NCBI GenBank assembly: GCA_018238155.1
Contig: JABCTZ010000018.1
Location: 30,885-94,884 of the forward strand
Length of the DNA: 64,000 nt
Source: Candidatus Heimdallarchaeota archaeon
GTDB lineage: Archaea > Asgardarchaeota > Heimdallarchaeia > JABLTI01
Reading direction: 5' to 3'
Shown in pieces: positions 1 through 64,000 of the stretch. The notes under the pieces are model-generated. The model saw only the letters and a program-made list of their open reading frames with translations. It did not search any database and was not told the DNA's origin. Every line of letters begins with the position of its first letter. Positions within the stretch are counted from its first letter, which is position 1. The translations under genes and the position numbers were made by a program.

Positions 1-131
1 ATTGATTTATTTTGTAAATTGTTAGATTACTTTTTATCAAAGAATTAAAGAAATAAAAAGTAGGAATTTTTATATATAATATAACACATTTCTCTTTATC
101 ATATTATTTGAATACAGAGGAGAGTTACTTC

Positions 132-1829
132 TTGAAAAGAAATAAAGCAATTAATACTTTTGTTATAATATCACTAATTTTCATTGGAATAATTATACCC
201 AATACTTTGGGTTTAATCAATGAACCTGAGCCCACTTTATCTATTTTAATTGATGCTCCAATTATCATTAGTCCAGTTAACAATGCATTTATTGGAGAAT
301 CGTCAGTTACTCTTGATTGGTATGATGTAACTGGTGCAATAGAGTACCATCTTATATTTAGAACGACTAGTGGTGGTAGTTCTAGCGGTATCTACATTAC
401 CGAATCACGTGTGGAATTTTCAGATATTAATGATAATTCATACGAGTGGTATGTTTCTGCAAAAAATTCAGATAATCAATGGAGTGCTAATAGTATAACT
501 CGTCAATTCACAATTGATACAATTCCACCAGATACTCCTACATTACTATCTCCAATTAATGGAGTATTTAGAGATGTTAATACTCCCACATTTTTTGATT
601 GGGATTATGTTCCATCTGCATTTAGATACGATATACAAATTGACAATAACGATGATTTTAGTTCAATAATTTCTTCTGTCTATCTAACATCAAGTCAATA
701 TAATTATGTTAATAGTCTATCTGATGGAGTATATTATTGGCGTGTTCGAGCTGAAGATCGAGCTGGAAATTATGGTGATTGGAGTGAAATATTTCAGTTT
801 ACGGTTGATACTTCTTTTGCAGGAGGTACTCCCGTATTAATTTCTCCACATGATGGTGTAACATTTAATAACAATAATGGACCATTCTTTGAGTGTCGCG
901 TAGTTCCTACTGCAACACAATACCAATACCAAATAGATAATAATGACGATTTTAGTTCACTTGAAATTGATAGTGTTCGTTCTTCAAGAGGGCTTGTCTG
1001 TCCATATTTATCGGATGATACTTATTATTGGCGTGTTCGTGCTGGAACAAATCCTGATAACCGAGGACCTTGGAGTGAAGTTAGATACTTTAACATTGTT
1101 GCTCCTTTAGACAGTCCAACATTGATTTCACTTGCTAATGGAACAATAACTAATGATGTTACTCCTGATTTAGATTGGGGAGATTTGCATGGAGCAGCAA
1201 GATATAATATCGTACTTTATCAGAATAATACTGAATATGCTTCACAAGTGTTTTCTGATTATGTCACATCTAGTAATCTTACTTGCTCAAGTTTATCTGA
1301 TGGCAATTATATTTGGCGTGTTCGAGCTCGTCGATCTGTAGGTAGTTATGGCAGATGGTCTGATTATCAGCACTTTCAAATTGATACCAAGGCTCCAGTA
1401 ATAACCCAAGTTAAACATACGCCAAATAATCCAACTGAAGCAAATTCGATATTCATCAGCTGTGATGTTTTTGATCAACATGTTATTGATTCTGTTATTT
1501 TGCACTATAGATTCAATTCAGGTATTTGGAATGATATTGCAATGATTTTGATTTCTGGTACTACCTATCAAGTAAATTTGGGGTCATTCGCAGGTGGGAC
1601 AACTATTGATTATAAAATTTCTGCAATAGATTCGGTAATTGGATCTAATGAGGATGTGAATGATAATGGAGGTTCCAATTTTAGCTTCATAATACAATCA
1701 TTATCATCATCACCTCCACCCACTTCAACACCGTCCACAACACCAACAAATCAATTAGCTATTGCATTGTTGATACCATTTAGTGTCATAATGTTGATAT
1801 CGATTATAATTATAAGAAAGAAAAAGTAA
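132..1829 (+). CDS. Secreted/surface protein with about 4 Fn3/Ig-like repeats, S/P/T linker, C-terminal TM helix and basic tail
   Basis: Repeated P.L.SP...W...Y...DG.YYWRVRA...G.WS units; N-terminal signal; tail ...IIIIRKKK. Start moved to TTG 132, which follows SD-like GAGGAG at 117-122. Confidence 0.8.
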   Translation: MKRNKAINTFVIISLIFIGIIIPNTLGLINEPEPTLSILIDAPIIISPVNNAFIGESSVTLDWYDVTGAIEYHLIFRTTSGGSSSGIYITESRVEFSDINDNSYEWYVSAKNSDNQWSANSITRQFTIDTIPPDTPTLLSPINGVFRDVNTPTFFDWDYVPSAFRYDIQIDNNDDFSSIISSVYLTSSQYNYVNSLSDGVYYWRVRAEDRAGNYGDWSEIFQFTVDTSFAGGTPVLISPHDGVTFNNNNGPFFECRVVPTATQYQYQIDNNDDFSSLEIDSVRSSRGLVCPYLSDDTYYWRVRAGTNPDNRGPWSEVRYFNIVAPLDSPTLISLANGTITNDVTPDLDWGDLHGAARYNIVLYQNNTEYASQVFSDYVTSSNLTCSSLSDGNYIWRVRARRSVGSYGRWSDYQHFQIDTKAPVITQVKHTPNNPTEANSIFISCDVFDQHVIDSVILHYRFNSGIWNDIAMILISGTTYQVNLGSFAGGTTIDYKISAIDSVIGSNEDVNDNGGSNFSFIIQSLSSSPPPTSTPSTTPTNQLAIALLIPFSVIMLISIIIIRKKK

Positions 1830-1895
1830 TTTCTTTCTTATTTATTTTATACTAGAAAAAATAAGAAGAGTCTTTATTTGAAAAAAAAGAAGCTT

Positions 1896-2657
1896 TCACT
1901 CTTTTTTAGCTTCAATCTTCTCTGTATCAAATTTTTCTGAGAATTGTTGTCCTTCTGACATTTTTAGCGTCCATTCCTCACCTTTAATAGCCGCTATTAA
2001 GCTTGGAATGTGTCTTGGTAATTGAGCTAACCACATTCCAAAAAGTATGAAAAACTGTGCCATGAACAAAGTAAAAGTTCCAAATGCAACTATTGACCAT
2101 TCTGTAGGAATTGTTGTCCAAGGCGGACCGAACCCCATAAACATTGCAACGGGAACGTAGAATATTGCTGATAAGACTGTTGATACTCTTGTAGGTACCT
2201 TAAATAGTCCAATCATGAGACCAAACGGTAAGAAGTAAACGATTAGAACGAGGGGATTCACCCAAAACAAAGTTCCAATGAACACTGCGGATCCACGACC
2301 TCCTTTAAATTTCAAAAACGGAGAGTGATTGTGACCTAAAATACAAAGTGCAGGACCAATGGTCACAGCTAATGTGTGCCAAATTGTTGAATCGTTAGTA
2401 AAAGTATTCATAGAGAAAATCCAATCTAACAACGCAATTGGAATAAAACCTTTCAAAATATCGACAAACATAACAGTAAGTCCTATTGGGAGTCCATAAG
2501 TCATAACGGCATTAAATCCACCGGGATTTCCAATATTGAAATTCCTAAGATCTTTACCTGTTGCTAATCTTCCAATGATTACAGAATAAGGAATAGAACC
2601 ACTCAGAAATGAACCTAGCAATCCTAATACGAGCCATAGAATATTGATGAGAGCCAT
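1896..2657 (-). CDS. plsY: Glycerol-3-phosphate acyltransferase PlsY family (acyl-phosphate dependent)
   Basis: GSIPYS, DLR..GNPGGFN, DILKG, GHNHSPFLKFKGGRG and C-terminal RH...KGEE motifs; multi-TM. Confidence 0.85.
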   Translation of the reverse strand: MALINILWLVLGLLGSFLSGSIPYSVIIGRLATGKDLRNFNIGNPGGFNAVMTYGLPIGLTVMFVDILKGFIPIALLDWIFSMNTFTNDSTIWHTLAVTIGPALCILGHNHSPFLKFKGGRGSAVFIGTLFWVNPLVLIVYFLPFGLMIGLFKVPTRVSTVLSAIFYVPVAMFMGFGPPWTTIPTEWSIVAFGTFTLFMAQFFILFGMWLAQLPRHIPSLIAAIKGEEWTLKMSEGQQFSEKFDTEKIEAKKE

Positions 2658-2947
2658 TTTTTCACCTAGAGACTTCTACATAACCATTACTATACCCCTT
2701 ATTAATTTTTCAGATGATATTTTCATGATGAAAATATAAAAGAAAGAACAATATAAACTGCTAATTTGACTTTATGAGTAGTTTATCATTTTCTTTGACA
2801 TTCCTTAAAAATTTATACTTTAATAACTCAAAAATCCTATTTTACTAGATTTCTTATGTGAAGTTAAAAAAAATTTTGGATAGAAAAATATTAAATAGAG
2901 TTAGATAATAAACAGAGTAATTAAAAATACGGATGATTGATTAAACA

Positions 2948-3469
2948 ATGATTTGGGTAACTAGAGATTACGTTCACGTCGATCGTGTTGCTTGTCCATG
3001 GTTAATTAAGCGGTTTATAGATATTAAAGCTCAATTTATCTTTCTTGGAAAAGATGAAATAGCTGGTTTTGCAGAAAAAACAGGTGCAATTCCATATGAC
3101 GTTAAAGGTGCTAAACTTGACCATTATAAAAAAGATGGAAAAAACTATTGCACTTTTGATGCAATAATTGAAAAATACGAATTAAAAGATGAAGCCTTAG
3201 GACTTCTTCGTAATATAGTTAATGCAGCAGATACAAACAGATTTGAAGAAGAACCATTAGCTTTAGGTCTTGAAGCAATCGCTTGTGGTGCGCCATTATT
3301 GACAAATTCTGATCATGAATCTTTAGAAATGGAATTTCCATTCTATGATGCATTATATGCTTATCTTCAAGAAAAGATAATTCATAAAAAATATCCAAAA
3401 GAACTCGAAAAATTAGCAACTCGCGGTGAGCGGCAAGCTTTCGTAAAAGAGAAGTTAAAAGAATGGTAA
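2948..3469 (+). CDS. Chromate resistance ChrB C-terminal-domain family protein
   Basis: WVTR..HVDRVACPWLIKRFID..A.F.F, GAIPYD, CTFDAII signature. Confidence 0.8.
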   Translation: MIWVTRDYVHVDRVACPWLIKRFIDIKAQFIFLGKDEIAGFAEKTGAIPYDVKGAKLDHYKKDGKNYCTFDAIIEKYELKDEALGLLRNIVNAADTNRFEEEPLALGLEAIACGAPLLTNSDHESLEMEFPFYDALYAYLQEKIIHKKYPKELEKLATRGERQAFVKEKLKEW

Positions 3470-3496
3470 TTTTTTGTTGATCTCAATTGTAGATCC

Positions 3497-4426
3497 TCAG
3501 TGAGTTATTCTTTTAAATATCCTTTTTTTGTATTTAATTTTCGTCTCAAGTTTTTCAATTTCTTCTTGATAAGAATTATTTTCAGGATTTATTTCAGCTG
3601 CTTTTTTGTAATATTCCAATGCTTTATCATATTCCTCTGTTTCTGTGTAGACTTCTCCTAAACTACACCATGTGCTATCATTTTTTGGGTCTATTTCGAG
3701 GCTTTTCTCAATGTTCTTTATTGCCTCTTTATATTTTCCCAATCTTAGATAAAGAATGCCAATATTGTTCCAAGTTGTGGGATATTCTGGAGTAATCTTT
3801 ACTGCTTTCTTTAAGCATTTCAAAGATTTCTCAAACTCATTCCTATGATAATGTAAATCTGATAAATGTACAATAATTAAAGGGATGTCAATATTATTAT
3901 CTAGCACTTTGTAATAATATTCAATCGCCTTATCAATATTTGACATTAATTCATAGAGTTCTGCAATGACGAAAAGAATCTCTGCATCATTTTCAGCAAA
4001 TTTTTCAGCTTGTAGAAAAAATTTAAGAGATTTTTCATGTTGGGATTGTAATTTATACAAACTTCCTAAATTGTAATTTATATCTACATTATCTGCATCC
4101 AATGCTTTTGCTTTCAAATAGTACTCTTCACTTCTCTCAAATTCTTGCTTATCAGAAAAGATATTACCCAAAATTTGTAATGCAATAATATCTTTAGCAT
4201 TAATTTCCAATGCTCTTTGAGAATACTCTTCTGCTTTCTCCAATTCTTCATTATGATAATAGTGATTAATGATAACTCGAAAAACAGCTTCATTTTTTAG
4301 TTCAGGTTCAATGGCTTTTTGGAAGCATTCCTCTGATTTTTCAATTTCATTCTTGAAATAAAGCAAAACACCTTCTTTAAGTACTTTTTTCGTTTCTTCT
4401 TTAAAAATCTGAGAATTGTTTGCCAT
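3497..4426 (-). CDS. Tetratricopeptide repeat protein
   Basis: About 8 TPR units (e.g. WNNIGILYLRLGKYKEAIKNIEKSLEIDP). ATG 4426 avoids overlap with the upstream gene. Confidence 0.85.
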   Translation of the reverse strand: MANNSQIFKEETKKVLKEGVLLYFKNEIEKSEECFQKAIEPELKNEAVFRVIINHYYHNEELEKAEEYSQRALEINAKDIIALQILGNIFSDKQEFERSEEYYLKAKALDADNVDINYNLGSLYKLQSQHEKSLKFFLQAEKFAENDAEILFVIAELYELMSNIDKAIEYYYKVLDNNIDIPLIIVHLSDLHYHRNEFEKSLKCLKKAVKITPEYPTTWNNIGILYLRLGKYKEAIKNIEKSLEIDPKNDSTWCSLGEVYTETEEYDKALEYYKKAAEINPENNSYQEEIEKLETKIKYKKRIFKRITH

Positions 4427-4457
4427 TGATTGCACTTCCTTCGTAAAAAATAACCAG

Positions 4458-5666
4458 TTAGAATATAGATATTTTTGTTGCATTTTCAACAGTATTACAA
4501 CCATTAAACTTGGCAAAACAATTGAAACCATGAATTAGTCTTTCTTTTCTAGCTTCAGTAAGTATTATTCCATCTTCAAATTCTAATGCTTTTATCTCAA
4601 GAATCTTTTTAGCTCTATGTGCTTTCAAATCCGCTCTTCCAATCAATTGATAACCATCTAAAATTGGCAAAGCAAAATAACCAAATTTACGTTTTGGCGC
4701 AGGAACATAACATTCAATCTTATATTCAAAGTGCCAAATTTTTGACGGAAAGCTTCTTTCACGAATGATATTATCAAAAGGAGTTAGAAATTTCACTTTG
4801 TTGTTTTTGATATCTTTGTTAATTATTGCTTCTAACTTAGATACGTTTTCTTTAAGTGAATAATGCTTCTCTTCATTATCTTCGATTTGAATCTCAACAA
4901 GTATATCATTTTTAACGCAATCTTGTAGATAATCTGTAATTGCATTTTTATTGTTTTTCCAGAGATATTTTGCAGGAGATTTACCTAAGTAAGTTTTCAA
5001 TTCATCTTTATTTGCAATACCTATGGATGAAAGTATCGTTTTAGTTAAATATCCCGGGAGAAGGTCATCACTCATAGGTTCGATATCAATACCTGCAGGC
5101 ACAACATTTTCAGATAAATCAAATGTCTTCTGAAAATTCTTTCGGTAGGCTACGAGAAGTTTTCCTTGTAGGAATAAACTTTCGAGAGCCATTTTTTCTG
5201 TTTTCCAATCCCACCACCCTTCACTTTTTGTTGGCTTTTCTTTTTTGAAATCGGTGCTAGAAGTTAAGCCATTCTTTTTTACGTGTGAATAGACTCTATC
5301 CATTACAGATTGATTTATCTTAACCCATTTTTTCCACCAACTTGGCATGTTTTTTTGATTGTATTTCATTTTCCAAGCATAGAAGGGATATTCTTCAAAA
5401 GGCATTAAACACATTGCGTGAGACCAAAATTCAAACAATTTTTTTTCATTGAGCCATTTCCAAACATCTTTTTCTTGATAATCATCTATTCGATTGAATA
5501 AAATTAGATCATGCGATCGAGCAACAACAGAAATAGTGTCAATTTGGATATTATGAATCTTCTTTGCTACACTCAAAACATCGTCAAAACAGTTAATCGC
5601 CCCTAGACCTTGTTCCTCAATAATGAACTTTTGTGCAGTTTGGTTTGATATTTCCACCATAGACAA
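4458..5666 (-). CDS. ycaQ: YcaQ/AlkZ (HTH_42) family interstrand-crosslink DNA glycosylase
   Basis: QIDTISVVARSH (QxD motif), FEFWSH, GWWDWK, LTPFD, Y.IECYVP..KRKFGYFALPIL. Confidence 0.85.
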   Translation of the reverse strand: MSMVEISNQTAQKFIIEEQGLGAINCFDDVLSVAKKIHNIQIDTISVVARSHDLILFNRIDDYQEKDVWKWLNEKKLFEFWSHAMCLMPFEEYPFYAWKMKYNQKNMPSWWKKWVKINQSVMDRVYSHVKKNGLTSSTDFKKEKPTKSEGWWDWKTEKMALESLFLQGKLLVAYRKNFQKTFDLSENVVPAGIDIEPMSDDLLPGYLTKTILSSIGIANKDELKTYLGKSPAKYLWKNNKNAITDYLQDCVKNDILVEIQIEDNEEKHYSLKENVSKLEAIINKDIKNNKVKFLTPFDNIIRERSFPSKIWHFEYKIECYVPAPKRKFGYFALPILDGYQLIGRADLKAHRAKKILEIKALEFEDGIILTEARKERLIHGFNCFAKFNGCNTVENATKISIF

Positions 5667-5839
5667 TTATTCCTGTGACTTAAAGTTAATACAATAGAAA
5701 TATAAAAATTACCTATTATAGTATAGTGAAATATAGCTAAAAATACAATTACATTTACACTGCTAATTTAAATAACAATAAAAAAAATTGAATAAAAAAA
5801 AGTTACCCCTTTTAGGGTCGAAATCGAATGTCTAGCAAC

Positions 5840-8710
5840 CTAAACTGTTGGCTGCAGTGACTCAGCTACTTTTTCTCCTTTTACTCGTAGTAAAGATGGT
5901 ATTATTGAGAGGAGTGGTGCTCCAAGAATAAATACAATAATTGCTCCTAACCAAATAAAATTGACAGAATATCTGAGAGGTAATATTACTCTTTCTAGTA
6001 AGAAAGGTTTGGTTAATAATAAACACAGTAGTGCCATTGGAAATGCAATGAGTGCACTTACAAATAGAGTTACAAAATTAATGACTAATAACTCAGAGGA
6101 AACCATCCAAGCAAGGTTTCTATGAGAGTTTCCTAATGCAGAGAGTATAGCATTATTTATTTTTCTTTGCGAAAGAATAAAGTCAATATTTGTCAATATT
6201 ACAAGTAAACCAATGATATTGACCAAAACGATTTGTGCAATGAAGAAAGTTTCTATGAATGGAACATATCGAAAAACATATCCTTCTCCAAAGCTAACAT
6301 ATTCTAATGGAGAATTCACTTCAATGATAGTAGAAAAAGAAGAAATTTCTGTTTCAACTTCTTCTAAATTAGCATCTTCTGTTATGCTAGCGAAAAACAA
6401 ATCAGTTGCTGGTACGCCATAATCATTGAATATTTTCTCATCATGAACAATCAAATAATATGGATTTAACTGATCGAGGGCAAAATTTCCTTCAGAGGAT
6501 AATCCTAATCCGGGAGCAGAATGAATAATTCCTACAACAGTTAAAACATCTGACTTAGCATAAGCTTCAAGTGGTAAATCACTAAGAATGACTGTATCCC
6601 AAACTTTCAGATTGAATCGTCTTGCTAGAGAATCACTAATGAGAGTACCATTTGCAACCATTTCTAATCTATTTAACCAATCAATATGAGTGTAATCGCT
6701 GTAGTCTTCTGACATAATATCATCACTATATATGAAACTAGTATCATCCCAGCGACCGATCTTGATGAACTGACTAACATTGATACCATAAATTGATACA
6801 TAACCTTGTCTCAATTCAGGTGAAGCTAATTTTGCTGAAATTTTCATCAGCGGCATAACTTCATCTATACCATCTATATCACTTAGCGTTTTGGCAAAAC
6901 TTCGATCAACATTGTGTGTACTTATTCGTAAATCTGCGCCTTGATTATAATAAGCTGTATCGATTTCATTTTGATTCAAAGAGCTTAAAACCGTCATTGA
7001 AAAGAATGTCGTACTTGTTACAATAAGTAAAATAAGCAATATTGGTGAAAATTTGAATCTAGAATTTCGAAGATTGCTCCGAACAAAGAAACCATTTTTT
7101 CCAAGAAAAGTGTTATAAAACCATTTAGAACGTCCAAGTAGGCTTATTAGTCCAACTGAAGCGCAAATAGCAAGGAGAACTATTAAAGCTATTAGAATAA
7201 TAAACAATATAGAGCCCTTCTGAGCAAGTTCAAGTGTAAAAGAATACTCATAATTGAAATCTTTTCCATAAATAATTCCAAAGACAACTAGTAATACAAT
7301 TGTCGCTAAAGTGGTTGCTATCAGAAAAGCAAACAGAATCCATTTTTGAATTTTATTTCTAAATTTCTGTTCTCTTTCAGATACTTCACTAACAAGTATC
7401 CTATCTATTTTATAGATAGCATAAATCATCGATATAATAATTATTGTTGATATTGAAAGTAATACAGGAATAATACTAATGCTGAGATTCTGTATATAGG
7501 TTGAGAACGTGAGCCATGTCAATTGTTGGGTGCCAAAGGCAGGTATTATTGCAGCTATAAATAACGATGTTATTATTGAGCATGATAGTGCAATTAGGAT
7601 AATTATTAAAAATTCAAGAATAAATATACCAATAATTTGTGATTTTTGTCCTCCAAATTGCTTCAATAATTGAATTTCATTTTCCTTTTTTTCCAAAACA
7701 ATATTTGTTGAAAATAGTGTTTGTAATATGCCTAATATAATTACAGGTAATAAAATAAATACATAAACATTGGTTTTCTTGAACGCTTCCTCTAAATCGT
7801 TTAAAGGAGCGTTTAGAATTGCTGGCAGTGAGCTTGTTTGAGCAAGTATTAGTTGGTCAGTTAGCAATTCAATCTTTGGTATAATTTCATTTACTCCATC
7901 TTCAGTTAGTAATTTGGCATTTAATTTAACTACCAAGATAGGCGTTAATCCATTTTCGTCCATGCGATCGATATCGTCAATGTTAAGGTTTTTAGTTAAA
8001 AAGATAGCCGAATCTTCAATGAAATCTTGAGAGTAAGTTGATTGTAACATTGTTATTCCAGGAATAGCTTTGTAAATTCCTCGAATAGTTATATTGTAGA
8101 AGTGTTTTGGTTCATATTGATACAATTTTATACCAAAATCAGTGCTCTTTTTACAAATAGACATATTTACTTTCATACCTGGTACAATAGTTTGATTATA
8201 AATTACTTCCAATTGTAAAGCAACACTCTCAGAGATTAGTGTATCATTTCCTGTAAGTTTGAATTCACCATTAACAGTAAATTGTTTTGAAATTCTGGTA
8301 ATAGTATTGTTTGAAACCAGTAATAAAGTAGATAATCCAATGGGATTAGACATATCATCTTGATTGTTCAATGGTAAGAAACGATAGTCTGGAACTTTAT
8401 TTTCTGCATTAAAAAAGGCTATATTTGAACGAACTAAAGCTGTTGAATCTACTAAACTATCAGAGTCTAACCATTCTTTGATTTCGGGAATTCTATGTGG
8501 AAGATATGAATTCACTCTTAGTTCAAAGTCCAAATCAGACATGAAATCTGTTATCGCTAAATCCTCAGAGGTGCTAGACCAAACACTTAGAGAAATGATA
8601 GCTGTGATTGAAATGAAGAATCCCAGAAAATAAATTAGTGATTGTCTTTTCCCACTCCAAATATTCCTAAATGCACTTTTTAAATAGAAAGCAAATGCCA
8701 TCTCAATCAC
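5840..8710 (-). CDS. FtsX/MacB-like ABC transporter permease (duplicated halves)
   Basis: Two TM clusters each with a large extracytoplasmic domain; E...LK..GG and GADLRI motifs. No ATPase gene adjacent. Confidence 0.75.
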   Translation of the reverse strand: MIEMAFAFYLKSAFRNIWSGKRQSLIYFLGFFISITAIISLSVWSSTSEDLAITDFMSDLDFELRVNSYLPHRIPEIKEWLDSDSLVDSTALVRSNIAFFNAENKVPDYRFLPLNNQDDMSNPIGLSTLLLVSNNTITRISKQFTVNGEFKLTGNDTLISESVALQLEVIYNQTIVPGMKVNMSICKKSTDFGIKLYQYEPKHFYNITIRGIYKAIPGITMLQSTYSQDFIEDSAIFLTKNLNIDDIDRMDENGLTPILVVKLNAKLLTEDGVNEIIPKIELLTDQLILAQTSSLPAILNAPLNDLEEAFKKTNVYVFILLPVIILGILQTLFSTNIVLEKKENEIQLLKQFGGQKSQIIGIFILEFLIIILIALSCSIITSLFIAAIIPAFGTQQLTWLTFSTYIQNLSISIIPVLLSISTIIIISMIYAIYKIDRILVSEVSEREQKFRNKIQKWILFAFLIATTLATIVLLVVFGIIYGKDFNYEYSFTLELAQKGSILFIILIALIVLLAICASVGLISLLGRSKWFYNTFLGKNGFFVRSNLRNSRFKFSPILLILLIVTSTTFFSMTVLSSLNQNEIDTAYYNQGADLRISTHNVDRSFAKTLSDIDGIDEVMPLMKISAKLASPELRQGYVSIYGINVSQFIKIGRWDDTSFIYSDDIMSEDYSDYTHIDWLNRLEMVANGTLISDSLARRFNLKVWDTVILSDLPLEAYAKSDVLTVVGIIHSAPGLGLSSEGNFALDQLNPYYLIVHDEKIFNDYGVPATDLFFASITEDANLEEVETEISSFSTIIEVNSPLEYVSFGEGYVFRYVPFIETFFIAQIVLVNIIGLLVILTNIDFILSQRKINNAILSALGNSHRNLAWMVSSELLVINFVTLFVSALIAFPMALLCLLLTKPFLLERVILPLRYSVNFIWLGAIIVFILGAPLLSIIPSLLRVKGEKVAESLQPTV

Positions 8711-8945
8711 TTAACCTACTTTTATTTGCTTATTGTTTCTTATTATAAATCTTTATTGACTGATTGAATAGAATGAATTCTCAAAATCATAAGAAATAAA
8801 ACTACTATACCTATAAAATTAGTGGTCTTTTGAATATTAGCTGTTACTTTTGAAGATTCTATTCCGTTCTATTAACAAAAATGAGTCAATATCCTCTTCA
8901 AGTAAACAAAATATTTAATTGTATTTGAATGTTTAAAATGTACTT

Positions 8946-10772
8946 ATGACAAATTACAAGCCTGATCCGTTACCTTTTGACGAATTGTTAGGATTACCAT
9001 CTTATTCGATGCCAACATTGACTAAGAATAAGGATAAACTAGCTTTTTTTTGGGATAAAACAGGTCAAATAGAATTGTATGTGCTTGATATGGAAACCAA
9101 AGAAATTGAACAGATTTCTCATGGAGAATTACCAAAATCACCAAGAACAGGTTTCACTTGGGATAAAGAAGGGAAGAAAATTTTCTTTGGAAAAGATAGT
9201 GGTGGAAATGAGCAAAGCGATATTTGGGTTATAGATATTCTAACAAAAAAAGCAAAACCTTTGACTGAAACACCCAAGGCTCAAGAGCATGTAGGAAAAA
9301 TTAGCAATGATAATCAATGGTTAACTTTTATGAGCACACGAGAGGGACAAATGAATGTTTTCAAAATGAAATTAGATGGTTCTGAAGTGACTCAACTTTC
9401 TGCATCGGATATTCCTGTGAATGGTGGTATTTGGAGTCCAGATGACAAATTTATCGCTATGGGCACTAATGAGATGAAAACGAATCTAGAGAATGATGAC
9501 ATTTATCTTTACAACATTGAAACAGGTGAAATGGAAAGAGTGATAAGAATTACTGAAGAAGGTTCTCACGATAGATTTGGTGATTGGTCTCCAGATGGAA
9601 AAAGCTTCTCATTAATGTCAGATGCATCTGGTTTGAATCAAGTAGGAATCTACACCATTGATTCTAAAGAAATCAATTGGTTGAGTGATGGTTCAGTAGA
9701 TGAAAATGGAGGCAAGTTCAGTGAATCTGGAAAATATCTCGTAGTATTGCGAAATCATGAATCAACACTAAAACCAATTGTTTATGATTTAAAAACAGGT
9801 GATAAAAAGGAGTTAGATATACCTGAAGGATTAGCCTTTTTCTATGATTTCATTAGCGATGATAAACTTCTTTTCTTATTCACTAATCCACAAATTAAAG
9901 GAGATATTTGGATATACGATATAGCTACTGATAAATATCAAGTACTTCTTGCTTCAGAATATGGTTCAATTGACAAATCAAAATTATTGGAACCGGAATA
10001 TATAAAGTACAAATCTTTTGATGGATTAGAAATACCGGCAATTGTTTACAAGCCCAAAAATATTCCCAAAGGAGTAAAGTTACCAGCAATTATCAACGTT
10101 CATGGTGGTCCAACAGGACAATTTTTCAGAACATTCGATGTCATGGATTCATATACAGCTTCAGAAGGTTTTGTTGTTATTTTGCCAAATATTCGAGGAA
10201 GCACTGGATATGGTGTTGAATTTAGAGATGCTTGTATAAAGGACTGGGGTGGAAAAGATTTACAAGATGTAGTTTATGCTGCAAAATATTTGAAATCCCT
10301 TCCATATGTTGATCCCGATAGAATTGGCGTTGGTGGTGGATCATATGGTGGCTTCATGACATTCATTGCGGTAACTAAAGAACCGGAACATTGGAAAGCA
10401 GGATTTGCTTGGATTGGTATCTCCGACTTCTTTACTATGTATGAGGAATCAATGCCACATTTCAAGTATTTCCTCGCAAGGCAAATGGGCGATCCGATAA
10501 CTGACAAAGACCTATGGTATGACAGGAGTGCAGTAAACTTTGCTGAAAAGATGACTGCTAAATTGCTTATTTTCCATGGAATAAATGATCCCCGTTGTCC
10601 AATCAGTCAAGCAAGAATATTCAGAGATAAATTGAATGATCTTGGCAAAAAAGAAGGAGAGGATTATGAATATATGGAATTAGACTCTGTTGGTCATGGT
10701 GGGTTTGGTGATATTGCTACTAGAAAGCTTACTGTAAAAACCATGGTTGATTTCTTCAAAAGAGCATTATGA
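8946..10772 (+). CDS. S9 family peptidase (acylaminoacyl/prolyl oligopeptidase) with TolB-like propeller
   Basis: WSPD repeats, VHGGP, N.RGSTGYG, GGSYGG nucleophile, HG.ND.R, GHG. Confidence 0.92.
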   Translation: MTNYKPDPLPFDELLGLPSYSMPTLTKNKDKLAFFWDKTGQIELYVLDMETKEIEQISHGELPKSPRTGFTWDKEGKKIFFGKDSGGNEQSDIWVIDILTKKAKPLTETPKAQEHVGKISNDNQWLTFMSTREGQMNVFKMKLDGSEVTQLSASDIPVNGGIWSPDDKFIAMGTNEMKTNLENDDIYLYNIETGEMERVIRITEEGSHDRFGDWSPDGKSFSLMSDASGLNQVGIYTIDSKEINWLSDGSVDENGGKFSESGKYLVVLRNHESTLKPIVYDLKTGDKKELDIPEGLAFFYDFISDDKLLFLFTNPQIKGDIWIYDIATDKYQVLLASEYGSIDKSKLLEPEYIKYKSFDGLEIPAIVYKPKNIPKGVKLPAIINVHGGPTGQFFRTFDVMDSYTASEGFVVILPNIRGSTGYGVEFRDACIKDWGGKDLQDVVYAAKYLKSLPYVDPDRIGVGGGSYGGFMTFIAVTKEPEHWKAGFAWIGISDFFTMYEESMPHFKYFLARQMGDPITDKDLWYDRSAVNFAEKMTAKLLIFHGINDPRCPISQARIFRDKLNDLGKKEGEDYEYMELDSVGHGGFGDIATRKLTVKTMVDFFKRAL

Positions 10773-10933
10773 ATTCATTTTTAGCTCTTTTTTTCCTTCT
10801 TTTTACCATTTTTTCGTTTATTTCCTCTCTTTTTTTTACCTCAAAAAGAAAAGATATAATTAAGATACGTTTATTTTACTTTAAAAGAAAGTAATACTTG
10901 TTAAAAACAACACAACGTGGCGAGAATCTACTA

Positions 10934-13114
10934 ATGACATACTCTAAACCAGAAGAGATTGCTCAAGTTGAAATACTTGTAACAGAAGGGAAATATTCCT
11001 TAGCATTAAATGAATTAGATATTATAGATACTACATGTAAATTGGATTCTTCAGCGAGTATTCTTTGTAAAATCATTAAAGGAAATATACTCCTAAAACT
11101 GGGTGAGTTTGAGGAAGCTTTAATAAAAGCTGATGAGATTTTAGAAAATTATCAATATTTAGGGGATTCCTTATTTGTTTTTGATGCGCATATAATTAAG
11201 ATTTATGCTCTCGCAAATTTCAACAGATTACCAGAAGCATTTGAAATTTTAGAAAAAAGTATTGAGATTCTCAAATCTCTTTTGAATGAGAGTATTTCAG
11301 AATTGAATCAAAGAAGAGCTGTCGTTCATCTACTTCGAGGAATTCTCTACGAAAAAAAAGCAGAATTAAAACGCGCGTTAAACAATTTTTTACAAAGTCT
11401 CTCTTTCTTTCGAGAATTAGATAATAAACCATTTATTGCTGAAACATTAAATGCTAATGCAAGGATTTATTTCAAAACTGGGGATGTTATTCGAGCTCAA
11501 CTAATTTACAAGCAAAGTCTAGAGATTTACAAGGAACTTGGTAATGAACTAGATGCAGCTTATGTATTGAATGATCTTGGTAAAATTTACGCTTGGAAAG
11601 GTGATTATGGATTAGCACTAGAGCACAGTCTCCAAAGTTTAAGTATAAGTGAAGAATTAGATAACGAATATGCAAAAGTAATTTTTCTTCAAAATATTAG
11701 CAAAGTATTTTTCAAACTAGGAGAATTAAATCGCTCTCTTGAATATCTTGAAAAATGCTTATCCATCTATGAAGGTCGAGATAATAAATCAGGAATAGCT
11801 TCTATTCTAAATTCCTTAAGTAGGATATTCTTTAGAAAAGGTGAAATTGATAAATCCTTAGACTACGCAAAGCAAAGTAAAAAAATCTATAATCAATTAG
11901 AGGAAAAACTCGGTCTCGCATCTGTAAATGAAACTCTTGGTAAACTGGAACTTAGTTTAGGGAATGTTGGAAAAGCTTATTCACTTTTAATAGAAAGTCT
12001 GGATTTACAAAATGAGCAAACAAATCGCATGGAAACTACTAGTACCTTATTTTGGTTAATTGTTACTAGTATCGAAAGTAATTCGCTCAATCAAGTACAT
12101 ACTTTTCTCCACAGAATTCAAAAGATAATCGAGAAACAGAAAAATGAAGTGAGTGAATTAAGATATCGTTTAGCTTCTGCATTAATACTAAAAACTAGTT
12201 CAAAACATGATATTCTTCAAAAAGCAAAAAAAATGCTTCGTGACATAGAAGCAGGTGTTCTTCTTGACCATGAATTAATTTCTCTTGCTCAATATCATTT
12301 ATGCGAATTACTAGTAAAAGAAATTGAATTATTCCATGAAAAGGATGAAATTCAAAATCTTGCAACAACCATTAACAAATACTATGCAACAGCAAAAAAT
12401 ATTGAATCGCATACAATGTATGCAGAAAGCTTCTGGTTAAAAGTACAATTATCAATGATCAGACATAATTATCAAAAAGCAAGAATTTATCTTGAGCAAG
12501 CGCAACAAATAACTGAAGATAAAGGCTTTAGGAAATTAGCCATGGAAATTCCTCGAATGAGAACAATGTTGGAAGCCTATTTTGATTTAAATATAGAACC
12601 AACGATTGACACTCGCGTTAATTTTACAAATGATTTAAATGAACCCCTAAATGAAGATATAATCCGATTGGTCAACAAAAGGACAGTTGAGATACCTCAA
12701 TTTGAGGAAGAAGAACCAGTACTCCTTATTATTGTCTATGAAGGAGGAGTAACAATCTATTCGAAGAAATTCTCACAAAAGGAAATGATAGATGAAATGT
12801 TTGTTGGCGGATTTCTTACTGCTATTGATTCGTTTATGCATCAAACATTTGCTACAGGTGGATCAATTGAACGAATCAAACATCAGGAATATACTTTGTT
12901 ATTAAAAGTTGAAAATCCACTGCTTTTTTGTTATGTTTACAAAGGACAGTCATTTTCTGCAATTCAAAAATTAGATAAAATTATTAGCGAACTGAAAAAA
13001 TCAATTACTATTTGGCATGCACTTATCAATAATTTAGGTGAACAACTCTCAGATAGAGAAAAAGAGCAAATTGAAGGATTGGCTGATAAAACCTTCCTTG
13101 AAGAAACTAAGTAA
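10934..13114 (+). CDS. MalT-type TPR protein with C-terminal longin/roadblock-like domain
   Basis: About 40-aa TPRs (LNDLGKIYAWKGDY..ALE...QSL); C-terminal LLII..GG..IYS..F...GGFLTAI.SF......I..I....Y beta-alpha-beta pattern. Start ATG 10934. Confidence 0.75.
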   Translation: MTYSKPEEIAQVEILVTEGKYSLALNELDIIDTTCKLDSSASILCKIIKGNILLKLGEFEEALIKADEILENYQYLGDSLFVFDAHIIKIYALANFNRLPEAFEILEKSIEILKSLLNESISELNQRRAVVHLLRGILYEKKAELKRALNNFLQSLSFFRELDNKPFIAETLNANARIYFKTGDVIRAQLIYKQSLEIYKELGNELDAAYVLNDLGKIYAWKGDYGLALEHSLQSLSISEELDNEYAKVIFLQNISKVFFKLGELNRSLEYLEKCLSIYEGRDNKSGIASILNSLSRIFFRKGEIDKSLDYAKQSKKIYNQLEEKLGLASVNETLGKLELSLGNVGKAYSLLIESLDLQNEQTNRMETTSTLFWLIVTSIESNSLNQVHTFLHRIQKIIEKQKNEVSELRYRLASALILKTSSKHDILQKAKKMLRDIEAGVLLDHELISLAQYHLCELLVKEIELFHEKDEIQNLATTINKYYATAKNIESHTMYAESFWLKVQLSMIRHNYQKARIYLEQAQQITEDKGFRKLAMEIPRMRTMLEAYFDLNIEPTIDTRVNFTNDLNEPLNEDIIRLVNKRTVEIPQFEEEEPVLLIIVYEGGVTIYSKKFSQKEMIDEMFVGGFLTAIDSFMHQTFATGGSIERIKHQEYTLLLKVENPLLFCYVYKGQSFSAIQKLDKIISELKKSITIWHALINNLGEQLSDREKEQIEGLADKTFLEETK

Positions 13115-13301
13115 GAATAACTTTTTTCCAATTAAAGACCAATCAATAAAATTATGATATTCATTTTCAATTATTTGATTACTTCATACTCGTGAGAATA
13201 TCTCAAAACATCATAGTCAGAAGATTTGAAAGGTTGACCTTATGTTTCTTCAATGGAAGGTGATATGATAAGGGATTTTGATACTTAAATCAACAATCCA
13301 T

Positions 13302-13631
13302 TTATTTTTTAAGTATATTCAATGTTATTAACATCAATTCTTGAGAACCAGTATTTCTATAACCATGCCTTTTTCCTGCAGGAACTTCCACAACTAAACC
13401 AGGTTTTATTTCATATTCTTCGTCGTCTATCCAACCAATTCCTGATCCTTCGAGATAATAAAACACGTGATGATAATCATCTATATGTGTTGAAAATTCT
13501 CCTTGAGTTTCAACTTTTGTTAAAACCATTTTTACATCAGACCATTCTTGTGGTATCAGTGATTTTCCAAAAACATTAATTGTGTCTTTAGGTCTTGTTT
13601 CTTTCCATTCTTTATCTGTAATGTAGTACAT
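13302..13631 (-). CDS. Cupin domain protein
   Basis: H.D..HH.FY.LEG.G and VPAG..HG..NTG cupin motifs. Confidence 0.85.
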   Translation of the reverse strand: MYYITDKEWKETRPKDTINVFGKSLIPQEWSDVKMVLTKVETQGEFSTHIDDYHHVFYYLEGSGIGWIDDEEYEIKPGLVVEVPAGKRHGYRNTGSQELMLITLNILKK

Positions 13632-13739
13632 CGTTCCAACTTTCCATGGTTTTTCTTTCTAATACTATCCTTAGCAAATAAAAAATCTTGTTAATAAAAT
13701 TACAGAAGCTATTTAAACTAAATTTTAACATCTATAATT

Positions 13740-14221
13740 ATGAAATTGAATTGGGGTAGAAAAAAAATCATTTCGTTATGTTAACTATTCTAGGGATAGT
13801 ATTAGGAAGTTGTGGATTTTTTACCTTAAAAAATAATTTTACCGTAGTTTTCATTATAATGGTTGCAAGTGGGGGAATAATTTTTATGATAGGTTTTGGC
13901 AATTTTATCCTTGGAACATCTAATGATAGCAAAGATGAATGTTCTGATAGAGCAAATAATATGTCCATTCAAAAAATAAAAGAAATAATTAGAAGTGACG
14001 TTAAAACCAAAGTATTGTTTGAATATATTTACTTAGAAACAACTCCTCCTGAAAAAACCATTTGTATGATAACAAAGATTCCCTTAGACAATCAAAAGGA
14101 TATTTTACTATGCCCTCATTGTGAATCCTATTTTCTTGGCACATATCTTAGTGAATAGGTAGAAGAAAAAACTATATATCCTGTTTGTAAAAGCAATCTA
14201 AAAATAACTATTAAGAAATAG
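13740..14221 (+). pseudogene. Disrupted 2-TM protein with C-terminal RING-like domain
   Basis: TAG 14156-58 sits where the paralogue at 52536 has Trp. Reading through gives VEEKTIYPVCKSNL (cf. WLQDNPFCPICRKDL) to a stop at 14221. ATG 13740 is out of frame across an A8 tract. Confidence 0.7.
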
Positions 14222-14244
14222 AAAGAAAAAAAGATTGATTCGAA

Positions 14245-15132
14245 TCAATCTTTATCAGTAAACCAATTTTCTGTCCAATTTCCTATCCAAGAGATTGCTA
14301 ACGCTCCAGTACCGATGTGTGCACCAATCGTTGGTCCAATTGCCACAAGAGCAATATCTTTTGGTAAATTTGCTAAATCTTTGATTGATTCGTAGTATCT
14401 CTCTGCAAGAGTTTTATCATTGGTATAGCCTATCCAGAGTATATCATAATCTAAATTTGAGATGATTTTTGGTGCGATTCTTACCATTCCATTGTAAGCT
14501 TCTTCAGAGCCGGTAACAGAAAGAAAACTTTCAACTAAACCATCCCTGACTTGCATTATTGGTTTCTTGTTCAATAATTTACCAAAAATTTTCTTTGCTC
14601 GTCCAATCCTTCCACCACGATGAAGATACTCAAGTGTATCTAAAGTACAAACAATTCTTGACTTTGGAATGAGATTATTTTTTAGAGTGGCTAAAATTTC
14701 TTCCTTCTTTTTACCTTCTTTATTTAACTTTCCAGCAATTAGAACTATCAATCCTAAAGGAAGCGTTGTAGTGTTTCCATCTATAGCAATAATGTCTTTT
14801 CCTTTCAATTGATTTATTGCCAATTGTACTGAATTCATTGTTCCAGACATATTTGGTGTTATATGAATTGAGATAATTGTTTCGTAACCTTGGTCGAAAA
14901 TTTTTGTGTATACTTCCATGAATTCCTTTGCAGAAGGTTGAGAAGTTTTAGGCCATTCATAAATACCACTTTCAACCATTCCGTAGAACTCACCAGGTGA
15001 TATTGTAACTTTATCTTTGTATCGATCTTCACCAAAGAAAACATTTAGAGGAATAATTTCGATATCGTATTTATCTGCTAAATCTTTAGGCAGATCACTA
15101 GTAGAATCTGTAACTATCTTAATTTTTGACAA
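14245..15132 (-). CDS. degV: DegV/FakB family fatty-acid-binding protein, copy 1
   Basis: KIVTDSTSD, PKTSQPS, SGT, TLEYL.RGGRIG, GPTIGAH.G. TTG start after GGAGA. Confidence 0.92.
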   Translation of the reverse strand: MSKIKIVTDSTSDLPKDLADKYDIEIIPLNVFFGEDRYKDKVTISPGEFYGMVESGIYEWPKTSQPSAKEFMEVYTKIFDQGYETIISIHITPNMSGTMNSVQLAINQLKGKDIIAIDGNTTTLPLGLIVLIAGKLNKEGKKKEEILATLKNNLIPKSRIVCTLDTLEYLHRGGRIGRAKKIFGKLLNKKPIMQVRDGLVESFLSVTGSEEAYNGMVRIAPKIISNLDYDILWIGYTNDKTLAERYYESIKDLANLPKDIALVAIGPTIGAHIGTGALAISWIGNWTENWFTDKD

Positions 15133-15292
15133 AATACTATCTCCAGTTATATACAAACTAGTCGAAAATTCTAACTAGTAATTTAAAAAACTTGTTAAAT
15201 ATAAAAAGAAGCAAAAAATTTCTTCAAAAAGTAATTTGGAATGCAAAATAAACGAATTTTTTTATTTATACTTTATTTGAAGGGTACAACAG

Positions 15293-15997
15293 TTATTCAT
15301 CTACAACCTTTTTCAATTTCCGTGCATTAGCAATATTATACTCGAGATCTTTTGGATTAGGTACAATTCCATCCCAATCGGATTCTTCTACAAATTTAAT
15401 AAAAAATTCATGTAATTCTTCTGGTTCGAATTTTGCTACTTTCAGTGGTGAATCTAATCCTGCATCATTGTATAATCGTGATAGTTTAGTTCTAACGTAC
15501 CCCATTCTTGTGATGTCTGAAAGCTTTACTAATTCTAAAACAACCTTTTCTGATATGTTTAATTGTTTAGCAATTTGTTCTCTTTGAATTTTTGTTTTTC
15601 CAGCTTCAAGCATTTGTTCAACATCTTTTATTCCTATTATAGCGAGTTTTTTCACTTGTTCTTGATCGATATTTTGAAATTCTTTAATCGGAAATATTCT
15701 TCTTGACTTTTTAGTTCTCTCCTCTCTTAGAGTTCTTGCACAATCAAGCATCTCACCTTTTTCAATGAAGCTAAAATAATTCATAAGAACATAAAGAAAT
15801 CCTTTGGCAGATCCCTTTGCCAATTCAATTATATCTACATACGATTCAATGTCATCTGATTTGACATCGACAATCTTCTTATTTCTTTTAATATCAAGAA
15901 ACTCAGTGAATTTTTTCATTGTCAGAACATTTCTATCAACAACATTTTGCTTCTTGCCTTTTCTTCTTAGATTTTTTCGAAATGCTTCTTCATCCAT
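15293..15997 (-). CDS. DUF4332-like (helix-hairpin-helix) protein with N-terminal SAM-like helical domain
   Basis: KL..IGI....MLEAG.T...R..IA....I.....L..VK.SD..R..YV pattern. Confidence 0.65.
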   Translation of the reverse strand: MDEEAFRKNLRRKGKKQNVVDRNVLTMKKFTEFLDIKRNKKIVDVKSDDIESYVDIIELAKGSAKGFLYVLMNYFSFIEKGEMLDCARTLREERTKKSRRIFPIKEFQNIDQEQVKKLAIIGIKDVEQMLEAGKTKIQREQIAKQLNISEKVVLELVKLSDITRMGYVRTKLSRLYNDAGLDSPLKVAKFEPEELHEFFIKFVEESDWDGIVPNPKDLEYNIANARKLKKVVDE

Positions 15998-16187
15998 TTA
16001 TTTCATATCCGTAATTACTCTTTTGGTAATAAATCATCTTCAAGTAGATTGCAAAAATAGCATACATCATCTTTCTTTGATGATTTAATAATATCAAACT
16101 TTATATAATAATATAGAGGAAATATTATCTCTTCACCTGTATACAAAAATAAAAAGAAAGGATAGATTAAGAAAATAATCTACCTGC

Positions 16188-17072
16188 TTATTTATTGAAA
16201 AACCATTTTTCGTCCCAATCGCCTACCCAAGATAGAGCCATAACATTTGGTCCAATATGAGCACCAACTGCGGGTCCAATATCTGCTTGAATAATATTTT
16301 TGGGTGCGTTTGGTAATTTTCGAATAGCAGCTTCAACTTTATTTGCGAGTTCTTGATTACTAGTATAGCCAACCCATAGGGTATCAAATTCTAAAACATC
16401 ACAAACTTTTGGAGCCATATTCATAAGTCCTTCAAAACCTTCATCATGATTTTTTGTTGTACCAAAACTATCTACAAGACCATCTGTTATTTGAATCAAA
16501 GGATTCTTTTTAAGAAGAGTGCCAAGTATTTTCTTTGCGCGACCTATTCTTCCTCCTTTATGGAGATAATCTAAACTCTCCAGAACGCCAACTATATGAG
16601 AATTTGGAACATATTTTTCATTTAGTGTTTTAATAATTTCATCTTTACTCTTTCCTTCTTTATTTAGCTTAGCAGCAAAAAGTGCTAGTAAACCCAATGG
16701 ATTTGAAACAGTGTTTCCATTTACCAGAGTAATATCCTTGCCGGGCATTTTATTGATTGCTAAATTAACAGAATTTTGTGTTCCTGAGAGTTTTGGTGAA
16801 ATATGGATTGAAATTATTGAATCATATCCTTCTTTGAAGATACTCTCATATAAGTCTATAAATTCTTTAGCTGATGGTTGAGAAGTTTTTGGCCAATCAT
16901 AAATACCACTATCACACATTCCGTAGAATTCACTTGTGGTGATCGTGATTCGATCTTTGAACTTTTCATCACCAAAGAAGACGTTTAATGGAATTACACT
17001 GATATCGTATTCTTTTGCAACTTCTTTTGGTATGTCACTTGTTGAATCTGTAACTATTTTAATTTTTGACAA
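16188..17072 (-). CDS. degV: DegV/FakB family fatty-acid-binding protein, copy 2
   Basis: Same motifs as copy 1; clear paralogue, including YDWPKTSQPSAKEF. Confidence 0.92.
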   Translation of the reverse strand: MSKIKIVTDSTSDIPKEVAKEYDISVIPLNVFFGDEKFKDRITITTSEFYGMCDSGIYDWPKTSQPSAKEFIDLYESIFKEGYDSIISIHISPKLSGTQNSVNLAINKMPGKDITLVNGNTVSNPLGLLALFAAKLNKEGKSKDEIIKTLNEKYVPNSHIVGVLESLDYLHKGGRIGRAKKILGTLLKKNPLIQITDGLVDSFGTTKNHDEGFEGLMNMAPKVCDVLEFDTLWVGYTSNQELANKVEAAIRKLPNAPKNIIQADIGPAVGAHIGPNVMALSWVGDWDEKWFFNK

Positions 17073-17229
17073 AATGCTTTCTCCTGAGCTGGATTACCAA
17101 AACATAATCCATTAACAATTGATATCTAGCTATTTTTCTACTTTTATCCGACTAAAAACTTATTATTCTTTTACAGTAAAAGAAAATGGAGCTCAAAAAT
17201 CAACTTTAATCTTAAAGAAATGATTTAAA

Positions 17230-17286
17230 AGCAGGTTCAGTAAACAATCTGATGAGAGTAAGGAGCCCTCTCTTAGCCACTTTGCT
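17230..17286 (+). promoter_or_regulatory. Possible structured 5' leader of the radical SAM operon
   Basis: GC-enriched patch with TCAG/CTGA and GAGAG/CTCTC hairpins enclosed by AGCA-GGT / GCC-TGCT pairing. Confidence 0.3.
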
Positions 17287-17329
17287 ATCAATAAAACTCC
17301 ACCAGCAAATTGAATTATTGGTGATATCA

Positions 17330-18265
17330 ATGAATATAGTAGCAAAGTTTGGTCGTGACGATTTAGCGATTTTATATATAGCTAAAAATGATGATAAATA
17401 TATTGAATTTGTCGAATCCTTACAACCACCAATTACTCGAGAGGAAAAATGGGTTATTATTATTTCTACCATGTATGGGTGTCCCGTACGTTGTGATATG
17501 TGTGATGCAGGTACTTATTACAAGGGGAAAATATCCTATCAAACAATGCTAGATCAAATTGATCATATAGTTACTAAGAGATATCCAGATAGAATAGTTC
17601 CAGCAAAAAAATTCAAGGTTCAATTTGCACGGATGGGTGAACCTGCACTAAATGATGATGTTCTAGCGGTCATGAAACACCTTCCAGACAAATATGATGC
17701 TCCAGGATTATTACCATGTATCTCCACAATTGCTCCTACTAAAGCTGAGAAGTTCATGAATGAAATGATAGATATTAAGAATGAATTTTATTCCAATGGT
17801 TATTTTCAATTACAATTTTCAATCCATTCTACTGATGAAAAAACGAGAAGAAAAGTCATTCCCTACAACATCTGGTCTTTAGAAGAGATAGCAATTTATG
17901 GCGAATCTTATTGGAAAAAGGGTGACCGAAAAATAACACTTAATTTTGCAGCTGAAAAGTGCAATCCACTTGAGCCTGAGAAACTCGTCGAAATTTTCGA
18001 TCCGAAAAGATTTTTCTTAAAAATAACTCCAATAAATCCAACAGGTATTGCGAAAGCACATAGCTTACAATCAATGATTTCTGTAGAGACAGGAGAGTTC
18101 GCTAAAAAGAAAATAAAAACATTGGAAGATTTAGGTTTTGAGGTTCTCTTAAGTATTGGAGAATTAGAGGAAAATCACATTGGGAGTAATTGTGGCCAAC
18201 ACGCTCTAAAATTCCAAGATGGTAATTTTACTATAGAAAACTATCAAAAATATCAAAAATCTTGA
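17330..18265 (+). CDS. RlmN/Cfr-like radical SAM protein (divergent)
   Basis: CPVRCDMC cluster motif, MGEP, SIH, C-terminal CGQ. ATG 17330 after SD GGTGA. Confidence 0.85.
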   Translation: MNIVAKFGRDDLAILYIAKNDDKYIEFVESLQPPITREEKWVIIISTMYGCPVRCDMCDAGTYYKGKISYQTMLDQIDHIVTKRYPDRIVPAKKFKVQFARMGEPALNDDVLAVMKHLPDKYDAPGLLPCISTIAPTKAEKFMNEMIDIKNEFYSNGYFQLQFSIHSTDEKTRRKVIPYNIWSLEEIAIYGESYWKKGDRKITLNFAAEKCNPLEPEKLVEIFDPKRFFLKITPINPTGIAKAHSLQSMISVETGEFAKKKIKTLEDLGFEVLLSIGELEENHIGSNCGQHALKFQDGNFTIENYQKYQKS

Positions 18266-18278
18266 TAATTTAATTCAC

Positions 18279-18950
18279 GTGAAGACTATGAGAAAAGAAC
18301 CCTATTTTACAAATGAGAATCGAGAAACAAAGACTGCTGAATGGAAGGAAATACTTTCAAAGTACTATTCCAGTAAAAAGAAGTTTGCCTTTACAATGGA
18401 AAATAGTGCATTATTGATAATTGATATGCAAGAATATTTTCTCAACTCAAACTCATATGCTTTTATACCTGCATCAAAGGCAATAATTGAACCAATTTTA
18501 CGATTAAAGAAAGCTTTTGAGAAAAATAACAAAGGTGTTTTTTTCACACAATATGGTTTACAACCTGTAATTGATGATAGTAGTATGATGCACAGATGGT
18601 GGAAAAAAACATTAAGTACAAAAGATTCTATGTTTGAAATTTCGTCTGAAATGAATGCAGACGAGAAATCAGTCTATTTTAAATCAACATATGATATATT
18701 TGAAACAACAAGTCTAGCACTTAATCTTGATAAACAAGGAATAACAAAATTGGTTATTACTGGAGTTGCAACACATTTGTGTTGTGAAGCAATTGCAAGA
18801 AGTGCTTTCGATTTAGGGTTTGAGGTTTATTTACCAATTGATTGCATGGCAACCTCTACAGAAGAATTCCATCTGAATTCATTAAAAGCAGCTAGCAATG
18901 GTTTTGGAATACCAATAACAAGTGAGGAGATCTTGGAGAAGGCAAAATGA
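18279..18950 (+). CDS. Isochorismatase-family cysteine hydrolase
   Basis: ALLIIDMQ (Asp), FKS.YD.F (Lys), TGVATHLCCE (Cys). Confidence 0.9.
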   Translation: MKTMRKEPYFTNENRETKTAEWKEILSKYYSSKKKFAFTMENSALLIIDMQEYFLNSNSYAFIPASKAIIEPILRLKKAFEKNNKGVFFTQYGLQPVIDDSSMMHRWWKKTLSTKDSMFEISSEMNADEKSVYFKSTYDIFETTSLALNLDKQGITKLVITGVATHLCCEAIARSAFDLGFEVYLPIDCMATSTEEFHLNSLKAASNGFGIPITSEEILEKAK

Positions 18951-19828
18951 ACAAAAGGCAAACTAAGGTTGCAATAATTGGTGCTGGTCCTGCTGGTTGC
19001 GCAGCAGCAATCCAACTTAAAAGAGCAGGAATTGACCCCATTTTATTTGAAAAAAATAAAATAGGCGGGTTAGCTCTAAATGCCAATCTCATCGAAAATT
19101 ATCTTGGAATTGAACAAGGGATTTCTGGCTTAGAATTTGGCGAAAAAATGGAAGAACAAGTTCTGTCATTAGTTGTTGACATTATTTTTGAAAAAGTAGA
19201 AAAAATAACTATAGAACAAGATAAAATTGTGCTTACTACAAAAGAAACAACTTGTCTGTGTGATTTTCTTATTGTAGCTACCGGTTCAATCTCAAAACCC
19301 CTAGGAGTTAAAGGAGAAAGCGAAGCAGAAAAGAGAGAACAGTTATTCTATGAACCAATTTTTGTTCCAGAAACTAAAATCACAAATTCAAAAATAGCTA
19401 TTATAGGTGGAAGTGATGCTGCATTTGATTACGCCTTAAATTTTGCTCAGAGAGAAAATGAAATTATCATTATTCATCGTACTGAAAAATTCAAATGTTT
19501 GCCTTTACTATATTATCGTGTTTCTAATCTCGGGTCAATTGAACTGCAATATCCAAAAAAAGTAAAAGAAGTCCTATTTTCTGAAGAAAATAAGCTAAAT
19601 CTTCTATTGGATGATGATTCAATATTAACAGTAGATTTTGCATTAGTTGCTATTGGTAGAGAACCAAATAATATGTTACTCAAAGATATTCCTGAAGAAT
19701 TAATGGAAAGCAAAGTATTCACTATTGGTGATTTAGTAAATGATCGTTATCGTCAAATATCAATTGCCGCTGGAGAAGGCTTACACTGTGCGATGAAAAT
19801 CATTGAATTAATTGAAAATAATGAATGA
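18947..19828 (+). CDS. TrxB-like NAD(P)/FAD-dependent oxidoreductase lacking CxxC
   Basis: GAGPAG, ATG, IIGGSD.A.D, GD, RQI.IAAGEG. ATGA overlap with the upstream gene. Confidence 0.88.
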   Translation: MNKRQTKVAIIGAGPAGCAAAIQLKRAGIDPILFEKNKIGGLALNANLIENYLGIEQGISGLEFGEKMEEQVLSLVVDIIFEKVEKITIEQDKIVLTTKETTCLCDFLIVATGSISKPLGVKGESEAEKREQLFYEPIFVPETKITNSKIAIIGGSDAAFDYALNFAQRENEIIIIHRTEKFKCLPLLYYRVSNLGSIELQYPKKVKEVLFSEENKLNLLLDDDSILTVDFALVAIGREPNNMLLKDIPEELMESKVFTIGDLVNDRYRQISIAAGEGLHCAMKIIELIENNE

Positions 19829-19880
19829 TTGCCCTAACTTCAGAGTAAACTATGTGGTGGAAAAAACCAAGAGAAACGAT

Positions 19881-20474
19881 TCATTCTATTCCTTGTTTTT
19901 TCTTTAGTCTTTTTAGCATACTTTTTGCTCCTTTTACAGCGGGATAAATTTCTAATACTTTCTCAAGTGCTTCAATAGCTAAATCAAATTCTCCTATTTC
20001 ATCATAAACTTTACTCAAACCGGACCAACTTTCAACTTTAGTGGGTTTAATTTCAACTGCTTTTTTCCAGCATTCAATTGCTTTCTCACTGTTTTTCTCG
20101 TTAATATAAGCAATTGCCATATTATTCCATGCTTCATGGTCATCTGGTTGTAAAGTAACTACTTTAGTGTAAATTTCAATTGCTTTATCATTAACATCTA
20201 ATTCTCTAAGAGTATTAGCCATATTATATAGGACATCTATATCATCAGGTCTAATTTGTAAAGCTCTTCTCCAACAATAGAATGCATTCTCCCAATCACC
20301 TCTACCCTCATAGAGTACATTCCCTAAATTATACCAACCATCGAAATGATCGGGATCTAATTCTGTTGTTTTTCCCCAACATTGAATTGCACCTTCTGCA
20401 TCACCATTTTTTCCGTATTCTACACCTTTTTTATATTGTTTTTTGGCTTCTGTGAGCTTTTCCTTTTTTGTCAT
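19881..20474 (-). CDS. TPR protein (about 5 repeats)
   Basis: WYNLGNVL, LYNMANTL and WNNMAIAY repeats. Confidence 0.88.
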   Translation of the reverse strand: MTKKEKLTEAKKQYKKGVEYGKNGDAEGAIQCWGKTTELDPDHFDGWYNLGNVLYEGRGDWENAFYCWRRALQIRPDDIDVLYNMANTLRELDVNDKAIEIYTKVVTLQPDDHEAWNNMAIAYINEKNSEKAIECWKKAVEIKPTKVESWSGLSKVYDEIGEFDLAIEALEKVLEIYPAVKGAKSMLKRLKKKQGIE

Positions 20475-20680
20475 ACTTTTTTTTTCTGTCAATAATATCA
20501 ACCTTTTTTAAGAAGACAATTACTGTCTATTAATGTGTTGTAGTCAAATTTTACCATATAAAAGGATTAGAAAAATCAACAAAAAAATGAATTTTGGTTA
20601 AATCGATTGAATTATCTTTGATACACCCGCTGAGAAAGGGTTTTTTATTTAGATATCATTAACTAATTAAGTGACTCGCT

Positions 20681-21565
20681 ATGAAAATAAAGAAAATTTC
20701 AATGAAAGATGTTGTATTTAAAGCGGATAAGAACAACTCTCCAGTTTTAACCATAGAATCTGGTGAAATTGTTACTTTTGAATGCCGGGATGCATTTAAT
20801 CAAGTAATTAAACAACCTGAAGACTTACCAATTAATTTTGATATGGACCATATTAATCCTGCAACAGGTCCTGTTTTCATTAAAGGTGCGGAACCAGGAG
20901 ATACCCTCGAAGTTCATATACTAGAAATCGATGTGGCCGAACAAGGTGCTTGCTGTATTATACCGAATTTTGGATTTCTAGCATCAGAGTATCCAGAACC
21001 ATGGACAAGAATCATTCCTATTAAAGATGGACATGCAATCTTCAGTGATAAAGTAAAAATACCAATTGATCCTTTCCCAGGAACAATTATTGTTGCACCT
21101 GCTGAAGGATCACATGGAACGCTAATTCCAAAAGAGTATGGTGGAAATATGGATTCAAAAGCATGTAGAGTAGGGACAATTGTTTATCTACCAATATTTG
21201 TAGAAGGTGCTTTATTTGCAGTTGGTGACGTACATGCAGTTCAAGGAGATGGAGAAGTATGTGGCACAGCTGTAGAAATTGATGCAGACGTAACAATAAA
21301 ATTGGTTGTGAACAAAAAGAAGAAAATTGTACGACCACAATATGAAACAAAAGATCACTACATGACAACGGCCTGGGGTGAAACAACTGATGATGCAGCG
21401 AAAATTGCCCTAAAAGACATGATCGATTGGTTAGTTGTTGAAAAAGGATTAACTCGAGAAGAAGCATATGCTCTCTGTAGCTGTACTGTTGATTTAAGAG
21501 TGAGTCAATTTGTAGATGTCACACCAGGCGTAAGAGCGGTTCTCCCTAAGAATATTTTCACATAA
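20681..21565 (+). CDS. Acetamidase/formamidase family protein
   Basis: NPATGPVFIKGAEPGD.LEV, GGNMD, GDVHAVQGDGEVCGTAVE. Confidence 0.92.
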   Translation: MKIKKISMKDVVFKADKNNSPVLTIESGEIVTFECRDAFNQVIKQPEDLPINFDMDHINPATGPVFIKGAEPGDTLEVHILEIDVAEQGACCIIPNFGFLASEYPEPWTRIIPIKDGHAIFSDKVKIPIDPFPGTIIVAPAEGSHGTLIPKEYGGNMDSKACRVGTIVYLPIFVEGALFAVGDVHAVQGDGEVCGTAVEIDADVTIKLVVNKKKKIVRPQYETKDHYMTTAWGETTDDAAKIALKDMIDWLVVEKGLTREEAYALCSCTVDLRVSQFVDVTPGVRAVLPKNIFT

Positions 21566-21590
21566 AAAAATCAAAGCACGTTGATACTCC

Positions 21591-22009
21591 ATGCAAAGCG
21601 AATATTTTGGTTATTATAAATCTCCAATAGGCATCTTGAAATTACTATTGTACATCGTTCTGAAAATTTCAAATGTCTACCATTACTTTATTATCGTGTT
21701 TCTAATCTCGAGTCGATTGAATTGTTATGGCCTAAAAAAGTTAAAGAATTGCAATTTTCGGATGATAATAATTTGAATCTTCTGCTGGAAGGCAATACAA
21801 TCCTAAATGTAGATTTTGCCTTTGGTGTTATTCGTAGAAAACCAAATAATATGTTACTCGAAGAAAATACTAAAGAATTATTTGAAAGCATTATATTTGG
21901 CATAGGTGATTTAGTAAATGATAATTATCGTCAAATGTCAATTGCTGCTGGTGAAGGTATGCTTTGTACAATGAAGATCATTAATTTAATAACAAATGAA
22001 ATATATTGA
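21591..22009 (+). pseudogene. Chimeric remnant: Ogt-like N-terminus joined to a second copy of the 3' part of the TrxB-like gene
   Basis: MQSEYFGYYKSPIGIL, then from 21638 in another frame EITIVHRSENFKCLPLLYYRVSNL...RQMSIAAGEG, matching about 19460-19828. Confidence 0.75.
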
Positions 22010-22176
22010 ATTTGAGAAAAAATAACACTTATTTCTTTCTTTGATTACTTAGCTTTAAATAAACACCCTCCCATTTACTATATGTGAACATAAATGATTA
22101 CCAATATTAATTCTCTTTTTTTTGTAAAGTTTGCGGGAGAGAAATCACTAAAGATATAAATGGATATTACAATTCA

Positions 22177-22446
22177 ATGACCAAAGAGCCAGATTATTGT
22201 TCTTCTAAGTGTAATTTAATTCCTTTTCGGCATTATTTTCTACTGGCGACATTTATTATGTGCTCAGTTAATATTCCACTTATGATATTTACCATAAGAA
22301 GTTCTAAAGAATTAGATCCTCCAATTGATATTATTTTATCATTTTTTGGGATTACAATATATGTTTTTATGATTCTAGTTATTCTTTCATTTACTACTTA
22401 CGGATATTATGCAAATCATATATTTAAGAAAGAAAGTAAAAAGTAA
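22177..22446 (+). CDS. Small 2-TM hypothetical protein, possibly a truncated TM-RING paralogue
   Basis: Two hydrophobic helices; out-of-frame ICMMCKL just downstream of the stop. Confidence 0.45.
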   Translation: MTKEPDYCSSKCNLIPFRHYFLLATFIMCSVNIPLMIFTIRSSKELDPPIDIILSFFGITIYVFMILVILSFTTYGYYANHIFKKESKK

Positions 22447-22713
22447 CATGTCATTCAAGATGAATACTTGGAGAAATGCGTATATTTGCATGATGTGCAA
22501 ATTAATAATAAATCATTAAACACAATTAGCTTTGTTGATGTATTAACACAGGCTGGTGCTATCTTCGTGGAAAACAAGAAGAAAAAATGATTTTTTTCTT
22601 GTCCACTACAGATTCATAGCAATAAATTTGTTATATCCTGACTACAATGAGTAATTGACAAAAACTATTTATTTTATGTCGAGATGCAAACGTAGTTTAA
22701 TTTTGGAGTGTAC

Positions 22714-23420
22714 TTGAAATTAGTGTTAAAATTATTTGTAGAAAAAAATCATTATTAGTAATATTCTCTCTAGTTATATTATTAGGTTCATTTACTGCAA
22801 CACTTGCACCAGTAAGAGCTGAATATGCCATATACGCAGAAGAAGATGAATTAGATGCATTAGTCGTTAAGGACCTAGAAGAAGATGTAACTTATGTTTT
22901 TAATGCAACCTACAACCCAGCTTATTATAGCTTTGATCTCACCTTATCGATCCACAAAAGAACTGATTATTCAAATCGGAGTTTACTTTTTATTCAATAT
23001 ACACCAGGAGTTGGTCCTGAGAGCCTTGTCTTCGTTGCACCATATGATGGAGATTTCTATCTCGGTATTTATGTTAACAATGATGAAGATGGATTAGTAA
23101 CAGTTACAGTCATAGAACAAGGTACGGGCATCGAAAAAGATGTTGAATTTCAAGGAATTAGCGTTCTTTACACTTTAAGCTGGCTTTGGATAACTCTTGG
23201 AGTTATAGTTTTAGCAGCTATTTTTGTAAGTGTTTTGTTCATTATAATAGGTTTTCTATTTATTAGAAAACGGAATGCAATTGTTGCAAAAGCTCTTGAA
23301 ACTGGACAAGCATTACCAAGAGCAGGAAGAAAGAAGAATAAGTGTCCTTTCTGTAAAGTAAAGTTACCACTTGAGAGTTTAGTAACTTGCCCATATTGTG
23401 GTGCACCAATAACTGAATGA
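22714..23420 (+). CDS. Single-pass membrane protein (signal peptide, beta-rich ectodomain, TM, C-terminal zinc ribbon); start out of frame or non-canonical
   Basis: Frame is open 22701-23420, but the ORF track captures only the last 61 aa. Reads KKSLLVIFSLVILLGSFTATLAPVRA-EY...WLWITLGVIVL...CPFC..CPYC. SD GGAGTG 22705-10 precedes TTG 22714, which is one base out of frame across an A7 tract. Confidence 0.7.
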
Positions 23421-23459
23421 TTATTTAAAAACTAATCAAAAATTGATACTAAAATGGAA

Positions 23460-23870
23460 TTATGGCTTAAAAGTCATAGTCCATTTATCTTGCCCTTTCC
23501 ATGAATCAAATATTTCTCCAAATCCTTCTTTTCTCATTATTTTTTCCATTTCTATTAGCAATTCTTGCTGTAGTTTGTAATCACCCGTTTCTAGGACCTT
23601 TAGTATTTTATCCATTAATTCTTTAGCGGTCCATGGGAATTTTATCAAGGGAAATTTTTCCAACTCAAATTTGATATACTTTGGGTATGGAGATAATCGT
23701 CTATCATGCACAGCAAAAGCACAAATTAGAAAAAGGCTAATAGAAATTGCTGCTTCAAGACGAAAACCAAAAATGTAGTTATCTCTTAGGCACTTCATTG
23801 AACGATAAACTGCGTTGATGTACCCATCGAGATATCCTGAAATATATTTCTGCAAATGCTTTTTTGGAAT
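23460..23870 (-). pseudogene. 3' fragment of a helical (nucleotidyltransferase-associated-like) protein
   Basis: LDGYIN..YRS.K and PY.KY...EL...PL motifs. In-frame stop just upstream and no room for an N-terminus. Confidence 0.45.
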
Positions 23871-23923
23871 TTATTCTTTAGCTTTAAATAGCTGAAAAAC
23901 AAACAATATTTAGGGATTAATTA

Positions 23924-24853
23924 ATGAGAAGAAACAATAGAATTTGTCTTTTAACATTAGGGATTGTATTAGTTTTATTGATGTCCAATGGATTATCTAA
24001 GATAGATATTGTAAAAGCAGTCATTGAAGATAACACTACAACTCTTAGTTCAAATGGAAAAACAAAGCAGATTGTATCGGATTTTAGTGGATTTAAATTA
24101 AGTTGGCCTCGACCGCAATTTCTATACAATAATACCGATGATTACATCAGCATTCGTTGTAACGCTACTAACTATTTGTATATAACATATTTCTTAAACA
24201 TAAGCAAATATTGGATCAATGGTACGAATGCTGATTTTGAGATAAAGTTCGATTACGATTTTACCGAGGGAGGAACACTACTTAGGTTCAGTTTCTCCTC
24301 TGCATATACACTCACAGGTGAATCTTTAAGAAGTTGGTTTGATCTTCATTTACTTGGTTATGCTGATTTACGAGAGTATGATTGTCGAGTAGCTACAGAT
24401 TTTGCTGATTATCATGCAGCTTATAAGAATCATAAAATGGGACTAAAGAACTCTGCTACACTTTTCTTAAAGAAACAAACAAGCTCAATGAAATGTGGAG
24501 TTAAAGATAATGAAGGTAAAACAATATTATCAAGAAAATGGTGTTCTTTGGAATATTATATACCACTAAATTATATATTAATTACTTTTATATCAGATAA
24601 TATTGGAAATGAAGTTAATATTACTTCTATTGATGGGGTAATAACTTTACAAGATAGAAATTGGTTCGCTATGATTCTGGCATATAGAATAGCTATTGGC
24701 GTAGCAATTACAATTGTGGCTGTGCTTGTAGTAGTTATCCTCATCAGAAGAAAACTATCTAAATTCAGAAGAGAAGAAATCTATAGAAAATTGAATAAAG
24801 ATGAAATGTCAAAAGATGAATATATTGCTAGATTAGAGAAAGCTTTACAATAA
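23924..24853 (+). CDS. Hypothetical single-pass membrane protein with signal peptide
   Basis: N-terminal signal, beta-rich middle, TM followed by RRK and a short cytoplasmic tail. Confidence 0.7.
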   Translation: MRRNNRICLLTLGIVLVLLMSNGLSKIDIVKAVIEDNTTTLSSNGKTKQIVSDFSGFKLSWPRPQFLYNNTDDYISIRCNATNYLYITYFLNISKYWINGTNADFEIKFDYDFTEGGTLLRFSFSSAYTLTGESLRSWFDLHLLGYADLREYDCRVATDFADYHAAYKNHKMGLKNSATLFLKKQTSSMKCGVKDNEGKTILSRKWCSLEYYIPLNYILITFISDNIGNEVNITSIDGVITLQDRNWFAMILAYRIAIGVAITIVAVLVVVILIRRKLSKFRREEIYRKLNKDEMSKDEYIARLEKALQ

Positions 24854-24860
24854 AAGCTTT

Positions 24861-24969
24861 CTACTAGCTATTTTTTCCCTTTTTAGCTACTATAACAAGC
24901 AATCCCAGAGCTGCTAATGCATGCATATAATGTGATTAACCTAGAGAAACCTAGGGTGGCAATTGTTAT
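24861..24969 (-). pseudogene. Orphan decayed C-terminal membrane anchor
   Basis: ITIATLGFSRLITLYA / ALAALGLLVIVAKKGKNS*, with the frame broken by a TGCA duplication. Confidence 0.4.
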
Positions 24970-25132
24970 CACTTCTTATGGACAATTTGGATATGCTTCA
25001 AACAGTAGTAATTTTCAATATTTTAGCTATTTCTTTTTGAAGAAATTTCTAAAGAAGTAATAACGTACTGATTTTTGAACAGACCATTATCTATTAATAC
25101 AAGTCTCACTTATCAAAATATAGTGATTATAG

Positions 25133-26725
25133 ATGATGATTAAAAAAAAATTCACTTTTATATTGGTAGCTTTCATTATCCCTAGTTTGCTGTTTAGCAA
25201 CAATAATCTTGGAAATGTTTTAGCTAAAGCAAATGAAGATTTTGGTAATACAACCTTTGCACCAAAGAATATGCTTGGTTCAGAAGATGCTTCATTTGAT
25301 ACTCATGTTGGATTGTATTCATTTGAATACTTGGATGGATTCATCTATGGTGTTGATGGCTCTTCAAGCAATCTCTATGTTTTTGATGTTGCTACAGGAA
25401 CTAGCACAGCAAATATCTCAATATCTTTCATTTCACAAGGTATCACTACAGATGGTACTAATTTGTATCTTTCTTATTACGCATTAGGAGCAAAAAATGG
25501 TTCGATAATTAAAATGGATACATCAGGAGTTGAGATTTCAAGAATACATGTAGATATTTACGATGAGCATATCGGAGGATTAGCTTGGGATGGTACTAAT
25601 CTCTGGGGTTATGAAACTGCTTCAATGAGTCTTCTACGAATAAATCCAAATACAGGCGATGCGTCTACAAATATTTCTGTTTCAAATATTTTGCGCGGTA
25701 TTACTTGGTATGATAATAAAATCTGGACTGTTGCTTTTTTTATTGATCGCGTTATAGCCTTTGATCCTTTAACAGGAGCATACTCAGATGGATATGCAAG
25801 TCCATTCCATCATGATTCAGGAATAACCAATAATGGTACACATATGTTTCAAAGTGATTACTTAACTGAGCTAAGAATTGCAATAACAGAATTACATACT
25901 GATCCCGGTGAAGTATTTCTAAGACAAGAGATATTTGCGTCGACAAACTTAGATATAACATTTACTGATGAATTCTATTTTATCACTGCAAATTATTCTT
26001 CACTTATCTATAGATTTGATAGATCAAATCTCTACAATGGTATTTGGGCTGTTCCATTTCAGCCAGCAGGAATAACAGCTATAGATGAAAATACTTTATT
26101 AATAGCTCAAGAGGAAGCACCCTACAATTTATTCACATACACAACAAGTGGAACATTAGTGGCTAATCATACTGCATTAGATGTTATGATTGTCTCTCTA
26201 ACTTTTGATGGAACAAACATCTGGGCTCTGGGTCATGATAGTATCTTGTATAAAATTAATGCATTCGATATGACAATAGTTGCTGAATATTCATTTGAAA
26301 ACTTCCAAGGAATAGCATTTGATAGTAATCAAAATATAATATGGGCAACCTCAAGAGCAGAAGATAAGATAAAATATTTTGATCCGGAAAAAGAAGAAAT
26401 CGGTAATGCAACAATTAACCTTGAAGCACCTGTTAATGGATTTGAATCAGGTTTGACTTATACTGGTGACTATATTGTTTTAATGTCATATTATTCAGGA
26501 AAAGCTTATTATTACGAAATAATTCCTATTGAAAAAGATGCAGAACCGACACCAACACCAACACCTACGCCCACTCCAACGCCAACAGATAGTACAACTC
26601 CTCCATCAGGTTTATTCCCAGGACTAAAGCCTCTCTATGAAGACTTGATTTTTCTTGGAATCGGTATAATAGGAACAGGTATGATTGCGACTATTATAAT
26701 TATTATAGTTAAAAAGAAAAACTAA
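25133..26725 (+). CDS. Surface protein with tandem beta-propeller repeats (GLAWDG-type), PT linker and C-terminal TM
   Basis: Repeats GITTDGTNLY, GLAWDGTNLW, SLTFDGTNIW; (PT)n linker; tail IIIIIVKKKN. Confidence 0.78.
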   Translation: MMIKKKFTFILVAFIIPSLLFSNNNLGNVLAKANEDFGNTTFAPKNMLGSEDASFDTHVGLYSFEYLDGFIYGVDGSSSNLYVFDVATGTSTANISISFISQGITTDGTNLYLSYYALGAKNGSIIKMDTSGVEISRIHVDIYDEHIGGLAWDGTNLWGYETASMSLLRINPNTGDASTNISVSNILRGITWYDNKIWTVAFFIDRVIAFDPLTGAYSDGYASPFHHDSGITNNGTHMFQSDYLTELRIAITELHTDPGEVFLRQEIFASTNLDITFTDEFYFITANYSSLIYRFDRSNLYNGIWAVPFQPAGITAIDENTLLIAQEEAPYNLFTYTTSGTLVANHTALDVMIVSLTFDGTNIWALGHDSILYKINAFDMTIVAEYSFENFQGIAFDSNQNIIWATSRAEDKIKYFDPEKEEIGNATINLEAPVNGFESGLTYTGDYIVLMSYYSGKAYYYEIIPIEKDAEPTPTPTPTPTPTPTDSTTPPSGLFPGLKPLYEDLIFLGIGIIGTGMIATIIIIIVKKKN

Positions 26726-26746
26726 TCTCTAAAACTTATCTAATAA

Positions 26747-26771
26747 TGGATGAGGCGAAAAGTTTCATCCA
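26747..26771. terminator. Hairpin between convergent genes
   Basis: TGGATGAGGC-GAAAA-GTTTCATCCA. Confidence 0.5.
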
Positions 26772-26811
26772 ACATTTTATTTTATGGAAATTTTCCAGAA
26801 TTTGTGAACAT

Positions 26812-27732
26812 TTATCCATCAGCTAAATCTTCTTGTGTTGTGGTAATACTTTTTCGTGCAATCCTTTTTGCTACTTGGTAGCTATTTTCAAGCAACCTCT
26901 TAAGATTTTCACCATTTATTATATATGGAGAATCATCTATTTCTGACCAGATATTAGCAGAGACTGTTTCAATTTCTGAATTAGTGTTTGCTTCATAATT
27001 ATTTCTTTCATGTGAATATAACTCACTTACAAGATTATCTAATGATGAATTTTCTGACAAACCCATCTCTCTTTTGTATACATCTGAAATAATTCTAACA
27101 CCAACACGAGTAATTGTAGATGTATCATTCGCGAGAGTATTACGCTTTACACGAAATATCTCAAAAAGCTCTTCCTTGGTTTTTCCACGCAATTTAAACA
27201 ATATAAATGGATCTTTATTTAACATATCAGCTAAAATAAGTAAAACAGCAGCAGAATGTTTACAAGGATTTGCCCAATCTGCACAATTACAACCTGCTCG
27301 TAAATCTTGTTCCATAAATGGAATCAATGAAGTATTTCTTTTAGTAAAAATTTCATTGACTTGTTCTGGAAGTTTATTAGCTAGTAATTTTGCAATAAGA
27401 TAAGCATTTGAAACAATTTCCGTTAGAATGTCTCCCCAAATCTCTTCTGAAATGATATTCACTTCAATACGTATAAGATAAGGTTTTAAACGCTCACCTT
27501 GAACTTTTGCTATGATGAACCCTTTCTGCACCTTGATGTAAATCACTTGGCTGTTCTTAGCAACATTTTTTCCTTGGGTCAATCTATTTCCAGATTCAAG
27601 TTTTTCAATCAATTCTATCCATTGCTCTGTCCACCAATTTCGACTTTCATCTACCTTGTTAAGTTTGAGACCATCTTTTACTTGCCGTGTTTTGGTTAGA
27701 AATCGTTTAACTCTTTTATCATCGTCTTGCAA
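26812..27732 (-). CDS. SWIM zinc-finger protein (SNF2-associated)
   Basis: RL..G, AKVQG...PY, CNCADWANPCKH, DPF.LF.LRG. Confidence 0.88.
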   Translation of the reverse strand: MQDDDKRVKRFLTKTRQVKDGLKLNKVDESRNWWTEQWIELIEKLESGNRLTQGKNVAKNSQVIYIKVQKGFIIAKVQGERLKPYLIRIEVNIISEEIWGDILTEIVSNAYLIAKLLANKLPEQVNEIFTKRNTSLIPFMEQDLRAGCNCADWANPCKHSAAVLLILADMLNKDPFILFKLRGKTKEELFEIFRVKRNTLANDTSTITRVGVRIISDVYKREMGLSENSSLDNLVSELYSHERNNYEANTNSEIETVSANIWSEIDDSPYIINGENLKRLLENSYQVAKRIARKSITTTQEDLADG

Positions 27733-27744
27733 TCAGTGATCACC

Positions 27745-30700
27745 TCAATGTATTGTTCTTAAACTTAGAACACTCCTTAGATCGTCTATGGATAGCTCAG
27801 TCAAATATGACCCTCCAGAAGAAATAACTGCATTTGCTAGACCAATTTTTTTCTTGATCAAATGGTCAATACTTTCTTCTAGTGTACCTATACAAACAAA
27901 TTTGTGAACCATTACATTCTTCTTTTGACCAATTCTAAATACTCTGTCTGTTGCTTGATTTTCAACTGCGGGGTTCCACCAACGATCTATATGAAAAACA
28001 TGATTTGCACTTGTTAAGTTCAAGCCAACTCCTCCCGCTTTGATTGAAAGAATAAATAATTTTGGACTTTCAGGATTATCTTCGTCTTGGAATGCTTGAA
28101 TCATTTTCTCGCGATTCTTCTGTGAAGTATCTCCTGATAAAAACAATGGTTCTATATCAAATTTATTCTTGAGATAAATTTTCAACATTTTACCAAGTTC
28201 TTTGTACTGTGTGAAAATCAATGCTTTTTCACTATTTGAAAGAACTTCTTCAAGCATTTCCTCTAATCGTTCAAATTTACAAGAACGGTTGTTTAATTTC
28301 TTTGACCCTTCGTGCATGAACTGTGCTGGATGATTGCAAATTTGCTTTAATTTCGTGATTGTAGCTAATACTAATCCTTTTCTTTGAATTCCTTGAACAG
28401 TATTTAATTGTTCAAATAGATCTTTAATGACGGCCTCATAGAGGATTGCTTGCTCTTCTGTTAGAGAACAGTAGACATTATATTCCATCTTCTCAGGCAA
28501 ATCATTAATTATTGATTTGTCAGTTTTCAATCGTCTCAGTAAGAACGGTTGAATTATTTTTGATAGGTGGTTGATCTTATTTTTGTCGAAATTTTTCTCA
28601 ATTGGTTGAATGTAGTTTTCGTTAAAAGCATTTAATGAGCTGAGATATCCGGGATTGATGAAATCAATAATTGACCATAATTCGGATAAACGATTTTCAA
28701 TCGGTGTTCCAGTAAGTGCAATCTTATATTTGCTTTCTAGTTTTTTAATAGCACGAGTTTGTTTTGCATGTGGATTCTTAATATTCTGTGCTTCATCAAG
28801 AATAATGTTATACCATTTCATTGTTGATAATGTTGAAAAGTCTCGCTGTGCTAAATTGTAAGTAGTAATAACAATATCATATGTCTCGAGTGTCCTTTCA
28901 AATTCTTCACAATTTGGTCTTTCAGGTCCATGATAGATTAGAGCCTTTAAACTAGGAGCAAAGCGATTAATCTCTCGTAACCAGTTACCAACAATGGATG
29001 TTGGGCAAATTAAGAGAGAAGGATTCATAGTTGTAGTCTTTTGATTTTTAGTACGCAATAATAGAGCGATTAATTGAATTGTTTTCCCAAGACCCATATC
29101 GTCTGCAAGACAAATACCAAAACCGTAATCTTGAAGAAAATGCATCCATGAAAAGCCTTCAATCTGATATGGCCGTAATTCCCCTTGAAAGTTTTCAGGA
29201 GTTGAAAGTAATTCTATTTTATTTGAACCACCAATTCTCTTAGTAAAATACCGAAATGCTGGTGTTTCATCCATTGAGAATTCAAATAGTGAATCAATAT
29301 CAGGGTCCTCTGTTATTGCAATCTGTAAAGCTTCTGCAGAGGAAATCAGCTTTCTTTGATATCTGTTTTTGATTATATCAAGCATCTGATTGATTCTATC
29401 TTGATCAATTTTTATCCATTGACCCCGTATTCTAACGAATGGTACTCGTAGTTCAGCTAATTTCTCAAATTCCTCAATTGATAGCTGAGTTCCATCTATT
29501 GCTATTTCCCACTCAAATTTCAAGAAAGAATTTAACCTGAACATATCAGTATTTGTTTTTGAGCCTACATTGTTAGGTTCTACTTTTAATAATAGGTCGA
29601 CATCTTTTGGTGGATTTTTCCACCAAGCAGGTAACAGTACTCCAAAACCTTGATCCTCCAATATTTGGGAGTAATTTTCTAAAAAGTCAAAAGCCTCATC
29701 CTTTTCAATAACAAGCTCAGTTGGAAATGCTCTTTGAAGGCTTTCCTCAATCTTCGGATAAATACTCGAGACTCTTCCTAGATCTATGAGCAACCTTTCT
29801 TGGGGGTTCTCAAACCTCTTCTCAAGAAAAGCAATCGTTCCAGTCTTACTATTCCAAATATCTTTTGCCGGGATAATTAAGCTAGGATCATTCTGTGCTT
29901 GTAGATGATATTCAAGCTTCCAAATGGATTCATCCATATCTGATATTTCTTCTTCACTTGGAGGAGTTAGTTTTAAAGATAATCTAAAAGGGTTAGCATT
30001 TTTTTCTGGAAGAATTTTATTCAACCAAGCATTTAGCGTACCCAAAAAAACATCAAATTCATTTGAAGAATAAGTTACTAACATTTTATCAGAGTCAAAT
30101 AGAGATTGAAACCAGTCTCGAGCAATTTCAGAAGTTTGAATGTTAATATCATTTCTATATTTCGGAAGAAAGACACCAAGTTTATTTCTGATAAAAGAAT
30201 CTAGTAGTGAATTAATAAATGAAAGAATTTGATTTCTTGCTGCAAGAAAATCTGATGTATCAGTAAAGTTATTGTCAATTAATTCTTGTGAAAAGGTTAC
30301 TATTTTTGACTCACCCTTCAAGTCCAATATCGCTTTCCACATACCAAGGAAGCTAGTTTCAGTTCTATTTCTTTTTTCAATATGGACGAAGGGAATGAAT
30401 TTTTCTTTAGCAATAATCTCTAAAACGAATTTTGCAATTTTCAACCAAAATTTAGTTGAGTCGCTTAGCGAGAAATAATCCAATTTATTTTCCAATTGCT
30501 GTAATAAGAAATCCATTATCTCGAGAGGAGGAATGGTTAGAGCTTCTACTTCGAAATTTTTATTTGAATGATTTATGGTAATTGTACTTGCTTTTGTGGC
30601 TACAAAATTAATATCATCCAAACCGGCTATTCGCAATATTTTCAGAATTTGGTTGATGTTTCTAGCATTGGGGTATATTGTTGAGTTAGCAATAGTTCGT

Positions 30701-30816
30701 TTATCAGTTCGAAACTCCTTTCTTCCGAATAGTGAATCAAATGTTTCAACCCAGATATAGAAATTATCCTTATCCCAAACTGAATGAACTAATTCCAAAA
30801 CACAAGCTCCTAACAT
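27745..30816 (-). CDS. SNF2/Rad54-family ATPase with long N-terminal (DUF3670-like) region
   Basis: LRPYQ, LADDMGLGKT, DEAQ, ALTGTPIEN, GGVGLNL, WWNPAVENQATDR.FRIGQ. Confidence 0.93.
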   Translation of the reverse strand: MLGACVLELVHSVWDKDNFYIWVETFDSLFGRKEFRTDKRTIANSTIYPNARNINQILKILRIAGLDDINFVATKASTITINHSNKNFEVEALTIPPLEIMDFLLQQLENKLDYFSLSDSTKFWLKIAKFVLEIIAKEKFIPFVHIEKRNRTETSFLGMWKAILDLKGESKIVTFSQELIDNNFTDTSDFLAARNQILSFINSLLDSFIRNKLGVFLPKYRNDINIQTSEIARDWFQSLFDSDKMLVTYSSNEFDVFLGTLNAWLNKILPEKNANPFRLSLKLTPPSEEEISDMDESIWKLEYHLQAQNDPSLIIPAKDIWNSKTGTIAFLEKRFENPQERLLIDLGRVSSIYPKIEESLQRAFPTELVIEKDEAFDFLENYSQILEDQGFGVLLPAWWKNPPKDVDLLLKVEPNNVGSKTNTDMFRLNSFLKFEWEIAIDGTQLSIEEFEKLAELRVPFVRIRGQWIKIDQDRINQMLDIIKNRYQRKLISSAEALQIAITEDPDIDSLFEFSMDETPAFRYFTKRIGGSNKIELLSTPENFQGELRPYQIEGFSWMHFLQDYGFGICLADDMGLGKTIQLIALLLRTKNQKTTTMNPSLLICPTSIVGNWLREINRFAPSLKALIYHGPERPNCEEFERTLETYDIVITTYNLAQRDFSTLSTMKWYNIILDEAQNIKNPHAKQTRAIKKLESKYKIALTGTPIENRLSELWSIIDFINPGYLSSLNAFNENYIQPIEKNFDKNKINHLSKIIQPFLLRRLKTDKSIINDLPEKMEYNVYCSLTEEQAILYEAVIKDLFEQLNTVQGIQRKGLVLATITKLKQICNHPAQFMHEGSKKLNNRSCKFERLEEMLEEVLSNSEKALIFTQYKELGKMLKIYLKNKFDIEPLFLSGDTSQKNREKMIQAFQDEDNPESPKLFILSIKAGGVGLNLTSANHVFHIDRWWNPAVENQATDRVFRIGQKKNVMVHKFVCIGTLEESIDHLIKKKIGLANAVISSGGSYLTELSIDDLRSVLSLRTIH

Positions 30817-31061
30817 TCTTTAATGTGGAATACAGTATTCGCTCTTTTATTACTTAAATGCAAGTAAGATTTACATATTGTACAGAAAAATAATGAGATT
30901 CAACAATTATTATATTCACATAGCTGAGGTTGTAAAGTAGAAAACAAAAAAAAGAGTGGTTTCAAAATTCTTCTCTAAAGAATTGCATAGTTGATTGTTA
31001 TTTTATTGTATTATTAGACTAGTAGGAATTTTGAAAGCCTTTTTCTTGCAACAATATCGAC

Positions 31062-33551
31062 TCAAACAATATCTACTCCTAAAAAGGGAGCGATCATAGA
31101 TTGTTTGGTTACTTTAATTTCCTCAGGAGTACCAGTTGCAATTATTTTTCCTCCTTTTGGCCCACCTTGAGGACCTAATTCAATAAGGAAATCCACATAG
31201 CTCAATACATCAACATCATGTTCTATGATTAAAACAGTGTTTCCTTGTTCAACCAATTTATTTAGAAGAGTTATCAATTTCAAGACATCATTTTGATGGA
31301 GACCTGTTGTTGGTTCATCGAACACATACAGAGTATTTTTCCTTTTTTTCGTTCGACCCAATTCCTTTGCTAGTTTTATTCGTTGAGCTTCTCCACCACT
31401 GAGAGTAGTAGTTGGTTGTCCTAATGTAATATAACCCATACCTATCTCCTCAAGAATTTCAAGATAATTATAAACTCGCTTTTCATCCTTGAAGACTTCT
31501 AGTGCATCTGTCACTGTTAGGTTAAGAATATCAGAAATGTTTTTGCCATTGAACTTTATGTCAAGTATCTCCGCTTTGTATCTTGTTCCATTACATTCGT
31601 TACAAGGTAAATCTACTCGAGTAAAATAAGAAATTTGAAGTTCTATTGCTCCTGCACCTTTACAAATTGGGCATCTTCCCTCACTGTTATATGAAAATTG
31701 ACCTTCGTTGTATTCTCTTTCCTTTGACAAAGATTGTTTAGCAAATAACTTTCGAACGGCATCCCAAAAACCAATATAGCTTGCAGGGGTGGATGTTTTC
31801 ACTCGTCCAATTGGAGATTGAGTAACAACAATACAATCCTTTATGTTATCCCAACCTGTGAGCTTTCCTTTAATTTCACCAATCTGATTACTCTCTTCTT
31901 CAGCTTCTTCTCCATTATCTCTACTAGTAAAGCGCTCTCTTAACAAAGGAACCAAAGTATCACTGATTAACGAACTTTTTCCACTTCCAGAAACACCTGC
32001 AATGCCAACCAGAATACCTAGCGGTATTTTTATCTTGAGATTCTTCAAATTGTTTGTCGTTATATTTTGTATTTCAAGATATTTCGTAGAAGAAGAGAGA
32101 GCTCTCCTTTGCTCACCGGTTTTCTTTGGAATCATCATTTCTCCACTCATGAACTTTCCAGTGATGGATCTTTTCTCATGTAGAATGCCTTCTGCAGATC
32201 CTTGGTAAACAATTTCTCCACCTAGCTTTCCAGCTCCAGGACCAAGATCGATAATTTGATCTGCTTGAGAGATAATATTTCTATCATGTTCAACAATTAT
32301 CAATGTATTACCCAATTCTTTTAGTTCCTTTAAAATGGTCATTAGGTTTTCTTTCTCAAGTTCATGCATGCCCATTGAAGGTTCATCAAGAATATAGATT
32401 AAAGAATCCAAACCAGCATCTAAGTGAGTCATTAAACTTAGTCTTTGAAGTTCTCCTCCGGAAAGAGTCGCAAGACTACGGTATAAACTCAAATAAGAAA
32501 TGCCTACAAGCCTTGCTTTTTTCAAACGTTGAAGAATATCCTCTTTAGAACTACGACCTAAATTAGTTATTATATGTTTATTATCAATCTTTTTAAAAAA
32601 GGTTATCAAATCATCAATTGACATAGTACCCAATTCACCAAAATGTTTTCCATTAATTAATGCATCTTGTGAAGAGAGACATATTTTATAACCATTACAA
32701 GTGGGACAAACTAACTTTGTCATGAAATTTTTCACAATCTTATTTTGACGATATGCACTTGGTGACTCAGTTAAGACTCTATGTAGATAAGGAATAGCAC
32801 CTTCAAATTTGGTTTCAAGCATACCTTCGAATCTTTTTGAAGACCATTTGATTTGCATAGTTTTATCAGAACCATACAAGAAGATATCTTGAATTTCTTG
32901 GGGAAGATCACAAAAGGAAGTATCAACAGAAAAATTCATTGCTTCTGTCAATCCTTTTGTTAATGTAAATAATGGTCCAAAGGATGCTGAACTTGATTTA
33001 CAAATTTGTTTAATTGATTTTGTAGAATCAGGAATAAGTTTCTCTTTTAGAAACTCTCGAATATATCCTCGCCCTTTACATTCAAGACACATCCCATTGG
33101 ATTCATTAAATGTGAAATGCTTTGCTTGGTAAGCTTTAGCTTTGGTTCCACAACTTGAGCATGTTGTTCCATTGTTTATTAGCTTGTTACACTTTGAACA
33201 AAATTGTACACTCTCAATAGCAAACAAATTCCTTAGCAAATTAAGGATTGTAGTCTTTGTTCCAACAGTAGAACGAGGATTAGTAATACGAGTTGTTCGT
33301 TGCTCAACTGCAACGGTAGGTGAGAGACCGGACAACAAATCAAAGGATTTTTCTTTAATATTCTCAGGAGGCCAGCCGATTGATTGCCAATATCTTCGTA
33401 AACCTTCTTCGAAGATAATATCAAATGCAAGAGAGCTTTTTCCTGACCCTGAAACACCTGTAATTGCAACAATTTTGTTTTTGGGGATTTTTACGTCAAT
33501 ATTCTTTAAATTATGAACACGTGCTCCTTTGACTTCAATAAATTTACTCAT
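31062..33551 (-). CDS. uvrA: Class II UvrA (UvrA2/DrrC-like) ABC ATPase
   Basis: GARVHNLK, two GVSGSGKS, two LSGGE, Zn fingers. About 830 aa, apparently lacking the UvrB-binding insertion. ATG 33551 after AGGAGA. Confidence 0.88.
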   Translation of the reverse strand: MSKFIEVKGARVHNLKNIDVKIPKNKIVAITGVSGSGKSSLAFDIIFEEGLRRYWQSIGWPPENIKEKSFDLLSGLSPTVAVEQRTTRITNPRSTVGTKTTILNLLRNLFAIESVQFCSKCNKLINNGTTCSSCGTKAKAYQAKHFTFNESNGMCLECKGRGYIREFLKEKLIPDSTKSIKQICKSSSASFGPLFTLTKGLTEAMNFSVDTSFCDLPQEIQDIFLYGSDKTMQIKWSSKRFEGMLETKFEGAIPYLHRVLTESPSAYRQNKIVKNFMTKLVCPTCNGYKICLSSQDALINGKHFGELGTMSIDDLITFFKKIDNKHIITNLGRSSKEDILQRLKKARLVGISYLSLYRSLATLSGGELQRLSLMTHLDAGLDSLIYILDEPSMGMHELEKENLMTILKELKELGNTLIIVEHDRNIISQADQIIDLGPGAGKLGGEIVYQGSAEGILHEKRSITGKFMSGEMMIPKKTGEQRRALSSSTKYLEIQNITTNNLKNLKIKIPLGILVGIAGVSGSGKSSLISDTLVPLLRERFTSRDNGEEAEEESNQIGEIKGKLTGWDNIKDCIVVTQSPIGRVKTSTPASYIGFWDAVRKLFAKQSLSKEREYNEGQFSYNSEGRCPICKGAGAIELQISYFTRVDLPCNECNGTRYKAEILDIKFNGKNISDILNLTVTDALEVFKDEKRVYNYLEILEEIGMGYITLGQPTTTLSGGEAQRIKLAKELGRTKKRKNTLYVFDEPTTGLHQNDVLKLITLLNKLVEQGNTVLIIEHDVDVLSYVDFLIELGPQGGPKGGKIIATGTPEEIKVTKQSMIAPFLGVDIV

Positions 33552-33562
33552 TTTTCTTTCTC

Positions 33563-34066
33563 CTATTTTATTGGAATCCAACATTCAATTTTTGATTCTT
33601 CATTATCGATACCTTTGTAGCTTTCTTCATCGTAAAGCTGTATTTGAAAAGGAAAAGCCTCTTTGTACCCCGAGGTTGGTAACCATTCATTGTAGATATA
33701 CTGGCTTCCACTAAACATCTTCTTTCCTTTAAAAGTAAACAAAGCATATTTTGTTGCTGGAAGAACTTTGCCAAACATCTCGAGAGGCATTTTATTTAGG
33801 TTCTTTACCTCTATACCAATAAAAACATAGAAATCTTTCTTATCTTCAGGTTCTTTTGGTGCTATGTGTACTTCATAAGCGATTTTGGGCGCAACGATGT
33901 ACTTCTTTAAAGTAACCAAGTTCTTCATGTATAGTTGCATGAATCTTTTCCATGTTTTACCAATCTCATTCTCCATTTCCCAACCCTTTGCAGAGTGGAA
34001 TGGATTTCCATAAAACACGCTGCCAATCAAAGTGATTTCTTTTTTAGTAATAATTTTTGGATCCAT
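33563..34066 (-). CDS. GyrI-like small-molecule-binding protein
   Basis: EI...W.RF, F.GIEV......P, LPATKYA.F..KG, IY.EWLP.SGY, E.WIPIK. Confidence 0.85.
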   Translation of the reverse strand: MDPKIITKKEITLIGSVFYGNPFHSAKGWEMENEIGKTWKRFMQLYMKNLVTLKKYIVAPKIAYEVHIAPKEPEDKKDFYVFIGIEVKNLNKMPLEMFGKVLPATKYALFTFKGKKMFSGSQYIYNEWLPTSGYKEAFPFQIQLYDEESYKGIDNEESKIECWIPIK

Positions 34067-34101
34067 TTTTCTATCCCAAACCATTTTGTAGTTGTAAAAG
34101 G

Positions 34102-35085
34102 TTAGACCATATTTATTCTTAACCCTCGAAGTGATAACCAAGGACTAGGTTTTCCCTTCTTCTCAAAACTTGCTAACCAATTGCTAATTGGTTCAGCTAG
34201 CCATGTTTGTTCATCAATGCACTTTGCACCAATTGCTTCCAATGCAGATTTTATTACAGGATAATCCTTAATTCCACTCCTAACTAGAGCTTCTACGGCT
34301 TCAAAATAATCACTATGATAGGAACGAAAATAAGAAAAGGCAAACCACTTGTAATTTTTTTTCTCACCTTTTCTTGGATAGTCAGCTTTGGAGAGATCAT
34401 AGCTCAATAGATAATCTTGGCAAGCTTCTACACACCCAGAGAATTCTTTTGTTCTCCAATCTTCAGGCCATTCGTTGAGGAAAAGTAAATCTTTTATAAG
34501 CCCCCAAGCACATTTGAAATCACCTTTCTTATAAGAACACTTGCCTTCTTTGTTATAGATACTCTCAAAATGAGAAATGCAGGCAGCTTTCACATCTACT
34601 CTAGAGTCAAAACCCAAACGTAAAAGCGCTCGTAAAATAGCAGCATTTGAACATTGCATTGGTTTATTCCATTTAGGATTTGTATTCAAAAAATATTGTG
34701 CTTCCTTATTATACTGGGTTTCAAAAAGATAGTCTACAGCTTTCTCAATGTTAGATAATACAGACCCATTTAGTCCCATATCACCAAGCAAAACAAGAGT
34801 CCATAATGTTGATTTTTGCAAAGGACCATACACAACATCTTTTTCTGGAGGTTGCCATGCTCCAGTATCAAATTGTTTGCCTATCAGATTTGACATTTTT
34901 TTTGTGACAAGAATTTCCTCTTGGAGAGAAAGAAATTGAGAACTATCTATAGAGAGCCCTTCAATATCTCTTTTAAAGGACAATTTTGCAAATTGTTCAT
35001 TATGATTCAATATGAAATCAGAAGCTTTTTCTACATTAAAATTTGGTATTTGAGTCATTTGATTTTTCACCACTTTTTTATCCAC
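34102..35085 (-). CDS. Alpha/alpha-toroid (terpene cyclase/prenyltransferase-beta-like) hypothetical protein
   Basis: Q..TGAW, T.W.L..L...G, KAVDYL...Q, PS.W..LR.LR; no DxDD motif. Confidence 0.6.
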   Translation of the reverse strand: MDKKVVKNQMTQIPNFNVEKASDFILNHNEQFAKLSFKRDIEGLSIDSSQFLSLQEEILVTKKMSNLIGKQFDTGAWQPPEKDVVYGPLQKSTLWTLVLLGDMGLNGSVLSNIEKAVDYLFETQYNKEAQYFLNTNPKWNKPMQCSNAAILRALLRLGFDSRVDVKAACISHFESIYNKEGKCSYKKGDFKCAWGLIKDLLFLNEWPEDWRTKEFSGCVEACQDYLLSYDLSKADYPRKGEKKNYKWFAFSYFRSYHSDYFEAVEALVRSGIKDYPVIKSALEAIGAKCIDEQTWLAEPISNWLASFEKKGKPSPWLSLRGLRINMV

Positions 35086-35135
35086 ATACTAATTACTAAA
35101 AATACTTCAAGATGAAAAAGAAGAGGAAGGAATAT

Positions 35136-35624
35136 TTATCCCTCAACTTCATCAGGTCTTAGACCCAATCCTTCTTCAGGAACCCATTCTGGCCATCCTT
35201 TTATCCAAGATGGTATTGATGCGTTTTTCACTCGATCACAAATTGGGAAATAAGCTTTTAGATCAATTATTGGAGTCTTATCAAAAGCATCAATGTTCTG
35301 AATTTTGATTATTCCTTTCTTGTGATCTATGTTTTCTATTTTTACTATAGTTAATCCTATTGGATTTGGTCTAAGTGGAGAACGAGTAGCAAAAACACCT
35401 GTTTTCGGAGGGTTTTCACCATATGGGGGGTCTACTTGCAGTTGACTTCGAGATTTCTCATCATCCAAAGCATTCATCCACCAAAGAACTTGAACATGAC
35501 TAAACTGTTCTAGCTCTTTCAGAGCCGGAACATATGATTCCTTTATCTCAAGATTGATTCCATCACTCTCTCTTCTTACGAGTCCAATTGATTGTATACT
35601 GTATGATTTATCATTATTATTCAT
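35136..35624 (-). CDS. TsaA/TrmO-like SAM-binding methyltransferase domain protein
   Basis: SH..VLWW, GVFATRSP.RPNPIGLT, IDAFD.TPIIDLK.Y. Confidence 0.88.
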   Translation of the reverse strand: MNNNDKSYSIQSIGLVRRESDGINLEIKESYVPALKELEQFSHVQVLWWMNALDDEKSRSQLQVDPPYGENPPKTGVFATRSPLRPNPIGLTIVKIENIDHKKGIIKIQNIDAFDKTPIIDLKAYFPICDRVKNASIPSWIKGWPEWVPEEGLGLRPDEVEG

Positions 35625-35683
35625 AGTAATTCCTCTATTATGAAGGATAATTCATTATCTAATAATTGGAAAACATGAAATAG

Positions 35684-35721
35684 ATATAAATATTTCGCTT
35701 ATTTCTGAATACTATTCAGAA
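35684..35721 (-). promoter_or_regulatory. BRE-TATA promoter of the trmO-like operon with adjacent 9-1-9 palindromic operator
   Basis: Minus strand CGAAATA-TTTATAT; palindrome TTCTGAATA-C-TATTCAGAA at 35703-35721. Confidence 0.6.
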
Positions 35722-35819
35722 TTAATAGGTATATATGTTGTTTGGAAGAGCAGTTAGACGTAGAAACAAGAAGGTATAAGGTTAGAAAAGATAAAATAGA
35801 AAGGTATTTTTAGGCAATA

Positions 35820-36212
35820 TCAATCTTCGCTTCTAGAGCGTTGTAAGAAAGTTTCAATGGATTGTTTTTGTTCTAGAAAGTCCTTCTGTTTTTGTAAATA
35901 CAGTGTTGATTGTTGATAAGCGGTATTTATAGCTTGAAGATAGTTTCGACCATCAGGAGTGATATCGTATGATCCATGATGAATTTTCTCAATAAGCAAA
36001 GCTTTTCTCAAAATTGCTAAATGATTTGCCAATGCAGTGCGACCTATATCGATTTTTTCAGATAAAGCTTGAAAGGTTAAGGATTCCACAAGTAAAGCTA
36101 AAAGTATCTTAAAGCGGTTAGGATTTTCCATCGCTTTAACTACAAGAACTACTTCATTAAATGCTACGACAAGATTTTCTTGGAGGGTTATAGAAGATTG
36201 TTTATCTGTCAT
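35820..36212 (-). CDS. ArsR-like winged-helix transcriptional regulator
   Basis: KA..NP.R.KIL..L, RTALANHL..L...LI, Y.IT..G. Confidence 0.85.
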   Translation of the reverse strand: MTDKQSSITLQENLVVAFNEVVLVVKAMENPNRFKILLALLVESLTFQALSEKIDIGRTALANHLAILRKALLIEKIHHGSYDITPDGRNYLQAINTAYQQSTLYLQKQKDFLEQKQSIETFLQRSRSED

Positions 36213-36366
36213 CTTATCTTAAGAATTGGTGTTATCTGTATAAGAAATTAACTATCAAAAAACTAATGAAAACAGCTATTATAAAATTTTTCTAATTGAA
36301 AGTCTAAATTGCTTCACAAAATAATTCAATGAATAAGAAGAAAATTTTTAAATAAAAATAGTAAAA

Positions 36367-37593
36367 ATGAAGTTCATGGATTATTCTTCAATAGAAATTA
36401 CCATTCATTTAGATACCAAATTCACAAAGGAAGAAGTCGAGGAATTTATCATTAATGAGTTATTTGATCAAAGATTTCATCCTATTTACTATAGATATTA
36501 TAATCAAAAAGCTCAGCAAATTGAAGGAGAGAGCTATAGTGATGAGTATAAAGCGACTTTAGCAACAGTTTTTCCAAATGAATTGTATCAATTTCATGCA
36601 GAAGCCAAAAATGAAAATGATATTTGTGGAGCTTTTTCTGTATTAATTAAGAACAAAAAAAAGCAACATTTCTATCAGTTCCTAAAGCCTTTCATTAATA
36701 GTAAAGAATCTAACCCACAGCTGAAATGGGGAGAAATTGATCCTGCAATTAGTATCAGTATCCAACGTCATAAGTTTGGGGATAACCCAGAAATTTTCTA
36801 TGTAAAAATATCAATCAGTCTTGGAATTTGGGGTCTAAGGCATCACATATTGAAAGGGATAATTAACATCATTGATATCCAACAAAAAGAACAGGTATTG
36901 AAAACAAGATGGGCAAGAAATGATTCTTTTATTAACGACTTGCATTTAAATTATTCACAGATGAAAAAAATTGAAAAAGAAATCTTAGATTTAGATGAAG
37001 CAAGAAATTTCATTTGGGAAAAAACTAAAGAATTAATTACTAGATTTTGCCGGAATGACAATGCAGTTTATGTTTCACCTACTTTTGATTCAATGAGTGA
37101 TCAACCATCAGATATTATTACATATCGAACTCAAAAGCTACCTGATAAACCAATAGATATCCCGGAAAGCTTCTGGACAAAAGTAGCTTGGAGTGAAATG
37201 TTTAGTTGGAATTCATCAAATTTTATTAGCGAAATTTCAATGGAATATTGGATTAATTATGGGGATGATGATGCCTTTTTAGAAATAGTTCAAATACTAC
37301 AACAAGGCAGAAAAGACACATGGGAGAGGATAGTTGAGATAATTATAAAACGCTCTGAAACAGATGCAATGATTGAAAAATTACTTGAATGGACTACAGA
37401 TATTAATTGGCCAGGTGCATATACAGCATATACTCATCTGCTTGATGTCGTAGGTGAACGTGCAATTCCAACAATAGAAAGAAACATAAAATTAGCTGAG
37501 AAATATAGGAATAAATATTGGAAAATGAATCTCTTAAATATTAAAGATGAAATACTAGAAAAAGTGAAAGGAAAAACAGAAAAAAAAGTGTAA
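36367..37593 (+). CDS. Hypothetical protein with C-terminal DUF5071-like helical domain
   Basis: LLEW..DINWPGA motif near the C-terminus. Confidence 0.6.
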   Translation: MKFMDYSSIEITIHLDTKFTKEEVEEFIINELFDQRFHPIYYRYYNQKAQQIEGESYSDEYKATLATVFPNELYQFHAEAKNENDICGAFSVLIKNKKKQHFYQFLKPFINSKESNPQLKWGEIDPAISISIQRHKFGDNPEIFYVKISISLGIWGLRHHILKGIINIIDIQQKEQVLKTRWARNDSFINDLHLNYSQMKKIEKEILDLDEARNFIWEKTKELITRFCRNDNAVYVSPTFDSMSDQPSDIITYRTQKLPDKPIDIPESFWTKVAWSEMFSWNSSNFISEISMEYWINYGDDDAFLEIVQILQQGRKDTWERIVEIIIKRSETDAMIEKLLEWTTDINWPGAYTAYTHLLDVVGERAIPTIERNIKLAEKYRNKYWKMNLLNIKDEILEKVKGKTEKKV

Positions 37594-37794
37594 CTGATGT
37601 ATTGTAATCCCATCATAATACAAGTCATGAAAGTTGGAAACAAAAATTTTAGCTATTGATTATTTTCCGCCTAATTGTGACTTTTTTTTCTATCTGAAAT
37701 TTCTTCTTCATAGAAAAATAGCAACAAATTACCATTTCTAATTTGCGAACCTTTTTTACTTAAATTTGACTAAAGATAATTGGATACGATTATT

Positions 37795-38289
37795 ATGAAA
37801 AAGTCGATTGTCATTTATAATTCCCGTGGAGGGAATACTAAAAAAGTAGCAACGAGTATAGCAGAAGGACTTGGAGCAGAAATAGTAAACAGTAGAAAAA
37901 TACCTGACCTCCAAGATTATGATCTAATTGTTTTAGGTACATGGATTATTGCCGGGCAACTAAGTCCAAGGGGGAAGAAATTCTTTTCCAGTCTTGATAG
38001 TAAAGTAAAAGGCAAAAAAGCTGTAATGTTCATTTCTTCAGCAGGACCAAATGAGCAACCAAAAGGTGGAAATCCAGATGATCCATTAATTAAAGAAACT
38101 GTTTTTGAACAAATGGGAGAGATACTAACAGAAAAAGGATTAGTGATTGCTAAAGAACGACTAGCAATTAAAGGTGCATTTAGATTTTTCCGTTTTGGTC
38201 CAGGAGCATTTGAAAAAGGACACCCAACTGAAGAAGAATTGAACGAAGCAAAAGATTTCGGTACTTCCTTGAAGAAACTTCTGAAGTGA
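37795..38289 (+). CDS. Flavodoxin family protein
   Basis: Y.SRGGNTKKVA..IA, YDLIVLGT, GHP..EEL..A..F. Confidence 0.88.
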   Translation: MKKSIVIYNSRGGNTKKVATSIAEGLGAEIVNSRKIPDLQDYDLIVLGTWIIAGQLSPRGKKFFSSLDSKVKGKKAVMFISSAGPNEQPKGGNPDDPLIKETVFEQMGEILTEKGLVIAKERLAIKGAFRFFRFGPGAFEKGHPTEEELNEAKDFGTSLKKLLK

Positions 38290-38322
38290 AATCGTGCATT
38301 GAAGGAAAAAAATCAAATGACT

Positions 38323-39330
38323 TCAAAGATCTTTAGATAATTTTGCAGTCATTTCTTTTACCCCTTGAACAATCATTGATGAGGTAGATTCTGAAAAGAA
38401 TAAATACCAATTTCTGGCAGAACCCATTATATCCTTTAATTTGCGTTCTGGTTCAATTTTATATATCAAATTCTTATGCAATTGATCAATTCCCCAACAA
38501 ATATTGAATATAGGAACTGTTTTCATATAGAATTCACCCATTTTCTTAAGATTCAATTTATTGGATGGTTCGAAGTGCCTTTGATATTCTTGATAAAAGA
38601 AATCTTGAAGATTTTCTTCAATATCGTTATTCATTACAAAAAAACAAACTTCTTCAACTATGTCTCCATATTCTGAATTTTCCCAGTCAATAAGCCATAG
38701 TTTCCCTTCAGTATCAGTTATACAATTGCTACCTACATCTCCATGTAAGATACTTGAAATTCCAAATGGAAACAAGTCAATATTTTTTGTAATCTGTGGT
38801 TTATGTTCATTCAACACATTTGTAAAAGCTTGATTGATAGTTTTATTTAATAAATGAGCATACCTTAACTGAATTGATTTTATGGTTTTTTCTAGAAAGA
38901 AATAGTTATTCCAAATTTGATCAATTCCATTTGGAATGATCTTAAAATCTAATTTATGAATTTCTGCAAGATATCTTGCCAACTGTGACAAGGTATCTTT
39001 TGAGTCAAAAATAGTTGGAGTTCCTTCAATATAATCATAAATAACTGCACCATTTTTGAAAAATTTTTGATCAGTAAATATTGGAGAGGGGACAAAAGTT
39101 AGACCCTTATCGATAAAATCTTGACGTATTTTAGCTTCATTAAGAATTTTTTTAGTGCGCTCTGGAAAAAGAGCTGTTTTCAAACAATATGCTTTTTCAA
39201 GTGTTTCAATCCTATAAACTACAGAACCTTCTCCTTTTCCTATAAATGAAATTTGTTTGATCTGTTTATCTAATATATTAAACAAAGCGGTCGCTGGTTT
39301 GTGAATTATATTAGGATCTGTTATTTTCAA
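38323..39330 (-). CDS. Aminoglycoside phosphotransferase/choline kinase-like (APH) family protein
   Basis: G.GEG..VY, LA.IH, LHGD...N, LIDWE. Confidence 0.85.
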   Translation of the reverse strand: MKITDPNIIHKPATALFNILDKQIKQISFIGKGEGSVVYRIETLEKAYCLKTALFPERTKKILNEAKIRQDFIDKGLTFVPSPIFTDQKFFKNGAVIYDYIEGTPTIFDSKDTLSQLARYLAEIHKLDFKIIPNGIDQIWNNYFFLEKTIKSIQLRYAHLLNKTINQAFTNVLNEHKPQITKNIDLFPFGISSILHGDVGSNCITDTEGKLWLIDWENSEYGDIVEEVCFFVMNNDIEENLQDFFYQEYQRHFEPSNKLNLKKMGEFYMKTVPIFNICWGIDQLHKNLIYKIEPERKLKDIMGSARNWYLFFSESTSSMIVQGVKEMTAKLSKDL

Positions 39331-39397
39331 TTTCCATTCGCCTCTTGTGTTAGCAAAATCAGATTATGTCTTATATCTTTTTTTTAATAGTCTACTT

Positions 39398-40018
39398 TTA
39401 ATTAGTGTACCAGCTATCATCTCCCCAACCATATTGATCCCATAGTGGATCGAAAATAGATTTTGCTGTTTCAGTGAAATAATGATATGCACAAACATCT
39501 TCATTTTGATCGTACATTCCAAAATGAATGTGTGTTCCTGACCCCTGATAGAGAAGCTCACCTAATATTTCTCCTCTTAAAATTATTTGACCAACTTCAA
39601 CACTTATTGCATCTCTTTGAATATTAGCATATGTTTCATTAAGAGCCCAAGGTTCAAATGCACAAACAAAAGTAAATCGTTTATTGAATTCAAGATTAAT
39701 ATTCGTTTGCCAATGACCACCAGCCTCATTGTAGAAAGTGGTTATTTCTTCTACAACCATATCACACCAAGCAACAATATTTACTGAAGTGTTACAGCCG
39801 AAGTCAATACCATTGTGAAAATCTCCTCCTTGATCTCCATACCCCCAAATAATATGAATGAAATCAGTGTTCTCTACGGGAAAATCAATTAGAGGAGCAT
39901 CCAAATTGGCTACCATTTTCTCTTGAATAAATATGGCGAGCTGTATTCCACCGATTCCTGCACCAATAAGAATGACCGGAATAAAGATTCCGAGAAAAAT
40001 TTTTGTTTTCTTTTTCAT
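39398..40018 (-). CDS. Membrane-anchored M23/LytM-like zinc metallopeptidase
   Basis: N-terminal TM; HNGIDF (HxxxD); V.VGQ.I.RGE.LG; G.GTHIHF (HxH). Confidence 0.7.
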   Translation of the reverse strand: MKKKTKIFLGIFIPVILIGAGIGGIQLAIFIQEKMVANLDAPLIDFPVENTDFIHIIWGYGDQGGDFHNGIDFGCNTSVNIVAWCDMVVEEITTFYNEAGGHWQTNINLEFNKRFTFVCAFEPWALNETYANIQRDAISVEVGQIILRGEILGELLYQGSGTHIHFGMYDQNEDVCAYHYFTETAKSIFDPLWDQYGWGDDSWYTN

Positions 40019-40178
40019 ATTATTAAATGAGTTACTAAATTATAATAATTTTATTGATTTTTGATTCCCCATGTACTGGAAAAGGTGCTATTGTATTCAT
40101 TAATTCAACATTTATTTTCTATTCAAATAGAAGAACGTTTATTAAAAAGAGAATCATATTTCAGATTAGTGATTTAAT

Positions 40179-40577
40179 ATGTCAGACAATGATAAGAAAG
40201 AAACTCAACTTACGGATCTCGGAAAAACTCTGTACGATGAAGTTATGGAAGAGATAGATGAAGAAATTAACGACGGATTAGCTAAACATATTACAAAAGA
40301 AAAAATCAAAGCAATAAGTGGGACACTAAAGAAATCCGTGGAAGAGAAAATTGTAAAACTAATTACTGAACATGTTAAAGATGAGATGACAGAAGTAGAA
40401 AAAATGATTCTTGGAGAGAAATTATCTCGAGTTGTTACTAAGAGTGCTAAGAAGGAATTAGGAAGACTACTCTCTGAAATAATCGAGAAAACCTATGAAA
40501 TTTTGTACGAGTTACGAAATGAAATAATTGAAGAAGTATTCGAAGAAACAGATGAAAAGGAAGAAAAAGATGATTAG
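40179..40577 (+). CDS. Acidic all-helical hypothetical protein
   Basis: 132-aa ORF with typical codon usage, E/K-rich; no recognised motif. Confidence 0.65.
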   Translation: MSDNDKKETQLTDLGKTLYDEVMEEIDEEINDGLAKHITKEKIKAISGTLKKSVEEKIVKLITEHVKDEMTEVEKMILGEKLSRVVTKSAKKELGRLLSEIIEKTYEILYELRNEIIEEVFEETDEKEEKDD

Positions 40578-40732
40578 AAAAAACCAACAAATACAGTCAA
40601 GGCTATTTTTTTTTCTCGAATAGTTCTTTATTTTTTATTTTCTCTTTTTTTACTGGAATAGTTTATTACTTTCCATAACATTCGCATAAGTTTTAAGAAG
40701 AGAACCAGTTTAAAACAGTAGAATAAGTTGTT

Positions 40733-42172
40733 GTGCGGTTTAGCCTTTTGAAATTGCGAAATAAATTTGGTTACGGATTTGGTGATATGGGTGTATCCAT
40801 ATCCTATTTTGCTGTTGGTTTCTATTTCATGTATTTTTTAACTGACATTGTTATGATGGATCCATTTCTTGCAGGATTGGCTATTTTCATAGGAAAACTC
40901 TGGGACGGGATGAATGACCCAATAATGGGTATTATCAGTGATCGAACACGATCTCGTTTTGGCAAGAAAAGAGTGTACATTCTATTTGGAGCAATTCCCT
41001 TTGGCATCAGTTTTATTTTGTTATGGTTAATCCCACAATCAGCCGGTCAATGGCTTCAATTTGCATTAGCTATTCTTGCTTTATTGGTATATGCAACTAC
41101 GTACTCGATTTGTGTCGTTCCATATATGTCACTTGTTCCAATAATGTCTGAAGATTATGACGAAAGAACTCAAATAACAGGTATTAGGGCTATTCTTTCT
41201 ACTATTGGAACCATTATTGGTGGAACTGTAGCATTAATCCTTTCCAGTTTTCAGAATGAGTTACTGGGACTTCGCTTAATGGCAATAGGCTTTGGCACTT
41301 TTACAGCTATTTCACTTATTGTAGCTGCATTAAGTACCAGAGGAGTCGAAAGTTTATTTGAAAGTAAATCACTCGGTATTTTTTCTGAAATTACTGATGA
41401 ATACTTAGAGGATGGGAAAGAAAAAACTGATAATGAAGAAAAACAACAGAATCATAGAATAGCTGATTATTCATTAAAACAGTATCTTGTCATTTTGAAA
41501 GAGAAAAACGTGCTCATCCTTTTGGGGATGAAATTCTTTGGTGCTATCGGTACTGGTTGTTTAATAGCTGCTTTGCCTTATTTTGCTGAACATGTTCTTG
41601 GTGATGCAAGTGTAAGCACCATTGGTTTGGCTATCTATATTGCAGTTTCAGCTTTGATGATACCTTTATGGAATTTGTTTTCCAAGAAATTTGATAAAAG
41701 ACGCTTATTGCTTATTGGAATTGTACTAATGGCTGTTGTACTCATTCCTACTGGATTTGCTATTGCTGAAGGTTCAATAATACCATTCTATATTTGCTGT
41801 GGTTTGTTAGGTATCTTCATGTCTTCTTATCTATTAATTCCATATTCGCTCGTACCTGATCTGGTAAACTACTACGAACATAAAACGGGTGAGCGACATG
41901 AATCCATCTTCTTTGGATTTTGGATGACTTTCCATCAACTAGGTTTAGCTGTTTCAGGGCTAATTTTAGGCGGTATTTTAAAGGTATTCAACTATGATGC
42001 AGAACTTACAACACAACCAGAGACAGCAATACTTGGTATTAGACTTTCATTTGGTCTTCTACCCAGCATTTTTCTTATCGTTGCAATTGTAATACTACAA
42101 TTTTATGGCATTTCAAAGTCAGTGTTTCAACAACTAAATTCAAATGAAGAATTTGAAAAAGTAGACTATTAA
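40733..42172 (+). CDS. MFS transporter, GPH/MelB (MFSD2-like) cation symporter family
   Basis: YG.GD.G, WD..NDP.MG..SDRTRSRFG..R, PY.SL....S.DYDERT, G.RHE..FFG; 12 TM. Confidence 0.9.
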   Translation: MRFSLLKLRNKFGYGFGDMGVSISYFAVGFYFMYFLTDIVMMDPFLAGLAIFIGKLWDGMNDPIMGIISDRTRSRFGKKRVYILFGAIPFGISFILLWLIPQSAGQWLQFALAILALLVYATTYSICVVPYMSLVPIMSEDYDERTQITGIRAILSTIGTIIGGTVALILSSFQNELLGLRLMAIGFGTFTAISLIVAALSTRGVESLFESKSLGIFSEITDEYLEDGKEKTDNEEKQQNHRIADYSLKQYLVILKEKNVLILLGMKFFGAIGTGCLIAALPYFAEHVLGDASVSTIGLAIYIAVSALMIPLWNLFSKKFDKRRLLLIGIVLMAVVLIPTGFAIAEGSIIPFYICCGLLGIFMSSYLLIPYSLVPDLVNYYEHKTGERHESIFFGFWMTFHQLGLAVSGLILGGILKVFNYDAELTTQPETAILGIRLSFGLLPSIFLIVAIVILQFYGISKSVFQQLNSNEEFEKVDY

Positions 42173-42182
42173 TAGAAAATGT

Positions 42183-43505
42183 GTGATGCCTAAAATGAAT
42201 ATCATTCAAAAATTGTTCAACATAAGAAAATTACAACAACAATTCTACAAATGGAATCGAGAGAAACTTGAATTACATCAAAAAAAGCAATTAAAGAAGA
42301 TAATTAATTTTTGCAGAAAAAACTCTGAATATTATGCTAATCTTTTTTCCGGTTCAGATGAAATCACACTTGAACAGATACCAATAATGACTAAAAGTGA
42401 AATGATGGATAATTTCGATCTAATCAATACTAGAAATTTGCAGAAAGAAGAATTGGTTGCATACACAGTTGCTCAAGAAAAGAAAGGTATCTATTCAAGA
42501 TTCCAAGGAGAATATTCCATAGGACTTTCATCAGGCACTTCAGGGAATAAAGCTCTCACAGTTCTTTCTCAAAATGAGAGTGAATTGTATAATTGTTTAT
42601 TATTCTCTAGAAATGGTATTCCAAAATCTGTTAAGAAAAGACGAATTCTGTTTGCTCTTCGGAGAAACAATCCTACTTTTAAGGAAATAAGCAATTTTGG
42701 CATTCATTTGATTTATATTGATTATACATTATCAGTTGAAGAAATAATTAGACTCATCAACACCAAAAAATTGAACATCCTTTCAGGTCCTCCATCTTTA
42801 CTGGAAATTATTAGCAGTAAAAAAGATCAAATCGATCATCCCATTGAAGCAGTCATTTCTTACGCAGAGGTTCTATCAAAATCTACTCGAGAAAAATTGG
42901 AAGAGATTTTTGAAGTATCCATCATAGAAATTTATCAAGGAGCAGAGGGGTTCATTGCTTCAACATGTAGATGTGGTAGTTTACACCTAAATGAAGATGT
43001 TTTACTCATAGAAACTTTAGCTGTAGATGACAAAATAGGAAAAGCAAAAAATTTACTTATTACAGATCTTTACAGAACAACTCAACCAATTATTCGTTAT
43101 GAAATGAATGATATCATTGAATTACAAGAAACAAATTGCAAATGTGGTTCTTGTTTTAGAGTTATTGAAAAAATTCATGGACGCTCAGATGACATCTTCC
43201 ATCTAAAGAACAGGAAAGGGGAAATAAGCTATCTCTTTCCAGATTATGTGAGAAGGTCAATAAATCAAGCATCTCAAGAAATAGAAGAATATCAAGCAAT
43301 TCAGAAAGCAATAGATAGAATTGAAATTAGACTCGTTTTAAGAAATGAAGAGAATAGAGAAGATATAGAGAAGAATATCATTGAGAATCTTAATTTTTGG
43401 GCTAATAAATTAAACGCTGAACTGGGAGAAGTCGAATTCTCAAATGATAAACCTGAGAGAAATCCTAGGTCCAAGAAATTAATACGAGTTATTAGAAGGT
43501 TCTAA
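42183..43505 (+). CDS. Adenylate-forming enzyme, F390-synthetase-like/PaaK family
   Basis: P...K..MM.NFD..NT, SSGTSG, IYQ..EG, TDL.RTTQPIIRY..ND, GRSDD. Confidence 0.85.
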   Translation: MMPKMNIIQKLFNIRKLQQQFYKWNREKLELHQKKQLKKIINFCRKNSEYYANLFSGSDEITLEQIPIMTKSEMMDNFDLINTRNLQKEELVAYTVAQEKKGIYSRFQGEYSIGLSSGTSGNKALTVLSQNESELYNCLLFSRNGIPKSVKKRRILFALRRNNPTFKEISNFGIHLIYIDYTLSVEEIIRLINTKKLNILSGPPSLLEIISSKKDQIDHPIEAVISYAEVLSKSTREKLEEIFEVSIIEIYQGAEGFIASTCRCGSLHLNEDVLLIETLAVDDKIGKAKNLLITDLYRTTQPIIRYEMNDIIELQETNCKCGSCFRVIEKIHGRSDDIFHLKNRKGEISYLFPDYVRRSINQASQEIEEYQAIQKAIDRIEIRLVLRNEENREDIEKNIIENLNFWANKLNAELGEVEFSNDKPERNPRSKKLIRVIRRF

Positions 43506-43506
43506 T

Positions 43507-44544
43507 ATGAAATTAATTGAAATAAATAATCTAGAAGATAATAATCTAAACCACTTTTTCAATCTACCACAAGAAATCTACAAAAATGATCCAATATGGT
43601 TTCCGGAGAATCCAGAAGAAATTAAGAAACAATTTACTTTTTCAACAGATAAAAATGAGATAAGAACTTGGCCATTAATCGTAATAAATGAAAACAATGA
43701 ACCTTTAGCTCGAGCAGTGGTAATTCTTCATCCGAAAGCAAAGGACAAGAATGGTAAAAAGATTGGTTGGATAAGCAATATTGAAGTTAAAGAAGGTGAA
43801 TATGATTCTCTAAAAATAATTCTAGATCATTGTGAGAATGTTTTTCGAAACGAAAACGTAAAAGAAATCCTTTTACCAAAACTAGACAATCAATATTTTG
43901 GATTATTGATTAAAGGGTTTGATAAACCACAGACTCTCTTAACAGCACATAACCCAGATTATTATTTCAATTATCTTAAGAAATATGGGTTTAAAGTTCA
44001 TCTAAATATCACTTCTGTAATTTACACTCGAGAGACTTATATTGAGAGGAGATTTGAAGTAGAAGGAGTGAAAATACGTACTTTTGATAGAGCAAATCTT
44101 AAGAAAGAAATTGCCATTTATCATTACATAACAAACGAGGTTTTTGGTAATAGATACAACTACATTCCGAGAACACTGGAAGAAAACACCGCTTATGTAA
44201 AGTCATTCTTACCTTTAATTGATGATGAATTGGTAATTATTGCAGAAACGGATAGTGGTGAACCAATTGGATTTTTGATTTGTGCACCAGATTATTATCA
44301 AAAAATAAGTGAAGGTAAAATAGACAGAGCAAGAATAATATCCATTGGGATACTGCAAAAAAACCATAAAAGGAACATTGCTTCTGCAATGATTAGTTTA
44401 TTGATGAGAAATCTGCTAAAAAAGAATTATCAATATGTAGAAGGTTCCATTATTATGAAGACAAACCTTCCACCGCAATTATTAGCAAAACGATTTGGTG
44501 GTAAACCAGGTAGGGAATTTGTTTTAATGAAGAAGAAACTTTGA
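43507..44544 (+). CDS. Double-GNAT N-acyltransferase, YghO / bacterial ceramide synthase-like family
   Basis: LP..IY.NDP.W.P, GLLI.GFD.P......HNP.YY...L...GF, P.T..E, P.ID..LV.IAE, PD.YQ, R.R....G. Confidence 0.72.
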   Translation: MKLIEINNLEDNNLNHFFNLPQEIYKNDPIWFPENPEEIKKQFTFSTDKNEIRTWPLIVINENNEPLARAVVILHPKAKDKNGKKIGWISNIEVKEGEYDSLKIILDHCENVFRNENVKEILLPKLDNQYFGLLIKGFDKPQTLLTAHNPDYYFNYLKKYGFKVHLNITSVIYTRETYIERRFEVEGVKIRTFDRANLKKEIAIYHYITNEVFGNRYNYIPRTLEENTAYVKSFLPLIDDELVIIAETDSGEPIGFLICAPDYYQKISEGKIDRARIISIGILQKNHKRNIASAMISLLMRNLLKKNYQYVEGSIIMKTNLPPQLLAKRFGGKPGREFVLMKKKL

Positions 44545-44750
44545 CTTTTGAAGCAACAAAAAAAAGCAATATTAGTTATTTGATCTTCTGGATTGAACAT
44601 ATCATTTCGTTGCTAGGTTCAGCAATCGTGGCATTTCCCATTAATTGATGGATAACAAATATTGAACAATACTGCCAAATGGTTGGGAGCATAAATACAT
44701 AGAAAATAAAAAAATAAAAAGAAGAAGAGAAAGGAGATTGAACTCCAATT

Positions 44751-47054
44751 CTATTTCAAATACTTTTGACGTTTTTCAACAGTTACTACAATGAAGAATA
44801 CAGTTGAAAAAACAACAAATAAGCTAACAAAACCGCCAATTAATGCACCAGATTTTGTTGGAGAGGTAGGAGAAGTTGTAGTAGGGGTTGGAGTGGGAGT
44901 AGGAGTGGGGATAGGAGGATGGTCATCAGGATCTGTTGGATCGGTATTTTGAGCTATTTCTTCACCATCGTTAAATCCATCTCCATCAGTATCTGCGTCA
45001 TTTGGATTAGTGATAAAACCATCAGCTCCAGCAACAACTTCTTCACCATCTAAGATTGTATCGTCATCGGAATCATCATCATTTGGATCAGTAGAATAGG
45101 TATTGATCTCTTCAAAATCTGTCAAGCCATCGCCATCTGCATCATAACCTGCTTTAAAAATCTCAAGACCATCTTGAGTATCAGCAACAAAGGCATGATC
45201 ACCTACAACAAATACGCCACGAGCATAACCACTGTTATCATAAATCTTTGCCGCTTCAACGGGATTACTAGAGTTACTAATATCTATGATCTCAAAATCT
45301 GCACTGCCAGTATAGGCAAAGTTCCCTAAAACAAAAACGCTCTGAACATTGCCACCAACAGTGTATTGACTAGCTTTTGTGATTAGCAAAGGATTACTGA
45401 TATCTAAAATCTCCAGACCACCAGCATCATCCGCAATGTAAGCAAAGTTACCTGAAACAACAACACCAAAACTCCGCCCCCCATCATCGAATTGACCTAT
45501 TTCTGTTGGGGTCGTAAGGTTACTTATATCTATTATTTCTAGACCATCTGAGCCATCTGCAACAAAAGCATTATTGCCCGAAAGAAATACATCATTAGCA
45601 CTACCTCCGTCAAAAACTTGACCCACTTCTGTGGGTGCCGCAGGATTACTGATATCTATAATCTCAAGACCATTACTACCGTCTGCAACAAAGGCATAAT
45701 TTCCTGAAACAAGCACGCTATATGCATATCCTCCATCAGCGTGTTGACCCACCTCAACAGGATTACTAGGGATGCTAATATCTATTATCTCTAGACCATC
45801 AAAACCGTCTGCAACATAAGCATAATTTCCTGAAACAAACACACCACGAGAATAACCACCATCAGCGAACTGACCTACTTCAACTGGATTACTATAGTCA
45901 CTAATGTCTATAATCTCAAGACCTTCAACGCCATCGGCAATAAATGCATAGTCACCAGATACAACAACATCAATTGCATAACCACCATCATTGAATTGCC
46001 CCACCTCAGTAGGAGTGCTAGGGGCGCTGATATCTATAATCTCCAGACCATCGTCAGAATCCGCAACGTAGGCATAGATACCCGAAAGAAAAACACCATA
46101 AGCACTACCACCATCCTCAAATTGGCTAACTTCTGTGGGTAATGCAAAGTTGCTAATATTTAATATTTCTAATCCATCACCTTCATCAGCAACAAAAGCA
46201 AGGTCGTCGAAAACAACAACACTATGAGCAGAACCACCGTCATCGAATTCGCCCACTTCTGTGGGTGTCGTAAGGTTACTGATATTCAATATCTCCAGAC
46301 CATCAGCACCATCTGCAACAAAAGCAAATTCACCGGAAACAACAACATCATAAGCCCACCCTCCATCAACAAACTCGCCCACTTCAATAGGTAGCACAGG
46401 GTTACTAATATTTAATATCTCCAAACCTTCTATACCATCTGCAACAAAAGCAATATCACCTAAAATAAAAACACCATATGCATATCCTCCATCAGCGACC
46501 TCACCCACCTCTACAGGATTACTAGGGTCACTCACATCTATGATTTCCAAACCATCATCACAATCTGCAACATAAGCATAATTTCCTGAAACAAAAACAT
46601 CAAAAGCATTACCACCATCAGAAACTTGTCCCAATTCAACAGGACTATTAAGGTCACTGACATTTATGATTTCCAATCCATCTGTATCATCTGCAATATA
46701 TACCAGATCACCTGAAACGAATACTGCATTTGCATAACCACCATCAGCTACCCGTCCAACCTCAACAGGATTGGAAGGAGCACTAATATTAATTATCCTT
46801 AATCCTTGATCTCCAGCAGCTACAAAAGCATAGTTACCTGAGATAATTACATCTTGTATATTTCCAGAATCATCAAATTCTCCCAATTCTTCAAGAATAA
46901 ATTGTGGGGTAGCAGTAGGTTCGAGTATAGTAATAATAGCTTCTTCTCCACTTACCTGAGAATTACTAACAGGTAAAAGTAAAGAAAAAAACACCAACAA
47001 AATTAAACTTGATATTGTTATAAAATAGTTCTTTTTAGTTACTTTTGATATCAT
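44751..47054 (-). CDS. LVIVD-repeat surface protein (14 repeats) + 3 Asp-rich Ca-binding repeats + PT linker + TM
   Basis: 42-aa units [24 protein letters not shown]; D.DGDG..D.EE repeats. Confidence 0.9.
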
Positions 47055-47456
47055 TTACATAAACCTTCTTTTTGTCTTTTCGATTGACTAAATCTTCCCA
47101 AGATATTAGTACGGTTATATTTTAGAGTATAGTTTTTGTTATTCGAATAGCAAATCAATTTGCATTTAATTTAATTGCTTGCTACTAATCAAACAAATAA
47201 TACTCAAATATTAAGTATAGTCTTTTAGTATAAGCATCTTTCTCTCTGTGTTTTTCTATCCCATTCAAAAGGGAGTGATTATTTTTCAAAACAAAGTATA
47301 GAAAGGTTTTTCTTATTGTCAAAATTATAAAAAAACAAGATATTTTCTAGTATACTTTTTAACAAGTATTAAATACAACAATACTTCCAAATGCTTGAGA
47401 GCATGAATACAGAGAAAATAGAAATTTAAAAAAAGAGAAAGGAGATAGTAAGAAAA

Positions 47457-47840
47457 TTACTTCTTACCTACTAACTCTATTAATTTTTCAAGAAACTCTA
47501 TTGTTGTAGTGCTAATTGAATTCTTTGGTTGGTCCAAGTCTATTAAAGAAATTATACGACCAACACCTTCCTGAAGTACATCTGGTAATTTAGTTTCACT
47601 GATCTTTATTGGTTTGTCCGTTTGGGAAATAGCAAATGAAATAACACAATCTTGTGATGTTTGTTTAATTATTTTAGATAATTCAATTGTATGTGCATCA
47701 GTGCTTTCTGATGTTGAAAAGTTTCCGAAATGCAATATGCCAGCTAAATCTTTTGATAGATATCTTTGAAGATTTGGTGAATATTAGGAACATAAAGAAG
47801 AGTTTAGCTTATGATAATAGAAACCTCGAATACTCTTACA
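47457..47840 (-). pseudogene. Decayed gene fragment
   Basis: 3' ORF without a plausible start; upstream coding-like sequence is interrupted by stops. Confidence 0.3.
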
Positions 47841-47942
47841 TCCTCTTTATTTTGAGGAAAAAGAATTAGTCCTTAAAAATAAAAATTAAAAATTATTGAA
47901 TATCCGGAAAAGAGGATCTCGTTATCGCTAAAAAAAAAGGGG

Positions 47943-47962
47943 TTGGTATAAAATTATACCAA
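47943..47962 (-). terminator. Inverted repeat plus T-tract downstream of the LVIVD gene
   Basis: TTGGTATAA-AA-TTATACCAA, followed on the minus strand by a T run. Confidence 0.55.
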
Positions 47963-47972
47963 AAAAAAGTGA

Positions 47973-50525
47973 TTAAGTTGCTTTCTTACGGAATAAAGCA
48001 ACTAAGGAAATTACCAAAATAACACTTGAAACTGAAAGACTTACTATTGCAAGAGCTAGAGTAATTTTGGAAATATTAGGAATAGTGGTATTTGTTGGTG
48101 AAGGTGTAGGGGTTGTTTCGCTTTCAGGAAAATCAGTGTCATCATTGGGATCAGTGCTATTAGCTATTTCCTCAAAATCAGATACTCCATCGCCATCACT
48201 ATCAGCGTTTGTAGGATCTGTGGAATGTATATTTAATTCAGCGTAATCAGATAATCCGTCTGAATCAGTATCAGCATCATTCGGATCTGTTCCTTCAACT
48301 ATCTCTTCTGAATCAGAAAGACCATCGTCATCAGAGTCGGTATCTGTAGGATCACTAAGGTGAGTGTTAACTTCATCTCCATCTGAGAGACCGTCTGCAT
48401 CTGTATCATTGTTATTAGGATCAGTATTATGTGTTATTACTTCATCATCTGGTAAACCATCTGAATCTGTATCAGCTACTGTTGGATTAGTGAAATAAAC
48501 AAATAACTCATCATAATCACTTAAATTATCCGAGTCTGTGTCTTCATTTGAAGGGTCAGTATAATATTGATGACTTTCCGCAAAATCAGTTAAACTATCA
48601 CCATCTGTATCAAGTCCAACTTTTGAAATTACAAGACCTAATGCAGAATCAACTAAATAAGCATATTCTCCTTGGACAGAACAACCAATTGCAGCATTAA
48701 AATCATCTAAAGTACCATATTCTACCGGTGTACTCAAATCACTAGTATTTATGACTTCAAAACCATTACTACCTTCTGACACTAGGGCAAAGTCACCTGA
48801 GAGTGCTATACCTGTAGCATATTGACCATCATCAAATTCTCCGACCTCAAGAGGTGAAGAAGGAGTACTTACTTTGATAATTTCTAAACCATCATCGTAG
48901 TCTGCAACATAAACATAATTGTTCTCAACAACAAGAGCTCTAGCAGAACCTCCATCAGCAAGACCACCAACTTCTACGGGAGTAGTAGGGTCGCTAATGT
49001 CGATTATTTCCAACCCATCTGAGCCATCGGCAATGTAGGCATAATCACCTACAATTACAATATCATATGCTTGCCCACCATCAACAAGCTGTGCTACTTG
49101 TACAGGTGTGGTTGGATCAGAAATATCAATAATTTCGAGTCCTGAAGAGTATTCAACAACAAATGCATATGTACCTTTAACAGCTACACTATAGGCATTT
49201 CCTCCATCATCGAATTGTCCAACTTCAATTGGATTGCTAGGATTGCTTACATCAATAATCTCAAGACCGTCTAACCCATCTGCAACAAAAGCATACCCAC
49301 CTGAGATACAAACATCTCGAGCGGTTTCACCATCATAGAGTTGAGACATGAAAACTGGTGCTGTAGGATCGCTTATATCAACTATCTCAAGACCACCTTT
49401 CCCACGAACTGTATAAGCATAATCGCCTGAGATTTCAACATCTCTAATATCTGCTCCATCATTAAATTGACCGACTTCTGAAAGAGAACCATGATTACTA
49501 ATGTCAATAATTTCTAAACCTTCACTACTATCAATAACAAAGGCGTAATTTCCATCTAGAAACAAATTTAGGTTGTATCCACCATCATCAATTTGGCCAG
49601 CTTGAGTAAGAGATCCGAAAATGCTACAATCAATTATTTCTAATCCATCATCAGCATCTGCCACATAAGCGTAGTCATCTCTAACTACAACATTTCGTGC
49701 ATGCGCTCCATCGAAATATTGCCCGACTTCTACAGGTGTAGAAGAATCACTGATGTCTATGATTTCTAAACCGTCACTGTAATCTGCAACATAAGCATAA
49801 TCTCCATCGATAAAAATCCCCCAAGCAGCTCCTCCATCATCCAACTCACCGAGTTGTGTTGGAGAAGTGGGATCAGATACATCGATTATTTCAAGTCCAT
49901 CAATATGATCTGCAACATATGCTACATCATCAATTACTACAACATCTTTTGCATATCCACCATCATAGAAATTACTGAGTTGTACAGGATTGCTTGGATC
50001 TGAAACATTGAAAATTTTAAGACCTGAAAATTCGGCTACAAATGCTAGATCATCAACAACAAAAATGCCACTTGATAAAACTTGCTCTGTTTCCGGTTGG
50101 GCAATTTGGATAGGCAATACTGGATTACTGATATCAACAATTTTCAGTCCTTCACCAAAGTCTGATAAATATGCATAATCCCCTAAAATAAAAATATCTG
50201 AAATTGAACTACCTATACAGCATTGCCCAATTTGAACGGGATTAGGGAGATAACTAATATCGAGTATTCTTATTCCTTGATCTCCGGAGGCAACATAGGC
50301 ATAGTTTCCTTCTACCCATACTGCATTTGGATCTCCAGAACTATCAAACTGTCCAATCTCTTCGTAATAGAATTGTGGAGCAGCAGTAATTCCATAAGAA
50401 GGGCAAGAACCTTCATTCACTTTTGCTTGTGATGTGGCAAAAGGTAATATCAAAATAACGAACAACAAAGATAGTAATTGTAATAGTATTTTGTTGTTGC
50501 TCAAATTTTTTGTAATAGCTGTCAT
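47973..50525 (-). CDS. LVIVD-repeat surface protein (14 repeats) + 7 Asp-rich Ca-binding repeats + TM
   Basis: Same architecture as the 44751 gene; tail ...ALFRKKAT. Confidence 0.9.
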   Translation of the reverse strand: MTAITKNLSNNKILLQLLSLLFVILILPFATSQAKVNEGSCPSYGITAAPQFYYEEIGQFDSSGDPNAVWVEGNYAYVASGDQGIRILDISYLPNPVQIGQCCIGSSISDIFILGDYAYLSDFGEGLKIVDISNPVLPIQIAQPETEQVLSSGIFVVDDLAFVAEFSGLKIFNVSDPSNPVQLSNFYDGGYAKDVVVIDDVAYVADHIDGLEIIDVSDPTSPTQLGELDDGGAAWGIFIDGDYAYVADYSDGLEIIDISDSSTPVEVGQYFDGAHARNVVVRDDYAYVADADDGLEIIDCSIFGSLTQAGQIDDGGYNLNLFLDGNYAFVIDSSEGLEIIDISNHGSLSEVGQFNDGADIRDVEISGDYAYTVRGKGGLEIVDISDPTAPVFMSQLYDGETARDVCISGGYAFVADGLDGLEIIDVSNPSNPIEVGQFDDGGNAYSVAVKGTYAFVVEYSSGLEIIDISDPTTPVQVAQLVDGGQAYDIVIVGDYAYIADGSDGLEIIDISDPTTPVEVGGLADGGSARALVVENNYVYVADYDDGLEIIKVSTPSSPLEVGEFDDGQYATGIALSGDFALVSEGSNGFEVINTSDLSTPVEYGTLDDFNAAIGCSVQGEYAYLVDSALGLVISKVGLDTDGDSLTDFAESHQYYTDPSNEDTDSDNLSDYDELFVYFTNPTVADTDSDGLPDDEVITHNTDPNNNDTDADGLSDGDEVNTHLSDPTDTDSDDDGLSDSEEIVEGTDPNDADTDSDGLSDYAELNIHSTDPTNADSDGDGVSDFEEIANSTDPNDDTDFPESETTPTPSPTNTTIPNISKITLALAIVSLSVSSVILVISLVALFRKKAT

Positions 50526-50756
50526 AAAAATAACCTTCTCTAAATTCTGAGCAATAATTGATTGCTTGAAAATAATAACAAATTCTGAACTATCTTATTA
50601 GTTATAGGCAAAGCACTCATCTATTATTTCAACCAACCCAAATAACTCTAAACTAAAATTTATGTCTTATAAAATAAAAATCTTATTGTTTAGATATTTC
50701 TAAAGAAATTGTTAAGTAAATAGTATCAAGATAGCCTAGCAAAAATAACAAAAAAA

Positions 50757-50930
50757 TCAAAGGAAGAAGTGAATTTTCACTTCTATTCTCTTCTTTTGGA
50801 GGAGTATTGTAATTAATGCAGTTGATATAAAACCTATGAATCCTAGTACATTCACATTTATTATCAATGGATTTGTTACCAGACTTAGAATTAGTATTGC
50901 AGTTGTTTCCAAAGTAGAAGGTTTAGGTGC
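50757..50930 (-). pseudogene. Orphan surface-protein C-terminal anchor plus terminator remnant
   Basis: TNPL....LGFIGFISTALITILLQKKR, followed by the same AGAAGTGAATTTTCACTTCT hairpin as at 60005. Confidence 0.5.
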
Positions 50931-51047
50931 TAATCCTTTCTTTGTAATATTGTTTTCTTGTTTCAAAAAAATCTCAAATGAAAAAAAGTTTAGAAAAATG
51001 GATCTTTTAATCTATTCTTCTTTTAGATAGACGTTGGTGTATGTTTT

Positions 51048-52238
51048 TTATTCTATTCCTGTCCATCCATCTATGAAAATTTGTGTACGTTGGTCTTTCC
51101 ACCATTTCTTCTCTTCATCTGCAGACATCCTTCTTCGTACAGATGGGTCTAATTTTTCAGCAGAATACGATTCCGGATTTCTTTCTCTCAATGCGTCTTC
51201 TACTGGTTCCCAACCATTAGCTTGGTAGTAGTCCCGGTAAATTATCTTTAGCTTAGGTAGTTCAGTAATCCATGCCGGCCAATCAGAATACCCTCTTTGA
51301 CCTATTTTAGCACTTGTTAGGTCCAATTCTTCCAAGTTTTCAAGCTGTTTCATCGATTCTGGTAGTGTTTTCAATTCTTGTGCAAAGCTCATATTGAGTT
51401 TCTTTAGATTAACAAAATTACCGATTGACTCATCAAAAACTGTGTTATTTATAACACAACTTCCCAGGTTTAATTCTTCAAGATCGGTTAACAGAAAAAC
51501 TGGTTTGATATCTTTTGCAGAATAATTGAAAGTCTTTCGAAGACTCAGTTTTTTCAATGTGGGTATTTTTTGCAAAATCTCAGCATTAAGACTATAGCTA
51601 GCGTTTCTTAGAATTATAGATTCTACTTCGGATAATTGAGCAAAACTCTCTGGTAGAATGTTTAGATTTCCTTTATTTCGGTCAAATTTCTCGTATCGAA
51701 ACTCCTTCAATTTTGTTAGGTTTGAAATTGTTTCTGGCATATTTTCTCTAAGTTCTGCATTAAATAAGCGTATTTTTTCGACATGACCTTCTTTTATTAC
51801 AACATAACTTCCACGATCATCTCTAACGGTATAAATTGGTTCTTTAATTATATCTTCAACAGCTCGTAGGAATGATACTTCCCCTGTTTCTAGAGCTATT
51901 CCTCGGTGGGCACTATCTCCATCTGTTGCTCTTTCAGCTGTTCGCGCTTCATTTTGATCAGCCCACAGCTTCAGGTAAGTTTTAGGACTAAAATTACCTA
52001 GATATGAAGTCATTTCATCCGTTACTTTTCCTTGTCCATCTAGAACTTGGAAATTCCATGTACCACTTGACATCCATCCACTGCATGAAGGACATTTTTG
52101 TGATTTCCATGAGAACTGACAATTTCCACAAAGCAGAAAAGAAGTTCCACATTTCTTGCATGTTGCGGTTACATTTACAGTTGTACTGCTTTGAATCCCG
52201 CATCTTTGACATTTTTTAACCATAGCCATATAAATCAC
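51048..52238 (-). CDS. Leucine-rich-repeat protein with N-terminal 8-Cys zinc-binding domain
   Basis: CQRC, CKKC, CGNC, CPSC; LPES...L.NLE.LDL LRR units. Confidence 0.8.
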   Translation of the reverse strand: MIYMAMVKKCQRCGIQSSTTVNVTATCKKCGTSFLLCGNCQFSWKSQKCPSCSGWMSSGTWNFQVLDGQGKVTDEMTSYLGNFSPKTYLKLWADQNEARTAERATDGDSAHRGIALETGEVSFLRAVEDIIKEPIYTVRDDRGSYVVIKEGHVEKIRLFNAELRENMPETISNLTKLKEFRYEKFDRNKGNLNILPESFAQLSEVESIILRNASYSLNAEILQKIPTLKKLSLRKTFNYSAKDIKPVFLLTDLEELNLGSCVINNTVFDESIGNFVNLKKLNMSFAQELKTLPESMKQLENLEELDLTSAKIGQRGYSDWPAWITELPKLKIIYRDYYQANGWEPVEDALRERNPESYSAEKLDPSVRRRMSADEEKKWWKDQRTQIFIDGWTGIE

Positions 52239-52535
52239 ATATGATTTTGATTGATCGATTGATTGTTCTCTCTCATTTTCTCCACAATTTTTCCCCTGAA
52301 AAAGAACTTATTCCTATTTTTTACAGACTTTATTTTATTTAACTCTTTTTGTGCAATACCACAAAAAATTTTCAAGAGTTGGTTCACTTCTTGTTGGAAA
52401 ATTTTACTAATTTACTCCTCAATAATATCAAAAATTAGGATTCTATATCATTTTATATTGAACGAAATCTAAAGAGTATATATATTAATGAAATTGTGAA
52501 TTATCAAATATCTGTTGTTGAGAAAGGGTGAACAT

Positions 52536-53258
52536 ATGAAGGAAGAGAAAGAAAAAGAGAATTTAACCTTAGTCGAACAAAAGCTAAAACAAAATAAAAA
52601 AATGATAATAGTTTCAGGTTCATCATTATTACTCATTTCAGTTTCATTACTGATTTTTTTAACGATTACATTGCCACCTATAGACGTTACTTTGCCGATA
52701 ATTTCAATAGCAATTACAACGGCCATATTTTTAATTTTCTATATTTTACTTTATCCAAAAAAAATAACTCAACAATATTTTATGGAATTAATAAAAACAA
52801 AAAATGCTGAAGAATTAATTACAATAGCATCTAGTTTCAGTTATACAACTAATTTAGCTCTATATGCGTTAGCAGATATTAGATATCCTGATATTGAAAA
52901 AGTATTTTCCGCTAATCTAAAGAAAAGACGAGTTAAGGGTATTACATCTACTGTGATGAGCATATTGAAACTGAAAAATCGGTATCCTTTTGATATACCA
53001 GATTCTACAAACATTCACTCTGATTATTCAATAAAAATTGCCAAAGTTTATTTTATTGATCAAAAAACAGATTTGGGTAAATGTATGATTTCTAAAATAT
53101 CATTAAGTATCGATATGGATATAACCATCTGTCCTTTCTGTGGTAAAATGGCTAAGAGAACTTTACTAGAAAATTGGTTACAAGACAATCCCTTTTGCCC
53201 CATTTGTAGGAAAGATTTGATTATTAATGATTGCCCACAAGTAGAAATTAAAGACTAA
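52536..53258 (+). CDS. 2-TM membrane protein with C-terminal RING/SP-RING-like domain
   Basis: CMISK...CPFC......LLENWL....CPICR. ATG 52536 after GGGTGA. Confidence 0.72.
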   Translation: MKEEKEKENLTLVEQKLKQNKKMIIVSGSSLLLISVSLLIFLTITLPPIDVTLPIISIAITTAIFLIFYILLYPKKITQQYFMELIKTKNAEELITIASSFSYTTNLALYALADIRYPDIEKVFSANLKKRRVKGITSTVMSILKLKNRYPFDIPDSTNIHSDYSIKIAKVYFIDQKTDLGKCMISKISLSIDMDITICPFCGKMAKRTLLENWLQDNPFCPICRKDLIINDCPQVEIKD

Positions 53259-53432
53259 AAAATAGATGATCAATACTTTCACAAGGAATATTGATTCAAA
53301 TTACAGCATAGCACTTAGAAATATTTCTGCTACTAAATTCATCAAGAAATTGATCTTCATCAACCTAATATATAAGATATTTTACTAAAAAATCGTTAGT
53401 AGATAAAATTTAATTTAGTAGCTTTTCAGCTC

Positions 53433-53771
53433 CTAATGACCTTTAAATTCTGCTAATGCATCTTCAGCGGCTTTTTCAATTTCAGCAACCATTTTATCGT
53501 AGAAATGTTTGAATTCTTCTTTATGACATTCTGACCCACCCCAAGGATTGAAATGAGCAACGAGCTCACCTGAAGCATCAAGAACTCTGAAGGTTGGTCT
53601 TGAAATAGGTCCTGGTTTTGGATCTTTTTCTTCTTCTGGATTAACAATTTCTAGAAGATAGCTTTCATTGCAATTTTTCTTAATTATTTCCGGAATTATC
53701 TTCTCTCGAGCATCAAATTGCACTCGTAAACGTGGTGGTTCAACCATAGTCATCACTTCTAATTTTGCCAT
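53433..53771 (-). CDS. Small hypothetical protein
   Basis: MAKLEVMTMVEPPRLRVQF...; typical codon usage; no recognised motif. Confidence 0.65.
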   Translation of the reverse strand: MAKLEVMTMVEPPRLRVQFDAREKIIPEIIKKNCNESYLLEIVNPEEEKDPKPGPISRPTFRVLDASGELVAHFNPWGGSECHKEEFKHFYDKMVAEIEKAAEDALAEFKGH

Positions 53772-53967
53772 TTTCTCTCTCAATTCTATTTGAATTTGAT
53801 TTGAAAAAGAACATGTTCCCTTTTTCAAATGTCAATTAGTTTATTTAAATTTTTACTTTCGAAAAAAAAGCACAAATATGTTCTTCTAAATAGATTGATA
53901 CTTGAGAAAAATATCTTAACCAGTGATCTTCTAAATTAAGAAATTTTATAATTGATGAATTCTTCTT

Positions 53968-55530
53968 TTGTATATGAATTCTAAAGAAGAGAGGATTAAA
54001 GAGTTAATTTTTGCATTACGAAGAGATTTCAAAATCAGCAAAGACATTGTGATTGCTCTTGGTAAGATTGGTTCAGCAGTTATTCCTCATTTAATAGATG
54101 CTTACCAAGTAGATGATTTTGCTTTTCGACTGAAGATCATTGAAACATTGAGCGAATTAGGAGAATTAGGACTTCCCGGTTTGGTAGAGTTATTGGATCA
54201 TTCCGATATCAAAACCAAAACCACTATACTCAAAACAATTAGAAAAATGGATGTAGATGCATCTAGTTTAAACAATTCAATTATAAAAAAAATGGAAGAA
54301 ATAACTGAATGGAAAAATATTGTTTATACTAACTTCCAAAATTTAGAAGATCAAGTAGATGATATAATTCAATTTAGGAATGTTCTTGTGAAAAACCTTC
54401 TTGAAATTAACCGACTCGATACCAATACAGACACTGTAAAAGAACTTGCTTTTATTACCACTCACATTTATTTTAGGAAGATACAAAATCAGGAAATAAA
54501 AACCGAACTAGATCATTTTTATACTAAATTACTCGAAAATAAAAAAATAACCATTCTTGAATTTGAAGAGATTTACAAAAAAATCTACAAAATAGATACT
54601 ATGATGGAAAAAATTATCAGAGGTTATCTTGAGAGCTATAACGCTCAAATTAAATCTGAAACTTTAGAGGTCATTTTGAAAATTGTTGGAGAACAACTAG
54701 CAAGGGGACTAATCTACAAAAACTGTGACAGGAATTTCTATGTGTACAATTATGATTCAGAGAGAGTTAGGAATCTACCAAATCATGCTCTTTATCTAGG
54801 TATGGTTTACTTATTTACTGATGAACAGCTCGACAGATTAGCAGGTATTACAACATTTGATTCGATTAAGGGAATCGTAGTGGAAATGAAACGCGATTTA
54901 AGTTATGATTTAGAGGATATCATGTTAAAAGATATCATTGGTGAGCAAGGTGCAAATGAAACGATTAAAACAGGGATAAAAAAACTCGATCTTAGTGTAA
55001 AGAAATTATCATCAGTTGATCTTGATCCTCTTGAAGATTGTCGGGATTTAGAATTTCTGAATCTAAGTGATAATAAACTTGTAACAATAAATCTCGAACC
55101 TTTAATGAATTGTGAAAATTTTGATTTTTTAGATCTTTCTAAGAATCAACTTACTTTTCTTGATCTTAAACCTCTAAGTAATTGTAAGAAATTGAGTTGG
55201 TTAGTTTTAGAAAACAATAAGATCTATATGATCGATTTAACACCTTTGCGAAATAACCCCACTTTATTTGAATTAAAACTCAAAAATAATGCATTAACAA
55301 CTCTTAATTTGGATTCATTGAGTAATTGTACTCAATTGATAGAGCTTGATTTATCAAATAATAACATTAAGCAAATTGATGTGACACCTTTGGAAAGCTG
55401 TAAACAGTTAGAATTCTTAGGTATAGATGATTCAACGAAATTGCTATGGCGAAAACCAAATTTACCAAAAGAAGAAGATTTGTCTGAAGGATTGCGAGAG
55501 CATTACTCAAGATTAATAATAATTAAATAG
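53968..55530 (+). CDS. HEAT(PBS-like)-repeat + leucine-rich-repeat protein
   Basis: ALGKIG..VIP.LI at the N-terminus; 22-aa LDLS.N.L..IDL.PL..C..L repeats at the C-terminus. Confidence 0.85.
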   Translation: MYMNSKEERIKELIFALRRDFKISKDIVIALGKIGSAVIPHLIDAYQVDDFAFRLKIIETLSELGELGLPGLVELLDHSDIKTKTTILKTIRKMDVDASSLNNSIIKKMEEITEWKNIVYTNFQNLEDQVDDIIQFRNVLVKNLLEINRLDTNTDTVKELAFITTHIYFRKIQNQEIKTELDHFYTKLLENKKITILEFEEIYKKIYKIDTMMEKIIRGYLESYNAQIKSETLEVILKIVGEQLARGLIYKNCDRNFYVYNYDSERVRNLPNHALYLGMVYLFTDEQLDRLAGITTFDSIKGIVVEMKRDLSYDLEDIMLKDIIGEQGANETIKTGIKKLDLSVKKLSSVDLDPLEDCRDLEFLNLSDNKLVTINLEPLMNCENFDFLDLSKNQLTFLDLKPLSNCKKLSWLVLENNKIYMIDLTPLRNNPTLFELKLKNNALTTLNLDSLSNCTQLIELDLSNNNIKQIDVTPLESCKQLEFLGIDDSTKLLWRKPNLPKEEDLSEGLREHYSRLIIIK

Positions 55531-55613
55531 GTTACTCTAAATTGAAACCAATCCTTTTTTTCAGACAGATTTCCAAAAGGGAATTCATATGAACATATTA
55601 GTTTGTTGTCACA

Positions 55614-57040
55614 TTATACTTCATTAGGTTTAATTGCTGAATTTTTGTTTCGAATAGCATTAACGCTCAAAAGAGCTATTGGTACAACTATCAAAACAAA
55701 ATTAATTATTCCACCAATCAGAAATAGTCTAGAAATATCTAAATCAGACCCCTTTATTGGTAGTGCAATTATTGGTGAGAGAAATTGACCAAGATATAAC
55801 ATTAAGACAAATATACCCACAACTCTTCCGCGTATTTTCGCAGGTGTATAAAGCAGTAACCATGCTTGGATATTTGGCATAAAGAATCCCCACCCTAGAC
55901 CGATCATTCCCACTGCAACAAAGATCACCCAAGATAAAGGTGCTAGAGCAAGTAGAACGAAGCCACTTTGTTTAATAAAGAAATAGTCAGTGTCAAAGAT
56001 ACCAATGTAATCATAGTAATCTTTAGGACTTACTTTTAAAGTTGAAACGATTGCAGCTTTTTGTGCTTCTTCCAATCCTTTTTGATAATCATTATAGTAT
56101 CTATTAATAAGCCAACTCCAACTAATATCAAAAAAGTCAGAGAATTCCTCCAAACTATAATCTGTTACTTCAATATCGAAGTAGGTACCTAAATTTGTTA
56201 TATTATTGAATTCTTTTAATGGAAAATTAATTTTCCCCATTGGCGCTTGTAACGTTTCCCACAAATATGTTGGTAATTCGGTTGTTGTTTCTACAATTTC
56301 ATTATCAACAATTTTGTAAAATGGTGAGATCTTCTCATCTGACATTTCTATTACAAAGTTATGATTTACGGTATATTTCGCAACCTGTATATCAGTTGTA
56401 GCAAACAGATATTTCTCTTTATAGAAAAGTTCATCTTTAGCTGATGCGTGTACAAAATCTGTAATGCTGTTAGACCACTCATATTTAACTACTCTATTAT
56501 TAAGGATTACTTTTGGCAAGTTTGAAGCGAATGCATCATAAACTAATTCTGCAGTATCTTCTAAATATAATGCATAAGATGTAACGCTATCTAAACCATT
56601 AACTGATTCATTTAGATTATATTTTATTGTAATAAATTTAGCATCTGATTCATTGAAATATGGATCTAGATAGTCCATTAGATTATTTTGGGATCCATAA
56701 TTACAATTAACTAGTTTCATATCATTTAAATATTGAGTATATGAAATTAATTGGTTTAGATAATAATCCTTAATTGATTGTGTAATTGCTACTGGTTCCT
56801 TCATTATTTGAAAACTATCAATTAAGCTAATTCCATAAGTTGAATGTTCGATAGAGTCAGTAAGATTAACAGGATGAATGTCATTTAAGTATTCAATAAA
56901 TCTTCTAAGAAGCTATTAAGAAAAGCTTCCTCATTTTCTTCTTTCTCACCGAAAGTGTTAAATGCGTTTATTTGCACAAAATCTGAATAAATCAGAATTA
57001 TCATTATCAATAGTGTATATAATTGATTTCTTTTTATCAT
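55614..57040 (-). pseudogene. Frameshifted chimera: secreted protein N-terminus fused to the last TMs of an MFS transporter
   Basis: ATG 57040 (MIKRNQLYTLLIMIIL...) shifts frame near 56900. From about 55965 the sequence reads G..G.GWG..MP.......TP...RGRV.G......LGQFLSP, an MFS C-terminal motif. Confidence 0.65.
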
Positions 57041-57296
57041 TTGAAATACACACCCGCTTTTTTAAGAAAAAGGATCTTCCCAAATCCAAATTCCTCTCTG
57101 TGTTTTTCTTTCCCCTTCGAAAGGGATAATTATTATTTCAAAATATCATATAAAAAAGTACATTTCTTTTACAGTGTTAATTTTAAAAAACAATATATTT
57201 TTAAATATTCAAGACAAAATAAAAACCTAGTATTAGAAAATGAAAAGAGAATATTGTAATAGTTAACTCTTTTTTTTAATAAAAAGTGGGGATATA

Positions 57297-59917
57297 ATGA
57301 AAAAAAAACAATTGAAACCATTTTGGTAGTTGTAATAGTTGGGTTAACCGCTAGTTTTTTAATTAATACGAAAAGCACCAGTTTGCAGACAATTCTTAAT
57401 TTTGAACAAGCAAGTGATATTGATGGAAATATAACTAATGATTATCTTTACACAAGTTATTGGGGAGATAGTGTAATAAGAGAGAGTTTGTTTGTAGATT
57501 CAATTGCTTATTTAGCTTGTGGGGAGAATGGTTTAACTATTCTGAATATTTCCAACCCACACATACCTCAATTAATAATTACAATCCGCTATGATAATTT
57601 TAGCTTTAATGATTTCGTTCTATCAGACAACATCCTCTATTGTTACAATGAAACAATAATTTATCTTTTCAATATTGCAACTCCAGAAACTCCATCATAT
57701 ATTACTAATTATACAATTTTTCACCGGCTCTATGGTTTAAATGTTAAAGAAAAAATTGGTTATCTTTCATGTAGAAATTTAACTTCTACCGATGAGCTTC
57801 AGATTCTAAACTTAACAAATCCAGAGAATATAACAAGAATTAATTCATTTCACTATAGTAATCATCAAATCTATTTTGATCCAAATATTATTGAAATTAG
57901 CGAAGAATTCATGATTCTTAGTGAAGAATCTCAAACAGCATTTCTAAATTTATCTGATCTAATGAATATCTTCACTATCAAAACTTTGAGCAATTATTAT
58001 GTTCATTTTTTTGCCACTAATAAATTGCTGTTATTAGAATATCTTTCAGAAGATTATACTATTACTTGTACAAATATTTCCGTCTATGATAAGAACAATA
58101 TCATAGATATGACCTTAATTTCCTCACTATCTGTTAATTATTATCTAAGCTTTAATTATCAAAAAAACAACCAATTGTTCTTTTCTGGTATAATGGAATA
58201 TGATAGCTATCAAGAATATAATGATTGGTATAGAATTAGTGGGTACTTCCTAACTTGTTATATCTATCAATTAGATGGAAATAATTGTCTATCAATGAAC
58301 AGAACTGTTCATTTCAATAAAATACCTGAAGGAAGCTTATTTGCTTCTCGACTTTACAATATTGATGAGACATTTCGTCATACAGAAAATACAATATATG
58401 TTTTTGATGAAATAATCTATATAATTGAGGGTAAATACCATTTTAGTACGACATTAGGTTCAAGATTATATGTATCTTATGTTGATATAGATCGTGATGG
58501 ATTACACTCATTTTTAGAAGATACTTTAGGGTTGAGTGTTACTGAACCCGATACAGACAATGATTTGCTCGATGACGGGTTAGAATACTATGTTTATAGA
58601 ACTAATCCTGGAGTTTCTGATACCGATGGTGACGGATATTCAGATAACGAAGAAATTTATCGATGGGGAACTAATCCCTTAAGTAATATCGATAAACCAA
58701 GTATAGAGGATTTAGAACAGTACTACAATATTAACACTAGGGATGTTATTTTGTATATAAGCAGCATAATAGGCATTATAGCAATTATTGTTTACTTGGC
58801 TATATTAAATCATAACTCTACAAGGAAGAATCAGAAAATCTTCTTAATGTTGATTTCAAGATTTGTGTTTTTAGCTCTTTTTTTAGGCGCAGCTATTCCA
58901 TTTATTTGTCAGCAAGTGATTTATTCTGTAGCAGAAAACTATAGCTCAACAACAAGTATATTTCTTTCTGGCGCTTGGACGGAATATTACTCTGGATTCA
59001 CTTTTACAGGATTTGCTTCAGAATTAGGTTCATTCAATTCTAACATACCATTATTCGCATTTTTATCAATAGGATTTTTCTTTGGTGTCTTCCTCATAGA
59101 AGTCATTTTTGTACCGATAAATATTCTAAAAGAACAAGTAATCAAACAAAAAACTGGTGTTGAAATAACACTATTAGTGAAGAATGGTCTTTTGTTCTTA
59201 AGCATACTATTTGGTTTTCTCTGCCTTTTCTCTCTTTTTTCCTTCTTCAACGAAATTGAAAAAGGTGTTCAATCAGTTTTGGATCCTTTATTTTCCTCCT
59301 ACTTTACTTTAAATTGGACTGTCTGGTTCTTTTTATGTGTGCAAGTTTTTTCAATGCTATATCTGTTTACACAATTAACCTCATTTGATATTTCGAGAGC
59401 AATATTTTCAAGAAAAGAGACTGTTTCTCATTCATTATTTAGAATGAACAAAACATTATCTTCATTGAAAAAACGTCTTCATATGGGCTTAACTTTAAAT
59501 CTAATTAGAAGTTTTCTACTATCATCTATTGTCCCCCTTACACTAATTATAAGCAATTTTATACTATTTGATTCAGTATCATTAAATCCTAAATCTAGCA
59601 TTCCTTTCTTTATCATCTTAAGTTTATTTCCTGTATTCTATTTGATTTCTTATTTATTTAATATCTGTAAATATTACACCAACAAAAATATAGCTGTTTC
59701 GAAATTAGATAAAGTCCTTTCAAAAACGATAAATGATGGTAATTATAGATTTGTATATGCTTTTTGGCATTGGCGAATGATATTAGTAGTTCTTACTGAA
59801 ATTGATAATGAGAAAGCAACAAAAATTATTGCAGAAAAACTCTCTTCATCAACAATCAAAAAAGACTCTCTTACCTCTGCATTCTTAGAAAAAGTACAGG
59901 AAATTATCAATAAATAA
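57297..59917 (+). CDS. Large ectodomain (LVIVD-like propeller + 3 Ca-binding repeats) followed by about 7 TM helices; 5' frameshift at A9
   Basis: AYLACG..GL.ILNIS.P..P; DTD.DG..D repeats; seven hydrophobic segments. ATG 57297 plus one extra A gives MKKKTIETILVVVIVG. Confidence 0.75.
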
Positions 59918-60004
59918 CCTATAACCTACAAATCCAGTTGAATAAAAAAAAACAGAGTAAATATAATTAATATATTCCAATAGAAATAGTAAAAAAAACA
60001 AAGG

Positions 60005-60024
60005 AGAAGTGAATTTTCACTTCT
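60005..60024 (-). terminator. Palindromic hairpin overlapping the stop codon; identical copy at 50765-50784
   Basis: AGAAGTGAA-TT-TTCACTTCT. Confidence 0.6.
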
Positions 60025-61132
60025 ATCTTCTTCTTTTTTCAACGAAAATAATAGAGATAAATACTACTAATACTATTGCTGAGAATCCAATAATACTTGC
60101 TGCAATTGGAAGTTTACTTGTTGGTGTTTCACTTGAAGTAGTGGGAGTATCTGTTGGAGTTTCTGTAGGAGTGGGTGTAGGCGTTGGTGTAACTGTTGGA
60201 TCGCTCCAACCGGCTAATGTTGCCCATAACCACCAGGCGGCATAAGCTTTCTGATTTGCATTCAAGGGCTCACTATGAGCTGAACTGCAAGAATACCATT
60301 CATCAGGATTTGCTGTTTGCCAGTCTGTTGCCCAATTGGCATCCCGACTTGTATCATTATTTGAGTCATATGCACAGGTATCTGTAACCAATTTATCACC
60401 ATAATAATAACCATCTGGATCATAACACTCGATATCATAAAAGTCGAACAAGATTTTACCATGAGTATTGCAATGGGTTCGAATCTGCTCATTACGAAGA
60501 TGAACTGAACCTTCTAATCCACCACCATTTGTATGACCGGTCATATAAATAAAATCTATATTAGGATAATCTTCTTCCAAACCAACCATAAGACCAAGGT
60601 AAGTTTCAATATCTTCCACAGAACCGCCCACTTGTCCACACCAGGACCACATAACAACATTGACATCTTCATTTCCAGCAGTCTCGAGATAGACTCTTGT
60701 TCGGTTCTCCCATGTGACTCTATCAGGATTCCCCAAATCGCCACTTACAAAATAATCATCTAAATCTAGCGCTCCACCAGAGCCGCCTTCATTCCAATCA
60801 TATAAACCATCAGTGAAATTCGAAGGACCGGCTTGTGTTCCAACATAATTTTCTTTAAAATTAGACAAACCATTCATACCTGTGGTGATTTGACTTCCAT
60901 GCGAAGTATGTCCGTAAGCTATATGAAGAGTATTCTTTGCATTGATAATAGCTGAATCAGGTATCTGGTTTAATCGCACCATGTTCATTATTGTGTGATC
61001 AGCAATTATTGCATCAGCAGTTATTTTTGGTTGTTCTATCAAGGATGCGCTTTCACTTGAAGTATTAGTGAAACCTATCAATAGTCCCAAAATAATACAT
61101 ATTGTAATAATTTGTTGAATTTTAAATTTCAT
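60023..61132 (-). CDS. Surface-anchored uncharacterised hydrolase (SGNH-like), copy 1
   Basis: Signal peptide; YGHTSHGSQ, MWSWCG, YMTGH, FDFYDIE, SAHS; PT linker, TM, EKRRR. Confidence 0.6.
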   Translation of the reverse strand: MKFKIQQIITICIILGLLIGFTNTSSESASLIEQPKITADAIIADHTIMNMVRLNQIPDSAIINAKNTLHIAYGHTSHGSQITTGMNGLSNFKENYVGTQAGPSNFTDGLYDWNEGGSGGALDLDDYFVSGDLGNPDRVTWENRTRVYLETAGNEDVNVVMWSWCGQVGGSVEDIETYLGLMVGLEEDYPNIDFIYMTGHTNGGGLEGSVHLRNEQIRTHCNTHGKILFDFYDIECYDPDGYYYGDKLVTDTCAYDSNNDTSRDANWATDWQTANPDEWYSCSSAHSEPLNANQKAYAAWWLWATLAGWSDPTVTPTPTPTPTETPTDTPTTSSETPTSKLPIAASIIGFSAIVLVVFISIIFVEKRRR

Positions 61133-61281
61133 TTTTCTTCCACCTTTAGATAATAAAAGAATATGTTTTCTTTACAATAAATAAATCTTTTTCTATTTTA
61201 CTAAAAATGCTCAAAATTTAGTAATCGCTGGATAAATTTGGCTTTTTTCTATTCCTACAAAAAAAGAAGGTAAGAATTTTT

Positions 61282-62841
61282 TCACCTTCTTCTTTTATCA
61301 ATAATCATTACAGAAATCAAAGCTATTGATAATATTACTGTGAAACCAATGATACTTGCAGCAATTGGTAGAATATTGGTTGGAGAAGTAGTTGGAGTTG
61401 TAGGTGTAGTGGAAGGACTCTCACTAGGTGTTGGCGTTGTAGTTGGGGTTTCCGGGTAATCATTTGAATCTGTAGGATCTTTTCCGGCAGCTATTTCTAC
61501 GTTATCATTAAATCCATCGCCATCAGTATCTACATTGTTTGGATTTGTAATGTAGCCGTCTGTGCCTAGAATAACTTCCTCTCCATCAAGTATGGTGTCA
61601 TCATCGGAATCTGTGTCGTTTGGATTGGTGTGATGAGTGTTTACTTCCGCTCCATCAGTTAAACCGTCATCGTCAGAATCTGCATCATTAGGATTAGTGA
61701 TATATCCATCTGTTCCAGTAATAACTTCCTCACCATCAAGTATGGAATCATCATCAGAATCACTGTCAGCTGGGTCAGTATGGTATGTATCTACTTCTTC
61801 AACATTTGTTAGATCATCTCCATCGGAATCGAGATTAGCATCTGAAACAGTAGGATCAGTAAAGTATTTTGTAACCTCATCTCCATCAATGAGTCCATCA
61901 CTGTCAGTATCATTATTTAATGGATTAGTGATATATCCATCTGTTCCTGTTATTACTTCTTCGCCATCAAGTATGGTATCATCATCAGAATCATCATCAT
62001 TAGGATCAGTAGAATAAGTATTAATCTCTTCTAGATCAGTTAAGTTATCTCCATCTGCATCATAACCTGCTTTCACAATCTCAAGTCCACTATAATGTTC
62101 CACAACATAGGCATAGTTACCTGAAACAAAAACACCATATGCACTACCACCATCATTGAACTGTCCCACTTTTGTTGGTGATGTCGGGTCGGAAATATTT
62201 AGTATCTCCAGCTCATCAAAATCATCAGCAACATAAGCAAAATCACCTGAAATAAAAACACCATGAACATAACCACTATCAAAGAACTGACCCACTAATG
62301 TTGGTGTTGTCGGGTCGGCAATATTTAATATTTCAAGACCAGCACTACCAGCAGAAACATAAGCAAAATCACCTGAAATAAAAACGTCAAGAACCCAACC
62401 ACTGTTATTGAACTGACCCACTAATGTTGGTGATGTCGGGTCGGTAATATTTAATATTTCAAGACCATCAGTACCATCAGCAACATAAGCAAAATCACCT
62501 GAAACAAAAACATCACAAGCATAACCACCATCAAAGAACTGTCCCACCTCAGTAGGATTACTTGGATTGGTAATATTTATTATCTCAAGACCATCAGTAT
62601 AATCCGCTACATAGGCATAGTTACCTCTAATAAAAACACTTTCAGCAGAACCACCATCATCAAACTGGCTCATTCCTTTTAGAATGAATTGTGGAGCACC
62701 ATTTGGTTCAAGATTAGTAGTTCTCTCTCCAATCATTGCTTGTGAATAGCTAATAGACATTATTGTTGAAAAAAATACCAACAATGTTAAACTTGTTATT
62801 GTTATAGAAATCCTCTTATTTATTTTCAAATTCATGTTCAA
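61282..62841 (-). CDS. LVIVD-repeat surface protein (5 repeats) + 8 Asp-rich Ca-binding repeats + PT linker + TM
   Basis: Paralogue of the 44751 gene; tail [10 protein letters not shown]...DKRRR. Confidence 0.9.
62150..62545. repeat. Intragenic 126-bp tandem repeats, near-identical at DNA level
   Basis: ACATAAGCAAAATCACCTGAAA recurs at 62231, 62357 and 62483. Confidence 0.85.
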
Positions 62842-63434
62842 TATCCCTCAAATAGTTTTGATTTGAAATTGTTTCTATTACCTATTTAAATCTAGTTTTA
62901 TTCATTTTGAAATCAGCATACAATAACAATAGGGCTGCAGATTATTATAACCTCAACAGTAATTGGAATATTATAATTAATATACAAATCAAAGATCTTG
63001 TGATCAATCTATCTACTGTGGTGGGTTTACGGTTTAATGAGAGGAGGACCCGTTCTTCTTGTTCTCATAATTGTTATTTCAATTGTAATGAGAATATAAG
63101 CTATTTTTTGAAATAATCTTTTTACTTTACCAATATTTATTTCAAGAAAACAAACAATTTCCTATTCAATTTTACTTGTATAATATTCAACATTGAACTT
63201 GCAGATTAGTTTATTCTTTTTTTTCTGTTAAGCAACTATTCAAGATATACAGTCTTTTACTGAACACTATTTTTCCGTACATTGTGTTAGTCTTGCTTGC
63301 TTTAAAATATTAAAAAAAATTGATAAGAATCTCAATTTGAAAGAAATTTAGAAGCATGAATATTGGAATTAGTTCATTCAGTTTAAGATAGAGATGATTT
63401 CAATGCCTACTGAAAAAAAGAAGAAGGAGTTTTT

Positions 63435-64000
63435 TTATTTTCTTCTTTTCTCAATAAACAAAACAGAAATCAATACAATTGATAGTATTCCTGAGAGACC
63501 AATGATACTTGTGGTAATCGGAAGATTATTGGTCTGTGTGGTGCTAGGAGTTAATGGAGGAGGTCTAGGTTGATTCCAGCCAGCTAACGTTGCCCATAAC
63601 CACCATGCCGCATATGCTTTCTGATTGGCATTTAATGGTTCGCTATGTGCAGAACTGCAAGTATACCATTCATTTGGATTAGCTGCTTGCCAGTCTAAGG
63701 CCCAATTGGCATCTCGAATTGAATCATTATTTGAATCGTATGCACAAGTATCAGTAACTAATTTATCGCCATAATAGTAACCATCGGGATCGTAACACTC
63801 GATATCATAAAAGTCAAACAATATCTTACCATTTGTTTCACAATGATCTCTAATTTGCTGATTTCGGAGATGTACAGATCCTTCTAAACCGCCACCATTA
63901 GAATGTCCTGTCATATAAACAAAATCTATCTCAGGATAATCTTCTTCTAAACCTACCATTAAACTAATGTAAGTTTCAATATCTGCAATAGAGCCACCCA
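63435..64000 (-). CDS. Surface-anchored SGNH-like hydrolase, copy 2 (5' end beyond window)
   Basis: Near-identical to the C-terminal half of the 60023 gene; the frame is open to the window edge. Confidence 0.75.
   Translation of the reverse strand, partial: GGSIADIETYISLMVGLEEDYPEIDFVYMTGHSNGGGLEGSVHLRNQQIRDHCETNGKILFDFYDIECYDPDGYYYGDKLVTDTCAYDSNNDSIRDANWALDWQAANPNEWYTCSSAHSEPLNANQKAYAAWWLWATLAGWNQPRPPPLTPSTTQTNNLPITTSIIGLSGILSIVLISVLFIEKRRK

Follow-up and report, generated by a model that had tools for sequence, protein, structure and literature searches.

Three adjacent genes on a Candidatus Heimdallarchaeota contig raise the question of whether some archaea possess a dedicated unit to import a compound, activate an acid and form an amide, and what its product would be. 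The original prediction, made from the 64 000-nt stretch of DNA analyzed here (the window), took the genes for a salvage operon for ceramide-like lipids with a bearing on the origin of eukaryotic sphingolipids. Re-checking the coordinates reproduced exactly the three co-oriented genes and the gaps of 10 and 1 nt between them (Table 1), and the earlier assignments of the first two to the GPH transporters and the F390 synthetase-like enzymes hold, with matches to PF13347, TIGR00792 and TIGR02304. The preceding ORF on the same strand stops at 40577, and the ligase ORF has an ATG one codon after its GTG start. We consider it fairly probable that the permease, ligase and GNAT acyltransferase genes belong to a single operon and act as one functional unit, a grade that applies to the reading of uptake, activation and N-acylation as a whole.

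Table 1. Features of the three-gene cassette in the window
Feature	Coordinates	Strand	Remarks
Cassette 5' region	40578..40732	+	155-nt AT-rich intergenic region; presumed promoter region
GPH-family (MFS_2) cation-coupled permease, 479 aa	40733..42172	+	GTG start; PF13347, TIGR00792
TIGR02304 'F390 synthetase-related' adenylate-forming enzyme (PaaK-like ANL superfamily), 440 aa	42183..43505	+	GTG start
Tandem-GNAT acyltransferase, 345 aa	43507..44544	+	ATG start; sister clade of YghO/bCerS-like proteins

Conservation and distribution of the cassette

Co-conservation of the three genes is evident across the clade of related GNAT proteins. The ligase gene lies directly 5' of the GNAT gene in all 17 clade loci examined, and the MFS permease gene is also present in all 15 loci with enough upstream DNA, where the orthologues 5' of the ligase show 49-90% identity. 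Gene order and tight spacing stay constant in hosts from at least six phyla, bacterial as well as archaeal, and the flanks are unrelated. Apart from an integrase (three loci) and shadow ORFs, nothing else recurs at the 17 loci, and no glycosidase, sugar kinase or lipid gene is co-conserved with the cassette at any of them. YghO-like genes outside the clade lack both the MFS and the ligase neighbors, and no fusion of a clade GNAT with a ligase or MFS protein was found among the 150 best representatives. This arrangement is far from chance. Mere adjacency, or shared transcription of genes with unrelated functions, could be argued from the lack of an experimental link and from a Dehalococcoidia locus (L046) with a lone, truncated GNAT gene, but the identical order and spacing at 17 loci with unrelated flanks make this explanation extremely improbable.

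The hosts belong to Chloroflexota, Bacillota, Spirochaetota, Deltaproteobacteria, Thermoplasmata and a few Heimdallarchaeia, with anaerobic bacteria representing most of the carriers. In Asgard archaea the cassette is rare and scattered, found in three of the 400 genomes sampled and in 2 of 11 in the source genus. It is best read as a self-contained unit that moves horizontally among anaerobic bacteria and a small number of archaea; the direction of transfer is not given by the trees, in which the archaeal members occupy poorly supported deep branches. A cassette that moves in this way can tell little about where eukaryotic sphingolipids came from. With three carriers among 400 Asgard genomes and mostly bacterial hosts, the bearing on that origin suggested in the original prediction is not upheld, and the relevance of the cassette to eukaryogenesis is weak. 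It is also established that eukaryotic CerS is not related to the bCerS-type enzymes. The Spt-like alpha-oxoamine synthase that is widespread in Heimdallarchaeia bears more directly on the sphingolipid question. The three families of the cassette travel together in organisms of anoxic sediments and subsurface settings.

A tandem-GNAT protein in a sister group of YghO

Profile searches with the third ORF returned only a weak C-terminal GNAT match; no model for YghO was found in Pfam or NCBIfam, and a PDB sequence search gave no useful match. BLASTP aligned the protein with Escherichia coli YghO over its full length (residues 9-345, 20% identity, E 7e-22), hhalign scored the pair at 99.8% (E 1e-27, 333 columns), and E. 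coli YghO scores 133 bits on an HMM of the cassette-clade GNATs. The AF2 model (pLDDT 93.8) has tandem GNATs as its top Foldseek matches (7q3a, TM 0.70; 5kf1, 0.70; MshD, 0.65), so that the earlier recognition of a double-GNAT protein related to YghO stands. The motif pattern quoted at the time (IY..DP.W.P, GLL..GF..P, HNP.YY) is present as EIYKNDPIWFP (residues 23-33), GLLIKGFDKP (132-141) and HNPDYY (148-153) and is kept across the family, and 14 conserved residues are common to the cassette GNATs and 58 YghO-like proteins. The best structural matches are enzymes acting on small hydrophilic amines (glucosamine, a mycothiol precursor), and the Fem transferases, which are aminoacyl-tRNA-dependent tandem GNATs, match less well. 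The window protein has KRNIAS at the place of the KGxG-type CoA-pyrophosphate loop of the clade consensus.

The cassette GNATs are split from the YghO-like proteins by a long branch, with support of 100 (FastTree, 107 rows) and SH-aLRT of 99 (IQ-TREE LG+C20, 57 rows), and E. coli YghO and an Spt fusion (P0101) lie on the opposite side. The tree was built without an outgroup, so nothing stronger than 'sister group' can be stated. The C-terminal GNAT of YghO carries a hydrophobic or amphipathic insert (residues 283-297, FGWAKLLWR-type). It is a feature noticed in our own alignment and no established bCerS criterion, and it occurs in at least 70% of the 58 YghO-like rows and at most 20% of the 49 clade rows. 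The original prediction had described the protein as bCerS/YghO-like and had taken a position outside the bCerS clade as evidence against itself; the GNAT does fall outside the YghO/Spt-fusion group, with support of 99-100, and it lacks the insert of that group.

The tie of the YghO-like group itself to sphingolipids is confirmed by several gene contexts. In non-K-12 E. coli, yghO adjoins an spt-ACP-reductase-ligase (FAAL)-lptFG sphingolipid cluster, and the group includes a PAP2_3::YghO-like fusion as well as an Spt::YghO-like fusion whose gene has a CerR-like neighbor. On the basis of this E. coli synteny and the literature, YghO is presumably equivalent to Caulobacter bCerS. Literature searches returned nothing relevant on YghO, on an F390 synthetase with an MFS protein and an acyltransferase, or on serine palmitoyltransferase in Asgard archaea. 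No Spt or CerR homologue was found near the clade GNAT in any of the 17 cassette loci. The source genome has an alpha-oxoamine synthase, located on another contig, that scores best on the Spt model but under its cut-off; a homologue occurs in nine of ten congeners irrespective of the cassette, and hence shows no link to it. CerR candidates in the same genome were rejected as generic epimerases (21-27% identity).

The permease and the ligase

The permease matches PF13347 (MFS_2) with an E-value of 1.9e-81 and TIGR00792 (gph) with 235 bits, over the cut-off of 231, which assigns it to the GPH cation symporters (TC 2.A.2), whereas its score of 160 bits on the MelB equivalog model is under the cut-off of 456. 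Among PDB sequences, phmmer matched it best to MFSD2A at 122 bits and to MelB at 95 bits, and BLASTP against E. coli MelB gives 24% identity (117 bits). In the alignment, the MelB cation site D55/N58/D59 corresponds to D58/N61/D62 of the window permease, and the site is retained in 13 of 16 cassette orthologues. The residues around the sugar differ: while the four E. coli GPH sugar carriers examined (MelB, UidB, YihO and YihP) have D/N, D/N and K at MelB positions 19, 124 and 377, all 16 cassette permeases have S at 19, V/S/T/A at 124 and Q in place of K377, the window protein having S, V and Q402. These residues argue against a sugar as the substrate of the permease, as far as can be judged from the alignment. 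MFSD2A K436, equivalent to MelB K377 and needed for lysophosphatidylcholine (LPC) transport, also aligns with Gln402, which is invariant in the cassette permeases. Of the original description as a MelB/MFSD2-like transporter, the GPH family membership stands, and the loss of the MelB sugar-binding residues also supports the original reading. The pairwise scores show no clear preference for either protein, MelB and MFSD2A being about equidistant, and Gln replaces the Lys essential in both. Conserved residues specific to the clade are K267, Y25, Y302, Y366, Y371, W397 and H401. Asp18 in TM1 had been considered a further clade-specific residue hinting at an amine substrate, and this idea was abandoned because UidB, YihO and YihP of E. 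coli have the same GxGD Asp. Some GPH relatives, such as MFSD2B, export lipids, and import by the permease is thus not certain.

The ligase scores 308.8 bits on TIGR02304, over the cut-off of 251.9. Across 16 orthologues there is no variation in the SSGTSG, YQxxEGF and TD..R..RY..D motifs or in the C-terminal Lys432. PaaK-type ligases are matched in the PDB sequence search with E-values of about 1e-12, PaaK itself weakly at about 51 bits. The matches include NatL2/AjiA1, PaaK-like enzymes that can hand acyl-adenylates straight to nucleophiles without CoA. The product of the cassette ligase is probably an acyl-CoA thioester. The original prediction placed F390-like genes more commonly with FabH-like, epimerase and MBL genes. 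A paralogue of the ligase elsewhere in the source genome is the last gene of a CoA-biosynthesis operon.

Proposed function and alternative explanations

We favor, with moderate confidence, a mobile cassette that would take up, activate and N-acylate. The GPH permease, with its cation site kept, would import a compound by Na+ or H+ symport; the TIGR02304 enzyme would convert a carboxylic acid and ATP to an acyl-adenylate and probably then to a CoA thioester; and the tandem GNAT, which keeps residues common to the YghO/bCerS-type N-acyltransferases, would transfer the acyl group to an amine, giving an amide-linked product inside the cell. As no other gene is co-conserved, the second substrate would have to be a common cellular metabolite, and the acid is likely to be unusual or exogenous because the cassette has its own ligase. 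The logic of import, activation and N-acylation put forward originally fits the co-conserved unit, the YghO homology of the tandem GNAT and a permease without the MelB sugar-binding residues. Several observations weigh against it: the exporter among the GPH relatives, PaaK-like enzymes that dispense with CoA, the KRNIAS sequence of the window GNAT at the CoA-pyrophosphate loop, the small hydrophilic amines used by the closest structural matches, and the weaker resemblance to Fem transferases. The substrate of the cassette is probably not a sugar.

A narrower version of this scheme is the ceramide-like salvage first envisaged, in which an MFSD2-like permease imports a sphingoid base or similar long-chain amine, which a bCerS-like GNAT then N-acylates with a fatty acyl thioester supplied by the ligase. 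Besides the lysolipid symporter MFSD2A as the top PDB sequence match of a permease that has lost the sugar-binding residues, it can draw on the nearest GNAT relatives outside the clade, which include the Spt fusion, the PAP2_3 fusion and the spt-adjacent E. coli YghO, and bCerS is reported to N-acylate sphinganine and 3-oxo-sphinganine (PMC11324152). Yet the long, well-supported branch between the clade and the YghO/Spt-fusion group, the missing FGWAKLLWR-type insert, a permease no closer to MFSD2A than to MelB with Gln at the common Lys, a ligase that is PaaK-like and not FadD/FAAL-like, and a cassette linked to no lipid gene all count against it. The absence of Spt, originally read in favor of salvage, cuts both ways: no alpha-oxoamine synthase was found in the two cassette-bearing bacterial genomes searched, which suits salvage over synthesis, but a non-sphingolipid role suits it just as well. 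Overall, we regard ceramide-like salvage as unlikely. Quite improbable, too, is its wider form as a route by which anaerobes that have no wall or are poor in fatty acids, some Heimdallarchaeia and Thermoplasmata among them, would turn scavenged long-chain amines such as sphingoid bases, together with acids, into ceramide-like amide lipids. If true, archaea would for the first time be credited with an activity of the ceramide-synthase type, and the bCerS superfamily would gain a new branch that has its own dedicated importer and ligase.

Two further schemes place the same enzymes in other pathways. In the first, a glycoside or amino sugar would be taken up and then acylated on N or O, loosely comparable to lacY-lacA or the N-acylation of chitosan oligomers, with the ligase giving a non-acetyl acyl donor. 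This would account for a permease over the TIGR00792 cut-off in a family whose typical cargo is glycosides, for the D18 it has in common with UidB, YihO and YihP, and for the glucosamine N-acetyltransferases (5kf1, 4zm6) among the top structural matches of the GNAT; the substitutions at MelB positions 19, 124 and 377 in every cassette permease and the lack of a co-conserved glycosidase or sugar kinase leave it improbable. Conversely, the cassette might use endogenous substrates to synthesize an N-acyl metabolite, whether a signal, osmolyte or N-acyl amino acid, which the MFS protein would export. Lipid exporters among the GPH relatives, and a Heimdallarchaeal variant (L001) with a second MFS gene (MFS_3 type) directly downstream, are consistent with export, but the extra gene is absent from the window and most loci, the cation-symport site is conserved, and the MFS gene comes first and is, with the ligase, the most tightly conserved partner, so that we give this possibility little credence. 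If the function of the cassette were established, three uncharacterized families would gain a role together: the bCerS sister clade and one subfamily each of GPH and TIGR02304. It would also reveal what such organisms do to a compound they scavenge.

Comparison with known systems

The logic of the cassette has a counterpart in LplT-Aas of E. coli, which serves the uptake and re-acylation of lysophospholipids and in which an MFS importer, an adenylate-forming activator and an acyltransferase are encoded together. The two combine an importer, an acid activator and an acyltransferase without homology: LplT is of the MFS_1 type and Aas joins a PlsC-type O-acyltransferase and a FadD-like acyl-ACP synthetase in one fused protein, in contrast to the GPH permease, the PaaK-like ligase and the predicted GNAT-fold N-acyltransferase of the cassette. 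The permease has the GPH family and the cation-binding Asp pair in common with MelB and with MFSD2A, a Na+-dependent lysophosphatidylcholine symporter, and like MFSD2A it lacks the D19/D124 sugar ligands of MelB; it is about 24% identical to either and carries an invariant Gln where they have Lys (K436/K377). With PaaK, coenzyme F390 synthetase and other TIGR02304 members, the ligase has in common the ANL adenylating core, the SSGTSG loop and the C-terminal catalytic Lys. The GNAT resembles bCerS (Caulobacter CC_1154/CCNA_01212) and E. coli YghO in its tandem-GNAT architecture, its full-length homology to YghO and the 14 conserved residues, and presumably it likewise takes the acyl group of a thioester and places it on an amine nitrogen. 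It is about 30-40 residues shorter and lacks a linker insert and the FGWAKLLWR-type insert, and in contrast to the bCerS/YghO genes it is never found beside spt, cerR or ACP genes and always lies 3' of an MFS and a PaaK-like ligase gene where upstream DNA exists.

Organization and conservation of the cassette

The window (G000:C44:30885-94884) derives from a 4.08-Mb Heimdallarchaeota MAG, and the three genes in question (see table) are separated by gaps of only 10 nt (ORF1-ORF2) and 1 nt (ORF2-ORF3). A 155-nt AT-rich spacer lies 5' of the cassette and a convergent LVIVD-repeat gene 3' of it. ORF1 narrowly passes the GPH subfamily model TIGR00792 (235 bits versus a cut-off of 231), and ORF3 has no match among NCBIfam models.

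Genes of the cassette, with positions in the window
Gene	Position	Strand	Family evidence
ORF1, GPH-family permease	40733-42172	+	full-length PF13347 MFS_2, E 1.9e-81
ORF2, adenylating ligase	42183-43505	+	equivalog TIGR02304 'F390 synthetase-related protein', 309 bits vs cut-off 252
ORF3, tandem GNAT	43507-44544	+	weak C-terminal GNAT match

Searching 1.84 billion representatives with an ORF3 profile returned 5124 relatives. A short group of about 330-355 aa scores at least 253 bits and is followed, after a score gap, by proteins of about 375 aa that reach no more than 208 bits; the score of E. coli YghO is 133 bits. We examined 17 loci of the short clade, from a second Heimdall MAG, a congener, a same-class Asgard genome, Dehalogenimonas (two), Dehalococcoidaceae, Anaerolineales (three), Peptococcaceae, Limnochordia, Spirochaetota (two), one deltaproteobacterium and metagenome contigs. 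The ligase is directly upstream of the GNAT in all 17 (48-90% identity), and wherever the contig reaches far enough (15 loci) the MFS gene lies ahead of the ligase (49-90% identity), in line with the three-gene operon originally proposed. All-against-all clustering of flanking ORFs revealed no other recurrent family except an integrase in three loci, and MFS and ligase partners were never present beside the non-clade YghO-like genes examined. We found no description of an MFS-ligase-GNAT cassette in a literature search.

Deep members of the clade include Kariarchaeaceae and Thermoplasmata. An orthologue occurs in only 3 of 400 sampled Asgard genomes and 2 of the 11 genomes of the window's genus. 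This patchy distribution, together with a cassette GC content matching that of the genome, indicates a module that is old, yet accessory and exchanged laterally. A Dehalococcoidia locus (L046:7920-8615) encodes no more of a clade GNAT than its C-terminal 204 residues, has neither MFS nor ligase, and is probably a decayed cassette remnant. In the second Heimdall MAG, a fourth gene, for an MFS_3/DHA3-type transporter, lies downstream of the GNAT and overlaps it (L001:9038-10345); it is absent from the window and most loci.

Relationship of the GNAT to YghO and bacterial ceramide synthase

The GNAT-family motifs reported originally are present in ORF3 and conserved across its family, and the description of the protein as bCerS/YghO-like holds with respect to YghO. 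E. coli K-12 YghO, taken from the annotated record, aligns with ORF3 over the full length (20% identity, E 7e-22), and hhalign of a 40-member ORF3-family profile against YghO gave a probability of 99.8% (E 1e-27, 333 columns). The AF2 model of ORF3 is a tandem GNAT (pLDDT 93.8) with MAB_4324, a glucosamine N-acetyltransferase and MshD as top Foldseek matches (TM 0.65-0.70).

In K-12, IS5 adjoins the start of yghO (L003:14044-16341). Elsewhere in E. coli (2011C_3361, L009:1-10103), yghO has beside it genes for a fatty acyl-AMP ligase, a reductase of the epimerase family and ACP, together with spt (which reaches 601 bits with the Spt model, cut-off 500) and lptF/lptG paralogues; this sphingolipid-type cluster appears to have been lost from K-12. 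The neighbourhood mirrors the Caulobacter set of aasR, cerR, acpR, spt and cerS/bCerS with lptF2/G2 (PMC11324152), and from this synteny we infer that YghO is the positional equivalent of bCerS.

ORF3 was proposed to fall within the bCerS clade, but in both trees a long branch divides the short proteins from YghO, an Spt fusion and all the remaining 375-aa proteins (support of 100 in FastTree with 107 rows; SH-aLRT of 99 in IQ-TREE LG+C20 with 57 rows). Fourteen residues are conserved in both groups. Two stretches of the YghO-like group are missing from the short clade: a linker insert of 8 residues and a hydrophobic segment some 15-20 residues long (YghO NGS..FGWAKLLWR). bCerS is a peripheral membrane protein (PMC11087976), and one may speculate that the hydrophobic segment could be its membrane-binding element.

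The 375-aa group includes a 780-aa Aminotran_1_2::YghO-like fusion (P0101, L034:7001-9343) that is Spt-type (44% to E. coli Spt) and whose gene overlaps a CerR-like gene and precedes a PAP2 gene, as well as a 589-aa PAP2_3::YghO-like fusion (P0184). These fusions indicate that the group is truly sphingolipid-linked, at least in part. Another relative, P0082, is a 784-aa tandem double YghO-like protein. Two Asgard genomes encode YghO-like proteins of about 385 aa (G310, L028:8102-9256; G284, L029:1557-2723) that resemble E. coli YghO more closely (110-128 bits) than the cassette GNAT does and have no MFS or ligase partner; one of these genes adjoins an MBL-fold hydrolase, near an alpha/beta hydrolase. 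Outside the clade, the nearest relative (Omnitrophota, 208 bits, L032:4067-8140) overlaps a class-III aminotransferase and lies after a Polyketide_cyc and Shikimate_DH fusion protein, a different context in which an amine would putatively be made and then acylated.

Permease and ligase

Among solved structures, phmmer ranked MFSD2A best for ORF1 (122 bits, a single alignment over residues 8-462) and MelB next (95 bits). BLASTP against E. coli MelB gave 117 bits (24% identity), so the permease is about equidistant from both. The MelB cation site D55/N58/D59 is retained in 13 of 16 cassette orthologues. At MelB positions 19 and 124, where MelB, UidB, YihO and YihP carry D or N, the cassette permeases have S and V/S/T/A. 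At K377, those four proteins and MFSD2A share a Lys, and the cassette permeases without exception have Gln. Residues conserved specifically in cassette permeases include K267, Y25, Y302, Y366, Y371, W397 and H401. At the sequence level, this pattern argues for a cation-coupled importer of a non-sugar substrate.

The ANL motifs of ORF2 (SSGTSG, YQxxEGF, TD..R..RY..D and C-terminal Lys432) are invariant, and its solved relatives are PaaK-type enzymes (about 51 bits). Outside the window, the same genome encodes a second TIGR02304 ligase, 37% identical to ORF2 (G000:C41:199271-200563, L008:8236-9582). Its gene closes a complete archaeal operon for CoA biosynthesis (pantoate kinase, phosphopantothenate synthetase, PanB, PanE, PLP decarboxylase, CoaBC); it shares 4 nt with coaBC and is itself followed by a gene for a lipid kinase of the DAGK_cat/YegS type.

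Sphingolipid context

The genome carries one alpha-oxoamine synthase, outside the window (G000:C19:44843-46024, L010:5838-7073, minus strand). Among NCBIfam models it scores highest with the Bacteroidota-type Spt (493 bits, short of the 640 cut-off), and Kbl/BioF-type models follow about 90 bits lower (405 bits or less). Genes of this kind, at 450-520 bits, are found in 9 of 10 congeners and many cassette-free Heimdallarchaeia. In two cassette-positive bacteria, Dehalogenimonas TCA1 and Peptococcaceae BRH_c8a, alpha-oxoamine synthases are missing altogether; the cassette is therefore independent of de novo long-chain-base synthesis, which fits salvage and a non-sphingolipid role equally well. 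A recent study has associated eukaryotic sphingolipid metabolism with Asgard ancestry (PMC12872458). Contrary to the original suggestion, the cassette has no bearing on this question, but the Heimdallarchaeia Spt-like synthase might.

Proposed function

The best-supported reading, which we consider reasonably probable, is a self-contained module in which the permease would take up a compound, the ligase would activate an acid and the GNAT would N-acylate an amine. Since a ligase of its own is all that the cassette brings along, one substrate would be imported and the other would be a common metabolite. Ceramide-like salvage, the original prediction, draws on the family relationship of the GNAT to YghO/bCerS, the non-sugar type of the permease and the absence of Spt, but is unlikely given that the GNAT forms a separate clade that has lost the hydrophobic insert, the ligase is PaaK-like and not FadD-like, and the cassette has no lipid-gene linkage.

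Acylation of a sugar or amino sugar seems slightly less probable again, and biosynthesis followed by export slightly less probable still. Mere adjacency of three genes is barely credible next to their co-occurrence across loci. For the favoured module of uptake, activation and N-acylation, the closest functional analogy is LplT-Aas, a system for lysophospholipid uptake and re-acylation, although its parts are non-homologous to those of the cassette.
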